DNA of 64,000 nucleotides from Podarcis erhardii (lineage: Eukaryota): assembly GCA_964252035.1 (NCBI GenBank), contig OZ176202.1; one strand, written 5' to 3'. The notes beneath the pieces are model-generated. The model was given only the letters and a program-made list of their open reading frames with translations. It had not been told where the DNA came from and ran no database searches. Made by a program: the position numbers and the translations under genes. Shown piece by piece: positions 1 to 64,000 of this stretch (position 1 is the first letter of the stretch; every line of letters begins with the position of its first letter).

Positions 1-1882
1 AAACAGATAAAACTGGGCAGTACACAGAAACAGAGAATTAAAAATTAAGAATCAGTCAGTGCTTTTTTCCAAAAAAAAAATGTTTAGGGGTACTCCCATT
101 TTGACTCAAGAAAACCACCATTTTATAGTTCAAATCAGGAAAAATAAATACAGTAAATAGACAAAAGTACAAAGATTCACAAAATGTTTAGGGTATGCGT
201 CCCCCTGCGTCCCCACAGGGGGGGGGAAGCACTGGTCAGAGTCCGGGAAAGGTTGGGTGAGCATGCAAGTCTTTAAGAGGTGCTTAAATGCTTTTATTGT
301 CTGTGCCTCAGGAATTACCCAAGGGTGGACATTCCAGTGAGGAGTTGCTATCCCTGAGAAGGTCCACTTTCCTATGTCACCAAGTGACCACCTGCTGACT
401 TGGTCTGTACTGGTACAGGTAGCCTGCTCCCAAGTTGTTTGGGACTTTCAATGTCATCAACAAAACTGAACTTTGTAGCTAATAGGCAACTAGCAGATCT
501 ATCAACACTGCAGCAATATGTGTATAAACCTGGATGTCCCACAAAGCACCCTAGCAACTGCCTTCTGCACTAGGCGGAAGGGTAGGCCCACATATAGCAT
601 GTTACAGTAGCCTAATTCTCAGGTCACCAGTTCATATGCTACTGTAGGAAGGCTATCCCTGTCCAGGAATGGTTCCCTCCCTAACAAAAATTGGCAATGG
701 GCATTCCTAGCCACTAGTGACAGTGATGGATGTAACAACACCACCTAAAGATACGCCTTCAGAGGGAGCACAACCACATCCTGGGCAGGTGCCCAAGCCA
801 GTTCAGAAATCTTGGAGCCATGCATCCCTGGAGTCACCCTCTTGTCAGAATACAGTCAATTTATCAGGTCTCATCCAGCCCATGACTGCATCCTGACACC
901 GCTTTAGGTTTAGGGCATTCATGGCCTCCCCTGGTTCAGCTGTTACAGAGAAATAGAGATGAACATGCTAAATGACTTGAGCCTGACGTGCTCCAAAGCT
1001 CACTTCCTCCCTTACATTCCATCACAATCTCTGAGTTTAACCAAAGAAGGAGCAATTCACAGAATATATGCCATTGCGGTTGTGGGGAGCTCACTACGGA
1101 GCTTGCAGGCTGAGTGGGTGTTGAAAAACGCCTTTTCTTACTAACCTTCACTTGTCTTCAACCCCAGTTACCTAAAACATTCAGCAAGCACCAAACTGGA
1201 TAGCAAGCACTCCACCACTCTAACTGGATACTTAATAAATCATTAAAACAACAACAACAACCAACCTAGCTGTCCTGTAGGCAAATCCCAAAAGCTATCT
1301 GGCTTCCAGAAGTGGATACACAAACAAGTACCTAAGTATGGATAGGCATAGACTATGGTATAAAACTCTGAGGCACAGAAAAGCTTCAATTTTAGGAACT
1401 CAGATTTCATGCCCATTTCTCCTAATAAAACACATTTTTGTATGCAGTTTTGCCTTAACATTTTGCAACTGATTTCCCCTGATTTGATGCATTTTTGTAT
1501 TTTATTTTCACCAATATTTTCATTTTTATGCACACTTTTACTTAATATGTGCAGTTTTGTAAACATTGTTTATTTGGAGAGATCCACTTACCTTTAATGG
1601 TCAGGCGACATTGTGGCCTGGCCACAGCCACATTCATGATCTGGCTGGGGAGCATTGCAGGCCTACCTGCAGATTGGCCAATAGCAGCCAGGCCTGGATG
1701 TGGGGATTTCCCAGGGGGCAGTCCTGGCCAGCCAATGGGCATGCTCAGGTCCACCTTGGGGGGAGAGGAATAAATTGTGGCCTGCCCAGGACACCTCTTC
1801 AGTTTTTCATCTTGGAGAGTTGCATTGCAAAATTCAGGTAAGTGCATATTTCAAAGGATGACTATGTTTTGATTCTCATATT

Positions 1883-1933
1883 GAAGAAGAAGAAGAAGAA
1901 GAAGAAGAAGAAGAAGAAGAAGAAGAAGAAGAA
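1883..1933. repeat. (GAA)17 microsatellite (tail of the L2 copy)
   Basis: Direct reading. Confidence 0.97.
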
Positions 1934-2655
1934 TTTAGTATTTATACTCCGCCCATCTGGCTGGGGTTCCCCAGCCACTCTGAATGGCTCCCAAAAGAAT
2001 ATTAAAAACACACTAAAACATTAAGCATTTAAAACTTCCCTAGACAGGGTTGCCTTCAGATGTCTTCTAAAAGTCAGATAGTTGTTTATTTCCCTGATAT
2101 CTGATGGGAGGGCGTTCCGCGGGGCAGGCACCACTACCCAGAAGGCCCTCTGCCTGGTTCCCTGTAACCTTACGTCTCACAGTGAGGGAACTGCCAGAAG
2201 GCCCTCGGAGGAGGACCTCAGTGAACGATGGGGGTGGAGATGCTCCTTCAGGTATACTGGGCTGAGGCCATTTAGGGCTTTAAAGTAAGGTTACCAAACA
2301 TCCCCATTTCCCAGGGACAGTCCCCGGATTTACAAATCAGTCCCCTGACAAAATCCATCTATTTAGTAGGAAGTTGAAAAGTGTCCCCGGATTCATTGAA
2401 AAAAATCTGGCAACCTTACTTTAAAGGTCAGCACCAACACTTTAAATTGTGCTCGAAAACGTACTGGGAGCCAATGTAGGTCTTTCAGGACCAGTGTTAT
2501 ATGGTCCCGGCAGCCACCTCCAGTCACCAGTCTAGCTGCTGCATTCTTGATTAGTTGTAGTTTCCGGGTCACCTTCAAAGGGAGCCCCACGTAGAGTGCA
2601 TTGAAGTAGTCCAAGCAGGAGATAACTAGAGCATGCACCACTCTGGCAAGATAGT
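1932..2655 (-). mobile_element. L2-clade LINE 3' fragment, interrupted by a hAT MITE
   Basis: ORF 2393..2677 contains DLHWLPVRFRAQFKVLVLTFK (L2 RT C-terminal motif); microsatellite tail at 1883-1933. Confidence 0.85.
2286..2418. mobile_element. hAT-type MITE, 133 bp
   Basis: TIRs taaggttacca / tggcaacctta; perfect 8-bp TSD ctttaaag (2278-2285, 2419-2426). Confidence 0.9.
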
Positions 2656-2910
2656 CTATGGGCAGGTAAGGTCTCACCCTGTGTACCAGATGGAGCTGGT
2701 AGACAGCTGTATGGATTTGATAGATTTGCCTTCAAATGTGTCAAAAAGTAAGCAGAGCACTCCTGTCAGCGGGTTTCATCTGGACAGTGTACCATTCAGC
2801 ACTTTGTTTCCTTACCAAATCAAGAAAAACTTCAGGCATTATCGAATATTTGTTTCCTTTTGATTCTCCATATTTTTGTTTGTTTGTGGTAATAGGAAGG
2901 GATTACTCTA

Positions 2911-3163
2911 GAAGTAGAAGAGGAGGAGTCTGGATTTGATATCCCGCTTTATCACTACCCTAAGGAGTCTCAAAGCGGCTAACATTCTCCTTTCCCTTCC
3001 TCCCCCACAACAAACACTCTGTGAGGTGAGTGGGGCTGAGGGACTTCAGAGAAGTGTGACTGGCCCAAGGTCACCCAGCAGCTGCATGTGGAGGAGCGGA
3101 GACGCAAACCCGGTTCACCAGATTACGAGTCTACCGCTCCTAACCACTACACCACACTGGCTC
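2911..3163 (-). mobile_element. tRNA-derived squamate SINE (Squam3-like), near full length
   Basis: Minus strand starts GAGCCAGTGTGGTGTAGTGGTTAGGAGCGG (A box), has a B-box-like CCGGGTTTGCG and a CTT-type tail. Confidence 0.8.
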
Positions 3164-3402
3164 TAGCATGGCATGGAATTACGGGAGTTGTAATTCAACA
3201 ACTCTTGGAGGCTGAGGCATTTAGAGCCACTTCTTTGTGTACTCTCCTATTTTGACTTCAAGTTTTGTTACATTTTGATCCAAGCCTTCATCTAAACAGC
3301 TCAAAATGGCATATCATGTTATTCTCCCTTGGCTGCTCACAAAAGCCCTGTGCAGTAAGGTGAGGCTGAGAGAGACTGACAGGCCCAAGGCCACCTAGTA
3401 GG

Positions 3403-3850
3403 TAGGGATGGGCGATTTGACTCACTGTTCATTTAAAGGTGCCCTGCCCGAATCCAGACTTTCTGAAACAATGCACAAACAATGCACAAACTGAAACACA
3501 GCCATCCTTTGACATCTGCACGTCTCTAAGTTTTGCAGTGCAGTTCTCCAGCCAACAGATGTGTACAAAATGCATACACTGGGGCAAAGTGTGTATAAAA
3601 ATACATATATTATTGAAAACAGCATACAAAATTCATTATATTACAGGAAATTTCTTGCCAAAATACTTATATCAGGCAAAATTGCATTAAAATGTGCATA
3701 TTAAGAGAAATTTGTGCTAAACACTAATGAATTTTGATGAGGACTTTATAAAAAAAGATCCTCAAACTGAAGTGGAAATGAAGGCAAACTAAACTGAAGA
3801 GAAATGAGAAACTGAGAGAGAGAAACCCAAACCGATTTTGCCCACCCTTA
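3403..3850. mobile_element. Old hAT-like non-autonomous DNA element
   Basis: TIR-like ends tagggatgggcga / tttgcccaccctta; related AT-rich interiors at about 1390-1570 and 62090-62440. Confidence 0.6.
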
Positions 3851-4025
3851 CCCAGCAGTCCAGTGTTTTATCCACTATGCTACACAATTTTTATTTCTAT
3901 GCAGGCAGGTCTGGCTGCATTACTTAAATTTGACCAAAAGAGGCCACTGTCCTCTCTCCCACCATTCTGGTTTTTAGGCGCTACTGCTCTGATTAAACAT
4001 CTCTCTCTCTTGCTCTCTCTTTGTA

Positions 4026-4267
4026 CAGTAGTACCTCAATTTTCGAACGTCTCCGTTGACGAACATCTCGATTTTCGAACGCCGTAAACTCGGAAGTAAA
4101 TGCTTCGGTTTTCAAAAACGCCTCAGAAGTCGAACATGCCACACGGCTTCCGCTGAGTGCAAGATCCTGAGGCCTAGCTGTCGGCGATTGAGTTTTCAGT
4201 TTTCAAACATTTCAGAACTCAAATGGTCTTCCGGAATGGATTACATTCGCAAACCGAAGTACCACTG
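4026..4267. mobile_element. Tc1-mariner/pogo (Tigger-like) MITE, family B
   Basis: TIRs cagtagtacctc / gaagtaccactg; TA TSD on both sides. Confidence 0.85.
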
Positions 4268-5049
4268 TATCTTTAAAACTGTTTAAATGCCAGCAAACCT
4301 TAATGAAGTAACTTATTTGTGTGATCTTTTGTACATGCCCTAGACATCCTGCCCCCGATCCTTGAAGTCTCACCTGGATCTTTCAGTCTCTGAAGGCTTC
4401 CAGATATCTTTGCATGCAATCCTTTTTATTTTCAGGTTCACTTAAGAGGGTGACCAAGGATAACCAAGTACCGGCTTATGGAACCAGGTGAGCAGATGTT
4501 CCAAAATAATTTTCGCAGTTTTGAAACCTGCTTTTTTACAGAGTGTACTAACCCTTTGCCTCCTCCAGATTTGGGTATATCTAGCCTTTCAAGTGAGGCA
4601 TTTGAATGTTTTGTTATAAATAGTTCAATAAAGTCCCACACATTCCAACAAATTGTAACAGTTGCCCTGCCAGTTGCCCTTTCCAAAGCACCTACCCGCA
4701 CCCCAGCACACTAACCCATTCCACAACTGCCATTCAGTAACAAATTCCAGTTTCAGAGAGAGAAAAGTCATTGCTAAATAAATAGCTAATTCATCTTTGT
4801 CACAAATGTGTAGGTCACCATGTGTACAGATTAGCCTATGAAGCTAATTCAAGTCAGCACCAGAACACCTAATTATCGCTACCAAAACATTATTGCCAGA
4901 ACTGTGTTAACCCTAATTTCATGTTTAAGGAGTCTTTGTATAGAAAGATGCTAGTAAGAGTATTTTAAACTTCAGTGGGTGGTTTTAACTGATCTGAAGA
5001 TAGATGTAGGTGGAATTACTATTAAGAAGGTGACATAATGTGTACAGTA

Positions 5050-5264
5050 CAGTGGTACCTCGGGTTAAGAACTTAATTCGTTCTGGAGGTCCGTTCTTAA
5101 CCTGAAACTGTTCTTAACCTGAGGTACCACTTTAGCTAATGGGGCCTCCCGCTGCCGCCGCACGATTTCTGTTCTCATCCTGAAGCAAAGTTCTTAACCT
5201 GAGGCACTATTTCTGGGTTAGCGGAGTCTGTAACCTGAAGCGTCTGTAACCCGAGGTACCACTG
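5050..5264 (+). mobile_element. Tigger-like MITE, family A
   Basis: TIRs cagtggtacctcggg / ccgaggtaccactg; TA TSD; several copies in the window. Confidence 0.92.
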
Positions 5265-5504
5265 TACTAGAATTTCTTGTTATTAGTAATTTCATTATGT
5301 AATAATTCAGTATGTACACAATTCTGCTAAGACCCACTCTGTTGATATATTCAGTTTATAGTTTGTGAGCACTGCTCTTTGTGGATGGATTAAGAAAACC
5401 AATATTCAATACTTATCGAGGGGGGGAAACAGCCGTCCCATTCACACACTTACCCAGAGTGCAGCAGCCATATCCCAAGGCTATAATTTTATGTTGCTTA
5501 TAAA

Positions 5505-5650
5505 ATCATAGAATCATAAAATTGTAGAGTTGGGAGGGACCCCAAGGGCCATCTAGTCCAACCCCCTGCCATGCAGGAATCTCAGCTAAAGCATCCATGA
5601 CAGATAGCCATCCAACCTCTGCTTAAAAATCTCCAAGGAAGGAGAGTCCA
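5505..5650 (-). mobile_element. CR1 LINE 3' fragment
   Basis: atcatagaatcata...gttgggagggacc...catctagtccaaccccctg is the CR1 3' end on the - strand. Confidence 0.75.
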
Positions 5651-5749
5651 CATGATGAGCATTTTACCAGGACAAGGGGTGACAGCTCAACCAAATAAAA
5701 AACAAAAAACACCCCACCATGTGATGTGAAATATTGCCACATATTCCTG

Positions 5750-5976
5750 AGCCAGTGTGGTGTAGTGGTTAGGGTGTTGGGTTGGGACCTAAGAGACCAG
5801 AGTTCAAATCCCCACTCAGCCATGAAGCTTGCTAGGTGACCTTGAGCCAGTCACAATCTCTTAGCATGCCCTCCCTCACAGGGTTGTTGTGAGGATAAAA
5901 TGAGGAGGGAGCAAAACCATGTATGCCACCTTGAGCTCCTTGGAGAAATGGCAGGATATAAATGTAATAATAAATA
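5750..5976 (+). mobile_element. Old tRNA-derived SINE (MIR/Squam3-like)
   Basis: gagccagtgtggtgtagtggttag head, gagttcaaatcc B box, taataataaa tail. Confidence 0.75.
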
Positions 5977-6197
5977 CAGTGGTACCTTGGGTTACATACG
6001 CTTCAGGTTACAGACTCCGCTAACCCAGAAATAGTACCTCGGGTTAAGAACTTCAGGATGAGAACAGAAATTGTGCTCTGGCAGCGCAGCGGCAGCAGGA
6101 GGCCCCATTAGCTAAAGTGGTACCTCAGGTTAAGAACAGTTTCAGGTTAAGTATGGACCTCCGGAACAAATTAAGTACTTAACCCGAGGTACCACTG
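5977..6197 (-). mobile_element. Tigger-like MITE, family A, inverted relative to 5050-5264
   Basis: Same TIRs, TA TSD, interior reverse-complementary to the 5050 copy. Confidence 0.92.
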
Positions 6198-6870
6198 TAA
6201 ATATAAATAAACAGCAGTATAGGATTAGTTCACAGGGAAGGTGGTCCTCTTCACAAAGGCCAGGAAACTCCAAAAGCAAGCCTGACCAGCACAATGTAAC
6301 AGTTGTGTCTTCATAAAGCTGGTCAATTTTCATCACTACAAAATGCAACATATTCAGATCAAATGAAATAGATATGTATCCAGAACTCCCAGTACAGGAT
6401 TTGTTTTCATCTTAATTCATGTTCATAATCACGGCTAATGCACCACTACTAGATTCTGATTTATGCTGTAAGCCGTTTAAAGTTCTGTCGCATCAATTTG
6501 GCAGCAAGCTATGTTATGTATAGGTGAAAGCAACTGTGAAAAATGGGCCTACAATGTTTTATCCTTGAAATCTAACCTTTAGGTTTTATCATTGTTGAGT
6601 GCCCCTAATGTACTGTGTAAGCTTCAGCGTGTAATTTAACGGGTGAATGGGATTTGCCCATCGCTGGAATTGGTGAAATTCCACCAATGCGTTTGAGACT
6701 GCATCACTGCTAGTCATCTGTGAATCGCTCTTTTACAGCTTTGCCCTAAAATTTGTTGTGCCAGCAAAAATGTGCTTAGAAGAACAAGGCAAACCAACTG
6801 TTGTGTCAGCACATCACTGGCCATAATATTGTGATGCTATTGGCAGATGTTCAAGTATAATTGTTGGTGG

Positions 6871-6872
<2 letters not shown>

Positions 6873-6914
<42 letters not shown>
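6873..6914. repeat. (AC)21 microsatellite
   Basis: Direct reading. Confidence 0.97.
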
Positions 6915-6917
<3 letters not shown>

Positions 6918-9465
6918 TAGTTAGCATTGGCATCTAAATGTGAGCTGGTGCTTCACCATCCACCAAATGAAAACTTTTGATTCCATCTATTTTGGGCCCT
7001 CTCAATGAAACATGGCACTGAGAGAATCCTTTGACAGGTACAGTATGTGGGTGAGGCAAGCAAAAGAAGAGCACATCTGTCTTCACTTGGTTACAATCCT
7101 GAAAGGCTTGCTAGCAGTAGGTGGGATAAAAAGGGCCGAAGAAAGCACTGCAAGGAGGGGTCTGAAGCCTTTTCCTGACTCTACATTTTGGTATTCACCC
7201 AAGCCAGAAATGAGCTATGGCTCGCAAGCTTGCTTTGGAGAGCAAGTAGTTTTGATGGAATCGCAAAACAGCACTTGTGCTATTTGAATTAGAGTGAACT
7301 ACGGGGGAAAGTGTGCATGTACATAGCTCATTCATGCAGTAGCAAACCACGGTTTAGTTTATGCCTGAACTAAACCAGAGTAGGTAAATGGTGGCGGTGG
7401 TCTTTTCGAAGCTATGAAATCTCAATTAAATTGTTTTCATATGAGGCCTGCAGTTGGCACATACTTCAGCCCCAGGCTACACATGAAAACAAAAAATAAG
7501 CTTCTCTAACACACTGGTCTTTAAATTTTGCTGATTTTGCCTGTATATTATCGATAGTTTTTTTTTCTTTATTTTTGTGTGCATGAAACCGTTGACAATT
7601 ATTCTCATTTAGTCCTAACCCTTTAAGCCAGTGGTGTGGAGCTCATAGACCTACAGATAGGCTCCATCTCCCATCAGCCCAAGCCTGCATGGCCAATGGC
7701 CAATGATGATGGGGGTTTTATTTTCCTACCCTTACGATATACTATTCACTATGTCATACTGATCCCAGATCTAGCTGTTCCTAACCTGAAGGTTTCTGAA
7801 TAAATTGCAGCTGTGGGTGACTCTGGATTCTTCCCAGCACTTCCCAACTGATTGTATCTACTGCATCACAATAGCACTTGCATCACAATGCTACGCAGAC
7901 CTTGAGTTCATGGCCTCAGGCAAGGATGCAATTTTCTTTCATCATCCTGCAGAGGTGGGTGGTTTACACCAGTGTTTTCGTTTGGATTGTTCAAGTGACC
8001 CACAGTTAAAAATTCATTTCCAAAACTATAGGGCAGAGAGGTAAGAGAGTCTATCCATACACAACCTTGTAGAATGAGGAAACATCACTTGTGTCCTGCA
8101 ACTAGACATATTATTAAATTGTATGAACTTTAGTGCTTAAGAAAAATAAAGCGATGCCAGGCTCCCAAGTCAGTCTGGAAACAGCACTTTCTGATCTAGA
8201 GATGCTGATGTGCCAGGATTCTGCACTTCCTCAGTGGTCATATAAATGTGCTCAGCTTATTCAAGGGCATTTTTTTCCTTTTCATGTATCTCATGATTAA
8301 GCCCTGGCTTTGAAAACAAGGTATCAGGGCTGAGCCCCAGTACAAATTTAATACAGATTGCCTTCATGAACAATTTAATCCCCTCCCACAAACTAAGTTG
8401 GAGAAGCTACGTCTGTATTTGTTCTTTCCAGCGGTTGCACATTAGAAGCGAATGCTGCAAAAATGGTTTTGTATCGCAGAGCCAACCTGAATTAGTTGGT
8501 TTCTGACATCCTCTTAAATTGCTTCTCTCCACACTGCAAACTCTGCCAAGAAGTGCAGCAGTGGCGCAATTTCCTTCATCTTTCATAAGTGAAACGACAC
8601 AACGTTCCTGTTCTTCGGTCACAAGAGACATGTCCGAGTGGAACAAAATTCTGCCCTGCACTCCCCCTCCTGTGAACCTTTAAAATCAGCGTGGGGAGAA
8701 GTGCAGCTGCACTAGAACTCTGCACTAGATACAACTTGATGTGATCAACTCCCCCCTCCCTGTATTTTATTCAAGTTGGTACCTTTCCTTGCACGTAAGC
8801 CAAAGTCTGTTTCTGCTCTGGAAAGGTAGGGATGGTCACATGAGAGAGGTTGTGGGGCTGCTCTGGCTATACATGATTTTAGATCCCCAGAATGCAGCCT
8901 CAATATCGCCAGATATATTTTGTCCCATGCATGTTTTTTATTGCAACAGCTTGAAATTGGAACCTTCTTTTCAAGCCAAAACTTTTTAAAATTATAGTAA
9001 CAAGATGTCATGATTTCAAGGTATCATTGAAGACTATGGGCACTGCTATTCATTACTGATATCTCAAATCAGCACTGGAAAAGGAAGCAAAAGGAAATGC
9101 AGACCATTATAAATGGATTGTTTGGTGAGCAGAGCATTAATCCGAGGTTCTGCTAATGCACACTGCAAAATCCAGAGATCTATCAAATGCTGCTTTTGAA
9201 TTCAAGCAAGCTGACTACTATGTGCAATATTTTGCCTGTGCCCTTACAAAATAGCTCACTCCAAAGACCATGAGTCATAATTGAGTCTGGCAGATAAGTG
9301 TGGTAAAAATAACTTCATTATGGAACTAATAAAAAAAAAAAATCCAAAGAAGCAGAAGACTCTGGCTGTGATAGTGAACAGAACTTTATTTAGATCAAAA
9401 GGTTAATTGGGGGGCTTATAAGAAAAGATGGCAAGCCAATGGCACAGTTCTGTGTACGGCATATA

Positions 9466-9635
9466 CCGTATTTTTCGCTCTATAACACGCACTCGACCAT
9501 AACATGCACATAGTTTTTAGAGGAGGAAAATCCGTAGGCATGCCACCCGTAGGCATTCCCCCCCATAACACACACAGACATTTCCCCTTACTTTTTAGGA
9601 GGAAAAAAGTGAGTGTTATGGTGCAAAAAATACGG
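9466..9635. mobile_element. Tc2/pogo-type MITE, short 170-bp form
   Basis: TIRs ccgtatttttcgc / gcaaaaaatacgg; TA TSD; same ends as 23774-24522 in the opposite orientation. Confidence 0.85.
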
Positions 9636-9972
9636 TAATCCATTCCACCTCTATAGCAATATATAATGGGTTGAATAGCTAGCGAGAGAAATATAATTTC
9701 TGTGAAACCTGCCCTAATTTTTTAAAAATTGAATGCAGTGCTGTCCTTACATGAGCAGAACAGACTACTGCTTCCACCTCCTAGAGAATTGGGAGACCTT
9801 CAGAGAAGGGTGCTTTCTTGGGGGGGGTTGCAGAGGGTTGAAAGGGGAGGTGAACACTGGGTTACATTAATATAGGCATAAACAAACATTTCCTTGTGGC
9901 TTACAAGAACATATTGAAAACAATGTAATAATTCAAAACCAACAATAAGGCAGCAAAAATCCCACTCATTAT

Positions 9973-9977
9973 ACACA

Positions 9978-10034
<57 letters not shown>
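9973..10034. repeat. Compound (AC)11(AG)20 microsatellite
   Basis: Direct reading. Confidence 0.97.
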
Positions 10035-10036
<2 letters not shown>

Positions 10037-12454
10037 GGCACAAATTATTTCTCATGTTTGCAGACAATCCTCCTAAGAGTTATATATACTCCTAAATGAT
10101 GGAATGCACTAGTTTTAAAAAAGGAGTATGTTGACCAAGCAAGTGGACATCATTTCAAGATTTTATGAAGTGTACCAAGAGCTTTGGGGTAAAACCTGCA
10201 AAGGTTCCAACCCATCATTTGTGTATAAATACCCACATATGACTTTTATGATCTCTTAATTTGTATAATATGACATTTACTTGTACACAATCATTATCGG
10301 TGCATAGAAGTGTCACACTGAAAATGACACTTGACTAGAGAGCATGTAAATCAACAAGTTCTTCTAGAATTTACAGGAAAGGGGTAAAAGCTAAATCAGA
10401 AAATGTTGACGTGTGGCATGAAGGGGAAATGAAAGCTCTCATGGCATCGCTGACAATTATGAAGGCAACTGTTGAGCATAACTGGCTGTCAGGAACATGA
10501 AAATGTTGGTAAATATAACAGCAGATCTCAACAGCTCACACTGTGTGTGTGTTTGATTGGAGTTGTCACTTTTAAATACCATCCTGCTACATGTTCCAAG
10601 GATGACTGAAATAACAAAACTTGAAAATATTTTGTAGACTATGGGTTGGATTCAGACCTGCTGTTCCACAAATGGAAGGGCTCCTTCTGTTCGTGGAAGT
10701 ATGCTGGATCCAGTGGAGGTTTCTACTCCATGGGTGGAAAGAGAAGCCCATTTTGCCAATACACCGCTGCCCCATTGTCACTTCCCATTCTGTCTTAGGG
10801 CCACCAACCTTCCAATGCTGGTTTTTGGGAGGCATGGGAGGGAGAACCAACAAAATAACTTCCTCCCTCTTCCATGCATCCAGTTTGGAATGTTCCACTC
10901 CGACCAATGACTACACTCCACACAACAGTTAAGGTGCATATTAAGAACCAAAATGTCACATTATTTAGTTGTCAACTGGGACTGTGTTTGTGAAAGACGG
11001 AACAGCAATATTGTGTCATCTGTTATTTAGAGCCAACATAGGAAGAGCTTTTATTTACTTAGGACAGAGACCTAGAATTTTCTACAGCTTGGCCTCTGAT
11101 TCATCCAAGACACAGAGGTTTAAACATTTGCCTGTCTGGAGGATGCTGTGGTGTGGCCCAAACATAATTTGCTGGTGCAGTTGACAGACAGCATAATCTA
11201 TAATATTTTCCAAATGCTAGTGAGTCAACATTTGTACAAGCCAGCCATGACTCATTCTTCCAAGTGGAAGCTTGTTACTGATACGTTAAGATATAAAGTA
11301 AATGGTTCTAGTAATTCATGCAATTCCAAGGTCTATAAACTCCAGATCTTTTTAGAAACATATAAGGCAGCTGGTCATATCTTAAAATAATGGCTGGGAT
11401 CCAAAAAATCTGGCCTTGAGACAGATCAGGAGATTTCCCCCTCTTGTACTAAGATACAGCACCTAGCATAGAATAACAGTGGCATGTTTCAAATGTTCCT
11501 ACAGGAAGAAAGCGGTCAGGGCTTGGATACTGTCAGAAATGTCAAAACCAGCCAAATGCATACCAGTAAAACAGACGGCAATTTGAAACTTGGGCAAAAT
11601 GTAGTCTCTTTCTACTTGTTTTATAAAGAATAGTTACTACTTAGAGGTGAATGTTTATCAAAAATTATTTTCAGTCTTCACACGTGGGTACAAAACATGT
11701 GAAGGGGCTTCTGAGAAAATACCAGACTAGCTTCATCCTCTAAATAAGGAACAGTCAATGTGTTGCCTAGCAGATGCTGTTGGACTACAGCTCCCATCAT
11801 TCCAGTTCATTGGTCATGTGAGCTGGGGATGATGGGAGTTGTAGACTGATAACATATTGAAGTCACGTGCTGGCTATCCTTGCCCCACAGGTATGCAACA
11901 GCTGATATGTCATTGGCACCAGACTGAAGAGACCCTATGGATTTTATGGGTACAGGCTCCCCTCACATGTCAATCATGTGTCACTCAGAGGGCATGGACA
12001 AAATATGTGTTACTGTCTAGGGGGCAGAGCTAGTTGCAGGAGTGTTATTCAAAGCCCCTTCATGAGGTCAGTGTCCCATTCCCCCCCCCCCCAGTGCTAA
12101 GCAATTGAAATGGGGAAAGCTATTCTGTAAAAACTGGTGGTGAACTGGTGAAGTGTGATGTCAATTGATCATATATTGCATTTATGCTTATTTATGCATT
12201 TATTTCTAGGTTTATGAAATAAGAACACCATCTAACCTACCTCCACAAAAGAGCTTTCTGTAAAAGTACCATTTTAGAAGGTGAGTTTCTGGAAAAGATG
12301 TTGATTTTCACTCAGAATATTAATTTACCTAACCAAAATAGTTCTTCCAACAGATTTTCAAGTATACTTGTAACTGTGACTTTACATTTTGAATAAATAC
12401 TGAATTAGTAACAAGAGACCTTAACGTTCTCTACTCTTTTTTCCAGAGGTTGTA

Positions 12455-12516
12455 ATGGCAGGTACAGCAATAAGACTGCGACAATTTGTAGATACATCGC
12501 CACAAATGCCTCCAGG
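12455..12516 (+). CDS. SPMIP3: SPMIP3/C1orf100 first coding exon (MAGTAIRLRQFVDTSPQMPPG); exon starts at 12447
   Basis: Acceptor tttttccag|AG at 12446, donor GG|GTAAAG; resembles recalled human N-terminus MTAIRLREFIERRPVIPP; syntenic position tail-to-tail with ADSS2. Confidence 0.85.
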
Positions 12517-12916
12517 GTAAAGTATCAAAAACAAAGCCCAGTTCCTTCAGAAACAGGTTGAGGATTTCACAAAACATTGCGCTAACCAAGCAAGTTCAAG
12601 CCTGTCTGACAAATCCTTATTATAAAGGCTCAAGAACAGTATTTGAGAACATCTAAACTTTAAAATTTGCATTTCATGTACTTTGATAATCTCTACTATC
12701 ACCTGGCAATCTGGAGAAAGTTTTAATAAAAAAAACCCAGGCCTAATTAATTAATGTAAAAAAAATGAAAGCTCCAGAAGACAACAAATGCAGAGTGACA
12801 TATTTAAACAGTTCACTAATAATTATTTGTAGAGATTTATAGAGTTTCAGGCAGCAAATCTCAGCACAGAATTTGAATACTGAATCCCAATAATGATTTT
12901 CCCTTGCTTTTTCTAG

Positions 12917-13009
12917 GTATATTCTACATCAGGGAAAGGATGTTGTTGGTTACTATCCAGGGCAAACAGCAAGGGTTCATTATGAATATCCTCCTGAAAG
13001 TGAGAGAAG
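12917..13009 (+). CDS. SPMIP3: SPMIP3 coding exon 2 (YILHQGKDVVGYYPGQTARVHYEYPPESER)
   Basis: Acceptor ttttctag|G, donor AG|GTATGA; phase-consistent; matches recalled human HQGRDVQGYYPGQLARLH. Confidence 0.88.
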
Positions 13010-14678
13010 GTATGAAATGTATTTTGAACAGCTGCTCACCCCTTAGGAGGTGTTCTAATTAATTAAGGTATGAGAAGTTGGCAGCAATTGCACACCGAGA
13101 CAGTTCTGCATATGGCCCTTTACTGCCTTAACATTAGAAATTTATTATGACAGGTAGGACACACAAAAGCTTTTTCCCGGGCCTGTCTTGCACTCTTCCC
13201 ATTTATCAAACACTGAAAAGGTCAACACTGATAGAGCCTTTGTTACTCCCACCATTCGGCTCTCAGGCGACTGGAACGCCTTATTGAAATACTCGAGAAC
13301 CCCATTATTACCTGGGGGTGTCATGCATGGTGCACACCATAGAATGGTGATGTGGATGGAAATAGCTTGCCAGCACAACCACTAATCAACATGATGGAAG
13401 CAACAGTCCAACATTTAGAGGACACCATGTTGGCTGCCTGATTATTATTATTATTTATTGACCCTTGACAATCTTTTCAGTAGTGGTTTTCCCACTTGCT
13501 GAAAGCCCTCCCTAGTGAAGTGCACCTGCTTCCGTCATCATAAACTTTCAGGAAGAATTCGAAAACAGGCTCTCTTTATCCAGGCATTAGGTGGCTGAAG
13601 AATACCGTTCCTGGCAATTGCTGGATGGAATAATGTTTCCAACTATGGCTGCTTTTAGAATGTTTTCTAGCCTGTACTAGAATGTTTTGTTTCTAAATTG
13701 TGTATCTGTTTGTGGCCCTGGGCTCCTTTGGGAGGGAGGTTAGGTTATAAATTCAATAACATAATAATAATGCCTTTGCCTTTCACACAAAGAGAAAGTG
13801 TGTTTGAAGTAAGTACTCAGAAGTCCTAAGCCGTTAATTTGGCATAAACAGAGTCACTTCACACATCTGAATGTAACTTCCTCAAAAGTGCTCCCAGAAT
13901 ACTTGGAATTAGTTAGCATCACCTGAATGCAGATTTGACGCTTCTGGTGTTGAGGAACAGACACTGACCCACAAAAGAAATTTAATGCACACACATACAA
14001 TCTACCAGAGTGCTAAAGAAGGGGAGGTGAAAGTTTGGGGATGTTTAAAATGGATTGTAAAGCTTGGTCTATTTGACTCATCTAGCCAATTTGTCACCCT
14101 ATCTTAAAAAGAAAAATGAATCCCCAAAGAGAGGAAATGTGGACTAGTGGTTAAAGCATAGGGTTTCTCCCTCCCAACCAGATCAATCCTGTTTTGAATG
14201 TGCATTAGCCCTACATTACTCTCCATTAGTTACTGTTAATAGTATAAATGCGGGCCTTTTGTACTCTCATGTAATTCTTGATACATAAGTAAAGGTTTCT
14301 CATGAGGATACTTAATTTAAAAAAAAAACCCTCCAGCTAGTATTGAAAGCTATTTATTATATGTTACAGTAAGCTTCCACAACAGAATAAAATCAATGCA
14401 GTTTACTCTGCTGCAAGTGCAAAGTGCACAACCTCATTTGCACTACCTCAAGAACCCGATAGTCAGTTGGCACAAACAATAGCTTATTATGAGTCTGGCT
14501 GTAAGCTGCCATGCTGCTAATGCCTATTAGACTATAGCTGGATTATAACTGAATGGTCCATTTCAATAGGATATTAGAATAAGTATTTAGATATTTGGCT
14601 ACTCTTACAGGCAGCTCATGTTTTACCAAGCCGGGTGTCAACACAAGATTACTGAATTGTTTTATCTTTTTCATAAAG

Positions 14679-14854
14679 CCTTTATAGAAAAATGCAGGCA
14701 GTCCCAGTAAAACGTGAAACTGTACTTCAGCATGACTATGACTATATAGTTCTGAAGCAATATATTCACTACCAGAGGACCAAGAAGAAAGTCAGTGACT
14801 GGTGTACAACAACAACATACAGAGAAGCATTCACATTACCATTTTACAAATCAG
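14679..14854 (+). CDS. SPMIP3: SPMIP3 coding exon 3 (LYRKMQAVPVKRETVLQHDYDYIVLKQYIHYQRTKKKVSDWCTTTTYREAFTLPFYKS)
   Basis: Acceptor ttttcataaag|C, donor G|GTGGGT; open 176 nt; WCTTTTYREAFTLPFY resembles recalled human WYKETTYRRDYSLPFY. Confidence 0.82.
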
Positions 14855-15152
14855 GTGGGTAAATTCTTAGCCAGATAACATACACAACCCATGTTTAGGT
14901 TAGGAAAGCTCTTCCATCTTATAAAAAAATAGCTTTATGTATTGATTTGCACATTCACTTTCATATACTTTTTTTTTTGCAATAAAAAGGCCAACAGAAG
15001 CTTTTGACCTTACACAGAAGCAAAGCACAGTAGTATCTTCCTTTTTAAGAAATAAATGTGGAAGGTAGCCATTAGGCTGGCTTTAAAAAAAATCCTTCAC
15101 TGTTAAACATATTTATATAAATGTTGATGTGCATTACATGCCTTCATCACAG

Positions 15153-15217
15153 CTTGGAAGGGAGCTAATCGTACTGTTCCCCACCTAGAGCGGAAGAGAG
15201 TAAATGCAAGAATATAG
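15153..15217 (+). CDS. SPMIP3: Alternative candidate terminal exon of SPMIP3 (AWKGANRTVPHLERKRVNARI, stop)
   Basis: Acceptor ccttcatcacag|CT; phase-compatible; only W and TV line up with recalled human DWNQKLATV. Confidence 0.25.
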
Positions 15218-18200
15218 TGAGAGGTTAGCCCAACAGTTTTCATGAAAATCAACAATTGTGTTGAACATTAACAAGCATTTAACCAGCGATTTGTAGGGCT
15301 TGATTTCTGAAAATGAAAAAACAAAAGTTTTGATATTTTAAAAATACATACGTAATTGAAATTAGTGCAAAAAAGAAGACAAACTTCAATCCTGCAAGCT
15401 CTGCGTATCAGGTAAAGCTATTAGCTCATGGATTAGCAGTCTACTATGAGATAATCCCAACGCTGGTATTTTGGCAGAAAGCCCTTCTGCCCAACAATTG
15501 CCTACAGATTAAAATATCCTTCTTCGCCCTTTCCAGAAGGATAAACTTCTCTGAAGTATGCAATGCTTGTCATCCTCTGAGAATATACAGGTCTGAATTC
15601 AAAGAACTGTAATGCTTCTGTGAATCCATGGGAGTTTTGGACTTGCTTCTCACAAGAAGCAGGGCCTTAAACTACAGGGTAAAGCTCTTCAAACAAAGGA
15701 CCACGTATAATATGGCACAAGGGCTGGGGGTGGGTGCCACACAAAGGGGGGAAAGTCAAACCAAAGTTCTTTTTTAGAGGTCCGCATGAGCTCTGCAGAG
15801 GTGTTCCAAGAAATCATGTGGCTTTATAGTTGAACTGTTGAGCAACTAAATTCATTTTCTGCAACACTGCTTGATACAATTGTTACTGTTTCAGTGTCCC
15901 TAGGTTAAGATCAACAATGGTTTATTAGTCCATGCTTTGTAGTTGTTCTGCCATTGGGTTGAGATTGAATAATGATTTATCAGTTCAGAATAACCAATCA
16001 AGTGGATGTGGAGGAGGAAGAGCTAACACACAGTTCGGATGGGTCAAAAGCTAGAATGAGAAATAAAAATGCAACAGCCATAGCAGGGCACCTTGGGTTT
16101 TTGTTTTTTTTTAATGTGATCTACAGAGCCTTCAGAAAAAGGCACATTGCTGAGGAATAGTTACATGAAGTGTCTGGTATATGCTTTTTTATGTGACTGG
16201 GGTGTGCGGGATGGAAGTGTTAGAAGCTGCCAGTCAATTATCAACAGGTTTTGAATTCATTAATTCCTTCTGAATTCAAGCAGCAAGGCCAATAATGATT
16301 TTATGTTTAAATTATAGACATTGCTGAGGATTATCATCCAAAAACTGATGCTGAATCGCAGTCTGTTTGGAAAAGTTTTTCTGCAAAGAAGAAAGACAAA
16401 ACTAAACCTTCATTTATGGGAGTTGGATAAATCCTTTTAGCCAAGCTGTGTGGGGTTTTTTAAAAAAACACACACACATCGAAAAACAAGATGGAATAAC
16501 CTTTCAAGACTGCCGCTCACAAAAGTACTAAAGACGACTTCTTATACTATATGGATAGTGTTGCAATTTTAAATATGTTCTGAACTGCTTTGAACACTTC
16601 TGAAACTTGATTTTAGAGATGGAAAAGCTTGACGGTAATAGGTATCAAAAGGGGGGGGAATACATATCTTTTTTTGGGGGGCAGCCTTTCAGAGCTGCAA
16701 CTGTAAAGCACAGGCAGAAGTTAATCAATGTTACAAAAGGCTTCTTCTCTTCTCTCTCCCCACCCCTGGCAAAAAAATTGACCATGACTTCTTTGTCCCA
16801 GAAAGGCAGGAGTAAAAAACAATGGGAGGTGTACTTAGATCACTTCTGTCCCCTATGCATATTTCCAGGGAACTTACAAGGACTATATTCACTTCTGAGT
16901 GCCCCTGCCCCTGCCCTGCAATAGTGCACAATGCAGGGCAAAATAAAACATACTAGGACTTAAATGGGGAAAGGAATAGGATTCCATCCCCTCTTCCACC
17001 CCATTAGAGCAATACTGCTCTTCTTTCACCTTGCTCTGGAGATGTGGAAGCAACCAGGATGGCCAAGCTAGAGAGACCAGAAGCTTGAATGAGATTACTG
17101 TTTTGTAAAACTCTGCAAACTGCATGCTCTTTACCCATACTAGAATGTTTAACACTGGAAAGACGTAAGATGCAGACGTGAGATATATAGACCTATACCA
17201 ATTTTTGCAGTATAGGAACACCCACAGGTCACTGGAAGAAGCTGTAAGGAAAAGGTGAGGGATTGATACAATGTCGTTTTAGGGCTGCTGCCTCCCTTCC
17301 TCCATGTGTAACTCGGGATAACCTTTAATGAATGATGGAGTGTTGTCTACGAAAGCTCATGCTATATGTATTGTCATTTAAGGTGTATAAGACTTTGCTG
17401 TTGCAAAAACACCAAACAGTACCTACCCCCTGGGAATTTTAAAAGTTCGCAGACATGACAGTTATTTGTGATTTCAAAGGGGTTCTATCAGAGCATGCTG
17501 AATATTTTTCCTGTGTGCAGAAGCATGTGTGTTGCTAAGGGGTGTTTGGAAAGAATCACTTTATTTTTTAGTTAACACAGAACTATGCACCAGTGCATAG
17601 GTAGTTAGAAAAACATCCCTAGCAAACTGGAAATAGCAAATTGAGCAGATTTATTATGTGTTATCCCCGCTACCAGAACAAGTAATTGTGAATAAAAAGT
17701 TAAAAGGCAGAGACAAAAGAAAGCAGACAAGAGAGGGGGAAAATGTGTATTCTATGGGCTGGATCCTAAATTAGTTTTCTGTAATAGGAGGCCTCCCATT
17801 GGTGGAAGGAGACTGTTTTTGCAGATTCCTTCCTTCCCCTCTTCTGGAGCGCCCCTCCCAAACACTCCAGAGCAGACTTTCAAAGGAGCTGCAGAGGAAG
17901 GCAAAAATCAGTGAAATTCACTGCTCATCCCTCACTTTTGCCAGAAGAATCAATGCCCTGTAAATTTTGAAAATTCAGAACATATCACTGCTAATCGAGT
18001 AAGAAGGCCAGTTTTAAAGATAGAGCCCAAAATTTGAGAGAAATATTTGGATAGGGAGAATTTTAAAAGTATCCATAACCAAAGCCTTCTCCAGAATCTA
18101 AACACAATAATGCTATTCCTGGCTTCAATGACGGGTTCTTCTAAAAAGTTTCCGTACTCCAAAAATAATCTTGGCATTAACAAAAAATAGCTGTCTGCAA

Positions 18201-18502
18201 GAAAACAAAACAAAACAGAAAACAGCAGCATACTGTTCTGATAAAAGGAAGTCAATCCACACATCAAAAAGAGAGAAAGACTAATGTTGTTTTATTCTGG
18301 TGGAAAAGCATCTTGATAGATGTGGTTGCAGTCAAAAAGATTAAAGGGAAAGTGAACACTTACTATCTCTGGAGAAGCAATTTGAAAAAGAGGGTTGGGG
18401 GTCCAAGGAGCTGAAGTGAGGAGGGAAGACAAGAAGACCTGTTGTGTGAATGGACTGCTACTTACGCAGCTCTGGATCCATCCCACTCTCTTTTCTTAAC
18501 AG

Positions 18503-18753
18503 AAAATGCTTATTTTGGATTACCTACTCCTGGATTTCTGAATAAAGGTCTTCTTAACCAATTGCACACACCTGCAAAGTGGTGTATAGCACAATGTACC
18601 TCACAAGCTACAGTGGATGTGAAAGACCATGCTTATGTACAAACATACTCAGCAAGTGCATCAAAAATATTCAGTTTTTTAAAAGCTATTATGGCACCAT
18701 GGTTTGTTTACCTGCTATATGGAAGCCCAAGCTTCCAATCATATTTGTCCTGA
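18503..18753 (+). CDS. SPMIP3: Preferred candidate terminal exon of SPMIP3 (ENAYFGLPTPGFLNKGLLNQLHTPAKWC...FQSYLS, stop)
   Basis: Strong acceptor cccactctcttttcttaacag|AA; phase-1 compatible; LPT..LNKGLLNQLH resembles recalled human LAT.SLNPRPLNSLP; AATAAA at 18927-18932. Confidence 0.5.
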
Positions 18754-18926
18754 TTATGATTCAGCGTACACATTCAAACTCATTCAACAGTTAATGAGAT
18801 TCTCCTTAGGCTATTTGACTTTTACTGTCCCACAAGCTTAGTGAAGCTACACTAAAGCCTGTAATCCGTTTCCTTTCCCTTTAGTGATCTGGTTGCATTG
18901 TATTTTTGTTGTCTGTATGATTTCAA

Positions 18927-18932
18927 AATAAA
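18927..18932 (+). terminator. Candidate SPMIP3 polyadenylation signal AATAAA
   Basis: About 175 nt after the TGA of the preferred terminal exon. Confidence 0.35.
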
Positions 18933-19259
18933 ATTCCTTTAAAGGCGGGGGGCGGGCGTTGTAATTAGTGCTAGTATGTCAGCACCAACTAGCAACTGTT
19001 ATCTCATACAAAATGCCAGTTAATAAAAACGTAAATGCAGCTCACATATTTAGTAGAGTTATACACCAGAGCTGGCTGAATTCTGAATTGGATTGGACCA
19101 ATTCAGGCTGATTTGTGCCCTATCCAGATCAGGCTGAAGCAGCTACAAATGCCTACAGAGAGGGCTGGGTTGTCCCAAACAGATTTGTATTGATCTGTTG
19201 CTGAACTGTTGCTCGAAACAGTCTCAGAAAAACAGATAACACTGGAGAAAACACAGTTA

Positions 19260-19601
19260 CAGCCATTCGGCCCAGTATACCTGAAGGAGCGTCTCCACCC
19301 CCATCGTTCTGCCCGGACGCTGAGGTCCAGCGCCGAGGGCCTTCTGGCGGTTCCCTCATTGCGAGAAGCAAAGCTACAGGGAACCAGGCAGAGGGCCTTC
19401 TCGGTAGTGGCGCCCGCCCTGTGGAACACCCTCCCATCAGATGTCAAAGCGATAAATAACTACCTGACATTCAGAAGACATCTTAAGGCAGCCCTGTTCA
19501 GGGAAGTTTTTAATCTGTGATATTTTAGTGTATTTTTGGTTTCTATGGAAGCCGCCCAGAGTGGCTGGGGAAACCCAGCCAGATGGGCGGGGTACAAATA
19601 A

Positions 19602-19643
<42 letters not shown>
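19260..19643 (+). mobile_element. L2-clade LINE 3' fragment with (ATT)14 tail
   Basis: ORF 19209..19520 has RAFSVVAPALWNTLP...FRRHLKAALF (L2 C-terminus); homologous to the 1932 copy; tail 19602-19643. Confidence 0.88.
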
Positions 19644-20139
19644 TTGGTTTCACAATTCAAGCCAATGGGATTTCCAGATATTTGTAATTTCTGCATTGCT
19701 ATCTGGATTTCTAAATCTGCCCCCACAAATCAGACGGGGGGAGTCCCTAAAAATTTAGTTCTGTGTACTGTTTCGGCTTACCTCTCTTACAGTAACTCTT
19801 AAAATATCAATGAAAGGAAGAAAGCTATGGAAGAATTTCAGCATAAAAGTTAGAAAGCCACCATTGTTCACCTTATAAATCTGATGAATGATGTTGAGAA
19901 TGTTACAGCATATAATAGGGATTGAAAATACTTACACATCTATAACACCGATAACTGTGGGATAAAATGACTGACATAGCAGGTATGCAATGGAATCAAA
20001 AGAAAAGGCTTCTGCAAAATCAAATCAAAAGCCACAAAATACAAAGCAACAAACATGATTTGTACATCCTGTTATCTTAGGGTATTTGCCAAGTTGATTT
20101 TTTAAAAAATCTATTTACAGTAAAGTATTGGCTTCAGTC

Positions 20140-20145
20140 TTTATT
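20140..20145 (-). terminator. Candidate ADSS2 polyadenylation signal AATAAA
   Basis: tttatt on + about 860 nt past the stop. Further along the - strand are TGTAAATA (20112-20119) and a GU/U-rich tract near 20020-20070. The cleavage site is not directly observable. Confidence 0.45.
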
Positions 20146-21005
20146 TACCTAGGTAGCCCAATGTGTCCCTAACAGGACTGCCAGTAGCTCCTGTGTCTGC
20201 ATTCAAGGACCCGACTATGCATCCAGTTTCCGATAATCCTCTAAATACTTGAAATTGGATGGATTTGACACTAGGCTAATGAACTGATGGATCACTGGAC
20301 AGAAGGAAGAAAAGCTGAAACGCAGAAGTATCATAACAGCTAAAAATGTATTAATGAACTCCTTTCAGTAGTGAGTATAATAGACCTACAATATGTTTTC
20401 TGTATCTTACTTTATAATTTAAGTTGTTGCACTGTTTACATATTAAACATCCCTTCCAAGCTATCATTTCATAATAGTTTTAATAAAAACCTGTAACAAA
20501 AAAGAGTTTTCTTCATCATTATAAAATCATCCCTCTCTTTAATCACACACTACTACAGCAGCCATACAGGTAACAACAGCTTTAGGAGTACAAATGAGGA
20601 TGTAAAACTCTGTGCAAAACTGCATTAATTATTTTAAGCATCTAAAATTTCAGGAAGTAACACCACCAAAAGCAGAGACAATAAAGACATATGGTCATGA
20701 AAGTAATGTACAACCTTTGATTTAGAAAGGTAGTGTTGGGAGAAACATCTGAAGGAGAAAAAAATCTGGTGGCACCTTGACAAATGGTGGCAATAGTGAC
20801 AAATGCCCTGGAATTTGTGAAGTGATACTGATAGTTGCCAAAGTCTTTTACAGCAGTAACAATTATTTGTCCAGACCATCTTTAGCTCTTAAATACAGTG
20901 TCCAACTTCCAAAAATCATTGCTGCTTAGGTTAAGAATAATAGATATAAGAATTGACAGTCTCTTTGTGGAGTGTGCTTTCTTTTCTTCCATTTATTTAG
21001 TATCT

Positions 21006-21058
21006 TTAGAAGAGCTGAATCATCGACTCCCTGGATTTTCCTACTCCAATCCACTTAA
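21006..21058 (-). CDS. ADSS2: ADSS2 exon 13 coding part (VKWIGVGKSRESMIQLF, stop)
   Basis: Acceptor tctgcag|TT; TAA at 21006-21008; conserved C-terminus. Confidence 0.96.
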
Positions 21059-22065
21059 CTGCAGAAAGAAAAATATATTTTGCATGACACTTTGCAGGAA
21101 CAGATGACTTAGGATACTAGTGCAAATCCTACACCTGTCTACTCAAAAGAGTCTTACTCCCAAGGTAAGTGCATACAGAACTGTATTCTACGGATACTTT
21201 CAAAGACTTACCAAAATAATTGTTTTTCAATAGTCATGCAGCTACTTAAAGCTGTGTGATATCCTGCTCTTTAATGTTATTTACCTGATGTCAGTAGTTC
21301 TGTTCCCCTAAGGCAAAAGCTTTTCAAGCAATTTTGAAAAGCATTACAGAATTGGTTACTGATTTCACTCAAATCAGTAATTGGCATTCCCCCCCCCCCC
21401 CAAGATATCATGCACGAAATCTCGGTATATTTCACTAAAACATTCCCTTTTTAATATTATTTCTATTTTTTCCGTTTTAACAATGACATCTAACCAGAAT
21501 CAGGATACAAAATATCAGAACTATCACAAGTAAAAACTTAGCAAAGCTAGGAGCGTAATCTAACACATACAACTAGAAAATACTACTTAGAGAACAGCAA
21601 TTACAGAATTTTATTCTCTAGTTACTCAAGGTGATTCGAAAGGCTCTTCCAAATCTATTTAAAATAACGTCTCAAGTTAAAACAATTTCATTTTCAGGAC
21701 TCAAGACCATGAAGTGATCTGGAAACAAGCGAACAGGTTTACAATGAAACAGAAATGTTATCCACTATGTTAGTCACTAGCTTGAAAGCCAAGACTTTAG
21801 ATTCCTTGATTTATCTCTTTCACTGAGTGTGACTCTCAGGAATGACTAGTTCTAGAAATAGCTACCTACACAAATTATGAATTACTGTGAAGCAGTATAC
21901 AGACCCTCAGAGCAATTTTACCAATCATGATGTTTCACGTTTCAAGTCTACAAACCGGCAGTTACATAGTGATGAGTAATACTCTCAACGAGAAAGCATT
22001 TCCTTAGAAGTACTTCTGCTTCTAATAGATCCCTGAAAACATTTTTTAAAAACTGCTTTGCTTAC

Positions 22066-22215
22066 CAGGAATTCCTAGTTCCATTTCTATAAATCGAACA
22101 TAGTTTTGTGCATTTACAGGCAGTTCATCAAAAGTCCTTGCATTTGATATGTCTGTGTTCCATCCTGGGAGGGTCTCATACTGAACCTCTACTTTATTTA
22201 AGACTTCTTGGTTTG
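22066..22215 (-). CDS. ADSS2: ADSS2 exon 12 ([50 protein letters not shown])
   Basis: Acceptor taataaag|CA, donor G|GTAAGC; 150 nt. Confidence 0.96.
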
Positions 22216-22471
22216 CTTTATTAAAAAAAAGAAGAAGCAGTGTAACAGATAATTTTACTGTTGACAATAATATCAGACTTGTTTAATCATTCAGATAAGC
22301 AAATTTTACAACCTCAAGTCACCCAAAGGAATAAAAGATGAAGAAACAAAAGAATGGCTGTGCAAAACAGCTCAGTAACCAACTTAACAGCCATCCCAAA
22401 ATCCTTTACATAGGTGAAATATAGGGAAAGGAAGTTAACTACTGTGTTGGAAATGACAGATTCCCTATAAA

Positions 22472-22580
22472 GCAGGGATGACGAACCTTTTGGGTCCAGA
22501 GGAAAATAGCCTCAGGAGCCAAATAAAGAGGTTTGGCAGTCAAAATCTAAGCTTGGAGGTCAGATGTTCCCCACTCTGCT
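22472..22580. mobile_element. Degenerate hAT-like MITE
   Basis: Ends cagggatgacgaacc / gttccccactctg. Confidence 0.5.
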
Positions 22581-23036
22581 ATGGAGGAATTAAGGGCAAC
22601 TAACTATAGAGTGCTCTTCCCAAAGAGCCTCCCTTAGTACTTATATTAACATATTTTAGGAACTAGGCAAAGTATTCTCCTGGACATTTAATTGCTAATA
22701 CCTCAGGTGCTCTTGTTAGAGCATTTTTTCCCATTAGTTAATTTTATGGTTATCATGCTCATTTTGTTTGGGGTCAGTGGAGTTTTGGGGATTCATCTAA
22801 CAAGCTCCATCAGTGGAAGCCTTGTACCATGATTTCAGCTTGTCCAACATGGTTTCTCCTCCGCACTCCCCAAAATTGGCTCGGGGTGTGTGTGTCAGAA
22901 GATCCCACAGAAGAGGGGAGCGGGGAGAGAGAAAGAGGATTGTTCCATTTGGCAATCTGCCATAGTTGCACAGACAGAACGACTGAAAGAGTGCAATGTT
23001 GAATTCCACTCTGACTATTCTGAGCAGTAATGTATG

Positions 23037-23156
23037 ATCAGTTGGTACAGCATGAGACACTTAATCTCAGTTTCATGGGTTCCAGCCCCACATTGGGCAA
23101 AGGACCCCTGCACTGCAGGGGTTTGGACTAGATAACCCTCAAGGTCTTATGATTCT
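23037..23156 (+). mobile_element. tRNA-Lys-derived SINE with CR1-like tail (degenerate)
   Basis: tcagttggtacagcatgagacacttaatctcag...ggactagataaccctc; same family as the 49888 copy. Confidence 0.7.
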
Positions 23157-23394
23157 GTTATTTTAAGTATTATTTACTGTGTAAATAATATTTCACGTAA
23201 TTTTGTACAAATCAAATTTTACATACTGCAATTTGCCTTGTGGCTTTTATATCAGCTGGTGAATAAATTACAACAGAAGCGACAATAAAAAACAACAGTA
23301 GTGAACCTACACTATAGTGAGGGGATACATCTAGCATTAAATATACCACTGGAAAAGATATAGTATGGACACACACATGATCGTACACACTCAC

Positions 23395-23492
23395 CTGGAA
23401 AATGAGGTATGATTTTATCATTTATTCTGTAAGCAACACCAACTTTAATTTCAGGAAATACATCCAAAATATCCAATTTGGTAAGAGCCAAT
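23395..23492 (-). CDS. ADSS2: ADSS2 exon 11 ([33 protein letters not shown])
   Basis: Acceptor aaaacag|A, donor G|GTGAGT; 98 nt; TKLD motif. Confidence 0.96.
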
Positions 23493-23773
23493 CTGTTTTA
23501 AAATAAAATATTGATGTGTTAGTTAGGTATAGACAAATATAAACTATAATCTTAGGAAGTAAATTTGTTTATTTTTAAAGAAAGATATAAATCACTAGGG
23601 CTGACATGGTTGCTTAGTCTTCAAAGCCACGCTTACCCATGTATATGTGACAGCCTACCTTTACATCTTGCTTTAAAATTATAGACTAAAAAAAAGTAAC
23701 CTGGGAAAACCCTGGAATTCCAGAATAAAAGCCAAAGAGAGAGAGAGAGACTATGAACATTTAACATCAGATA

Positions 23774-24522
23774 CCGTATTTTTCGCTCTATAGGACGCAC
23801 TTCTTCCCCTTCAAAAATGAAGGGGAAATGTGTGTGCGTCCTATGGAGCGAAGACGCCATAGCCCCGCGCCCCTCTTCCGGCTGGAGAGGTGACGCGCGG
23901 CTATGGCAGGTGCCCCTTTAGCCGCGCCCCCTCTCCAGCCGGGAGAGCGCGCGTGGGGCTAAAGAAGCCCCGCTTACCCTCTCCCGGCTGGAGAGGTGAC
24001 ACACGGCTATGGCAGGTGCCCCTTTAGCCGCGCGCCACCTCTCCAGCCAGGAGAGCGCGCGTGGGGCTAAAGAAGCCCCGCTTACCCTCTCCCGGCTGGA
24101 GAGGTGACACACGGCTATGGCAGGTGCCCCTTTAGCCGCGCACCACCTCTCCAGCTGGGAGAGCGCTTGCGGGGCTAAAGAGGCCATAAAAACTTTCCGC
24201 TGCTCCCCGACCTGCTCTTTGGGGCTGGTGGTGGGCTTCCCCCCGCCAGCCCCAAAGAGCAGGTCGAAAGGAACCTGAAACCTGGAGAGCGCGAGGGGTC
24301 GGTGCGCACCGACCCCTCTCCCTCTCCAGGCTTCCAAGGTAGCCGCCTGAAGGCGACTGAAAACAAGAGGGGGGAAATTCTCCCCTCTCTGCGCAGTGCC
24401 TCCTGCCGCTTCGCTAAAGGGGCGCTGGGCAGAGAGGGGGAGAATTTATTTTTCTTGTTCTCCCCCCTCTAAAACAAGGTGCGTCCTATTGTCTGGTGCA
24501 TCCTATGGTGCGAAAAGTACGG
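23774..24522. mobile_element. Tc2/pogo-type non-autonomous element (749 bp) with GC-rich multi-hairpin interior, in ADSS2 intron 10
   Basis: TIRs ccgtatttttcgc / gcgaaaagtacgg; TA TSD at 23772-23773 and 24523-24524; internal ~107-bp tandem repeat and several inverted repeats. Confidence 0.88.
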
Positions 24523-24741
24523 TAACTTTCTTCCAGAAGGGGTATCATAGTTATTAGCATGGCAGCTGGCAAGTCTTACATCAGTACTGTGACTTTAAAA
24601 ACCATTTTGTCTTCCACAGTGAGTCTTCAAAACATTGTTCTTTACTTGAAGGGTGTTAGTTTCATTCCCATTACTTCGTATTGTTTCTTCAAAGTATTAT
24701 ACTCTATTACAGTGCACTTGCTACCACTACAAACTACTCAC

Positions 24742-24866
24742 GCAGTAAATCCATTGATCATGTGAGCGTATCTAAGCAACACAAGATCCAGCCAGCCACA
24801 TCTTCTTTTCCGACCTGTGGTCACACCAACCTCTTTCCCACGTGTCTGCAGTAATTCTCCAATTTT
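24742..24866 (-). CDS. ADSS2: ADSS2 exon 10 ([41 protein letters not shown])
   Basis: Acceptor ttcttag|AA, donor GC|GTGAGT; 125 nt; aspartate-binding loop TTGRKRR. Confidence 0.96.
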
Positions 24867-25522
24867 CTAAGAAACAGAATATTGTCATGTTATACACTGG
24901 AGTAATAGTGTTCATTTCTATGTAAACACAATTTACTGACAACAGAAAACAAAATATACTTTACATTTCCAACCCCACATAATGCACAAAACTTTTAACA
25001 AGGATGAAGATACAAGTACAGGAGCCACCTTTAATGCCAGGTATCAATGTGAAAATACCATTGAGCAGGCCATTTTCTCAACACTCCATGTTGATTCCAT
25101 TGTATAATGCCTACCTGCTACCTCACAGGAGTGTTGTAGCTCAGTTATTGTTTGTGAAGCTCTGAAATCCTTGGCAATCTTAAATTGCTAGTCCTGTTAA
25201 TTCAGCTTGGAATCAAAAAGGCAAACTGGTTCACGTGCATCGTCACTAGTAATAAAGATTCTGCAACTGGAACTTAGTTAACAATTCTGCTGCTGATTCA
25301 TGAGCAAGAACAGAATTCAGCTTGCTCTCCGACAGAAATATAGGCTCTGCAGGACTGAGGAATAAGCAGTAGTTAAAAACTTTTTAAAAGCACATATAAA
25401 CACCCAGGCAGCAGATCTGTGGACTGAGAAACTTACATTTCAGACAGAAAGCAGCAGCACTTTAAAGTATGTGGTATACAGAATCTGATGCCTGGGAGAG
25501 TACAGCCATGCATACCTTAAAT

Positions 25523-25705
25523 CATTGGTCTTCAACTGATGGGTCAGGAGCCACTACAGGGTCACAACCTGTTCTGAGGTGGGTCGTAACAAAAGCACTA
25601 CCACCATACAAATATATGGTTTTTTTTAAAAAAAAGGATATGGGTCCCCAAATGCATATTGGATTAAAGGTGGGTCCCAGGCATGAAAGGGTTGGAAGAC
25701 CACTG
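25523..25705. mobile_element. hAT/Charlie-type MITE
   Basis: Ends cattggtcttcaac / gttggaagaccactg; flanks ccttaaat / tgttaaat (decayed 8-bp TSD). Confidence 0.65.
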
Positions 25706-25710
25706 TGTTA

Positions 25711-26052
<342 letters not shown>

Positions 26053-26261
26053 CTAGTTGTTATTTAAAATGACAACACACCCTTAAAAATAGTGGTATAG
26101 TTTCAATGCCAAGATGTACAATGAACATTCAATGTACAAGAACGACTATAATGCAACCAATCTTAAACAGCTGTATTCTGCACAGTCCTTCAAATATACA
26201 TGTGACAAGTGACAAGTACCTCACACATTGAGACTATGATAAAAAAAGACTTTATACATAC

Positions 26262-26388
26262 CAAAATCAATGTCCAGTAGTGCTGCATTTGCACCCTCTA
26301 CTAAAATTTTCTTTGGTGGGCCGTGTAAAGCTTCATACATAAAGTATACACCATCTCGCACCATTGGTTTGAGCCTTTCAGTGTAACC
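26262..26388 (-). CDS. ADSS2: ADSS2 exon 8 ([42 protein letters not shown])
   Basis: Acceptor tcttag|GG, donor G|GTATGT; 127 nt. Confidence 0.96.
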
Positions 26389-28085
26389 CTAAGACAAACA
26401 TGTCCTAGAGATTAGAATGTAGTAAACTACAATCTTCAAAACACACTGTAGACACTTTACTAAATAGGCAGGCAAATAATTATTCTGTCTTATAATACAA
26501 TAAAAGTATTATTTGCTATTTGTTAGCCATGTCAACTATAAGCTATTCTTTGTGTCAAGGAGAATGTGCATAAGAACAACGCATATAGATGTCATTCATT
26601 AGTTCTTTCTCAAGTTAAAATTATTAAGAGTCCTGCTGGATCAGACCAAGAGTCTAACAACTAATCCACTATCTTGTTTCTAACACTTGCCAAATATCTG
26701 CAGAAAGCTCACAAAGAGAGCAGAAAGAAAAAGTCTTCCCCTCTTTGTCCCCCCTGCAAGCACTATTTAGGGATACACTATTTGTGAATTTTGAGCGTCC
26801 ATTTAGCTACCACAGCTAATAGCATTGGTAGACCTATGCTCCACAAAATTTGTCTACCACTGTCACTGCCACATCTTGCGACAGCAGAATCCTCAACTGA
26901 GCTATGCACTGCGTGAAGAACTACCTTTTCATGAACGAGAGTCAGTAGAGCAAGGTGGATGCTCCTGAGGAAGACACCCGATAAAGGCAGAAGTTGCATG
27001 ACTTTGGATAGTTCCAAGCAACACTGTTACAAATCCACTTCAGTCAGTGTACCTCTCATGCAGTAAGAGCAAGAGTAGAAATGAATGTGCTAGTCAGTTC
27101 ACTGTGTTGGTCACTACTATTACCCTCCTCCGCCTGGAGTGCAGACATCTGCAGTGGGGCACCTGCGGAACCTAGTAGGCCCCTTGTGAAATTGAGAGCC
27201 CTGCATAAGCAGAATTCTAAATCTCACAGGTATAAGTATGGCAGCCTCCCTACTGCAATGACTGGAAAATAGCAAGAGCAGGCATCATGGGTCAACAAAG
27301 GTAACAGGTAGCACACCTGTCCCATTTTTTCTCATGTGATTCTACCTGTGTCAGGGAAACTAACAATTGAATATGACTAAAGTATGCCTTTTATCCATTT
27401 CCCTTGGGCCAGACTATCCCTCCTAAGTTCTGCCTACTTTTTGAAGAGCAGAAAGCTTTACAGGTCTAGTCCTCTGGCATGAAGTTTAGCACTCCATTAC
27501 ATCTCAATCAGCTTCTGCCTTATGAATTGTCTGTATTGCTGAACAGGCATAGGTTACTGTGATGTTCAGGGTTGGGGTCATGTCAAGGTTCACTGGGTGA
27601 CCCTGAGTTCCAATACTATAAGAGAGAGAAAATGTGTTTTGATCCATATATTTTCCCAATACCAAGAATGACTGTATGCAAAAAAAGGCTTTAACCAATG
27701 ATTTTCTGATGTAGGGCACAAACCTTTACCAAGCTATACACTATCTCTCAGGAGAATTGTCACATCAATGTAGAATATGAGCTTCTAAAAGATAAAAAGA
27801 CCACAGTATTCCTTTTCTACATGAAATCTAAGATTCAGCAAACAGGTTTAATTCAGTAAATAACTGACCACTGTGATAAAGCTACTGGGCCATTTGTTTC
27901 TGACTTATGATAACCCTAATGCAGGCAATTTGCTAGTTAAAGCGATAAGTTAACTGACTGCTGCTTGTGTGCCAGAAGCAGTGTTTCTTGATCATTTTAT
28001 CAGAAGAAACATACAAAGATAAATCCATCTGTGTATATATATATATATATTATGTCAAATAATTCACAACTCCTCTATAGTTTAC

Positions 28086-28167
28086 CTTCAGTCTTTTCAA
28101 TTCTCCTTCAATGTCTATCTCTAAGGTAGGGTAAACAGACTTGTACTGGTTGGCCAACACTTTGAAT
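28086..28167 (-). CDS. ADSS2: ADSS2 exon 7 ([28 protein letters not shown])
   Basis: Acceptor tttttag|A, donor AAG|GTAAAC; 82 nt. Confidence 0.96.
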
Positions 28168-28378
28168 CTAAAAAGTAAAATAAGTACAAATAAATTATGC
28201 TTGCAACATTTTTTTAAAAAGCCTTAATAAAAATTTTAACTTAACACATGTGAAAACAAAAACAGACTCACAAATGAGAGATCTAGTAAGGGATTTTTTA
28301 GAATATGAAAATCAGAATATACAAGCCCTAGTAATAAATTTATTTGAAATATTTACATTACTCTAGAGAAGTGGTTAC

Positions 28379-28486
28379 CTTTCTGAAAATTCATTGAAGT
28401 CAGAAACTAGATCACACATTCTGAGCCCACTTCGAGCTGCTTTAGAAGAATACACTGGACCAATTCCCTTTTTTGTAGTTCCCAAG
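28379..28486 (-). CDS. ADSS2: ADSS2 exon 6 ([36 protein letters not shown])
   Basis: Acceptor ttttaaag|C, donor AG|GTAACC; 108 nt. Confidence 0.96.
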
Positions 28487-31210
28487 CTTTAAAACACAAA
28501 AATAAAAAACATACACATACTACACAATCTGTGACTATAAATTCAACTAGGTTGTTGTTAAGTTTCTAAAAATAAAATTACTCTGGAAGTATGTTGTACA
28601 TACTTTGTAGTTTAAAATTATCATTCACTGAGGTCAAACATTTCCCCCAGTGGGCACCCAGGAGAAGAGGGAAGATTAAGAAGAAACAGAATCCTGACAG
28701 GTGGTGCAAAACATCCTCAGAAGTGTTACTTGTAATGCTGATATACAAAATACTTAAAAAGGTACAGTCTAAACATTATTTAGTATTTACCTTAAAGGAT
28801 GAACGAACATATCACATTGTTTATATGTATTTCATATGCATTTTTTCTGTGCAAATCTCAATGAATTTTCTTAACAGAGACTGTAGTGGTGTGAATCTTA
28901 GCATGCTAAGAGTGATGAGCTTACTTAAAAGTAAAGCAACATACAGGGTATATCTCAAACGTGGTGGAACACAGCTGAAAACTGAGACTAAACAAAAACA
29001 ACACTATTATTCAATGTGGTCAGAATAGTTTATGCTTTTAGACCACGGTTATATGTAGTAAGGAGCTCATTATTTCCTGTTATATGACCTGCACTATACT
29101 TTTCTTCTCAGCATGGCTACTGCACATGACAAGCCATTTGCCTATCTCCACCCAAAGGCTATGAAACTGCTCTGTGCCATAGAAAGCCCATAGAATTGAG
29201 GAAACCTATTCCTGGTCAAATTATGAATCAAGGATCTTGGATGCCTAACTGTAAAGTCTGTCTTAGAACTGTGTTGCCTGAACCAAGGCTAATTGGTCCT
29301 TCTGTCATAGCAAGAGGTCTTAAGACAAGTCCAACAACTGGTTTAACAAACTACAAGTTGTCCCACAGATGTTCAAACCAACCATGGAATGTTTCCCAAA
29401 TTTTTGTTTTGTTTTCCAGCTGCTTTTGCCTCAAGCCTTTAGTAGTCTGGTGAAAATCTAGGGTGGGATGAGCAAATACACCATTGTTAAGAAGGGTTCT
29501 GGGTTCATATGTAACAGCAAGCCATAATTTAAATCAAGGTTCATAAGCCATCAATAAACCATGATTATAGATCGTGATTTGATGGCAGTGAACAAACCAT
29601 AGCTAAGCTATTGGGGAGGTTCACACAACACTAAGTTAAGGTTTAATCAACAATGGTTAGGTATTGTTTGCAAAACAGGCCAATAGCATCAATCAAGGAC
29701 AGGTTGAGATTTGCAATGTTAAGAGTAAACAAATCACAGATGAAAAGGGGAGTGGAGAAGAATGTAAACACAGCCTGTTATGAGTCTCATACAATGACCC
29801 AGTCAGATTTTGTTTTGTCTGTATCACATTTTGTGATACTAGCAAAACTTCAGATATGCAAATTTACAATACAGACAGGCCAAGTTCTGGAAAATGGAAA
29901 ATGTTAACAACACAACCAACTTTTTCTCAAAAGGAGAAAAATTTCCTTAAAAGAGCCACTATCATTAATGCAGCAAGTCCATTCCCTGTCAAAGTACAGC
30001 AACAACCTAGACTTCTAGAGTCCATTCGCTATACTATTCCTAAGTATCAACGACAACCACAGAACTCTTGAGTCAGGTTTGTATTATTTTGATTTATTTT
30101 AAGAAGACATGATCAATAGTTCAATACTTCCCTATTCCATCCATATTGGCAAAAGGAAATATGTCAAGTTTGATTCTTGCCTTTTTAAAAACAATGAGCT
30201 GTGCAATTTAAAAAATACTAACTGCATGGATGGAAATGAAATCAACATCTTTATGCTGTACTAGTGCCTAGGAATATATCAAGAAGGGAGGGGATACACT
30301 TAGATCTACTGATTTAGCACTGTCACCATGATTGAGGAAGGATACATAATCCAACAAAATAACATGCAAATAAACAAGTCCCACCCCAGGACAGGCTGAC
30401 AGGATCCTGGCCAATAGTATTTCCTCTTTTGCCCATGACCAATCTAATTCTGAATGTACAAAAGAATTAAATGTGCTAAAACCCAGATATGACTTTTCAA
30501 TTTTCACAAAGGGTGTGAAGGTTTCCCAATCATTCAATATCATACCACTATCATTTCAATGGATCAGTGTGGGGTGGAAAAATATAAAGAACACACACTA
30601 GTATTTTCCTAGTTCTGACCTTAATTCATTCATCATAACCTTATCACATGACATCACCATTACGCACATTAGGTAACAGAGCTTAAGAGCCTTGAATCTC
30701 TGGAAGACACCCAAAATGTTCTGTACTCATTATCCAGAGATTCAGATACATTTCCCATTCCTGCTGAAGAACAAGATTCACATCAGTGATGAAGAGCAAC
30801 AGTTTTACAGGTTTGCTACTTGGAATTTAACATATGCTCTGCAAAAAATATATCCAAGTGAACTGCAAAGGTATTGAGGCTTACAATTTAAGAACAAAAC
30901 TGTTGTGCAAAAACTTACATCTTAAGTGTATTCTAAAGCTGAAGAGAATTTTGTTGTGCCCTTCAGGTTGAAAGCAAACTAATTTTGAATCCTTGAATCA
31001 CATGTCTTAAAGTACATACAAATAAGTGGGAATGTACAGGTGTCCCAGATTTCCTTGCAAAAACATTAAGAAAGAATCTTACTGCAAAGCACCCTTAACA
31101 GCACACTCTATTGAACAGATTCTGGAAGTGTACTGGCTGAAAAGCCCTCCCTGTCACTCAAAATTTCTTCCAGTATTTACAATTAAAACATTTGACAACA
31201 CATAACATAC

Positions 31211-31277
31211 TTCTTTCCTGCTTGCTCTTGTCTTTGTTGTTCCTGGATGCCATCAGCAGCTTGATGGAAGTCAAATA
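31211..31277 (-). CDS. ADSS2: ADSS2 exon 5 ([22 protein letters not shown])
   Basis: Acceptor cctag|TA, donor AA|GTATGT; 67 nt. Confidence 0.96.
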
Positions 31278-32347
31278 CTAGGAATTTGAAGAGTACAAAA
31301 TGAACTCTGTTGTATTAATACCTGCATTAAGTACCAAACTAAAGTAAGCTATTATTTCTCATTAATGTATGCCAAAGTATTTTGGAAATCATCATTTGCA
31401 CTAGATATATAAACTTTAAGTAACAAGCACCTGGAGAAAATACAGCCGTTTAGTAAAATAATATTTTAGAAAAAGCACTTCAATTTGTGAAGACTAAAGT
31501 CAAGGCAAACAAAGTAAGCAAACAAAGCACTACAGTATGCTACAACTCAAGAGGTGTCAGTCAAACCTTTTCTGTTCAAAAACATTTGCATTTCTCCAGG
31601 GCTACTGACATTCCAAGCATCTTAAAATTCTCTTATATTGCAGAAGTTATAGAGGCTGAATAGAATACATAGACTGCATCTTATTATCCCAATAACTGGG
31701 GGGTTTACACTAATCAGCAACGATATTCTAAGACTGACAAAGGCAGCAAAGAAATACACCAAAAGGGTGGACTTGCTTTGTCAATGGCCGCATGTGTTGA
31801 AAGGGGCCATAAATACACAATAATCTGAAGTGGAAACACATTTTGAACATTAAAGTGAAAAGGCTGGTTTTAACATACCCTGCTTCTTATCAATATTAGG
31901 TAACTTTATTACACTGCTTAACAATCTTTGTTTAAATTGGTTAATCTCTGTGATACAACAGCAGTTGCTAGTGTTTTAAGGCAGGGAGGGGGAATTGTTC
32001 CTGAGAAACTACTTAAGAACCATGCTATTCATTGGTGTTTTGCAGCAAAGGAGGGGACAATCCAAGGGTAACATGATGTTTTCTTGTCTCCTGATCAGCT
32101 TAACTGGATATATTGGGAAAATGTCCACCATCTTCATCTGTTATGAGTTTGCTAGACCTTTGATGCTTGCAGTAGAAATCATTTTATGTGCAGAAGAGAA
32201 AGCCAAGATACTTCCTCCCTTGCATTTCTTGTTTGATGGGACACCAAAAAGGTAGACGGATAAAGACACGCTTCAGGCTAGCTGTTGCTCATGTTGCCAT
32301 TTGGTCACCCCTGGTATAAATTGCATTAGTATGCAGTATAGAAGACA

Positions 32348-32583
32348 TAAAGGTAAAGGTAAAGGGACCCCTGAACATTAGGTCCAGTCGCGAATGACTC
32401 TGGGGTTGTAGCGCTCATCTCGCTTTATTGGCCGAGGGAGTCAGTGTACAGCTTCCAGGTCATGTGGCCAGCATGACTAAGCCGCTTTCTGGTGAACCAG
32501 AGCAGCACACGGAAACACCATTTACCTTCCCGCTGGAGCAGTACCTATTTACCTACTTGCACGTTGGCGTGCTTTCGAACTGC
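32348..32583 (-). mobile_element. Sauria SINE, 5'-truncated
   Basis: aaggtaaaggtaaagggacccctg...catgtggccagcatgactaagccgc; matches the 60657 copy. Confidence 0.88.
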
Positions 32584-33027
32584 ACATTTATTTATACATA
32601 AGGCAATAAATAAGATGATCCTCCAACCATTCATCTTGACAAATTCTTGACATAAACATTCATTTGTGGAAGAACACATTTACTATAAAACAATTACCAG
32701 TTTAGATAGAAAACACCTCTTGTTTAAGTGTTTGATTTCCACTTTGATAGCCAATGCAGTATTTGATACCAGAAAGCTAGCTTTAGAACCCTGTCTACTG
32801 TGTTGGGAGGCTGTTCTCTCAATAGCTGTTGTTGAATAATGTAGAGGGGAGTCTACATTTGAAGTGGGCACAACAAAAGGCCCCACTATGTGCATGGAAC
32901 ATTCCCCCACAGGCCTTTGTATTCTAACCTATATTATTGCTAGATATTTACAAATGAAAAACAAATCAGAGCTACAGATTAAAAAATACTTTGAATCATT
33001 TAATATATTTCAATATTTTTTACTTAC

Positions 33028-33078
33028 CAATATGAGCTCTGTCAGATATAATTAATCTTTTTTCCCAACCTTCCAGTC
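33028..33078 (-). CDS. ADSS2: ADSS2 exon 4 (GLEGWEKRLIISDRAHI)
   Basis: Acceptor ttttcaaag|GA, donor G|GTAAGT; 51 nt. Confidence 0.95.
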
Positions 33079-33808
33079 CTTTGAAAAGCAACAAAAGAAA
33101 TATTATGGGGGGGGGGGAACACATTTAGAAATCAGTTACTTTTAATGGCCAAAATTCTATGCATTTTTAAAGAGAGAAAAAATTCCACTCTCTTTGGTGG
33201 TACTTACTCCCAAGTAAGTGTGCAAAGGATTACAGCCTAATTTGATCAGTTGAATGAAGAGACAGTTTAGAAAATATCACAAAACTAACTCAATGTAGCT
33301 TGGAAAAACCAAACAAATTTCAGTCATTGCTATTTGTCTCAAACATACAATATCTTGAAAATGGATCTATATAAAACACTGGCTTATGAACACTCTAACT
33401 CGCAATAAAAACCCTAGATATTTATTTAATATTACTTCTTCCATTTAAATTCTATTTCATCATGTGGCTTTTTTAGAAAAGGGGTGCATTTAGATAATCT
33501 GAACACTAATCCAACATTCTTGGCCACTGAAAATTTTAAAATTATATACAGCGTGTATTTGTATTTTAAAGTGTTGTATGTCATATACCACTTACTTTAA
33601 GGTGTTAAATAGAATTAAATGGGGGGGAGTATTCTGAACAAAAGAAATAAATCTTTGAGAATTGGTTACTTTTTCCCTCAATGCACCAAGTGGATACCAT
33701 CAGGCAACTCAGGAGCAAAAACACATTGGTAATTACCAGCTTCTGCTACATACCAATGCGAGAGAATCCTCACCATCTCCCTACGATACCTTAGAAAGCT
33801 GTTCTTAC

Positions 33809-33877
33809 CTTTTCCTTTTTTAACATTTTTCTCTGCCTCTTCAAACAATCCTGGCAAGTGAATTACCACACCATTTC
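33809..33877 (-). CDS. ADSS2: ADSS2 exon 3 ([23 protein letters not shown])
   Basis: Acceptor cccag|GA, donor G|GTAAGA; 69 nt; inside ORF 33678..33890. Confidence 0.96.
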
Positions 33878-34025
33878 CTGGGGAAAGCACGAAAAGGGAG
33901 TGATCAATGAGGAATACAAGAAGGTTAAAAGTCTCAAAAACCCGAGTTTTGACTTTGCAAAAAGGAAAAGCATTTAAATACTAAAATATATCTTATATTA
34001 CTTACTTTTCAGTTAAAGTCTAGGG

Positions 34026-34280
34026 AATTGGTAGGCAAACTAAGGCCTGGGGGCTGGATCTGGCCCAATCGCCTTCTAAATCCGGGCCGCAGACGGTCCG
34101 GGAATCAGCGTGTTTTTACATGAGTAGAATTTGTCCTTTTATTTAAAATGCATCTCTGGGTTATTTGTGGGGCATAGGAATTTGTTCATTTATTTTATTT
34201 TTACAAAATATAGTCTGGCCCCCCACAAGGTCTGAGGGACAGTGGACCGGCCCCCTGCTGAAAAAGTTTGCTGACCCCTG
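34026..34280. mobile_element. hAT/Charlie-type MITE
   Basis: Ends ggtaggcaaac / gtttgctgacccctg; flanks gtctaggg / gtctaagg resemble a Charlie-type 8-bp TSD. Confidence 0.75.
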
Positions 34281-34312
34281 GTCTAAGGCTTCAATCCAAT
34301 GGTGACTTTGTA

Positions 34313-34380
34313 CAGTGGTACCTCAGGTTGCAGACGCTTTGGGTTACAGATGCTTTGGGTTACAAACTCCGCTAACCAGG
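34313..34380 (-). mobile_element. Tigger-like MITE family A fragment
   Basis: ta|cagtggtacctcaggttgcagacgc...ctccgctaacc; one end only. Confidence 0.7.
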
Positions 34381-34408
34381 AAGGCAAGGTTGAAGTGGTA
34401 CTTACTTG

Positions 34409-34536
34409 CACAGGAGCCAACTACTAGGGGACAAGGTTCCTTCGCCCCCCCCCAAATAAAATATTTGAGAGGGCTGCCCTCCGAAGTTGACACCCTTGCC
34501 CTCCTTCCAGTATTTTATTCAAGTTGACACCCCTGC
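34409..34536. mobile_element. Small hAT-like MITE
   Basis: Ends caggagccaact / agttgacacccctg. Confidence 0.55.
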
Positions 34537-34849
34537 TTACTTGGGAGGGCAGGGTCACATCCAGATGATTTTAGTCTGATAATCTAGTCCAGGGATAGTC
34601 AACCTTTTTATACCATCTTTCTTGATGGTAAAATTTCCTTATCACTCACCAGCGCTCAATGGAAGGAGGTTTAAGCTTGTGCCGTAGAACCCCCGACCAG
34701 CCACCTAGAATCCTGAAATGCCCACTATGGGCGGTAGGGACCAGTTGACAACCCCTGATATAGAGGTTAACAACTGGACAACAAACATGGATTTTACGCA
34801 TTCTAATGGTAGCCAAGAGGCTGATATTGATAAACTGGAAGAATAAAGA

Positions 34850-35170
34850 CATGATCTCCTTTAAACAGTGGATTGATAATATGATAAGACTTGCAACCTA
34901 TGAACGGACTGCTTGCAGACTCTGCTTGGATAAATACAAGAATATTTGGAACAAATTTATACAAAATGTAGTAGGCTATTAATATTTACATTAGTATTAA
35001 GATAATAATATCAAATTTATAAAATAATGTCTGGGTTAGGGTATTTTGATATATATTCATATGTGTTTTTTCCCTTTTACACAGTTGTGAGTTTTGTTTT
35101 TTCCTCTTTATGTATCACTTACTGCTTTATATTTGAAAAATTTTCAATAAAATAACAATTACAAAAAAAG
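34850..35170 (+). mobile_element. L1-like LINE 3' fragment
   Basis: Residual WIDNMIRLATYERT...KNIWNKF-type ORF2 C-terminus, T-rich 3' UTR, AATAAA and A-rich end. Confidence 0.65.
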
Positions 35171-35216
35171 ACTTCGAACTGTAGAGGTACAGTATATTCT
35201 GAAAAATACTACTTAC

Positions 35217-35319
35217 CAATAAAAGCCGTAACTTTTGGATTGATGATACCACTGGGTAAGAGATGGAAATCATATTCCACAGAATCTACTACGACAGTAT
35301 GCCCAGCATTGTTGCCTCC
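35217..35319 (-). CDS. ADSS2: ADSS2 exon 2 ([34 protein letters not shown])
   Basis: Acceptor cctgcag|GGA, donor G|GTAAGT; 103 nt. Confidence 0.96.
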
Positions 35320-37455
35320 CTGCAGGTAAGATAGGATTTATTATTCTTCATTTTTTCTTAAAATATTTATTAAAAGCTCACATTAGAACTATCAACCCTT
35401 TCATACATGTTGTTCCTGTCTGTTACTTGGAAGAAAAACAAATCAAGCTACTTTTTGCTTAACTTGGCAACATAAACAACAAATCTCAAACCTGTTACTA
35501 ACCGTCTTGAATGTATTGATAGTTGATTGGTCACTGATTTAAACTTGCTTCCAAGATGTATTTTCATTTACAAATACACCCACAACTTTTCAATCAAATT
35601 CACAATGCAAAAACTATTTCTAAATAAATAAATGCAAAAACTAAGCTTCACTGTGTGTCATGTGCAGTCAGTTGTTTTGACCAATGAAAGACCTCATTAC
35701 TCCTAAAGCATTCATATTTTAATAAACTGTCATAGTTGAAACACTGGTTCAGAACCAGTGTGTTATGCTAACTATATTTTTAATATATTTATATCTCATA
35801 AAATTTATATACTGCTTGATTGTAAAAAAAACCCCCAAAAACTCAAAGCGCCAAGAAAATTAAAATGAATCCACTTGAATTAACAAAACTGCCACAAAAA
35901 AAACTCACAACTTACTTCTGTAGTGTGATGTTTGATTTTGGAAGATATTCCTTGTAAAAAATATGAGAAGCCACGCCTTGGATCCATGTTTTGTGGCATG
36001 GCAGCACTGGCAAATGCTAGGTTTCTTATTTTTTTGTTCAGTCAACCAAGAGACAAATGTCACATTTTCAGGAGGATCCATTTTACTGGCTCCAACCTGT
36101 GTGTGCATGCATGTGCCAAAGAAAGTGCATGTTGGTTTTCATATTCTACTTTCTCCTTTCCTCTCTCTTACTCCTGCCTCTCTTCCCCAACTCCTGTGTC
36201 ACCCAACTTCCAGCCCCCTCCTGCTTCCTGCCAGCAATTCTACTTTCCTTTTGCAGTCTCCCATCCGGATAGTTATCCTTTCTCCCAGTTTTCTGCTCAT
36301 TTGCTCAAATTTTGTTCTGAGGTTTAAAAACCATACAGAGATGAAAGACGAAATGAAGAAGAACACTTTCCCTACTTCCTCTTCCACTGTTGTGTTGATC
36401 TAATGAACACTTGGTGCATAAGTAGGAAAGTGTGTCACTCTTCACCACTTCTTTCAGCATTATGTATTTTTCAAAGAAAAAGCACAAGCACTATCGCCAC
36501 CTCATGAAGGAGGGGGCTGCAGAGATTTTACAGGTGGTAGCTGAAGTCTTCAAAGGAGTCATTACTGAATAGGTAATTCCAGTAAAAAGCAACCAAGCTT
36601 TACCATTTTGTAACCTATTCTAATGCATAGGTAAACCAGTACAAAGATGATTATTTTAACACAGAAATACTAATAATTTGTAGCAAAGAACTGGACAACC
36701 CTATGTGTGCTTCCTAAGTCCTGGTGCTTTCAATGGGGTTTATTCACAGGTAAGTGAGCACAGAACAATAGTCACACAGTGCAATTTTAAGCATTCTTGT
36801 TTAGAAGGAATTTCATTGTGTTCAATGGAATGCTAGAGCACATAGTCCTCTTTTGTTAATTAGATAATACAGTACAATCCTAAACTCACTCAGAGTTTAG
36901 GATTGTACTCTATTATCTAATTAACAAAAGAGGACAGTGCTTTTTTAAAAAATTAAGCCAGTTTAACTGTGCTGTGTAAGAAACACACAGAATGTTCAGT
37001 GACTTTCGTGGTTGAATAGCTAGTAAAATATGCAAACACAGCATTCCAGTTATGTGAACATACTGGGCATATTTTTTCTGACAAGATTTACCTTGCGGTA
37101 ATCTACAGTGCCAATATTTATAGAGATCTAGAATGCCATTTCTGCCATGTCTTAAAAGTTCAAGAGGTTCATAAAGCATCCCATTGGCAGACTAAACCGT
37201 TAATTCACTTGCCTTGCCTATCTTATCTTTTTCATGCATCTAGAAATTTAGAATCACCTTTTAAATCACCTCATGAGAATTAGAAAGGGGTTCTATACAT
37301 GACTTCAGCAAAGAAGGGTGGTGTTCTCTACAAACTTTTATAATCCCATCCTATGTTACTTCATATTCTTAAATAAAGTCAAAAGAATAGTATGTAAATT
37401 TCAATGAGTTGTATCCATTGAAGTTGTCACACTTATGCAAGGGTTTCTGTTCGTG

Positions 37456-37757
37456 CAGTAGTACTTCCACTGGCGTATGGACGAGGGGAGGGGGGAGCGC
37501 ACCGCACCGGGTACCATTTGGGGAAAGGGTGCCATCACGACCCCACTCCCAGGATGCGCACCACACGGAGGTCCGTTCTTAACCTGAAACTGTTCTTAAC
37601 CTGAGGTACCACTTTAGCTAATGGGGCCTCCCACTGCTGCTGCACCGCCAGAGCACTATTTCTGTTCTAATCCTGAAGCAAAGTTCTTAACCCGAGGTAC
37701 TATTTCTGTCTTAGCGGAGTCTGTAACCTGAAGTGTATGTAACCCGAGGTACCACTG
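37456..37757 (+). mobile_element. Tigger-like MITE family A with its left end interrupted by a foreign GC-rich segment (37468-37565)
   Basis: Partial left TIR cagtagtacttc; family-A body from 37566; intact right TIR and TA. Confidence 0.75.
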
Positions 37758-37921
37758 TATAGTGAAATCTGACTTCTAATAAGTTCTGTTACCTTTAAAA
37801 CAATTTAGGTTTTATTTGATCTGGAAGAACTCTGAAGTTTAAGAAATGTATACAGAGCAAAGCCTTCAGCAAAACATATGATTCAAAATTAGAAAACTAT
37901 ATTTGGCCTGAGTGCGTTGGT

Positions 37922-37974
37922 ATGTTATCTCTGCAACCATGTTATCTCTGCAACCATGTTATCTCTGCAACCAT
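37922..37974. repeat. 17-bp unit atgttatctctgcaacc, three perfect copies
   Basis: Direct reading. Confidence 0.95.
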
Positions 37975-38279
37975 AAGGACTAAATGATAAGAACAGCGTC
38001 CAAAGCTCATCATGCAGCTCTCCTGCCTATGCTGTTCTTGTAAGACATGATGCCGTCTTGACCCAAAATGGCAACTAGACACTCCGTTTTGGCAACTGTA
38101 ACCTTGGTTTAAGGAGCTATTTGGTGCCTAGCTTATATATCTGAATTTCTAATGCTGGACATAGAAAGATCTCAAATTTCAAACAGCAGAGTAAAGAGGT
38201 ACATCTGCAGCATACAATGAAAACCATATTGTAAACAGCCCTGTGACCCTTGGCTGAAGGGCAGCATAGAAATCTAAAT

Positions 38280-38306
38280 AACAACAACAACAACAACAAC
38301 AACAAC
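38280..38306. repeat. (AAC)9 microsatellite
   Basis: Direct reading. Confidence 0.9.
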
Positions 38307-40086
38307 CGTAAATGAAAGTAGCAGCCACACTTCTGTGGGGAGGGAATTCCACAAGCATCCGTTTCTTAAGGAAAATAGAGATCAGGAAACCCTTATATCA
38401 GTGCCTATAAATCAATACCAATGTTATTTTCAGGAATCTCAAAAAGACTAACTTTGGATTCCAAGTTTAAATAACATTGATCTGAAAAGGTAATGATCCC
38501 ATAGTATCTTTGAAAATTGAAAACATTTTATACAAATAAGAAATGTTCTATTTCCTACATTCAAGAATAAGAAATGTTTCTCAAATCTCTCTAGAGCTGC
38601 TCATCCAAAAGAGCTACAAAGCTCATGTCCTTACTTGAACTTCTTTCCTAGCAGTAACCTAATATGCCAGTTTCTCTTGCTGATGAATAGTTGTGAGCTA
38701 CTTGAAACTGTGCAGGCATTTCATACATTCAACTTCTGGGGTAGAGGGGTGGGGAATCTAGTATTACTCTCCAGTATTACTCTCCCTTTAGTAAAGTGGG
38801 TCTCCGGCATCGAACCACACTGGGCACATGCAGCAAGAAGAAAGCCAGGATGGGTTCCTGGAAAACAAGGATCTCTTAAAAAATCTTACATTTGGGGAAG
38901 GGAACCTGCCTGCCTTCCCCACTCCAAATATTAGCTTAAATAAGAGTTGGCATGTGTGCACTTGCTTCTGTTACAGCAGTGTTTCGCAGATACTGTGTTG
39001 TGCTGCCTTGAAAGTACTTGTTAGAAAAAGAGGTATAAATTACAGAAACAAATTCATTCAGAAATTACTTTCTCTGAGCAGTTGCATGGGGCCAAAATCC
39101 CTGCCTCAATTACCATGTGCGAGCAAATGGAAGCAGAACCTCTCTACTCCTCTAAAGTGGTTGTTTGGAATATGGATTTCCCTCAAGAACTTTGCAAGCC
39201 AACATGCTTGTACTTCCTATTAATAGTTATTTGTTTAATGAATTTTTATCCTGCCCTTCCTTCTTGGGGCTCAGAGCAGCATTAAAATAAGCTAGTGCAT
39301 GCTGCTGAAATCATGGAAGTTTAATTTCTTCTCCCAGAGACAGATTTAGGGCAGTGTGACCGATTCCGCCACACTGGCCACCGAGCATAGTGGCCGCTGC
39401 AGAGCACTGCAACTATGACATAGTGAATTGAGCAGAACAGAAGGTGAGATGCATGGAGTGCCAAATTTTGGCCTTGCAGAGGGTGCCACTAAAATTTGAA
39501 AGATCAAAGTTTGCCCCTGCTCCTCCATTCCAACTGCTGCCATGACAGGGAGGAAACTACTCTGAGTCTGTCTTGTTGTCATATGTGAATGTGGGTTTCC
39601 CCAAGCAAACAAGACTGTGGGTACTTTCCTCCCTGACACAGGTGCCTGAAATTTCAGCAATGGGCAGAAGCACACTGATTCTTCACATTAAATCATAGCT
39701 TATTTGTTTAATGTGGCATGCAAACTGGGCCAATGAGCTACACTTAGATAAAACACTACTTTCAGTTTTAATTTAACAATGCATGCCAGGCCTAAAGATA
39801 TTAAAGAGAATGAAATCTCCACTTAGACTGCACAATTGACATCCACCTGTACAATGACACTTCTTTCTTCTTCTCCTCCTCCATGCAGTTCCACATATGC
39901 CCCCAAAATCTGCTAACACTCCAAGCAGATTTTGGGGGTGCACACACAGTAGAGGAGAGGAAGGGGAAAGACAAGTCCGCCACCAATGTCACCCACCAAC
40001 CGCTGCTCAAACTATGCTACCAGACAAATAATTATGATAGCCATATGGAAAACAATCACACAGCATCAAAACTAGCAGACTCTTAG

Positions 40087-40165
40087 TCAAAACAAAACAA
40101 ATTCCTTCCAGTAGCACCTTTGTTTTGTTTTGACTATGGCAGACCAACACGGCTACCTATCTGTA
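40087..40165. mobile_element. 79-bp Penelope-like retroelement terminus
   Basis: Perfect 13-bp TSD agcagactcttag (40074-40086, 40166-40178); ttccagtagcacc...ctatggcagaccaacacggctacc shared with the 60001 copy. The Penelope label is from recalled consensus. Confidence 0.7.
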
Positions 40166-42137
40166 AGCAGACTCTTAGGCAACATTCTAAAATCCTTTCA
40201 GTCCCCAGGTCTCTACATTCCCATATAAGCAGACTAATATAGTAAGTAGTTAGAAGAGGAGTAGAAATGACAGGCTGCATAACATGTATCAAATCCAGAG
40301 GAGGACTATAACTATTCTAGTATGAGCTGCACCGCAACTTCAACTATGCATATCTATAAATCACATTAGCTACGCTTACTATGGATATACTGCGTATCAA
40401 GTGTCTTGAGGGCTACAGCTGAAAGGACACATGTGAAATCTTAGCCAAGCCTGTGGATTGCAACTACACTCTTAGTAAATTTCTGTTGAAAAGGTTAACA
40501 GTATTTTCCATGAAATGGAACAGGATTAGACTTCAGAACAAGCTTGAAATCCAGATTTTCCCAAGCAGCCAAATTCTAAATCCTATCACAGAATGATTAG
40601 TAATTTATTTATTTATTTTACTTGTAGTGCTTATGCCATGACCTCTTAAGGCAACATAACATTAAAAAATAATTACAACACTATGAAATAGATAAGAGTT
40701 ACTAAGATTGGTCAAATATGTAAATATGTTTCCCCATCTCTTCCATGTTCCAACTTCCACTCACTTCTGAAACCTGCTGAGTCAACTAGATGTTACATCC
40801 CTCAAAGCTGCTGCTTCTTCACTGGGCTGCTGCTAACGCCCCTCATAGCCTCTCTTGGCAGATGAAGGAGGCACCAGAGGAAGCAAAAGTCTAGAGACCG
40901 TGGGGTTCAATATATCCCCTATCACAAGTATTCCATCACATCATTTGCAGAAAACAGTGAAGTTTTATACACAAAATACTGCAGTTGTGGAATGAATAAT
41001 ATTTTTTTAAAAAACAATTGCCAATTGCTCAGATCATGTTTCAGACATGAATGCAATCCCTGACCACAAGCTGATAATCCTAAAGTATCTTAACTGCTAT
41101 GCATGTTGACTAGTTGAGTAAACATATGTCAAAGGAAAAATGAGATAATATTTTAACAAATTAACACTTTACTGCAAGAAAGCCTGTTGATTACTAGCAT
41201 GGTACATTACAAAGATTAATTTACCACTACACTGTTGTTTGCAATTATATATTATCAAATAATCTGACAGCTAGAAAGACAGGCTTATTTTAAAACTGTA
41301 GATGTAATCACTGGGACTCTTAAAAGAAAAAATCTACACATTAGAAGCCCTTAGGATACCTAGAAGTAAGCTACCTAAGAAAACAAGTTTGTTTGTTTGT
41401 TTGTTTGTTTACACAAAAGTGTTTAGAAATAAAATCATTTCTATTTTTAAACAAAAGATAGTGATATCCTATCCAGCTGAGCAGTGGAAAGTCTGATCAC
41501 TCCACATCTGTGATATTTGTATCAGTTTTGAAGGAACTCTGAGCCACATAGCTCACACTAGGAGAATGTGATTAGCAAATGGATTAATGCAAGCTTTTGG
41601 TTCTGTTTCACGCCCAAAGAACTGCATAATGCTATCAGTGATGACGGATGGAAATAATTCCATTTAGCTTTTCCCATTTCCTAAGTTCATTAGCAAAAAT
41701 GAATGGATCGTAATTGCACATAAAAATTAGGCAAGCCTGGCAGTTGTGAAATTGTTACTTTTGTTTATTACATACAAGGAAAATAAGCATGATAAATTAG
41801 ATCACTCTAGGGCATCAGACCATTTCCCAATGAAAAATGAAAATTACTTTTCACAAGTTTGATAATTTTCCTATGCAAATTAAGGTAATTTCCCCAAAAA
41901 AGCAACACCAATGGAAGGAAGGAAGGAAGGAAGGGGAAAGGTGTGTTGCCTAAGGAGGCTCCCACTTGCACAACTTTGGATCCTACACAATATATGGGCC
42001 CACTCTTAAAGCAGCAGCAACAACAACAACACCATAGCCACCTAATCTTCACCAGAAAGTCCCAGGGCAGGATGCAACTATGTAAAATACATTTTAAAAA
42101 GTTTAACAGAAATTACAGTCACAACTAGAATGGGCCC

Positions 42138-42152
42138 AGATAGATAGATAGG

Positions 42153-42220
<68 letters not shown>

Positions 42221-42238
42221 TATACAGAGACAGACAGA
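42138..42238. repeat. Compound (GATA)n(GACA)n microsatellite
   Basis: Direct reading. Confidence 0.97.
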
Positions 42239-42329
42239 AAGTCAAAGATCAGGTTAAGCTCATGATGAAAGCTGCATAATGAAGGTGCCACAAACCCCTC
42301 TGTGGGTGTCTGCCACAGAGAATGCTTTC

Positions 42330-43010
42330 TCTCAGAGTATCCCACAACCTCAGCTTTTGAGGGCAGAAGAACTACCAAGAGGCCCCCAGTGTTCTGAGCT
42401 TAACACCAGGGTGTGTCTGTTGAGAAGGTGGCAGCTGTTCAGATATTTGGGGCTTAAGTCATTTAAGGCTTTAGACACTAGTGTGAGCACCCTAAATGAC
42501 ATATAAAAATGAACAGGCAACCAATGTAGCTGTTTTAAAATAGGAATTATGTGTGTTATAAATGGAACCCCAACAAGTGATTTGGCCTTTGCATTTTGGA
42601 CCAGTTGATGTTTCTTCAAGGGCATGGGGGACAAGATGAAACCCTGCAGGACACCACAGAACCAACTCTTTTTGAAACTGTTCCTAGAGGGAAGAGCAGA
42701 GCTACTGAAGAACAATGCCCTCAACTCCGACCTGCCTGACAAGCTCCAGAAGAATACCATGGTCAACAGTATCAAGGCCACTGAGATCAGGAAGAACAAG
42801 AAGGGTTGCACTTCCCACACCTCTGCTGCCTAATGTCATCAGCCAGGGCGACCAAGGCAGTTTCAGTGCTATGACTGGGCCTGAAGCCAGACTGGAATGG
42901 ATCCAAGCAATCACTTTCTCCCAAACATATCTGAAGCTGTGCCACAACACACTCAAAGAGGGGATATTTGTTACTGGGCGATAGTTGTCCAACACATCTG
43001 ACTGCAGGGA
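42330..43010 (-). mobile_element. Old L2 LINE fragments (RT region)
   Basis: LKQLHWLPVHF, NYRPVTNIP and LLVLPDLS...DTVDHGILL motifs in ORFs 42350..42820 and 42702..42995. Confidence 0.8.
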
Positions 43011-46000
43011 GGTCTATTTAAAGACCACTTTTTAATGCACCACTTCAGGCGGGTACTTTCTCTCCTCCAGGGAAGCATTAATCCTCAGACACACCCAATC
43101 AACTCCCTACAGCTAAGTCCAAGAAGCCAAGACAGGCAAAGGTGAAAGGGGCAGGTGGTTAGTTGCATATTTTCCAATCAGCTTGCCACATCCTCAGACC
43201 ACAGTAATTGAAACCAATCCAGTACAGAAGGATCAAACAGCGCTCCATTGGACTTGCTCTGTGACATCCAACTCTGTCCAAATTACAATTTGCCCATTCT
43301 ATACACAAATGCAACAGCTATCATTTCCTTCCAATGATGGCTGCAAACAAGCAAAGCATAATATGAAGAGATGCTCAGGGTTATGACCAGATTATCAAAT
43401 GTACACAATATTTTTACAAGCTACATTTATACATTTTCATTTAAATGCAAACAAGAAAACAACGTGCAGCATATGCTGTACTTTATTGTAACACTGGTGA
43501 TATGTTATCACTTCAGCAAATAATCTAAATTGCTTTCTCCTTATCTGAAAGTTGTTGCATCAAAAGCAGGCATTGGAAAGCACCATTTTAATAGAACAAA
43601 CTGGGATGAGATTGTGTGTGTTAAAAATCTCACTTCTAAGAATTGTTAAGGTTTCAGATTTCTGTGAATAGGACTATTATTTAAGTCAGAGGTGGGGACT
43701 TGTGGCCTTCCAATGTTGTTGCAAAACAGAGTGCTCTGAGAACAGAATACTTGGACTAGATGGGCCTTTACTCTGATTCAGGCTTTTCTTGTGTTCTTAA
43801 CGTCCAACATGAAGAAGTGTTCTACAAAGTTTGCCAACCATTTTGACACTTTTTGGTTGTCCTAACAAAAGTGTATTAGCCTTTCAATCTTTTCCCTTCT
43901 TTCTCAAGTGATCAATTTACTTGAAAATTTTATTTTTCTAGTATTTTTCTTTGCAAAACCATGGGTTATTTCTCAAACCTTATTTATCTTGCAAGTTCAC
44001 ACCAGACAGATAAAAAGCCAGGATCTTAACTGTTTATGCCCCATAGTAGCTAACAGTGCAACTTTTTATAAATGTTAATACTTGCTGAAATTTTTCAGCT
44101 TCTGCCAGTCACTGACAGTTTGCAAAAGATATGTAGGATTATCTTTATGAGGGCTGCCCTTGAAGAAAACTCAGAAACTTCAATGGGTTCAAAATGCAGC
44201 AGGCAGATTAATGTCTGTGTTACCTTCAGAACTCGTATAATCCATGTTCTAGAACAGCTGTATTGGGCTACCAGTTTGTTTTCATGCTAGATTAACACTC
44301 CAAATGACATACTTCAAATATGTGAAGGACTGTCTCCTCTACAGGCCCCCTTCCCCTTGTGAAGATCTGCAGAGAACGGGTGAGAAAATGCATGTTCTGT
44401 GGCAGCCCTTAAGTGATGGATTTCTCTCCCCCAGAGGTGCATCTGGTTTCTTATACAGCTTTCAGCAAATGTTGAAGATGTACCTCTTTATCCTGGCCTT
44501 TAACACCCAAAATGTGTGTTTTCAGTACTGGACCTATTCTGTAATTGGTTCCAAATGTTTATAATTCTGAATTTTAAATTGCTGTAACTCTGCTGGTGAA
44601 GGGTAAGTAATACATTTAATAATACTAATGACATTTAACTGAACTGCAGCATATTAAGTGGACATTTATTCACATATATTTGGGACCCATTAATCCTACC
44701 AGCAGGCTTTCACTGTCCTTGGGATCAATGTCAGCAATTATTATGGTGCTTTGTCTCTTCTACCAGTCAATACACAAGGAACTCTAGGACTGGTAGTTCT
44801 CAAGAATCACACAGAAAGATTGGTGTTTCCCTGTCTCCCCAACTCTTAAGTCCTAGTTAAACTACACAAACATATTATCTTTTAGAGAAGAGCACGGGTC
44901 AGCAACTCACTTTTTAAAATGTTGCTTCATCTGCCTTAATGTAGCTTCTTATTGGCTTCAACAGATCTTGTAAGATCTAGTCCACAAGTACATAAACACA
45001 GGGAAATAAATATAGTCAGGCAATTTACTGTATATTTACTGTAGTAAGTTTACAATTTACTGTAGCCCCATTTCCTCACTTAGAGAGTAAAGGGATTGCA
45101 GCCTAAGCCGTCACTCCTTCAGATTTTCAGGCTATAGTAAATTAGGGTGAATGTACATTGCTTACATTAATAACCCAGGATAGTCAGGTGATATATTTCC
45201 ACCTGAAAAGGTGGAAATAGTTCAGTGGTAGAGCCAGAGCTGGCCTCATGCTGGGTGCCCTGCCACCTCTACCAGCAACAGAGAAGCGCCCTTGGGTATA
45301 GCATATGCATGCCAGATATCCTTGGTATCTTCAAAGCTAGGCTGAGGAAGGCTTCTGTCAGAAACCTTGAAAACACCTTACAGTACATGTACTAGCCAGT
45401 GTCAACAATACTAAGTTAGATAAATCAGTGGTCAGACTTGGTACAAAGTAGCTTTCTATCTCACCCATCTACCCACCCTACTACAGCTAGGGATAATGCA
45501 ATCTAGGAGAATGCATATCTGGGAAAGGGAACAAAGCAGACAGCTCCATAATTTTCAAGTAAGACACATAGCTGAGATTTGGAGATCTGCTAGTTCAGGC
45601 AGAGAAAGCATTCTTGAGAACTGCCTGTCTCTGGAGATTTTATATGACACTGTATATATGTAATTAAAAGTAAAATAATTCAAAATTCTATAAATCTCTG
45701 CTGAAATGGAAGGAAATCCAGATAAACACTATGTCCCTGGAACTTCTCACAGCTCAGAAAAGTGAGACAGAGCATAACAGTGTATTACTAATTTCAACAC
45801 AACCAACTATGATATGAACAGGTGATTAACATTTGGAGCAGATAAAAAAGAAAAGTGTATATAAACTTTTGTAGCTTCTAAATATGGGGTGGTATTCAAA
45901 GTGAGTCCTGCTAAGAGTAAACGGCCATAACTAATTTAGGTTCATTAACATCAAGTTGATCTACTTTTGAGCAGGGCTTAACTGAATACAACCCATCAGT

Positions 46001-47358
46001 ATTTGTGGCAAATATATTTACACAGGATTATGCACATACTTTCTTTTTTACATCTGTATAAGAGAAGTGTCACGTGAAAAAAAGTTGGATCAGATTCTTA
46101 AAAACAACAACATGGCAGCCTTAGTTTTTTCTAAGTAGTCTAGGTATGGCAGGTCTTTTGATTTTTTCAACTCCTAAGCACAGAATTCCTACCTCATTGT
46201 TTAAGGCTGAGAAAGCACTTCCAACCTGAGCATGTTCTGAAATACACAGACTACAATTTAGAAACAAAGCACCCAAAGAATTGTGTGTGAACTTCTATGG
46301 ATTCAACAGGGCACTTTGCGTCACCACCTCTTGAGCTTCCTGCTCTTTCTCCACCCCTCCCCTGCCCTTGTGAAGACTGGAGAATCCTAAGGCTGTGTAA
46401 GAGGCTGCATTAGTAAGATGAAAACAACCCATGTTTTGTGTATGCAAAGCAGAGTTTTAGGCATGCACATGGTGCACTTTGGATCCTAGGTAGTCCTGGT
46501 TGCAATTCTGACAGAGACTGCAGGGCCATTACCTGTTCTTTGGATTATCCGTTTCCATCAAAATCACTTAATGAAAGATAATAGACGTTTTGATAAGGAT
46601 TTTTCAATTGAATTTAGGATCTTAACATTACCTGTATTATTTAAACAGCATTATCCACGTACTTGGAAGAAATTAGCTATACCAGATTGGCCATAAGAAG
46701 AGGGAGAAAATGAGAGAAGCCTGGGTCTAGGATCTCTTTCTTTAGACATCAGGTATCACACAGAAGAAAACAGGAGGACGCTTGTTTCTTATTTTGGGCA
46801 GGCAACACAACAGGAGCGGAACACCTGAGATGAACCTCTCCTCCCGCCAGTGAACTCATGATGGAGCCTCAAGGAAGACAACGGCCTCCTGGCGAAGGGG
46901 CTGGCCAAGGCCTTGCCAGCAGCTCCTTCAGCCGCCTTTTTTCCTCCGCTGCATTTCGTTCGCCTGGGCGAAGAGCTGCCGCTGCTGCACTGCAGGGCTG
47001 CCCGAGGAGAAAAAGAAGCGGACGGCGGGAAATGGCCGTAACCGTCAGAGTAGAAAGAGATAAAAGAAACACCGGGGGGGGGGGAGCGGAAGGGAAGGAA
47101 CAGGTCGCTGCCGTCCTTCCCCACCGCCGTCCGTCACAAAGCAGCGTAGTCGGCCGGGGTGGGGAGGCGGCTCGGCGGCTCCAGGCGCTCGCAAGGAAGC
47201 AGCAGCCCAGCTCAGTCGCAACAATGGAGGAAGCGGGAAGAGCCGGCTATGGGGGAAACGAAGGGGAGAGGCTCGCCCTGACGGCCAGCTGGTTAGACCA
47301 GGGCGGCGGGTAAAAAGCGCGGCGCCCGGCCTGAGCGCGGCAGTTACTATAGAAACCG

Positions 47359-47381
47359 TGGCGGCGGCGGCGGCGGCGGCG
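47359..47381. repeat. (GGC)7 tract in ADSS2 intron 1 within the CpG island
   Basis: gtggcggcggcggcggcggcggcggg. Confidence 0.9.
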
Positions 47382-47489
47382 GGAAGAGCCGCGGGGGGTC
47401 CGCTCTCGTTCTCTCTCTGCGGCCCGTCGCCTCCCCGCGCGCGCGCCTCCGCGAGAGTTCAAGGTGACTCGGCCCGCCCGGCTCCTCAC

Positions 47490-47669
47490 CTGGCACCTGC
47501 AGACGATGTCCGCGTCCTGCGCCAGCAAGTCCACCACTTTCCCTTTGCCCTCGTCGCCCCACTGTGCCCCCAGCACCACGGCCACTTTATTGCCGGGGTG
47601 CCGTGAGGCGGCCCCGCCGTTGGGGATGGTGGCGGCGGCGGCGGCGGGCGTGGAGCCGCTTTCAGACAT
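47490..47669 (-). CDS. ADSS2: ADSS2 coding exon 1 ([19 protein letters not shown]...[27 protein letters not shown])
   Basis: ATG in context ggagccATGt; GTP-binding P-loop; donor CAG|GTGAGG; 180 nt. Confidence 0.97.
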
Positions 47670-47712
47670 GGCTCCCGCAGGCGAAGGTTTCCGTATTGCT
47701 CTTAAGGCACAT
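47662..47712 (-). promoter_or_regulatory. Overlapping uORF ([16 protein letters not shown], stop) in the ADSS2 leader
   Basis: ATG 43 nt upstream of and out of frame with the main ATG; its TGA lies inside the ADSS2 CDS; weak Kozak context (cgcATGt). Depends on TSS position. Confidence 0.45.
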
Positions 47713-47924
47713 GCGAGGAGCAGAGGAGGAAGCGGCGCGCCCGACTCCGCCGGCGACGGCTACCTCATCCCCGCCTTCCCTCCCAGTTGCCGCATCCCGC
47801 TCCGGCTCCTGCTGCCGCCTACCGGCCTCCCTTTGGCATCCCGCTCCGGCGCGTGTCAGGAGGCCCGCCCCTTCATCTGCATAATATGTTAAATGCCGGC
47901 GCTTCGTGCCCATATATAGAAGGA

Positions 47925-47937
47925 ACTACGCTGCCCA
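47925..47937 (+). promoter_or_regulatory. ZNF143/SBS-type motif ACTACGCTGCCCA
   Basis: Exact fit to the ACTAYRNNNCCCR consensus, between the divergent genes. Confidence 0.55.
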
Positions 47938-48153
47938 TAGTGTCGCGCGGCTAACTTCGCAGTCTCGCCGTGAAATGGCCGCGGGTCATGCTGGGAAACG
48001 CAGTCGCTCCGGCTCTCGCCTCAGCTGGCGGGACGGCGCGCTGCTCGCTCGCCCCACTGTGGCCATCCGCGCTGTTCTTAGTAGACGCAGAGCGAGCGCG
48101 AGGCAGCGTCGGTTGCTAACGGCGGTTTGGGGGCCGTTCTTTCGGCAGCGCTG

Positions 48154-48236
48154 ATGGCGCGCTTTTTGTCCCCGCTTGTGTGGGCCAAGCCCCTGCTGCT
48201 CTGCCTCTGGTTGAAGGGATGCTGGGCAGTGTGGAG
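48154..48236 (+). CDS. CATSPERE: CATSPERE exon 1, signal peptide (MARFLSPLVWAKPLLLCLWLKGCWAVW)
   Basis: Hydrophobic leader like recalled human LLLWLSCYGSALWR; donor AG|GTGCGG; 83 nt. The ORF track start at 48127 is a TTG, not an ATG. Confidence 0.85.
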
Positions 48237-48457
48237 GTGCGGGAGAGAAGGATGGCCCGGGGGGCTGAACGGGTTGGGAAGGGGATGTCAGAGAGGCAGG
48301 TTCAAGGGTGCGAGAGGGGAAACGAGGAAGTGGGAGTGTCCATGGCTCAGGGTAGCGAGCGGCCCTCATGGTGAGTGCAGGTTGCATCTTGTGAAGAGAA
48401 AAGTAACAGATATGAGGAGGTAGAGCACTCCTCTAGCCGGCCACCCAGGGGCCGTTA

Positions 48458-48690
48458 CAGTGGTACTTCGGGTTAAGTACTTAATTCGTTCCGGAGGTCC
48501 GTTCTTAACCTGAAACTGTTCTTAACCTGAAGCACCACTTTAGCTAATGGGGCCTCCCGCGCCACCGGAGCACGATTTCTGTTCTCATCCTGAAGCAAAG
48601 TTCTTAACCTGAGGTAATATTTATGGGTTAGCGGAGTCTGTAACCTGAAGCATATGTAACCTGAAGTGTATGTAACCCGAGGTACCACTG
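48458..48690 (+). mobile_element. Tigger-like MITE family A at the edge of the CpG island (CATSPERE intron 1)
   Basis: Both TIRs and TA TSD present. Confidence 0.92.
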
Positions 48691-49207
48691 TACTTCGGTT
48701 TGCTCACTCTTCTCAGTCCAAGAGCCACATTTGGAATCCCCTCCGAGGGTTGCATGCCAGTGGTGGGCATAGTGAAAGTGAGCACAGCCAGTGCGCCCAC
48801 TCTCCGACATGGAAGGCGGCTGACAAATTAGGCGAAGGGAAGGTCGTCTGGCAAACACACTCCCAGGACATCCCTGGGACTGCTTTATCCTGTGAGATCA
48901 GCAGAGAGACCTTCAAATATTTTCTGCTTCTCTTGGTTTATTCAATCCATACCTGAGCAGGGGAAACAGGCCAAAAAATCCAACAGATACCAACAGATAA
49001 AGCAGACAGCTGGATACAGTAATTCTTTAAGGAAGCAATGAATATCTACTGGTAATTGATCAGACCAGGGTTCCTCAAGGAAGCCAAGATATTTAAATCA
49101 CAAACTGCATGTATAGTATAGAGGTGTGTGTGTGCTCATTAACATCGAAAAACTATGAAGAGTTTTGCCTTTGTTAATGAGCACCTTGTTTTTTACTGTC
49201 TTTTCAG

Positions 49208-49256
49208 ATATGAAACTTCAGTAGGGCATTATATTCTATTTACTGCAAGAACTGGT
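49208..49256 (+). CDS. CATSPERE: CATSPERE exon 2 (RYETSVGHYILFTARTG)
   Basis: Acceptor gtcttttcag|A, donor GGT|GTAAGT; 49 nt; phase-consistent. Confidence 0.85.
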
Positions 49257-49670
49257 GTAAGTACTTCATGTTTAAGACTACTGTCCATACATAGGCTAAG
49301 ATCTAATTTGGCAAGTAGAACTGGGTCAAACCTTGAACCACCTTGTTACTGTAACTTTACTCATTCCCACCCTGAAAGTCAAGTGACTTTTGCCTGCCCC
49401 AATTTTCTCCCTTACGAGGGGCAGGGAGGTCTGGTGGGGGCAGTGGGAAACCATGACCCATCCCTAGTAACAAGGAACATCCCAGAAATTGGTCATTCCA
49501 CTGTCATAGCTTTCAAAAATTTACAAAAGTAGGCTGGAAAATTCACTGCTGAATTCCAATTCATGCAGAAATCCAACACAATAATTTGTGCCAGGATTCC
49601 CAATATTTGATTAAAGTCATTTTGGCAGCTTTGGGCTTGAGTGATTCCAATTTATCTTTTCTTTGTCTAG

Positions 49671-49744
49671 ATACATTTAGTGTATGAAGGGCCTTCATTT
49701 GTTGAATGGGAATTTTCCGTATTATGTACTATTGATGATAAAAG
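49671..49744 (+). CDS. CATSPERE: CATSPERE exon 3 (IHLVYEGPSFVEWEFSVLCTIDDK)
   Basis: Acceptor ctttgtctag|A, donor AG|GTAAGG; resembles recalled human IKLEYEGTLFTEWSVPETC. Confidence 0.9.
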
Positions 49745-49887
49745 GTAAGGAATGCAAAAATGTGTAACACAGATGTGGGGCTGTCCTGGGGGATTGGAAT
49801 AGTGAATGCCCTGTGTTCTATGTGCTCCATGGGGAGTATGCTCAAACATGAGCCCCAGTTGAAGACAATACATGCTATATTGTCTAC

Positions 49888-50036
49888 GCTGGGATTAGCT
49901 CAGTTGGTAGAGCATGAGACTGTTGATCTCAGGGTTGTGGGTTCAAGCCCCACATTAGGCAAAATATTGCTGCATTCCAGGGGGTTGGATTAGATGAGCC
50001 TTGTGGTCCCTTCCAACTCTACATTCTATAATTCTA
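49888..50036 (+). mobile_element. tRNA-Lys-derived SINE with CR1-like tail
   Basis: Head tagctcagttggtagagcatgagact...gggttcaagccccac; tail ggggttggattagatgagcc...cccttccaactctac. Confidence 0.85.
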
Positions 50037-50483
50037 ACTCCAGCTTTATTGGGCTTTCACCCACAGTATAGACTCAGGCCCCTAATCTCACACTCCCTTC
50101 TTCAGGCAATACAGTCCCTTTAGTGATCAGACTGGTCCTACTAAGCTTGCTTACTCAGTGAAAAGGTTTCCCCACTTTATGGTGGCTACAGGACAACAAT
50201 ACCCCCCTTTGAAAATTTATGAGACTTGGGCAGTGATAAATTCAATGATCTTCTTATTAGCCCCTTCTGCAAACAGCCTAGGGTTACACATAGTTAGAAA
50301 ACATTCTGTCAGAGGCAGTCTGAGAGGGATATGCAGGGGAAAAAATATGGGAGTATGGAGAAGGAAAGAAGAAAATGGAATTTGCTACTACTGAAATCCA
50401 TGTTTTTTTTGTTAACAAGGAGAACAGATAATTTTTCTGGACCCATAGAGCAGGTGGATTATTGATTTTAAAAAGATTTGTCA

Positions 50484-50798
50484 CCTAGGGCTTGCCGATC
50501 AGAAGGTTGGCAGTTCGAATCCCCACAACGGGGTGAGCTCCCGTTGCTCGGTCCCTGCTCCTGCCAACCTAGCAGTTCGAAAGCACGTCAAAGTGCAAGT
50601 AGATAAATAGGTACCGCTCCAGCGGGAAGGTAAATGGGTTCCTTGCGCTGCTCTGGTTCACCAGAAGCGGCTTAGTCATGCTGGCCACATGACCCGGAAT
50701 CTGTATGCCGGCTCCTTTGGCCAATAAAGCAAGATGAGCACCACAACCCCAGAGTTGTCCGCTACTGGACCTAATGGTCAGGGGTCCCTTTACCTTTA
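50484..50798 (+). mobile_element. Sauria SINE, slightly 5'-truncated
   Basis: ctagggcttgccgatcagaagg...ggggtccctttacctttac. Confidence 0.9.
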
Positions 50799-51263
50799 CA
50801 CACAGAAGACAAACTGCCACCTGGAAACATGAGGAATGTTAAAATGTTTATATGTTCACACAAATTGTTCTTTAAATAATCATGGTTTGGATAATAGACT
50901 TTTGTCATAGAGTCTCCTAGCACGGCTTTATTATTTCTACCCTGTTACCTCACAGCTGTGTGATAAAGATTAGACTAGGTCTGTGATGATGAAAAGTCCT
51001 TTTGCAGGAGGTTATTGGTATTGCAGTTCTTCCACAGTGACTTGCAGATGGAAAGAAGGCTTTTTCCGGAGGCTCCAATTAGGCTTTCTCCCAGTTGAGA
51101 TTAAACACCCTGGAATCTCCATCTCCTGACTGTCAGTAGCCAGTGAAAGTCTCTTGGAAAGGCATTGAGGGTTGGAAAGGAACTGAACATAGGTAGTTGC
51201 CTCCATTCTCCTAGTGAAAATGGCAAAGATGTTTAGGAAAGAAAATGACAGATGCTGGAGATA

Positions 51264-51610
51264 CAGTGGTGCCTCGCAAGACGAAAAGAATCCGTTCCGC
51301 GATTCTCTTCGTCTAGCGGTTTTTTCGTCTTGCGAAGCAAGCACATTGACGGCTTAGCGGATTAGTGCTATTAGCGGTTTAGCAGCTTTTAGCGGCTTTT
51401 AGCGGCTTATCAGCTAAGCGGATAAGCGGCTTAGCGGCTTAGAAAAAGAGGGAAAAGGGGGGGGGGGAGTCGGAAAAACTCGCAGGACATTTCGTCTTGC
51501 AAAGCAAGCCCATAGGGAAATTCGTTTTGCGAAGCGCCTCCAAAATGGAAAACCCTTTCGTCTAGCGGGTTTTTCGTCTTGCGAGGCATTCGTCTTGCGG
51601 GGCACCACTG
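51264..51610. mobile_element. Tigger-like MITE family C with a central TTAGCGG array
   Basis: TIRs cagtggtgcctcgcaagacgaa / ttcgtcttgcggggcaccactg; TA TSD. Confidence 0.9.
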
Positions 51611-51629
51611 TATAAGGAAAAGAAGGAAC

Positions 51630-52232
51630 ATTTTATCGTATGTGGTGCAAATGCAAATGTATTAAAAATACTGGGAAATGATATATAATGAATTGAAAAA
51701 AATGTTCAAAATGAACTTTATTAAACACCCTGAAGCCTTTTTATTGGGTACCTCAAACCAAGAGCTGCCAAAAGAATAATGGATACTATTTATGTATGCT
51801 ACAACAGCGGCAAGAATCTTGATTGGATAATATTGGAAGATGGAAGAAATACCATCAAAGGAACAATGGGAAGAAAAATTGATGAACTATGCAGAATTAG
51901 CTAAGCTAACAGAAACTACGAGAGGACAAAAAGGTCTTCAAAAGAGTCTGGGAACCATTTACAGTCTATTTGCAGAAACAACAAAATGGACTGGATTCAC
52001 TGGCAGGGTTCGAAAAAACATTCACAACTTTATTTCAGTAACATATATCTTAGAGAAATGATAAGGGAACTTTTATATAAGGAAAGCACGATACAATAAA
52101 TAAAGCTAAATAACTCAGCAGAAGGGGAGTTGAGGGACGTCCAGAGGAGGGGAGGGAGAACAGTGGTATATAACATGATGATTGAGATCTGTATCTTTAT
52201 TTGTTACAAAATTCAATAAATATTCATAAATA
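51630..52232 (+). mobile_element. L1-like LINE 3' fragment, sense to CATSPERE
   Basis: Degenerate ORF2 C-terminus (HMW..C, EQWEEKLMNYAELAKLT); ends in caataaatattcataaataaa. Confidence 0.75.
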
Positions 52233-53762
52233 AATGGCACCTTAAACCTAGGTTATGGGTGCAACAACGGGTAGTTGCCTCCATTTTAAATGACATACAA
52301 GGGCTTAGTTGTTCCCACTGTTTCTTTTCTTGATCCTAAAAAGAATGTTTGGAAAGGGCTCAACTCCCTGATGGTGAGGACATGGCAGGGCAGCATGAGA
52401 AGGCTGCAATAGCCACACTTCCTCTGATCCCAGCCAACCCTGCACCGCTTTGTGAAGCTGGGATCTAATCTGAATGATTCACTCGGTGACAGGATTTTAT
52501 GTCAGGCCTGCTAATAGGTCAGAGTTAGAAATCTGAGTGGAAAAAATGAGTCAAAAGTACTGGGGACATCTCTTATAGAATCGTATTTGGCAGGTGCAGG
52601 TGTTTCCTGTGGTAGGCAGACCAGGTTGATCATTACTGCTAAAGTACTGAGACCTGACTGATTGGTGGAATAATCAATATCTTGGTCCCCTTCTAAGAGT
52701 GGGGTTGTCATTTTTATTTTTAGAGGGAAATATGTCCAGGGTCTCATCAGAGTTATTATATTTATTATTGGTCAAATTAATATTGCCAGTTCCAAACCTT
52801 TTAAGAGGTGTTGCAATATCCATCAATTCCCTTTGGCAGTTTAACTGAGGTCCCATCTGCTGGACTTCGCTGTGATTTCCTGTACTGGTTATAGTCCAGG
52901 GGCTTTTTGAGTATCTTTTCTGTTTATTCCCCCCCCCCCTTGAGCTGCACTCAGTGTCATCCATGTAGATAATGATTTTCTTCCTTCATCTAAGAGCATT
53001 CTAATTGGGCATATAGAAAGGGAAGCAATAAGCCTCTTCATTCTGAGCTGCATACTGGGTATGATGGAACTTTCGAAGGTTAGCAGCACTGTCCAAGTTT
53101 GCTTAGTACCAGAGAGTTTGTCATACTGTTCAAGGTCTACAGAATGTGGATCAATGCATGGTAGATAGTTTAATGAATGAATAATCATGCTTTTATTTCC
53201 CCATCTTCCTTGGCTTAGAGGCAGTAGTGCCTCACTGGTCCCAGCCTCCTGGGCTGCTGGGCGGAGGCTGGGGAGCAGGAGGACGATCTTTGCCTTCGCT
53301 CGTCCCTGTCCCCGTCCAGCTCCTGGGCAGGAGCACACAGAGCATGTCAGCCCCCTCAATATACAGGTGATGAGCACTCACCCGGTGGTGGCGGTAGCGA
53401 CCCCCTCAATATTGAGGTGGGCTGATCCCCCTGCCCCAAAATATTGAGGGTCTGAAGCCCCTTCTGCCCCCTATACCCAGCACCCTTGTTTAGAGGGATA
53501 TTTGCAATTTGCAGCATTACTCTGTTACTTTGTAATATTAAAATGCTAGGAATTATCTGAGTGAAGGTTTGTCAATGCAAATATGGAAATATGATGCTAA
53601 AGCTGTTGATTATAAAATGCATAAAACATATAAGAGGATCACATTACAATTGAATGGATCAATATATTTTTCTATAACTAATACATATATTTAGGGCTAT
53701 AATATAGTGTCAGTGCTAAGCAACTTCACACTAGACATGTTACTTATTTTTTATTACGCTAG

Positions 53763-53835
53763 TTCACGTACCCCAGAATTGAATTGTCCAGTTGCTGGAA
53801 CTCATATGGTTAAACCAAAGATTCGGGGGTCTCTG
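53763..53835 (+). CDS. CATSPERE: CATSPERE exon 4 (SSRTPELNCPVAGTHMVKPKIRGSL)
   Basis: Acceptor ttattacgctag|T, donor CTG|GTAAGT; 73 nt; resembles recalled SPTTELRCSSPGVHAIKP. Confidence 0.88.
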
Positions 53836-53883
53836 GTAAGTTGTGAATAGTTTCTGTTTAGTTCCTGAATTACTACTGTGGTA

Positions 53884-54092
53884 CAGTGGTACCTCGGGTT
53901 AAGAACTTAATTTGTTCTGGAGGTCCGTTCTTAACCTGAAACTGTTCTTAACCTGAGGTACCACTTTAGCTAATGGGGCCTCCCACTGCTGCTGCACCGC
54001 CAGAGCACAATTTCTGTTCTCATTCTGAAGCAAAGTTCTTAACCCAAGGTACTATTTCTGGGTTAGTGGAGTCTAACCTGAAGCGTCTGTAA
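53884..54092 (+). mobile_element. Tigger-like MITE family A, right TIR missing
   Basis: ta|cagtggtacctcgggttaag...; stops at cgtctgtaac. Confidence 0.85.
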
Positions 54093-54182
54093 CAGTGATT
54101 GAGTTAGCTAGTAGTAGCTCCCTATTCAAAATTAACCTACAGTTTTTCTTGCTCAAGCAGTAGGGTGAAATGAGTGGTGGCG

Positions 54183-54214
<32 letters not shown>

Positions 54215-54221
54215 ATATATA
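54183..54221. repeat. (TA)n microsatellite
   Basis: Direct reading. Confidence 0.95.
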
Positions 54222-55169
54222 TGCATATGCGTGCACACACATTCCCTTAGGCTTTTTTAGACTTTTTATTTATAATCCACTTTTAATATGTATCTTCAAA
54301 AAGTAATTGTGACCCAGAACCAACAATTTACTTCCATCCTATTCAAACATAAGTTGGAACTTAACTTTTGAGCAAGCACGTAAAGAGAGTATATTCTGGA
54401 TATTGAAAAGGTTTTTTAAAATGTATTTAAATGTTTTCTGCTCATCTTAAACATCTGAAATTTGAATTACAGTAAAAAAGGCAAAAATAAAATAATAGGA
54501 CAACATAAGAAATACTCAAGACCGTCAAAGGAAACTATCAACTAAAGGGATAACAAGTTCTTAGTTGATGTCTTAGAGATGTACCTCTAGGACTTGATCA
54601 AATGTTCTTGGCATATACCACTTACTTATACCACTCAAGTATTACACTCTTCTATTTGGAACTGACTCAGTCCATTAATTGCTTTGTTATTCAGATAGAA
54701 AGATAGATCACTGGTGGTTTTTCATCTTAGAGAGGGGGAAAATTTAATTAAGCTTGTACTGCGACTTGACAGCCAGCGTTAGAACACATTATGAGATTTG
54801 ATGGCAGAACAGATACCAGGCCACATGTTCTGTTATCTTAAGGGTATAGTCCTCAACGATCATTCATTGACCCTTCTCCTTGCATCTTCTGATGTAGTAC
54901 AAGCAACTCCCCGTTTGCACAGGGGGCTGTGTTTCAGGTCACTACGTGCATCAGCAGTCACACATAAGCCTGTTCCACCCCCTTCCAGGGCCGAAAATTG
55001 TCATTCTCTGTAAAGAGAAAAAGAAATGTAGACAACAAAATAGGACATAAGACAAAGGTATTATTGGAGGACAGGCAAAAAAGGCAATTGTATCCTTCTT
55101 GGGATTGTGTACAAATTTAATAAATAATTGACCAAGTCATACTATAAGTTGACCCAGTGAAATGAGTTG

Positions 55170-55291
55170 GGAATGGGCCATAGCTCAGCGAGTCAAGCAT
55201 ATACTTTGCTTTCAGGTTCAGTCCTCTATATTGCCAGGTCTGGAAAGATTCCTGCCTGAAACCCTGGAGAGCTGCTACCAGTTATAGTAGA
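55170..55291 (+). mobile_element. Old tRNA-derived SINE, 5' part; its 3' part resumes at about 56987-57030
   Basis: gggccatagctcag head, cctgcctgaaaccctggagagctgctaccag body; continues ...tagacagttcttagcta...tggtctgac...gcagctttgtatgtttcta after the nested inserts. Confidence 0.6.
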
Positions 55292-55505
55292 TGGTGAAGG
55301 TAAAGGACCCCTGGACGGTTAAGTCCAGTCAAAGATGACTATGGGGTGCGGCGCTCATCTTGCTTCAGGCCAAGGGAGCCAGCATTTGTCTGCAGACAGC
55401 TTTCCGGGTCGTGTGGCCAGTGTGACTAAACAGCTTCTGGTGCAACGGAGCACCGTGATGGAAGCTAGAGCACACGGAAACGCCATTTACATAAACACCA
55501 TTTAC
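55292..55505 (-). mobile_element. Sauria SINE (variant subfamily), 5'-truncated
   Basis: aaggtaaaggacccctggacggttaagtccagtc...ggaaacgccatttac; flanked by gtaga repeats. Confidence 0.8.
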
Positions 55506-55515
55506 GTAGACAGTT

Positions 55516-56973
55516 TTTTAAAAAAATAATTTTTATTAAATTTCATATTTCCAAATTAAACACATCAAATCAATTAGTCCAAATTGTTATGTAGTGAAGT
55601 TTCACCCTGGGCCAGCAGGGGGATACTGTATATAGTTTTCACTCAGGTCTGTAGATAGTTTTCCCTCAGGTCCACGTCAGTTATTTTAGGCGGGAACTCT
55701 GGGCTGTTGTTGTTACAATGTTGACAGCCGGCTGCCTATAAAAGCAGGCCGGCTGAGCTGTTTGCAGTCAGTTCTATTCCAGCTTACAAAATAAAGAGCT
55801 ACTTGGAGAAATCGCTGTGTCGTCTGCTATGTCAACCCACAACTTAACACAAATTATAACAATACATATCATATAATCCAATTGTTTTCCAAATTATAAA
55901 TTTTTGTGGTAGGAACCCAGGCTTCTTGATTGGCAGGAGTCCAATCCTCGAATATTTGTTCTGCTTCCATATTAAGAATGATGTTTCCAGTCTCCTCTTC
56001 TCAATACTTGTCATTACTCATTTTCCTTTCCATTTTCCTCCGATATGCTCCGCAAGTGGGTTGAAAAAGACAGTCTTATTTTTATTTCTGTGTGGGCTTT
56101 GTGCTGATCTCTCGTAAATCACTCTCCTCCAACAGTCCTTTCCGCTCGAGCGAGTAATCGCCATTTTTGTTGTTCCGATGAAATACAGTCTAGAAATTCG
56201 CTCTTTAGCTTTTCCGACCTGTTGCATCGTAAATTAGTCTTTTTGCAGGAGGGCTGCCCCTTCCAGTTCACAATCTCCTCGAAAATAATATATCTTCGGC
56301 TCGCCCTCCCCAAGACCTGCTCCAGCAACAGAGGTCTCTTATCAAGTTTCCATTCTGTGTCACAAGAGAGAGCCCTTCTTCTTTCCAAATCCTTCACAGA
56401 GTAAAACCTTTAAGTTCATAATTATTCCCACACAATTCATTTTTAGTCCCATTTGCAATTTATTTCTGTGACAGATCTTCAGAGGGAGGGTTATTAATAA
56501 TCATATAGAGCAAAAGAAATAAAAAGTCGTTTCCCCACCCCTTTAGTTCCGGCATTCCAATCCACATACCATATTTGTAGTACTTTGATGTAATCTTCCT
56601 TCTCAGTCCGTCTCAGTCTTCTTCCTTTCAGTGGTAAAATTGTTAGCAGATAAAAACCTCCTGCCTCTCTTGAAGCATGTGCGTTATCTTTCCCAATTTT
56701 TTTCCTTTTAAGTAACGCAACTAGTTTCGCTCCTGGAAGCAGCTTCGGAGGAGTTCCGAGGCCCGCCAAGGGTTATGCACCCAGTGCCTCACCCCCTCCT
56801 TCTTCCGAACTCGGGGGTGATTTATGGCAACAGCGGGTGAAAACGGCATCTCTCCCCCCTGGAGAGATGAAGGGAGACTGATATACTCCCCATAATCAGC
56901 CTCTAATTACCTCGTGCGAGCTGGATAGATGTTAATATCCGCCATCTTCCAAGGCGCCCCCTAGCGGCCCCCC
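55516..56973 (-). mobile_element. Short L1-ended non-autonomous retroelement (about 1.19 kb excluding the LTR insert)
   Basis: Minus-strand 5' end GGGGGCCGCTAGGGGGCGCCTTGGAAGATGGCGG; A-rich 3' end; 13-bp TSD tacgtagacagtt / tacatagacagtt (55503-55515, 56974-56986). Confidence 0.75.
55585..55849 (+). mobile_element. Solo LTR, 265 bp
   Basis: tgtta...taaca termini; 5-bp TSD caaat (55580-55584, 55850-55854); TATAAAAG at 55737; AATAAA at 55790. Confidence 0.88.
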
Positions 56974-57243
56974 TACATAGACAGTTCTTAGCTACTTAGT
57001 TAGTGGTCTGACAAGCAGCTTTGTATGTTTCTATCTTAAGTCCATTGATTTCTGTGGGTCTACTCTGACTATGAGTGACTTAATTAGATAAAATTTGTAG
57101 ACAAAACAGAATTGTAACATGCTACAGTATGTGAAATGCAAGATTACTGACACCAGTGGATTTCAAACTCCTTATACTGTAAAGCAAAATTATTTTATTT
57201 GCAACAGAATAAAATATCTAACCTTCTTTCCTTTCCCTTTTAG

Positions 57244-57326
57244 ACATTTCAGGATAGGGAACGCTACTTGACTATAAATGCTGATTTAGATTGTTTTTTG
57301 TGGTATGTGTATACTTCCTTCGCAAG
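57244..57326 (+). CDS. CATSPERE: CATSPERE exon 5 (TFQDRERYLTINADLDCFLWYVYTSFA)
   Basis: Acceptor cctttcccttttag|A, with an in-frame alternative AG giving start 57253; donor AG|GTAAGA; ERYL...CFLWY motif. Confidence 0.88.
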
Positions 57327-57581
57327 GTAAGATTAAACATACTTTTCAACATGATATATTCAATTGCATACAGTTGCATTTTTTCTTTGAGAACATTTCC
57401 TCATTATACACACTAAACATGATAATGTATATGTGTATCAATAATGGAGATGTATTAAGCAGATGTATTAAGTTGAATTAACAACATTCATTTGCTATAA
57501 GTATTCCTAAATTATCTTTGTTTTGACCATTTTTTGAAGTTTTTTTATGCTCACTAAATATTCAGTTTTTTTACTTTCTAG

Positions 57582-57606
57582 ATCATCATTACATAGCGAT
57601 CATGTG
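57582..57606 (+). CDS. CATSPERE: CATSPERE exon 6, 25-nt micro-exon (RSSLHSDHV)
   Basis: Acceptor ttttttactttctag|A, donor GTG|GTAAGA; needed to convert phase 2 (after exon 5) to phase 0 (before exon 7). Confidence 0.75.
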
Positions 57607-59054
57607 GTAAGAACTCTGAGATATGTATGTGTCTTATTGCTTTATGTTGGGATTCTAAATACATGCCCCAATCTCAAATATGTTTGCAAAATTGCATAAC
57701 CATCAGTTCTGTTGTATGCCCAGTACCAGTTACTGGTTCTTTGCAACCATCAGCAGCACATCCCCACATCTAGCTAGGAGATTTTACTACTTCTCAGAAA
57801 TTTAGAATCAAACTCTTGGGAAACAAGACTCATTTGTTTTAATGCAGGGATGGCTACCCTGCGATTCTCCTGATATTGGTGAACTGCAGCTTTCACCATC
57901 TCTATCCAACATGGTCAATGTTCAGCGATGATGGGAGTTTTAGTTTAGCAATATCTGGAGGGTGAAATGTTAGCCACCTCTGTTTTAAAGGAATTTGTTT
58001 TTTAGAAACACGCATTTAGGATTGAACTAGAGTTCAGAATATATGTATAGTGACAATGGATTTATTTATAGATAAATTGATGATATGAATGCATTAGAAA
58101 AATAATGCATTTATCCCAGTAATGTTGAGCTAATGAATTATTCTATTATCTTTTGGCTAGGTGGCAATTCAGTGCACATTTGTTCAATAGATTTCTCAGC
58201 ACACTTCTGCCATGACTGAATCATGTAACATTTTGAATCTTTAACTTTGAAGTCCCAATTTTAGGGACTTTGCTATTTGCAAAGGGCTTTCAGACAGTCT
58301 TCTCTGGAGGCTAAAATGTGGCAGGGATGGTCATGGCAGGGAAAGCCCATTGAAAAGACAGCTGTTTATTCTTCTCACATCACCTGATCAGGAGGGAAGA
58401 AAAAAATGTGTCTTTTTGAATGATTGGCTGCAGAAATCCTGCATGTAACTGATCCTTGCAAAAGGGTCTGCTTTGTGTGGCTGTGCATGCCTTTTTCCTC
58501 CTGTTTGCAGACAGCCCTTTGCAAACTGCCCCATGCTGCTCCTTCCAGAAAAGGATGAGCCCTTCTTACATACCCTCTCACCTTTCCACCTATGAAGATT
58601 AATTTCCTATCTTTATTAATTTTTTATGCTAAACCTAGCAAATCTATTGGTTAAATTATGGCTCCATACTCAAAATGGCAATATATTGTTTTAATAGATA
58701 TTTTCATCACTACATCCTGTTTTCTGTGACTTTACTAAACCATAGAATTACTTGATGTCTTTTTCTTAAAAACATAATGTTATCTCAGTTACTCTTTTCA
58801 CCTGTTTTCAGCCATGAAATGCACTCTCAGTACTTTTGCACTTGGATATCTTTGTTACAGGAAAATCATATTTACCTGAATGCTTATAAAACTTTAAACT
58901 TTAAAACAGGGACTATTAATTTGCTTTTAAATAGTCAGCTTACATACATGGTTAATATAGTTCTATAACACAAAATGGCCTATAATTCACAGGAAGAAAC
59001 AGTATTGTTCAAATTCATCAAAATTTGCAAAATTTTTCATTTTTTATTTGCCAG

Positions 59055-59132
59055 ACTCTGGTTGTATGGATTTATGACCCAGAAAATGCTGATAGTAAAG
59101 AAATGAGCCATACTGCGAAAGGACCACCAGAA
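59055..59132 (+). CDS. CATSPERE: CATSPERE exon 7 (TLVVWIYDPENADSKEMSHTAKGPPE)
   Basis: Acceptor ttatttgccag|A, donor GAA|GTATGT; resembles recalled ITVWAYDPESADPDEL. Confidence 0.9.
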
Positions 59133-59724
59133 GTATGTTATCCTCCCTTCATAAACTAACTTGAAATGGGAAGTAATGAAATATCCATATTCCTATGGAA
59201 ACAAAGGGCTATATACAACTAAATAATTGCACCAGTATATAATTGTATTAATTAAACTTTAAAATACGTTGTTTATGTATTGGTTGTATTTTTTCATTTT
59301 TTCATAAACTGTCCTGGAAGCTCTGCCAAAGGATGGTATAGAAATGTTTTAGATAAATAAATAATCATACCTTCTATTTAAAGCAACTTTTAGTATAATT
59401 TGTTTGCCCAGTTTATTAAAGTATTAAGGTCACAAATTGCTTTCACTAGCAGGCCATTGATTTACATCACTGAAGCTAAAATTTCCTCTGGTCCAAGATA
59501 GCTATCCCAGTCTCTTCCAACCCAATCGATTGATTGTTGACGTAGAATTATTATCTGAAAGGAATGTCAATATCATATTTATTTAATATTAATACTTCAG
59601 GTTTGAGCCTGGTCCTGGGAAGTACCTATTTCAAAGATAGCATTTTAGATATGAAAACAGATAAGACTTTAAATATATATAAGCAAATTTTGAAAATATA
59701 CAACTCATTCCATTTTCTAAACAG

Positions 59725-59840
59725 CATTCTAAGACACTTTCCAGACAGTTCTTGAATTTGGGACAAACACCTTCAGTTAAGATGTTTCACCTCAATGAAG
59801 ACAGCAGAGAATCGGAAGAATCAGAATATGCAGATGACGG
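59725..59840 (+). CDS. CATSPERE: CATSPERE exon 8 (HSKTLSRQFLNLGQTPSVKMFHLNEDSRESEESEYADDG)
   Basis: Acceptor ttttctaaacag|C, donor GG|GTATTG; LS.Q...LGQ.P motif. Confidence 0.88.
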
Positions 59841-59876
59841 GTATTGCTCATTTACATTTTTCTGAATTTGTCTTTT

Positions 59877-60569
59877 TAAACAATCGTTTTAATTAAATAT
59901 TTTCTTGAATTACAAAAGTACATACAGTGTCTCAGTTTTCCGTTCATAGCATTTTTTCAATAGATCAGTTATATTCGATGTGAGGCACTAACATTATAGT
60001 TACAGGTAGGTAGCCATGTTGGTCTGCCATAGTGTAAACAAAATAAAAAAATTCCTTCCAGTAGCACCTTAGAGATTAACTAAGTTTGTTATTGATATGA
60101 GCTTTCGTGTGCATGCTTCTTCTGAAGAAGTACGCATGCACACGAAAGCTCATACCAATAACTAATGTTATAGGCAGTATAAGTTTGGGGAAGTTCACAT
60201 CCTCAGATCCCCACTGTGGGTTGCAGTGAGAGCATCATCCTTCCGAAGATCCGCTTTGGGGCGGGGTCAGTTTACGTCTCTTTCCTAGGCACCACCCTTT
60301 ATTTATTTATTTATTTTTCAAATGGGTGGGGGTGAGACACAGAATGAGAGGGGTATCTCCTACCCTTTTCACAGGGCTAGCTCTGGGCCAGTGTGTGGCT
60401 GAGCCTTTTCTGTGCTTTGCAGTCCCTCCTCTTGCCTCTCTCCTTTTCCCTTCCTTCGAGGGTTAGATCAGCCTTCTCCCGTTTTGTACCCTTGGGTCCT
60501 GGGGTTCATCAGGCGATCTGGGAGAGATTCTGAGGGTGCTCTCCTTAGTTCGCCATCTTGGTGGAAGCC
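59877..60569 (-). mobile_element. Second short L1-ended non-autonomous retroelement (about 0.7 kb)
   Basis: Minus-strand 5' end GGCTTCCACCAAGATGGCGAAC; ATTAAA and A-rich 3' end; at least 9-bp TSD ttgtctttt (59868-59876, 60575-60583). Confidence 0.65.
60001..60170. mobile_element. Penelope-like terminal fragment forming a fold-back
   Basis: gtagccatgttggtctgccatag...ttccagtagcaccttagag; inverted arms at 60087-60116 and 60134-60163. Confidence 0.65.
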
Positions 60570-60656
60570 TTTAATTGTCTTTTATTTTAAAAAAATATGT
60601 TGTATATAATCTTACTATACAAAGAAGACTGCTGATTTTCATATATTGTGGCTATA

Positions 60657-61010
60657 GGTAAAGGTAAAGGGACCCCTGACCATTAGGTCCAATCATGACC
60701 GACTCTGGGGTTGCGGTGCTCAGTTTGCTTTATTGGCCAAGGGAGCCGGCGTACAGCTTCTGGGTCATGTGGCTAGCATGACTAAGCTGCTTCTGGTGAA
60801 CCAGAGCAGAGCACGGAAATGCCGTTTACCTTCCCGCCGGAGCGGTGCCTATTTATCTACTTGCACTTTGACGTGCTTTCAAACTGCTAGGTTGGCAGGA
60901 GCAGGGACCGAGCAACGGGAGCTCACCCCGTCGCGGGGATTCAAACTGCCAACCTTCTGATCGGCAAGTCCTAGACTCTGTGGTTTAACCCACAGCACCA
61001 CCCGCATCCC
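60657..61010 (-). mobile_element. Full-length Sauria SINE
   Basis: Complete from the minus-strand GGGATGCGGGTGGTGCTGTGGG head to the ACCTTT tail; TSD tattgtggctata / tattgtgggtata (60644-60656, 61012-61024). Confidence 0.93.
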
Positions 61011-62870
61011 TTATTGTGGGTATAATGTGTATTTATTTCTTAAATTTCTATACTGCTGTTCATCTGAGGATCACGGGGCAGTTTACAATACAAAAACAGA
61101 AATATATGATGGTTGCAGGGTCCAGATCAGTTTATATGGGGAGAGGCAGTCCTTAAGGTATTGCAGTCCTCAGCCATTTAAGGATTTTTAGGTCAAAAGT
61201 AGCACTTTGCATTAGGAAACTAATTGGGAGCCAGTTCAGTCAGGCCAGGATTGGATTTATACACTCAAGGCAGCCTCACATAGAACTTGTTGCAGTAATC
61301 TAACCTAGAGATATACGTGGCCCAGTATAGCAAGGGAAATCCATATAGACATATCTGATGCACCCCCTAATGAGAATGTATATTGTAATGCATATGTATT
61401 CTTAACATGAGGAAAAGTCACTTGAGTGATGATGTGGAAGAAGATTAAATCTTCTTCTCCTGATTGCACTCCTAAAAGCAGTTTCTCCTGATCTTAGTTA
61501 TCAAGCTAAGCATTACCTGCATTTCTGTGGAACAAATATTTGGGCCTCATGCACATTCCCATTAGTTCCAGGAAGCAAAACATGCCTAGAGCCTTGATCT
61601 TAATCTTATAAGCACTTTCAAAAATCTTTTTTAAAGAGGTATATGTAAAAAATACATAAATTGCAATCCAAACTCTGACTCCACCAGGCTGGAGGAAGGT
61701 GAGAATTTAGCACAACCCCTTAGTCCCCCAAAGAAGGGGAAGCCAAGGTGAGAGAAGTCCATCTTCCACCAGCAAGCAGCTTGGTGGGCAGAACTCACAT
61801 GCACTGCTGATCCTCCTGGCGTAACAGTAAAAAGGAGGGTGTGCTATGGAGCAGTTTCCTAGGCACCATTTCTTTTTTTTCTTTTTCTTTTTTTAAATAT
61901 TTTTTATTAAGGATTTTCTTGTTTTACAGCAGCCATGCCTTCACAGCCAGGTGGACTGCTCTTGAGATGAGCCCAATTATCAGTAAGCACAACACAGGCC
62001 AGATATAAAGCCTGCATGAGCCACCCACGATTATATGGCACCTCTTATGGTGTGGGACAAAACAATATGTGAACTGAAACACAGTCACCCTTCAAAATTC
62101 ACACTTACTGTACAGTTTTTGAAATTTGGTATGCAGATCTCCAACAAAACAGTGTTTACAAAATGCATATATTAGGAGAAAGTGGACATAAAAATGAATA
62201 TAGTTATGAAAATGAAATACAAAAATGCATTGTATTAAGATAAATTGCAACAATGTGTGTATTAGTCAAAACTGCACACAAAAATGTGTTTAGTAGGAGA
62301 AATTAAAACTAAAATGCCATGAATTTTCATGATTATTTTGAAAAAGAAAATTCACAAATTGCTGCAGAAATATGGAGAACCTAAGACTGGAAAAATGAGA
62401 ATCTGAAAGAACTGAAATTGACAGTTCTTTCATTCCTAGTTTTGAGCTTGCTGAGACTGTTTTCAGCATTCCTAAAGAGCTCGTTGTTGCGTACAGGACT
62501 ATTTTTTATTTTATTTTATGAGTGGAGTTTCAGATTCTGCCTGCCATCTGCATGAGTTATGTCATTCACTCAATACACAGATTTTTGAGCAAATGAGATA
62601 GCTCAAGAAATGGAGTCTCCTTCCAAACTCTAGTATATTATCTGTCAATGTTTGTAGCTTGGTGCATATGAATAGTTTCACAATAGCTGTATTCTACATG
62701 CATTGATAATACAAATTTTTGAACTGCTGCTTTTCTAATGGTGACATACACTGCAATCCTATAAGATAACGTGGAATTATGTTACATAGATCCTAATAGA
62801 AATTTCCATTTAACATGCTTGGATTTAGGGTAATAAAGTGTAATCATATGATGCTTTTTTCTATTTTTAG

Positions 62871-63360
62871 ATACTGGGAAATTGACGTGCCTAGCATTTC
62901 AGATTACATCATTGGAGTAGTCAGTGGAAAACCAGTTACTTTTCAGGGTTGTTTTGTTGCCCGGACTCCTTTTATCATGGCAAAATCAGAAATTCCTCCA
63001 GTCAACGTACATGATGTCTCTATCTCGACTCCAGCTGGTACTGAGCTCATGATAGCATGGTCTGCATGTCATACAACTAAAGCAGTTGTGGTGACAAATT
63101 ATGGAGCTTTCCTAACACATGATGAGTTCAGACATACAAAAAGAATCACATTTCCCTCCACTGTATTAGATCCAGCTGTAGCTCAGAAAGTAAATGATGT
63201 AGCCATAGTACAGGTACACATTGTATTTTTAATAGACAGTTCTGCTTATTTTATAAACAATGACAAGATGTTCAGAGTTGGAAAACAACAAAAACTTCCA
63301 GAAAGAGGAATTCTTGGGATAAAAGAAAGAATCTGGTGTCTAAGGAACTATCCAGTTCAA
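62871..63360 (+). CDS. CATSPERE: CATSPERE exon 9 (YWEIDVPSISDYIIGVVSGKPVTFQGCF...ERIWCLRNYPVQ); gene continues beyond the window
   Basis: Acceptor ttctatttttag|A, donor CAA|GTGAGT; open 490 nt; VTFQ.CF, LM..W.AC and VFLI....Y motifs match recalled CatSper epsilon. Confidence 0.93.
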
Positions 63361-64000
63361 GTGAGTTATTCAAAATATTTTATATTTTAGAGGGTTCATA
63401 TGGACTTATTTTTTATTCATACCACCACAACTTAAAAAACATTGCAGCCTGTTGCTGCCCAGAGCTTCCGGGATGCGGTAGTTTAGCACTGTAAAGCATA
63501 TCCTCTTGGTTGACAGGTAGCACACTCAGAAAGCACTGGCTGCAAGGGAAAGGGCTTTCCTTCAGTTCCCAGACTCGATCTGTCTGGTTAGTAGGTTAGC
63601 AGCCACAAAATAGCATTCAACAGCAACTGAACTTAATGAATGTCAAGAAAAGGGGAATAATGTGACCAGGAGCCAAATGGCAGCAGTCCGCTGAAGCCAT
63701 TCAAGTATGACTTCCCTCCTCCTGACCAAGAGCTGAGGCACATAGCTGAGACAGGCCAAACAGCTTTAGGGAAATGACTTGGACAGTTTATGTGCAAAGT
63801 TTTCCCTGCAGTTTCAAAAGGTTTCCTCTCCTTCAAGATTTTTGAGAAAACTCCTCATTATGGGATTTTTTATATGCCTACCACTTGCCAAGTTTGTGCA
63901 GCATCACCCTACTTCCCTACAAATGGCCATTCTCATCAAGCACACACACCATTCTCATGGTGATGCAAGAAGCATCCAAAATGCAACTTTTCTATAACGT

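What the first reader, a model, noticed from the sequence alone, without database searches (positions are those of the whole stretch)
23774..24522. Pogo/Tc2-type element whose whole interior is a chain of about 9 GC-rich hairpins, inside ADSS2 intron 10
Seen: between ordinary CCGTATTTTTCGC TIRs with a TA TSD, nearly all sequence folds back locally. There are six alternating hairpins (23856-24181), a perfect 21-bp stem (24208-24266), a perfect 26-bp palindrome gaggggtcggtgc|gcaccgacccctc (24293-24318) inside cctggagag/ctctccagg arms, and an 18/19-bp stem (24375-24447). A 170-bp element with the same ends at 9466-9635 lacks all of this. Abundant CpG implies a recent insertion. Inference: a fold-back cargo module that makes highly structured RNA in a housekeeping pre-mRNA, could extrude cruciforms, and may be an undescribed family architecture.
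Basis: partly seen in the sequence, partly recalled or inferred. Interest (0 to 1): 0.7.

Follow-up and report, generated by a model that had tools for sequence, protein, structure and literature searches.

The report
Hairpin-packed jumping-DNA relic in ADSS2 intron
A 749-letter non-coding cut-and-paste transposon, whose interior is a chain of GC-rich hairpins built mostly by repeated copying of one 54-letter palindromic piece, landed recently in an intron of the housekeeping gene ADSS2 in a lizard; it is a well-structured example of a known kind of repeat-carrying mini-transposon rather than a new kind of element.

Summary
Window 23774-24522 is a discrete insertion with TA flanks and 27-nt imperfect inverted ends. 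About 73% of its bases pair locally, in 11 hairpins. Folding is about 20-24 sd more stable than dinucleotide shuffles, on both strands, as RNA or as DNA.

The "six alternating hairpins" are one 54-nt quasi-palindromic arm present six times in alternating orientation. That makes a 108-bp unit repeated 2.9 times.

Contigs from public runs show the site filled in two closely related organisms (A and B) and empty in a third (D, about 1.3% flank divergence). So the insertion is young.

Contig depth is only a rough index. The element's ends run about 40,000 and 5,000 times single-copy depth, the central palindrome a few thousand times, and the array only about 50-100 times, with shorter array variants among copies. 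The interior is therefore a mosaic of the family's own palindromic modules, not captured gene sequence.

Where this copy's stems mismatch, the family-majority letter usually restores the pair. This copy is decaying.

No Rfam family, protein relative or expression evidence points to a host function. Tandem-repeat-carrying MITEs are already described. The pogo/Tc2 assignment and the absence of a catalogued consensus could not be tested. This scan has noted similar hairpin arrays in other MITEs of this genome.

The parts
23772..23773 (.). TA, left copy of the target-site duplication
   Evidence: Sequence. In organism D one contig joins 23723 to 24523 with only 40 letters between.
23774..23800 (+). 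Left terminal inverted repeat, 27 nt
   Evidence: It matches the reverse complement of 24496-24522 at 22 of 27 positions.
23774..23855 (.). Left terminal fold-back module: TIR, a 10-11-bp hairpin, and an inverted copy of the subterminal motif. It is the most abundant part of the family.
   Evidence: Inverted pair I17. Fold -47.7 kcal/mol, z -10.5. Summed contig depth about 3.4 million against about 80 in the flanks. 75% identical to the right end of the short element.
23834..23846 (+). One of four copies of a 13-nt subterminal motif, a putative transposase-binding site. The others are at 23788-23800 (-), 24479-24491 (+) and 24496-24508 (+).
   Evidence: 8 matches in the window, all inside the two elements, four in each, in mirrored orientation (2.07 expected by chance). 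That the motif binds transposase is inference.
23856..24185 (.). Array of six 54-nt quasi-palindromic arms in alternating orientation, equal to a 108-bp higher-order unit x 2.9. Symmetry axes lie at 23910, 23963, 24017, 24071 and 24125.
   Evidence: TRF, repeats, axis scan, arm alignment A1. Hairpin folds -57 to -85 kcal/mol, z -7.8 to -13.
24208..24266 (.). Hairpin with a perfect 21-bp stem
   Evidence: -55.6 kcal/mol, z -11.
24277..24334 (.). 58-nt palindrome with no spacer: a 26-nt perfect core in this copy, fully paired with the family-majority letters
   Evidence: The majority letters at 24280, 24292 and 24321 restore pairs. Depth is about 280,000-435,000.
24366..24466 (.). Nested hairpin with an 18/19 stem
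   Evidence: z -6.3.
24496..24522 (-). Right terminal inverted repeat
24523..24524 (.). TA, right copy of the target-site duplication
9466..9635 (.). 170-bp relative with the same ends and the same four subterminal motifs, in opposite orientation and without the GC-rich modules
24742..24866 (-). Upstream ADSS2 exon. Its 5' splice site GTGAGT starts at 24741, 219 nt from the element.
   Evidence: tblastn with E. coli PurA; sequence.
23395..23492 (-). Downstream ADSS2 exon. The 3' splice site is 281 nt from the element.

Best explanation
This is a young, non-autonomous cut-and-paste DNA transposon of MITE type. It has a TA target duplication, 27-nt imperfect TIRs and four subterminal 13-nt motifs. 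It belongs to a very abundant family of this lizard lineage. Its interior is a mosaic of the family's own GC-rich palindromic modules. The largest block arose when one 54-nt quasi-palindromic arm was amplified to six alternately inverted copies. The likely route is fold-back priming or slippage at hairpins during replication or gap repair in source copies (inferred). The element inserted into an ADSS2 intron after organism D split off and before organisms A and B split. It most likely sits there as a neutral passenger that is spliced out with the intron. Its hairpins are a DNA-level by-product that decays after insertion, not a host function.
For: It is a discrete insertion. The junction contigs match exactly in organism A and with few differences in B, while one contig in organism D bridges the site with 40 letters in place of 799. 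Flank divergence is about 1.3% for D and about 0.6% for B. The TIRs, TA flanks and motif arrangement are shared with the short element. The array is a tandem repeat of one arm, and units 2 and 3 are 98% identical. Summed contig depths differ about 1000-fold between modules. Many contigs leave this copy after 23852 and after 24334. Joints that skip part or all of the array, such as 23909 to 24193 in all three organisms, show that arm number varies among copies. A single-copy contig in organism B carries the same junction between the left end and the first arm at another locus (record 10). All three units of this copy share letters that differ from the family majority (23911/24017/24125 and 23915/24021/24129), which indicates local amplification or homogenisation. 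At 9 stem positions where this copy mismatches, the majority letter restores the pair, against 1 position the other way. There is no coding or known-RNA signal: no Rfam family at gathering score and no protein relatives of two of the interior ORFs. Published models derive internal tandem repeats of MITEs from their stem-loops (PMC3879986, PMC12628747).
Against: No other full copy could be read, so the family structure is inferred from aggregated contig tables, and the tool warns that summed depth is not a copy number. The interior of this locus is not bridged by one independent contig, so the unit count of 2.9 rests on the assembly. There is no RNA run for the organisms that carry the insertion, so neutrality is assumed and not shown.
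Confidence: 0.72

Rival explanations
1. The hairpin modules are kept by selection at the level of the transposon. For example, they might bring the two ends of a long element together, or mimic a structure used in transposition, so that copies with good palindromes are the ones that spread.
For: Family-majority letters give more perfect palindromes than this copy. The same design is noted in other MITEs of this genome. The left end is itself a fold-back.
Against: A majority that pairs better than a single copy is also expected from neutral decay of copies of a palindromic master. The array-bearing form is about 100-1000 times rarer than the ends, and the short 170-bp relative lacks the modules. 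No compensatory changes could be scored here.
Confidence: 0.1
2. The element acts on the host. When transcribed in the ADSS2 pre-mRNA, its 21-31-bp stems would feed ADAR, Drosha or Dicer, or disturb splicing of the neighbouring exons. Alternatively it acts as a small-RNA source.
For: The minus-strand (gene-sense) RNA is the more stable one, because G-U pairs turn CpG-decay sites into continuous stems of up to 31 bp. The element makes up 60% of a 1249-nt intron. The hairpins are of pre-miRNA size and give many sub-threshold miRNA-model matches.
Against: The best Rfam match is 37 bits against a cut-off of 64, which is generic hairpin scoring. The site is empty in a close relative, so there is no conserved role. 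The element lies more than 200 nt from both splice sites. RNA reads from organism D on the array are near zero, and reads on the ends continue into unlike sequence, meaning they come from other copies.
Confidence: 0.08
3. It is a nested composite. A separate mobile unit carrying the array inserted into, or recombined with, an ordinary short member of the family.
For: There are sharp breakpoints where most family copies diverge, after 23852 and after 24334, and module abundances are unequal. An earlier follow-up in this scan (s1-220638) found a hairpin array carried as a piece of one element inside another.
Against: No inverted ends or duplicated target flank the array block. The junction between the left end and the first arm recurs at another locus (record 10). 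The arms share short motifs with the abundant central palindrome (D4 and D5).
Confidence: 0.08
4. The number or arrangement of the hairpin units is an assembly artefact.
For: No single independent contig spans the interior. Units 2 and 3 are 98% identical, a level at which assemblies can miscount.
Against: Both junctions are confirmed without differences. Array-like contigs exist in three organisms from different studies.
Confidence: 0.02

Closest known systems
Tandem-repeat-containing MITEs (DTC84 of the clam Donax trunculus, pearl/CvA elements; PMC3879986)
   Same: A short non-coding element with end 'cassettes' bearing inverted repeats. It has a central array of up to about five repeats whose number varies among copies, and palindromes inside the repeats are proposed as hotspots for length change.
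   Different: Those elements have an AA duplication, an adjoining microsatellite and about 160-bp direct repeats, and may be Helitron-related. This one has a TA duplication, no internal microsatellite, and a unit made of two inverted 54-nt arms.
Xenopus MITEs with riding tandem repeats (Xstir; the Tc1/mariner MITE miDNA4), as summarised in PMC12628747
   Same: A vertebrate MITE, Tc1/mariner-type for miDNA4, whose interior holds from one to many copies of a repeat. The proposed origin is through stem-loops or microhomology during replication or repair.
   Different: There is no sequence relation. No expansion into a free satellite was seen here. The alternating-orientation design is not stated for those elements in the text read.
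Foldback-type elements (Drosophila FB; Galileo, PMC4168063)
   Same: Extensive intra-strand pairing, and tandem subrepeats within a DNA transposon.
   Different: In foldback elements the subrepeats build long terminal inverted repeats. Here the TIRs are 27 nt and the array is internal and local.
MADE1 / mir-548-type MITE hairpins (from general knowledge, not tested here)
   Same: A TA-flanked palindromic MITE whose transcript folds into hairpins of pre-miRNA size.
   Different: No small-RNA evidence, no Rfam membership, and several unrelated hairpins rather than one element-wide hairpin.

Membership tests
Tc1/mariner-pogo (ITm) superfamily, non-autonomous member (MITE) | TA target-site duplication | tested here: met
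   TA on both sides of both elements. The empty site in organism D is consistent with one TA, though its letters were not seen.
Tc1/mariner-pogo (ITm) superfamily, non-autonomous member (MITE) | Terminal inverted repeats, small size, no coding capacity, high copy number | tested here: met
   The TIRs match at 22 of 27 positions. The element is 749 bp. Its ORFs are repetitive, and the two searched have no relatives. More than 100 distinct contig variants cover the ends in each run.
pogo/Tc2/Tigger group specifically | Ends matching an autonomous element that encodes a pogo-type DDE transposase with a CENP-B-like DNA-binding domain | not testable with these tools
   No transposase ORF in the window. 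No Dfam/Repbase library and no host genome to search. Metagenome and viral scans for the TIR gave nothing.
Tandem-repeat-containing MITEs | Central tandem array between TIR-bearing flanks, with copy number varying among copies | tested here: met
   108 bp x 2.9. Contig joints skip part or all of the array in three organisms.
pearl / DINE-1-like lineage of repeat-containing elements | AA duplication and a tetranucleotide microsatellite next to the array (PMC3879986) | tested here: not met
   The duplication is TA, and no microsatellite lies inside the element.
Foldback elements | Long terminal inverted repeats built of subrepeats | tested here: not met
   The TIRs are 27 nt. The array lies on one side of the interior and pairs locally.
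Known microRNA or other Rfam RNA families | Score at or above the family's gathering threshold | tested here: not met
   The best match is 37 bits against 64 (MIR3627). All 56 matches are sub-threshold.
Pack-type gene-fragment capture | Interior derived from a host gene | tested here: inconclusive
   No protein relatives of two interior ORFs, no RNA family, and the modules are themselves multi-copy. The host genome could not be searched for a single-copy source.

The most novel reading that the evidence does not exclude
In this lizard lineage, MITE families of unrelated superfamilies repeatedly build and carry arrays of alternately inverted GC-rich hairpins. That would point to a lineage-specific DNA process, such as fold-back synthesis at palindromes during gap repair, or to element-level selection that keeps the stems paired. 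This element would be one instance of a genome-wide phenomenon not yet described for reptiles.
Probability: 0.2. Interest if true: 0.55.

Novelty: new member of a known kind. Interest (0 to 1): 0.3.

Why it matters
By itself this is an ordinary young transposon insertion in an intron. Its value is as a clean, dated example: the site is filled in two congeners and empty in a third. It shows how one palindromic piece inside a MITE grows into a higher-order array of hairpins and then decays. It is also a presence/absence marker for these lizards. If the recurrence of such arrays across unrelated MITE families of this genome is real, it would bear on how minisatellites and satellites are seeded by transposons in vertebrates.

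Tried and rejected
Several routes to other copies of the family gave nothing.
- Exact TIR-pattern scans of metagenome and viral contigs found nothing.
- Protein-word searches with the array ORF and with the ORF over the right half of the central palindrome and the nested hairpin (24302-24469) found nothing. ORF-based retrieval of paralogous copies was therefore not possible, and no covariation test or RNA model was built.
- Look-ups of this scan's notes by sequence returned nothing.

Literature searches also came up empty on the specific points.
- Searching papers for the TIR letters returned only unrelated primers.
- No paper on lacertid MITEs was found in the library. A Zootoca paper describes a different Tc1/mariner fragment.

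Three readings were rejected.
- A miRNA-cluster reading: all Rfam matches are generic and below threshold.
- A captured-gene reading: the modules are multi-copy.
- A foldback-element reading: the TIRs are short.

Exon counting with E. coli PurA could not find the less conserved exons, so 'intron 10' is unverified. Exons were searched one by one by reference.

No N stretches occur in the window.

Full report
**What is there**

Window 23774-24522 is bounded by TA on both sides. Its ends are imperfect 27-nt inverted repeats that begin CCGTATTTTTCGC. That 13-mer, allowing two mismatches, occurs four times in the 64 kb. All four are ends of this element or of the 170-bp element at 9466-9635; 0.69 matches are expected by chance.

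A 13-nt subterminal motif has eight matches in the window. All eight lie in these two elements, four in each, in mirrored orientation. The two elements are therefore relatives lying in opposite orientation. Self-comparison confirms this: only the terminal 70-80 nt are shared, at 75-93% identity, and the interior has no second copy in the window.

**Is the folding more than chance?**

Yes.
- The whole element folds at -502 kcal/mol on the + strand and -522 kcal/mol on the - strand as RNA. Shuffles give about -312 and -322 with sd about 8.6, so z is -22 and -23.
- As DNA, z is -22.6.
- With base pairs limited to a 130-nt span and 100 dinucleotide shuffles, z is -20 and -24. In that fold 73-74% of bases are paired and there are 11 hairpin loops.
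- No other 749-nt tile of the window comes close. The next is the CpG-rich region around the first ADSS2 exon.
- Each module folded alone has z between -6 and -13.
- Ten of the 25 longest close inverted repeats of the window lie in this element.

**Anatomy**

1. *Left end, 23774-23855.* This is itself a fold-back: TIR, a 10-11-bp hairpin, then an inverted copy of the subterminal motif.
2. *Array, 23856-24185.* This is not six unrelated hairpins but a tandem array. TRF finds a 108-bp unit x 2.9 with 93% matches. Symmetry axes recur every 54 nt. When every second 54-nt arm is reverse-complemented, all six arms align as one sequence, and each arm is itself nearly palindromic around a CGGCT centre (alignment A1). 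Any arm can therefore pair with either neighbour. Units 2 and 3 are 98% identical.
3. *24208-24266.* A hairpin with a perfect 21-bp stem.
4. *24277-24334.* A spacer-less 58-nt palindrome with three mismatches.
5. *24366-24466.* A nested hairpin, followed by the right end with two direct motif copies.

The central palindrome shares short stretches with the array arms (families D4 and D5).

**Gene context**

tblastn with E. coli PurA, taken from an annotated record, places adenylosuccinate synthetase exons on the minus strand from 47594 down to 22067. One exon scores 68 bits to human isozyme 2 (2v40) against 44 bits to isozyme 1. An ORF at 62815-63387 carries a CATSPERE domain. From general knowledge, CATSPERE is a neighbour of ADSS2 in mammals.

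The flanking exons are 24866-24742 and 23492-23395. The intron is 1249 nt and the element fills 60% of it, 219 nt from the 5' splice site and 281 nt from the 3' splice site. The pre-mRNA carries the minus-strand version. In that version, sites of CpG decay become G-U pairs, giving uninterrupted stems of up to 31 bp. I did not verify that this is intron number 10.

**Evidence from public runs**

*Presence and absence.*
- In organism A, probably the source species, contigs run from each flank into the element ends without a single difference.
- Organism B also has the filled site.
- In organism D, one 2085-nt contig covers 23400-23723 and 24523-24900 with only 40 letters between. This is an empty site. 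The small length difference fits the adjoining AG microsatellite.
- Flank differences are about 9 in 702 for D and about 5 in 812 for B.

The insertion therefore postdates the split from D and predates the A/B split. A precise loss in D cannot be excluded.

*Module abundance.* Summed contig depth is a rough index only, and the tool warns that it is not a copy number. In run X1, where the flanks have a depth of about 80:

| Part of the element | Summed contig depth |
|---|---|
| Left end | about 3.4 million |
| Right end | about 450,000 |
| Central palindrome | 280,000-435,000 |
| 21-bp stem hairpin | about 65,000 |
| Array | 4,500-9,000 |

*Variation among copies.*
- Many contigs diverge from this copy just after 23852 and after 24334.
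- Joints link 23852 to 24301.
- Joints link 23909 to 24193 through a few other letters, and this form occurs in all three organisms. So forms without the array, or with one arm only, exist.
- A single-copy contig of organism B carries the junction between the left end and the first arm at another locus, at 89% identity.

The interior is thus a mosaic of family modules, and the six-arm form is a rare, expanded variant.

**Decay, not maintenance, at this locus**

All three units of this copy share letters that differ from nearly all other array contigs, at homologous positions 23911/24017/24125 and 23915/24021/24129. This indicates amplification or homogenisation within this sublineage.

I mapped the listed variant positions onto the symmetry axes. 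At nine stem positions this copy has a mismatch and the family-majority letter restores the pair. Only one position goes the other way. With the majority letters, the central palindrome pairs at all 58 positions. This is what neutral decay of a copy of a palindromic master predicts, and it does not by itself show selection.

**Function**

- No Rfam family reaches its threshold. The 56 sub-threshold matches, nearly all to miRNA precursor models, are generic hairpin scores, best 37 bits against 64.
- Two of the interior ORFs were searched and have no relatives.
- The only RNA runs available are from organism D, which lacks this insertion. Reads there pile on the family ends, and 96% of what was laid continues into unlike sequence, so they come from other copies. 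The array is almost unread.

I therefore rate the element as a neutral intronic passenger. The routes by which the palindromes arise are inferred from published models for MITE-internal repeats (PMC3879986; PMC12628747, citing Izsvak 1999, Hikosaka and Kawahara 2004, and Scalvenzi and Pollet 2014). These routes are fold-back priming, slippage at stem-loops, and abortive gap repair.

**Comparison and novelty**

MITEs that carry short internal tandem arrays with palindromes are a described kind. This element meets that description, but not the defining AA duplication and microsatellite of the pearl/DINE-1 lineage. It also lacks the long TIRs of foldback elements.

Superfamily placement rests on the TA duplication. 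The pogo/Tc2 label is untested because no autonomous partner or repeat library was available.

Earlier notes of this scan call the genome a wall lizard. They list several other MITEs with alternating GC-rich hairpin arrays. I could not compare their sequences. They make a unique architecture less likely and a genome-wide habit more likely.

**Verdict**

This is a new member of a known kind, of modest interest.

Noticed in passing
window 62815-63387 (+): A 191-aa ORF with a CATSPERE beta-propeller domain (E 2e-24). It is probably an exon of the neighbouring gene, which supports the ADSS2 locus identity by synteny.
   Followed up: partly
window 49894-49955 (+): An Rfam tRNA match (51 bits) that ARAGORN does not call. 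It may be a tRNA-derived SINE fragment rather than a gene.
   Followed up: partly
window 5048-5134 and 53882-53968: Two copies of an 87-bp hairpin element with identical 25-nt arms starting TACAGTGGTACCTCGG. This is another small palindromic MITE family.
   Followed up: no
window 36845-36935: An AT-rich near-perfect palindrome: 43-nt arms, 98% complementary, with a 5-nt loop.
   Followed up: no
window 60085-60165: An inverted repeat with 32-nt arms, 94% complementary, and a 17-nt spacer.
   Followed up: no
window 23736-23750: An (AG)7.5 microsatellite 22 nt (23751-23772) from the insertion. The bridging contig of organism D is about 8 nt shorter than expected here, which suggests length variation between species.
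   Followed up: partly
window 46400-48700: The second most fold-stable and GC-rich part of the window, around the first ADSS2 exon (47594-47469, minus strand). It is presumably the promoter CpG island.
   Followed up: no
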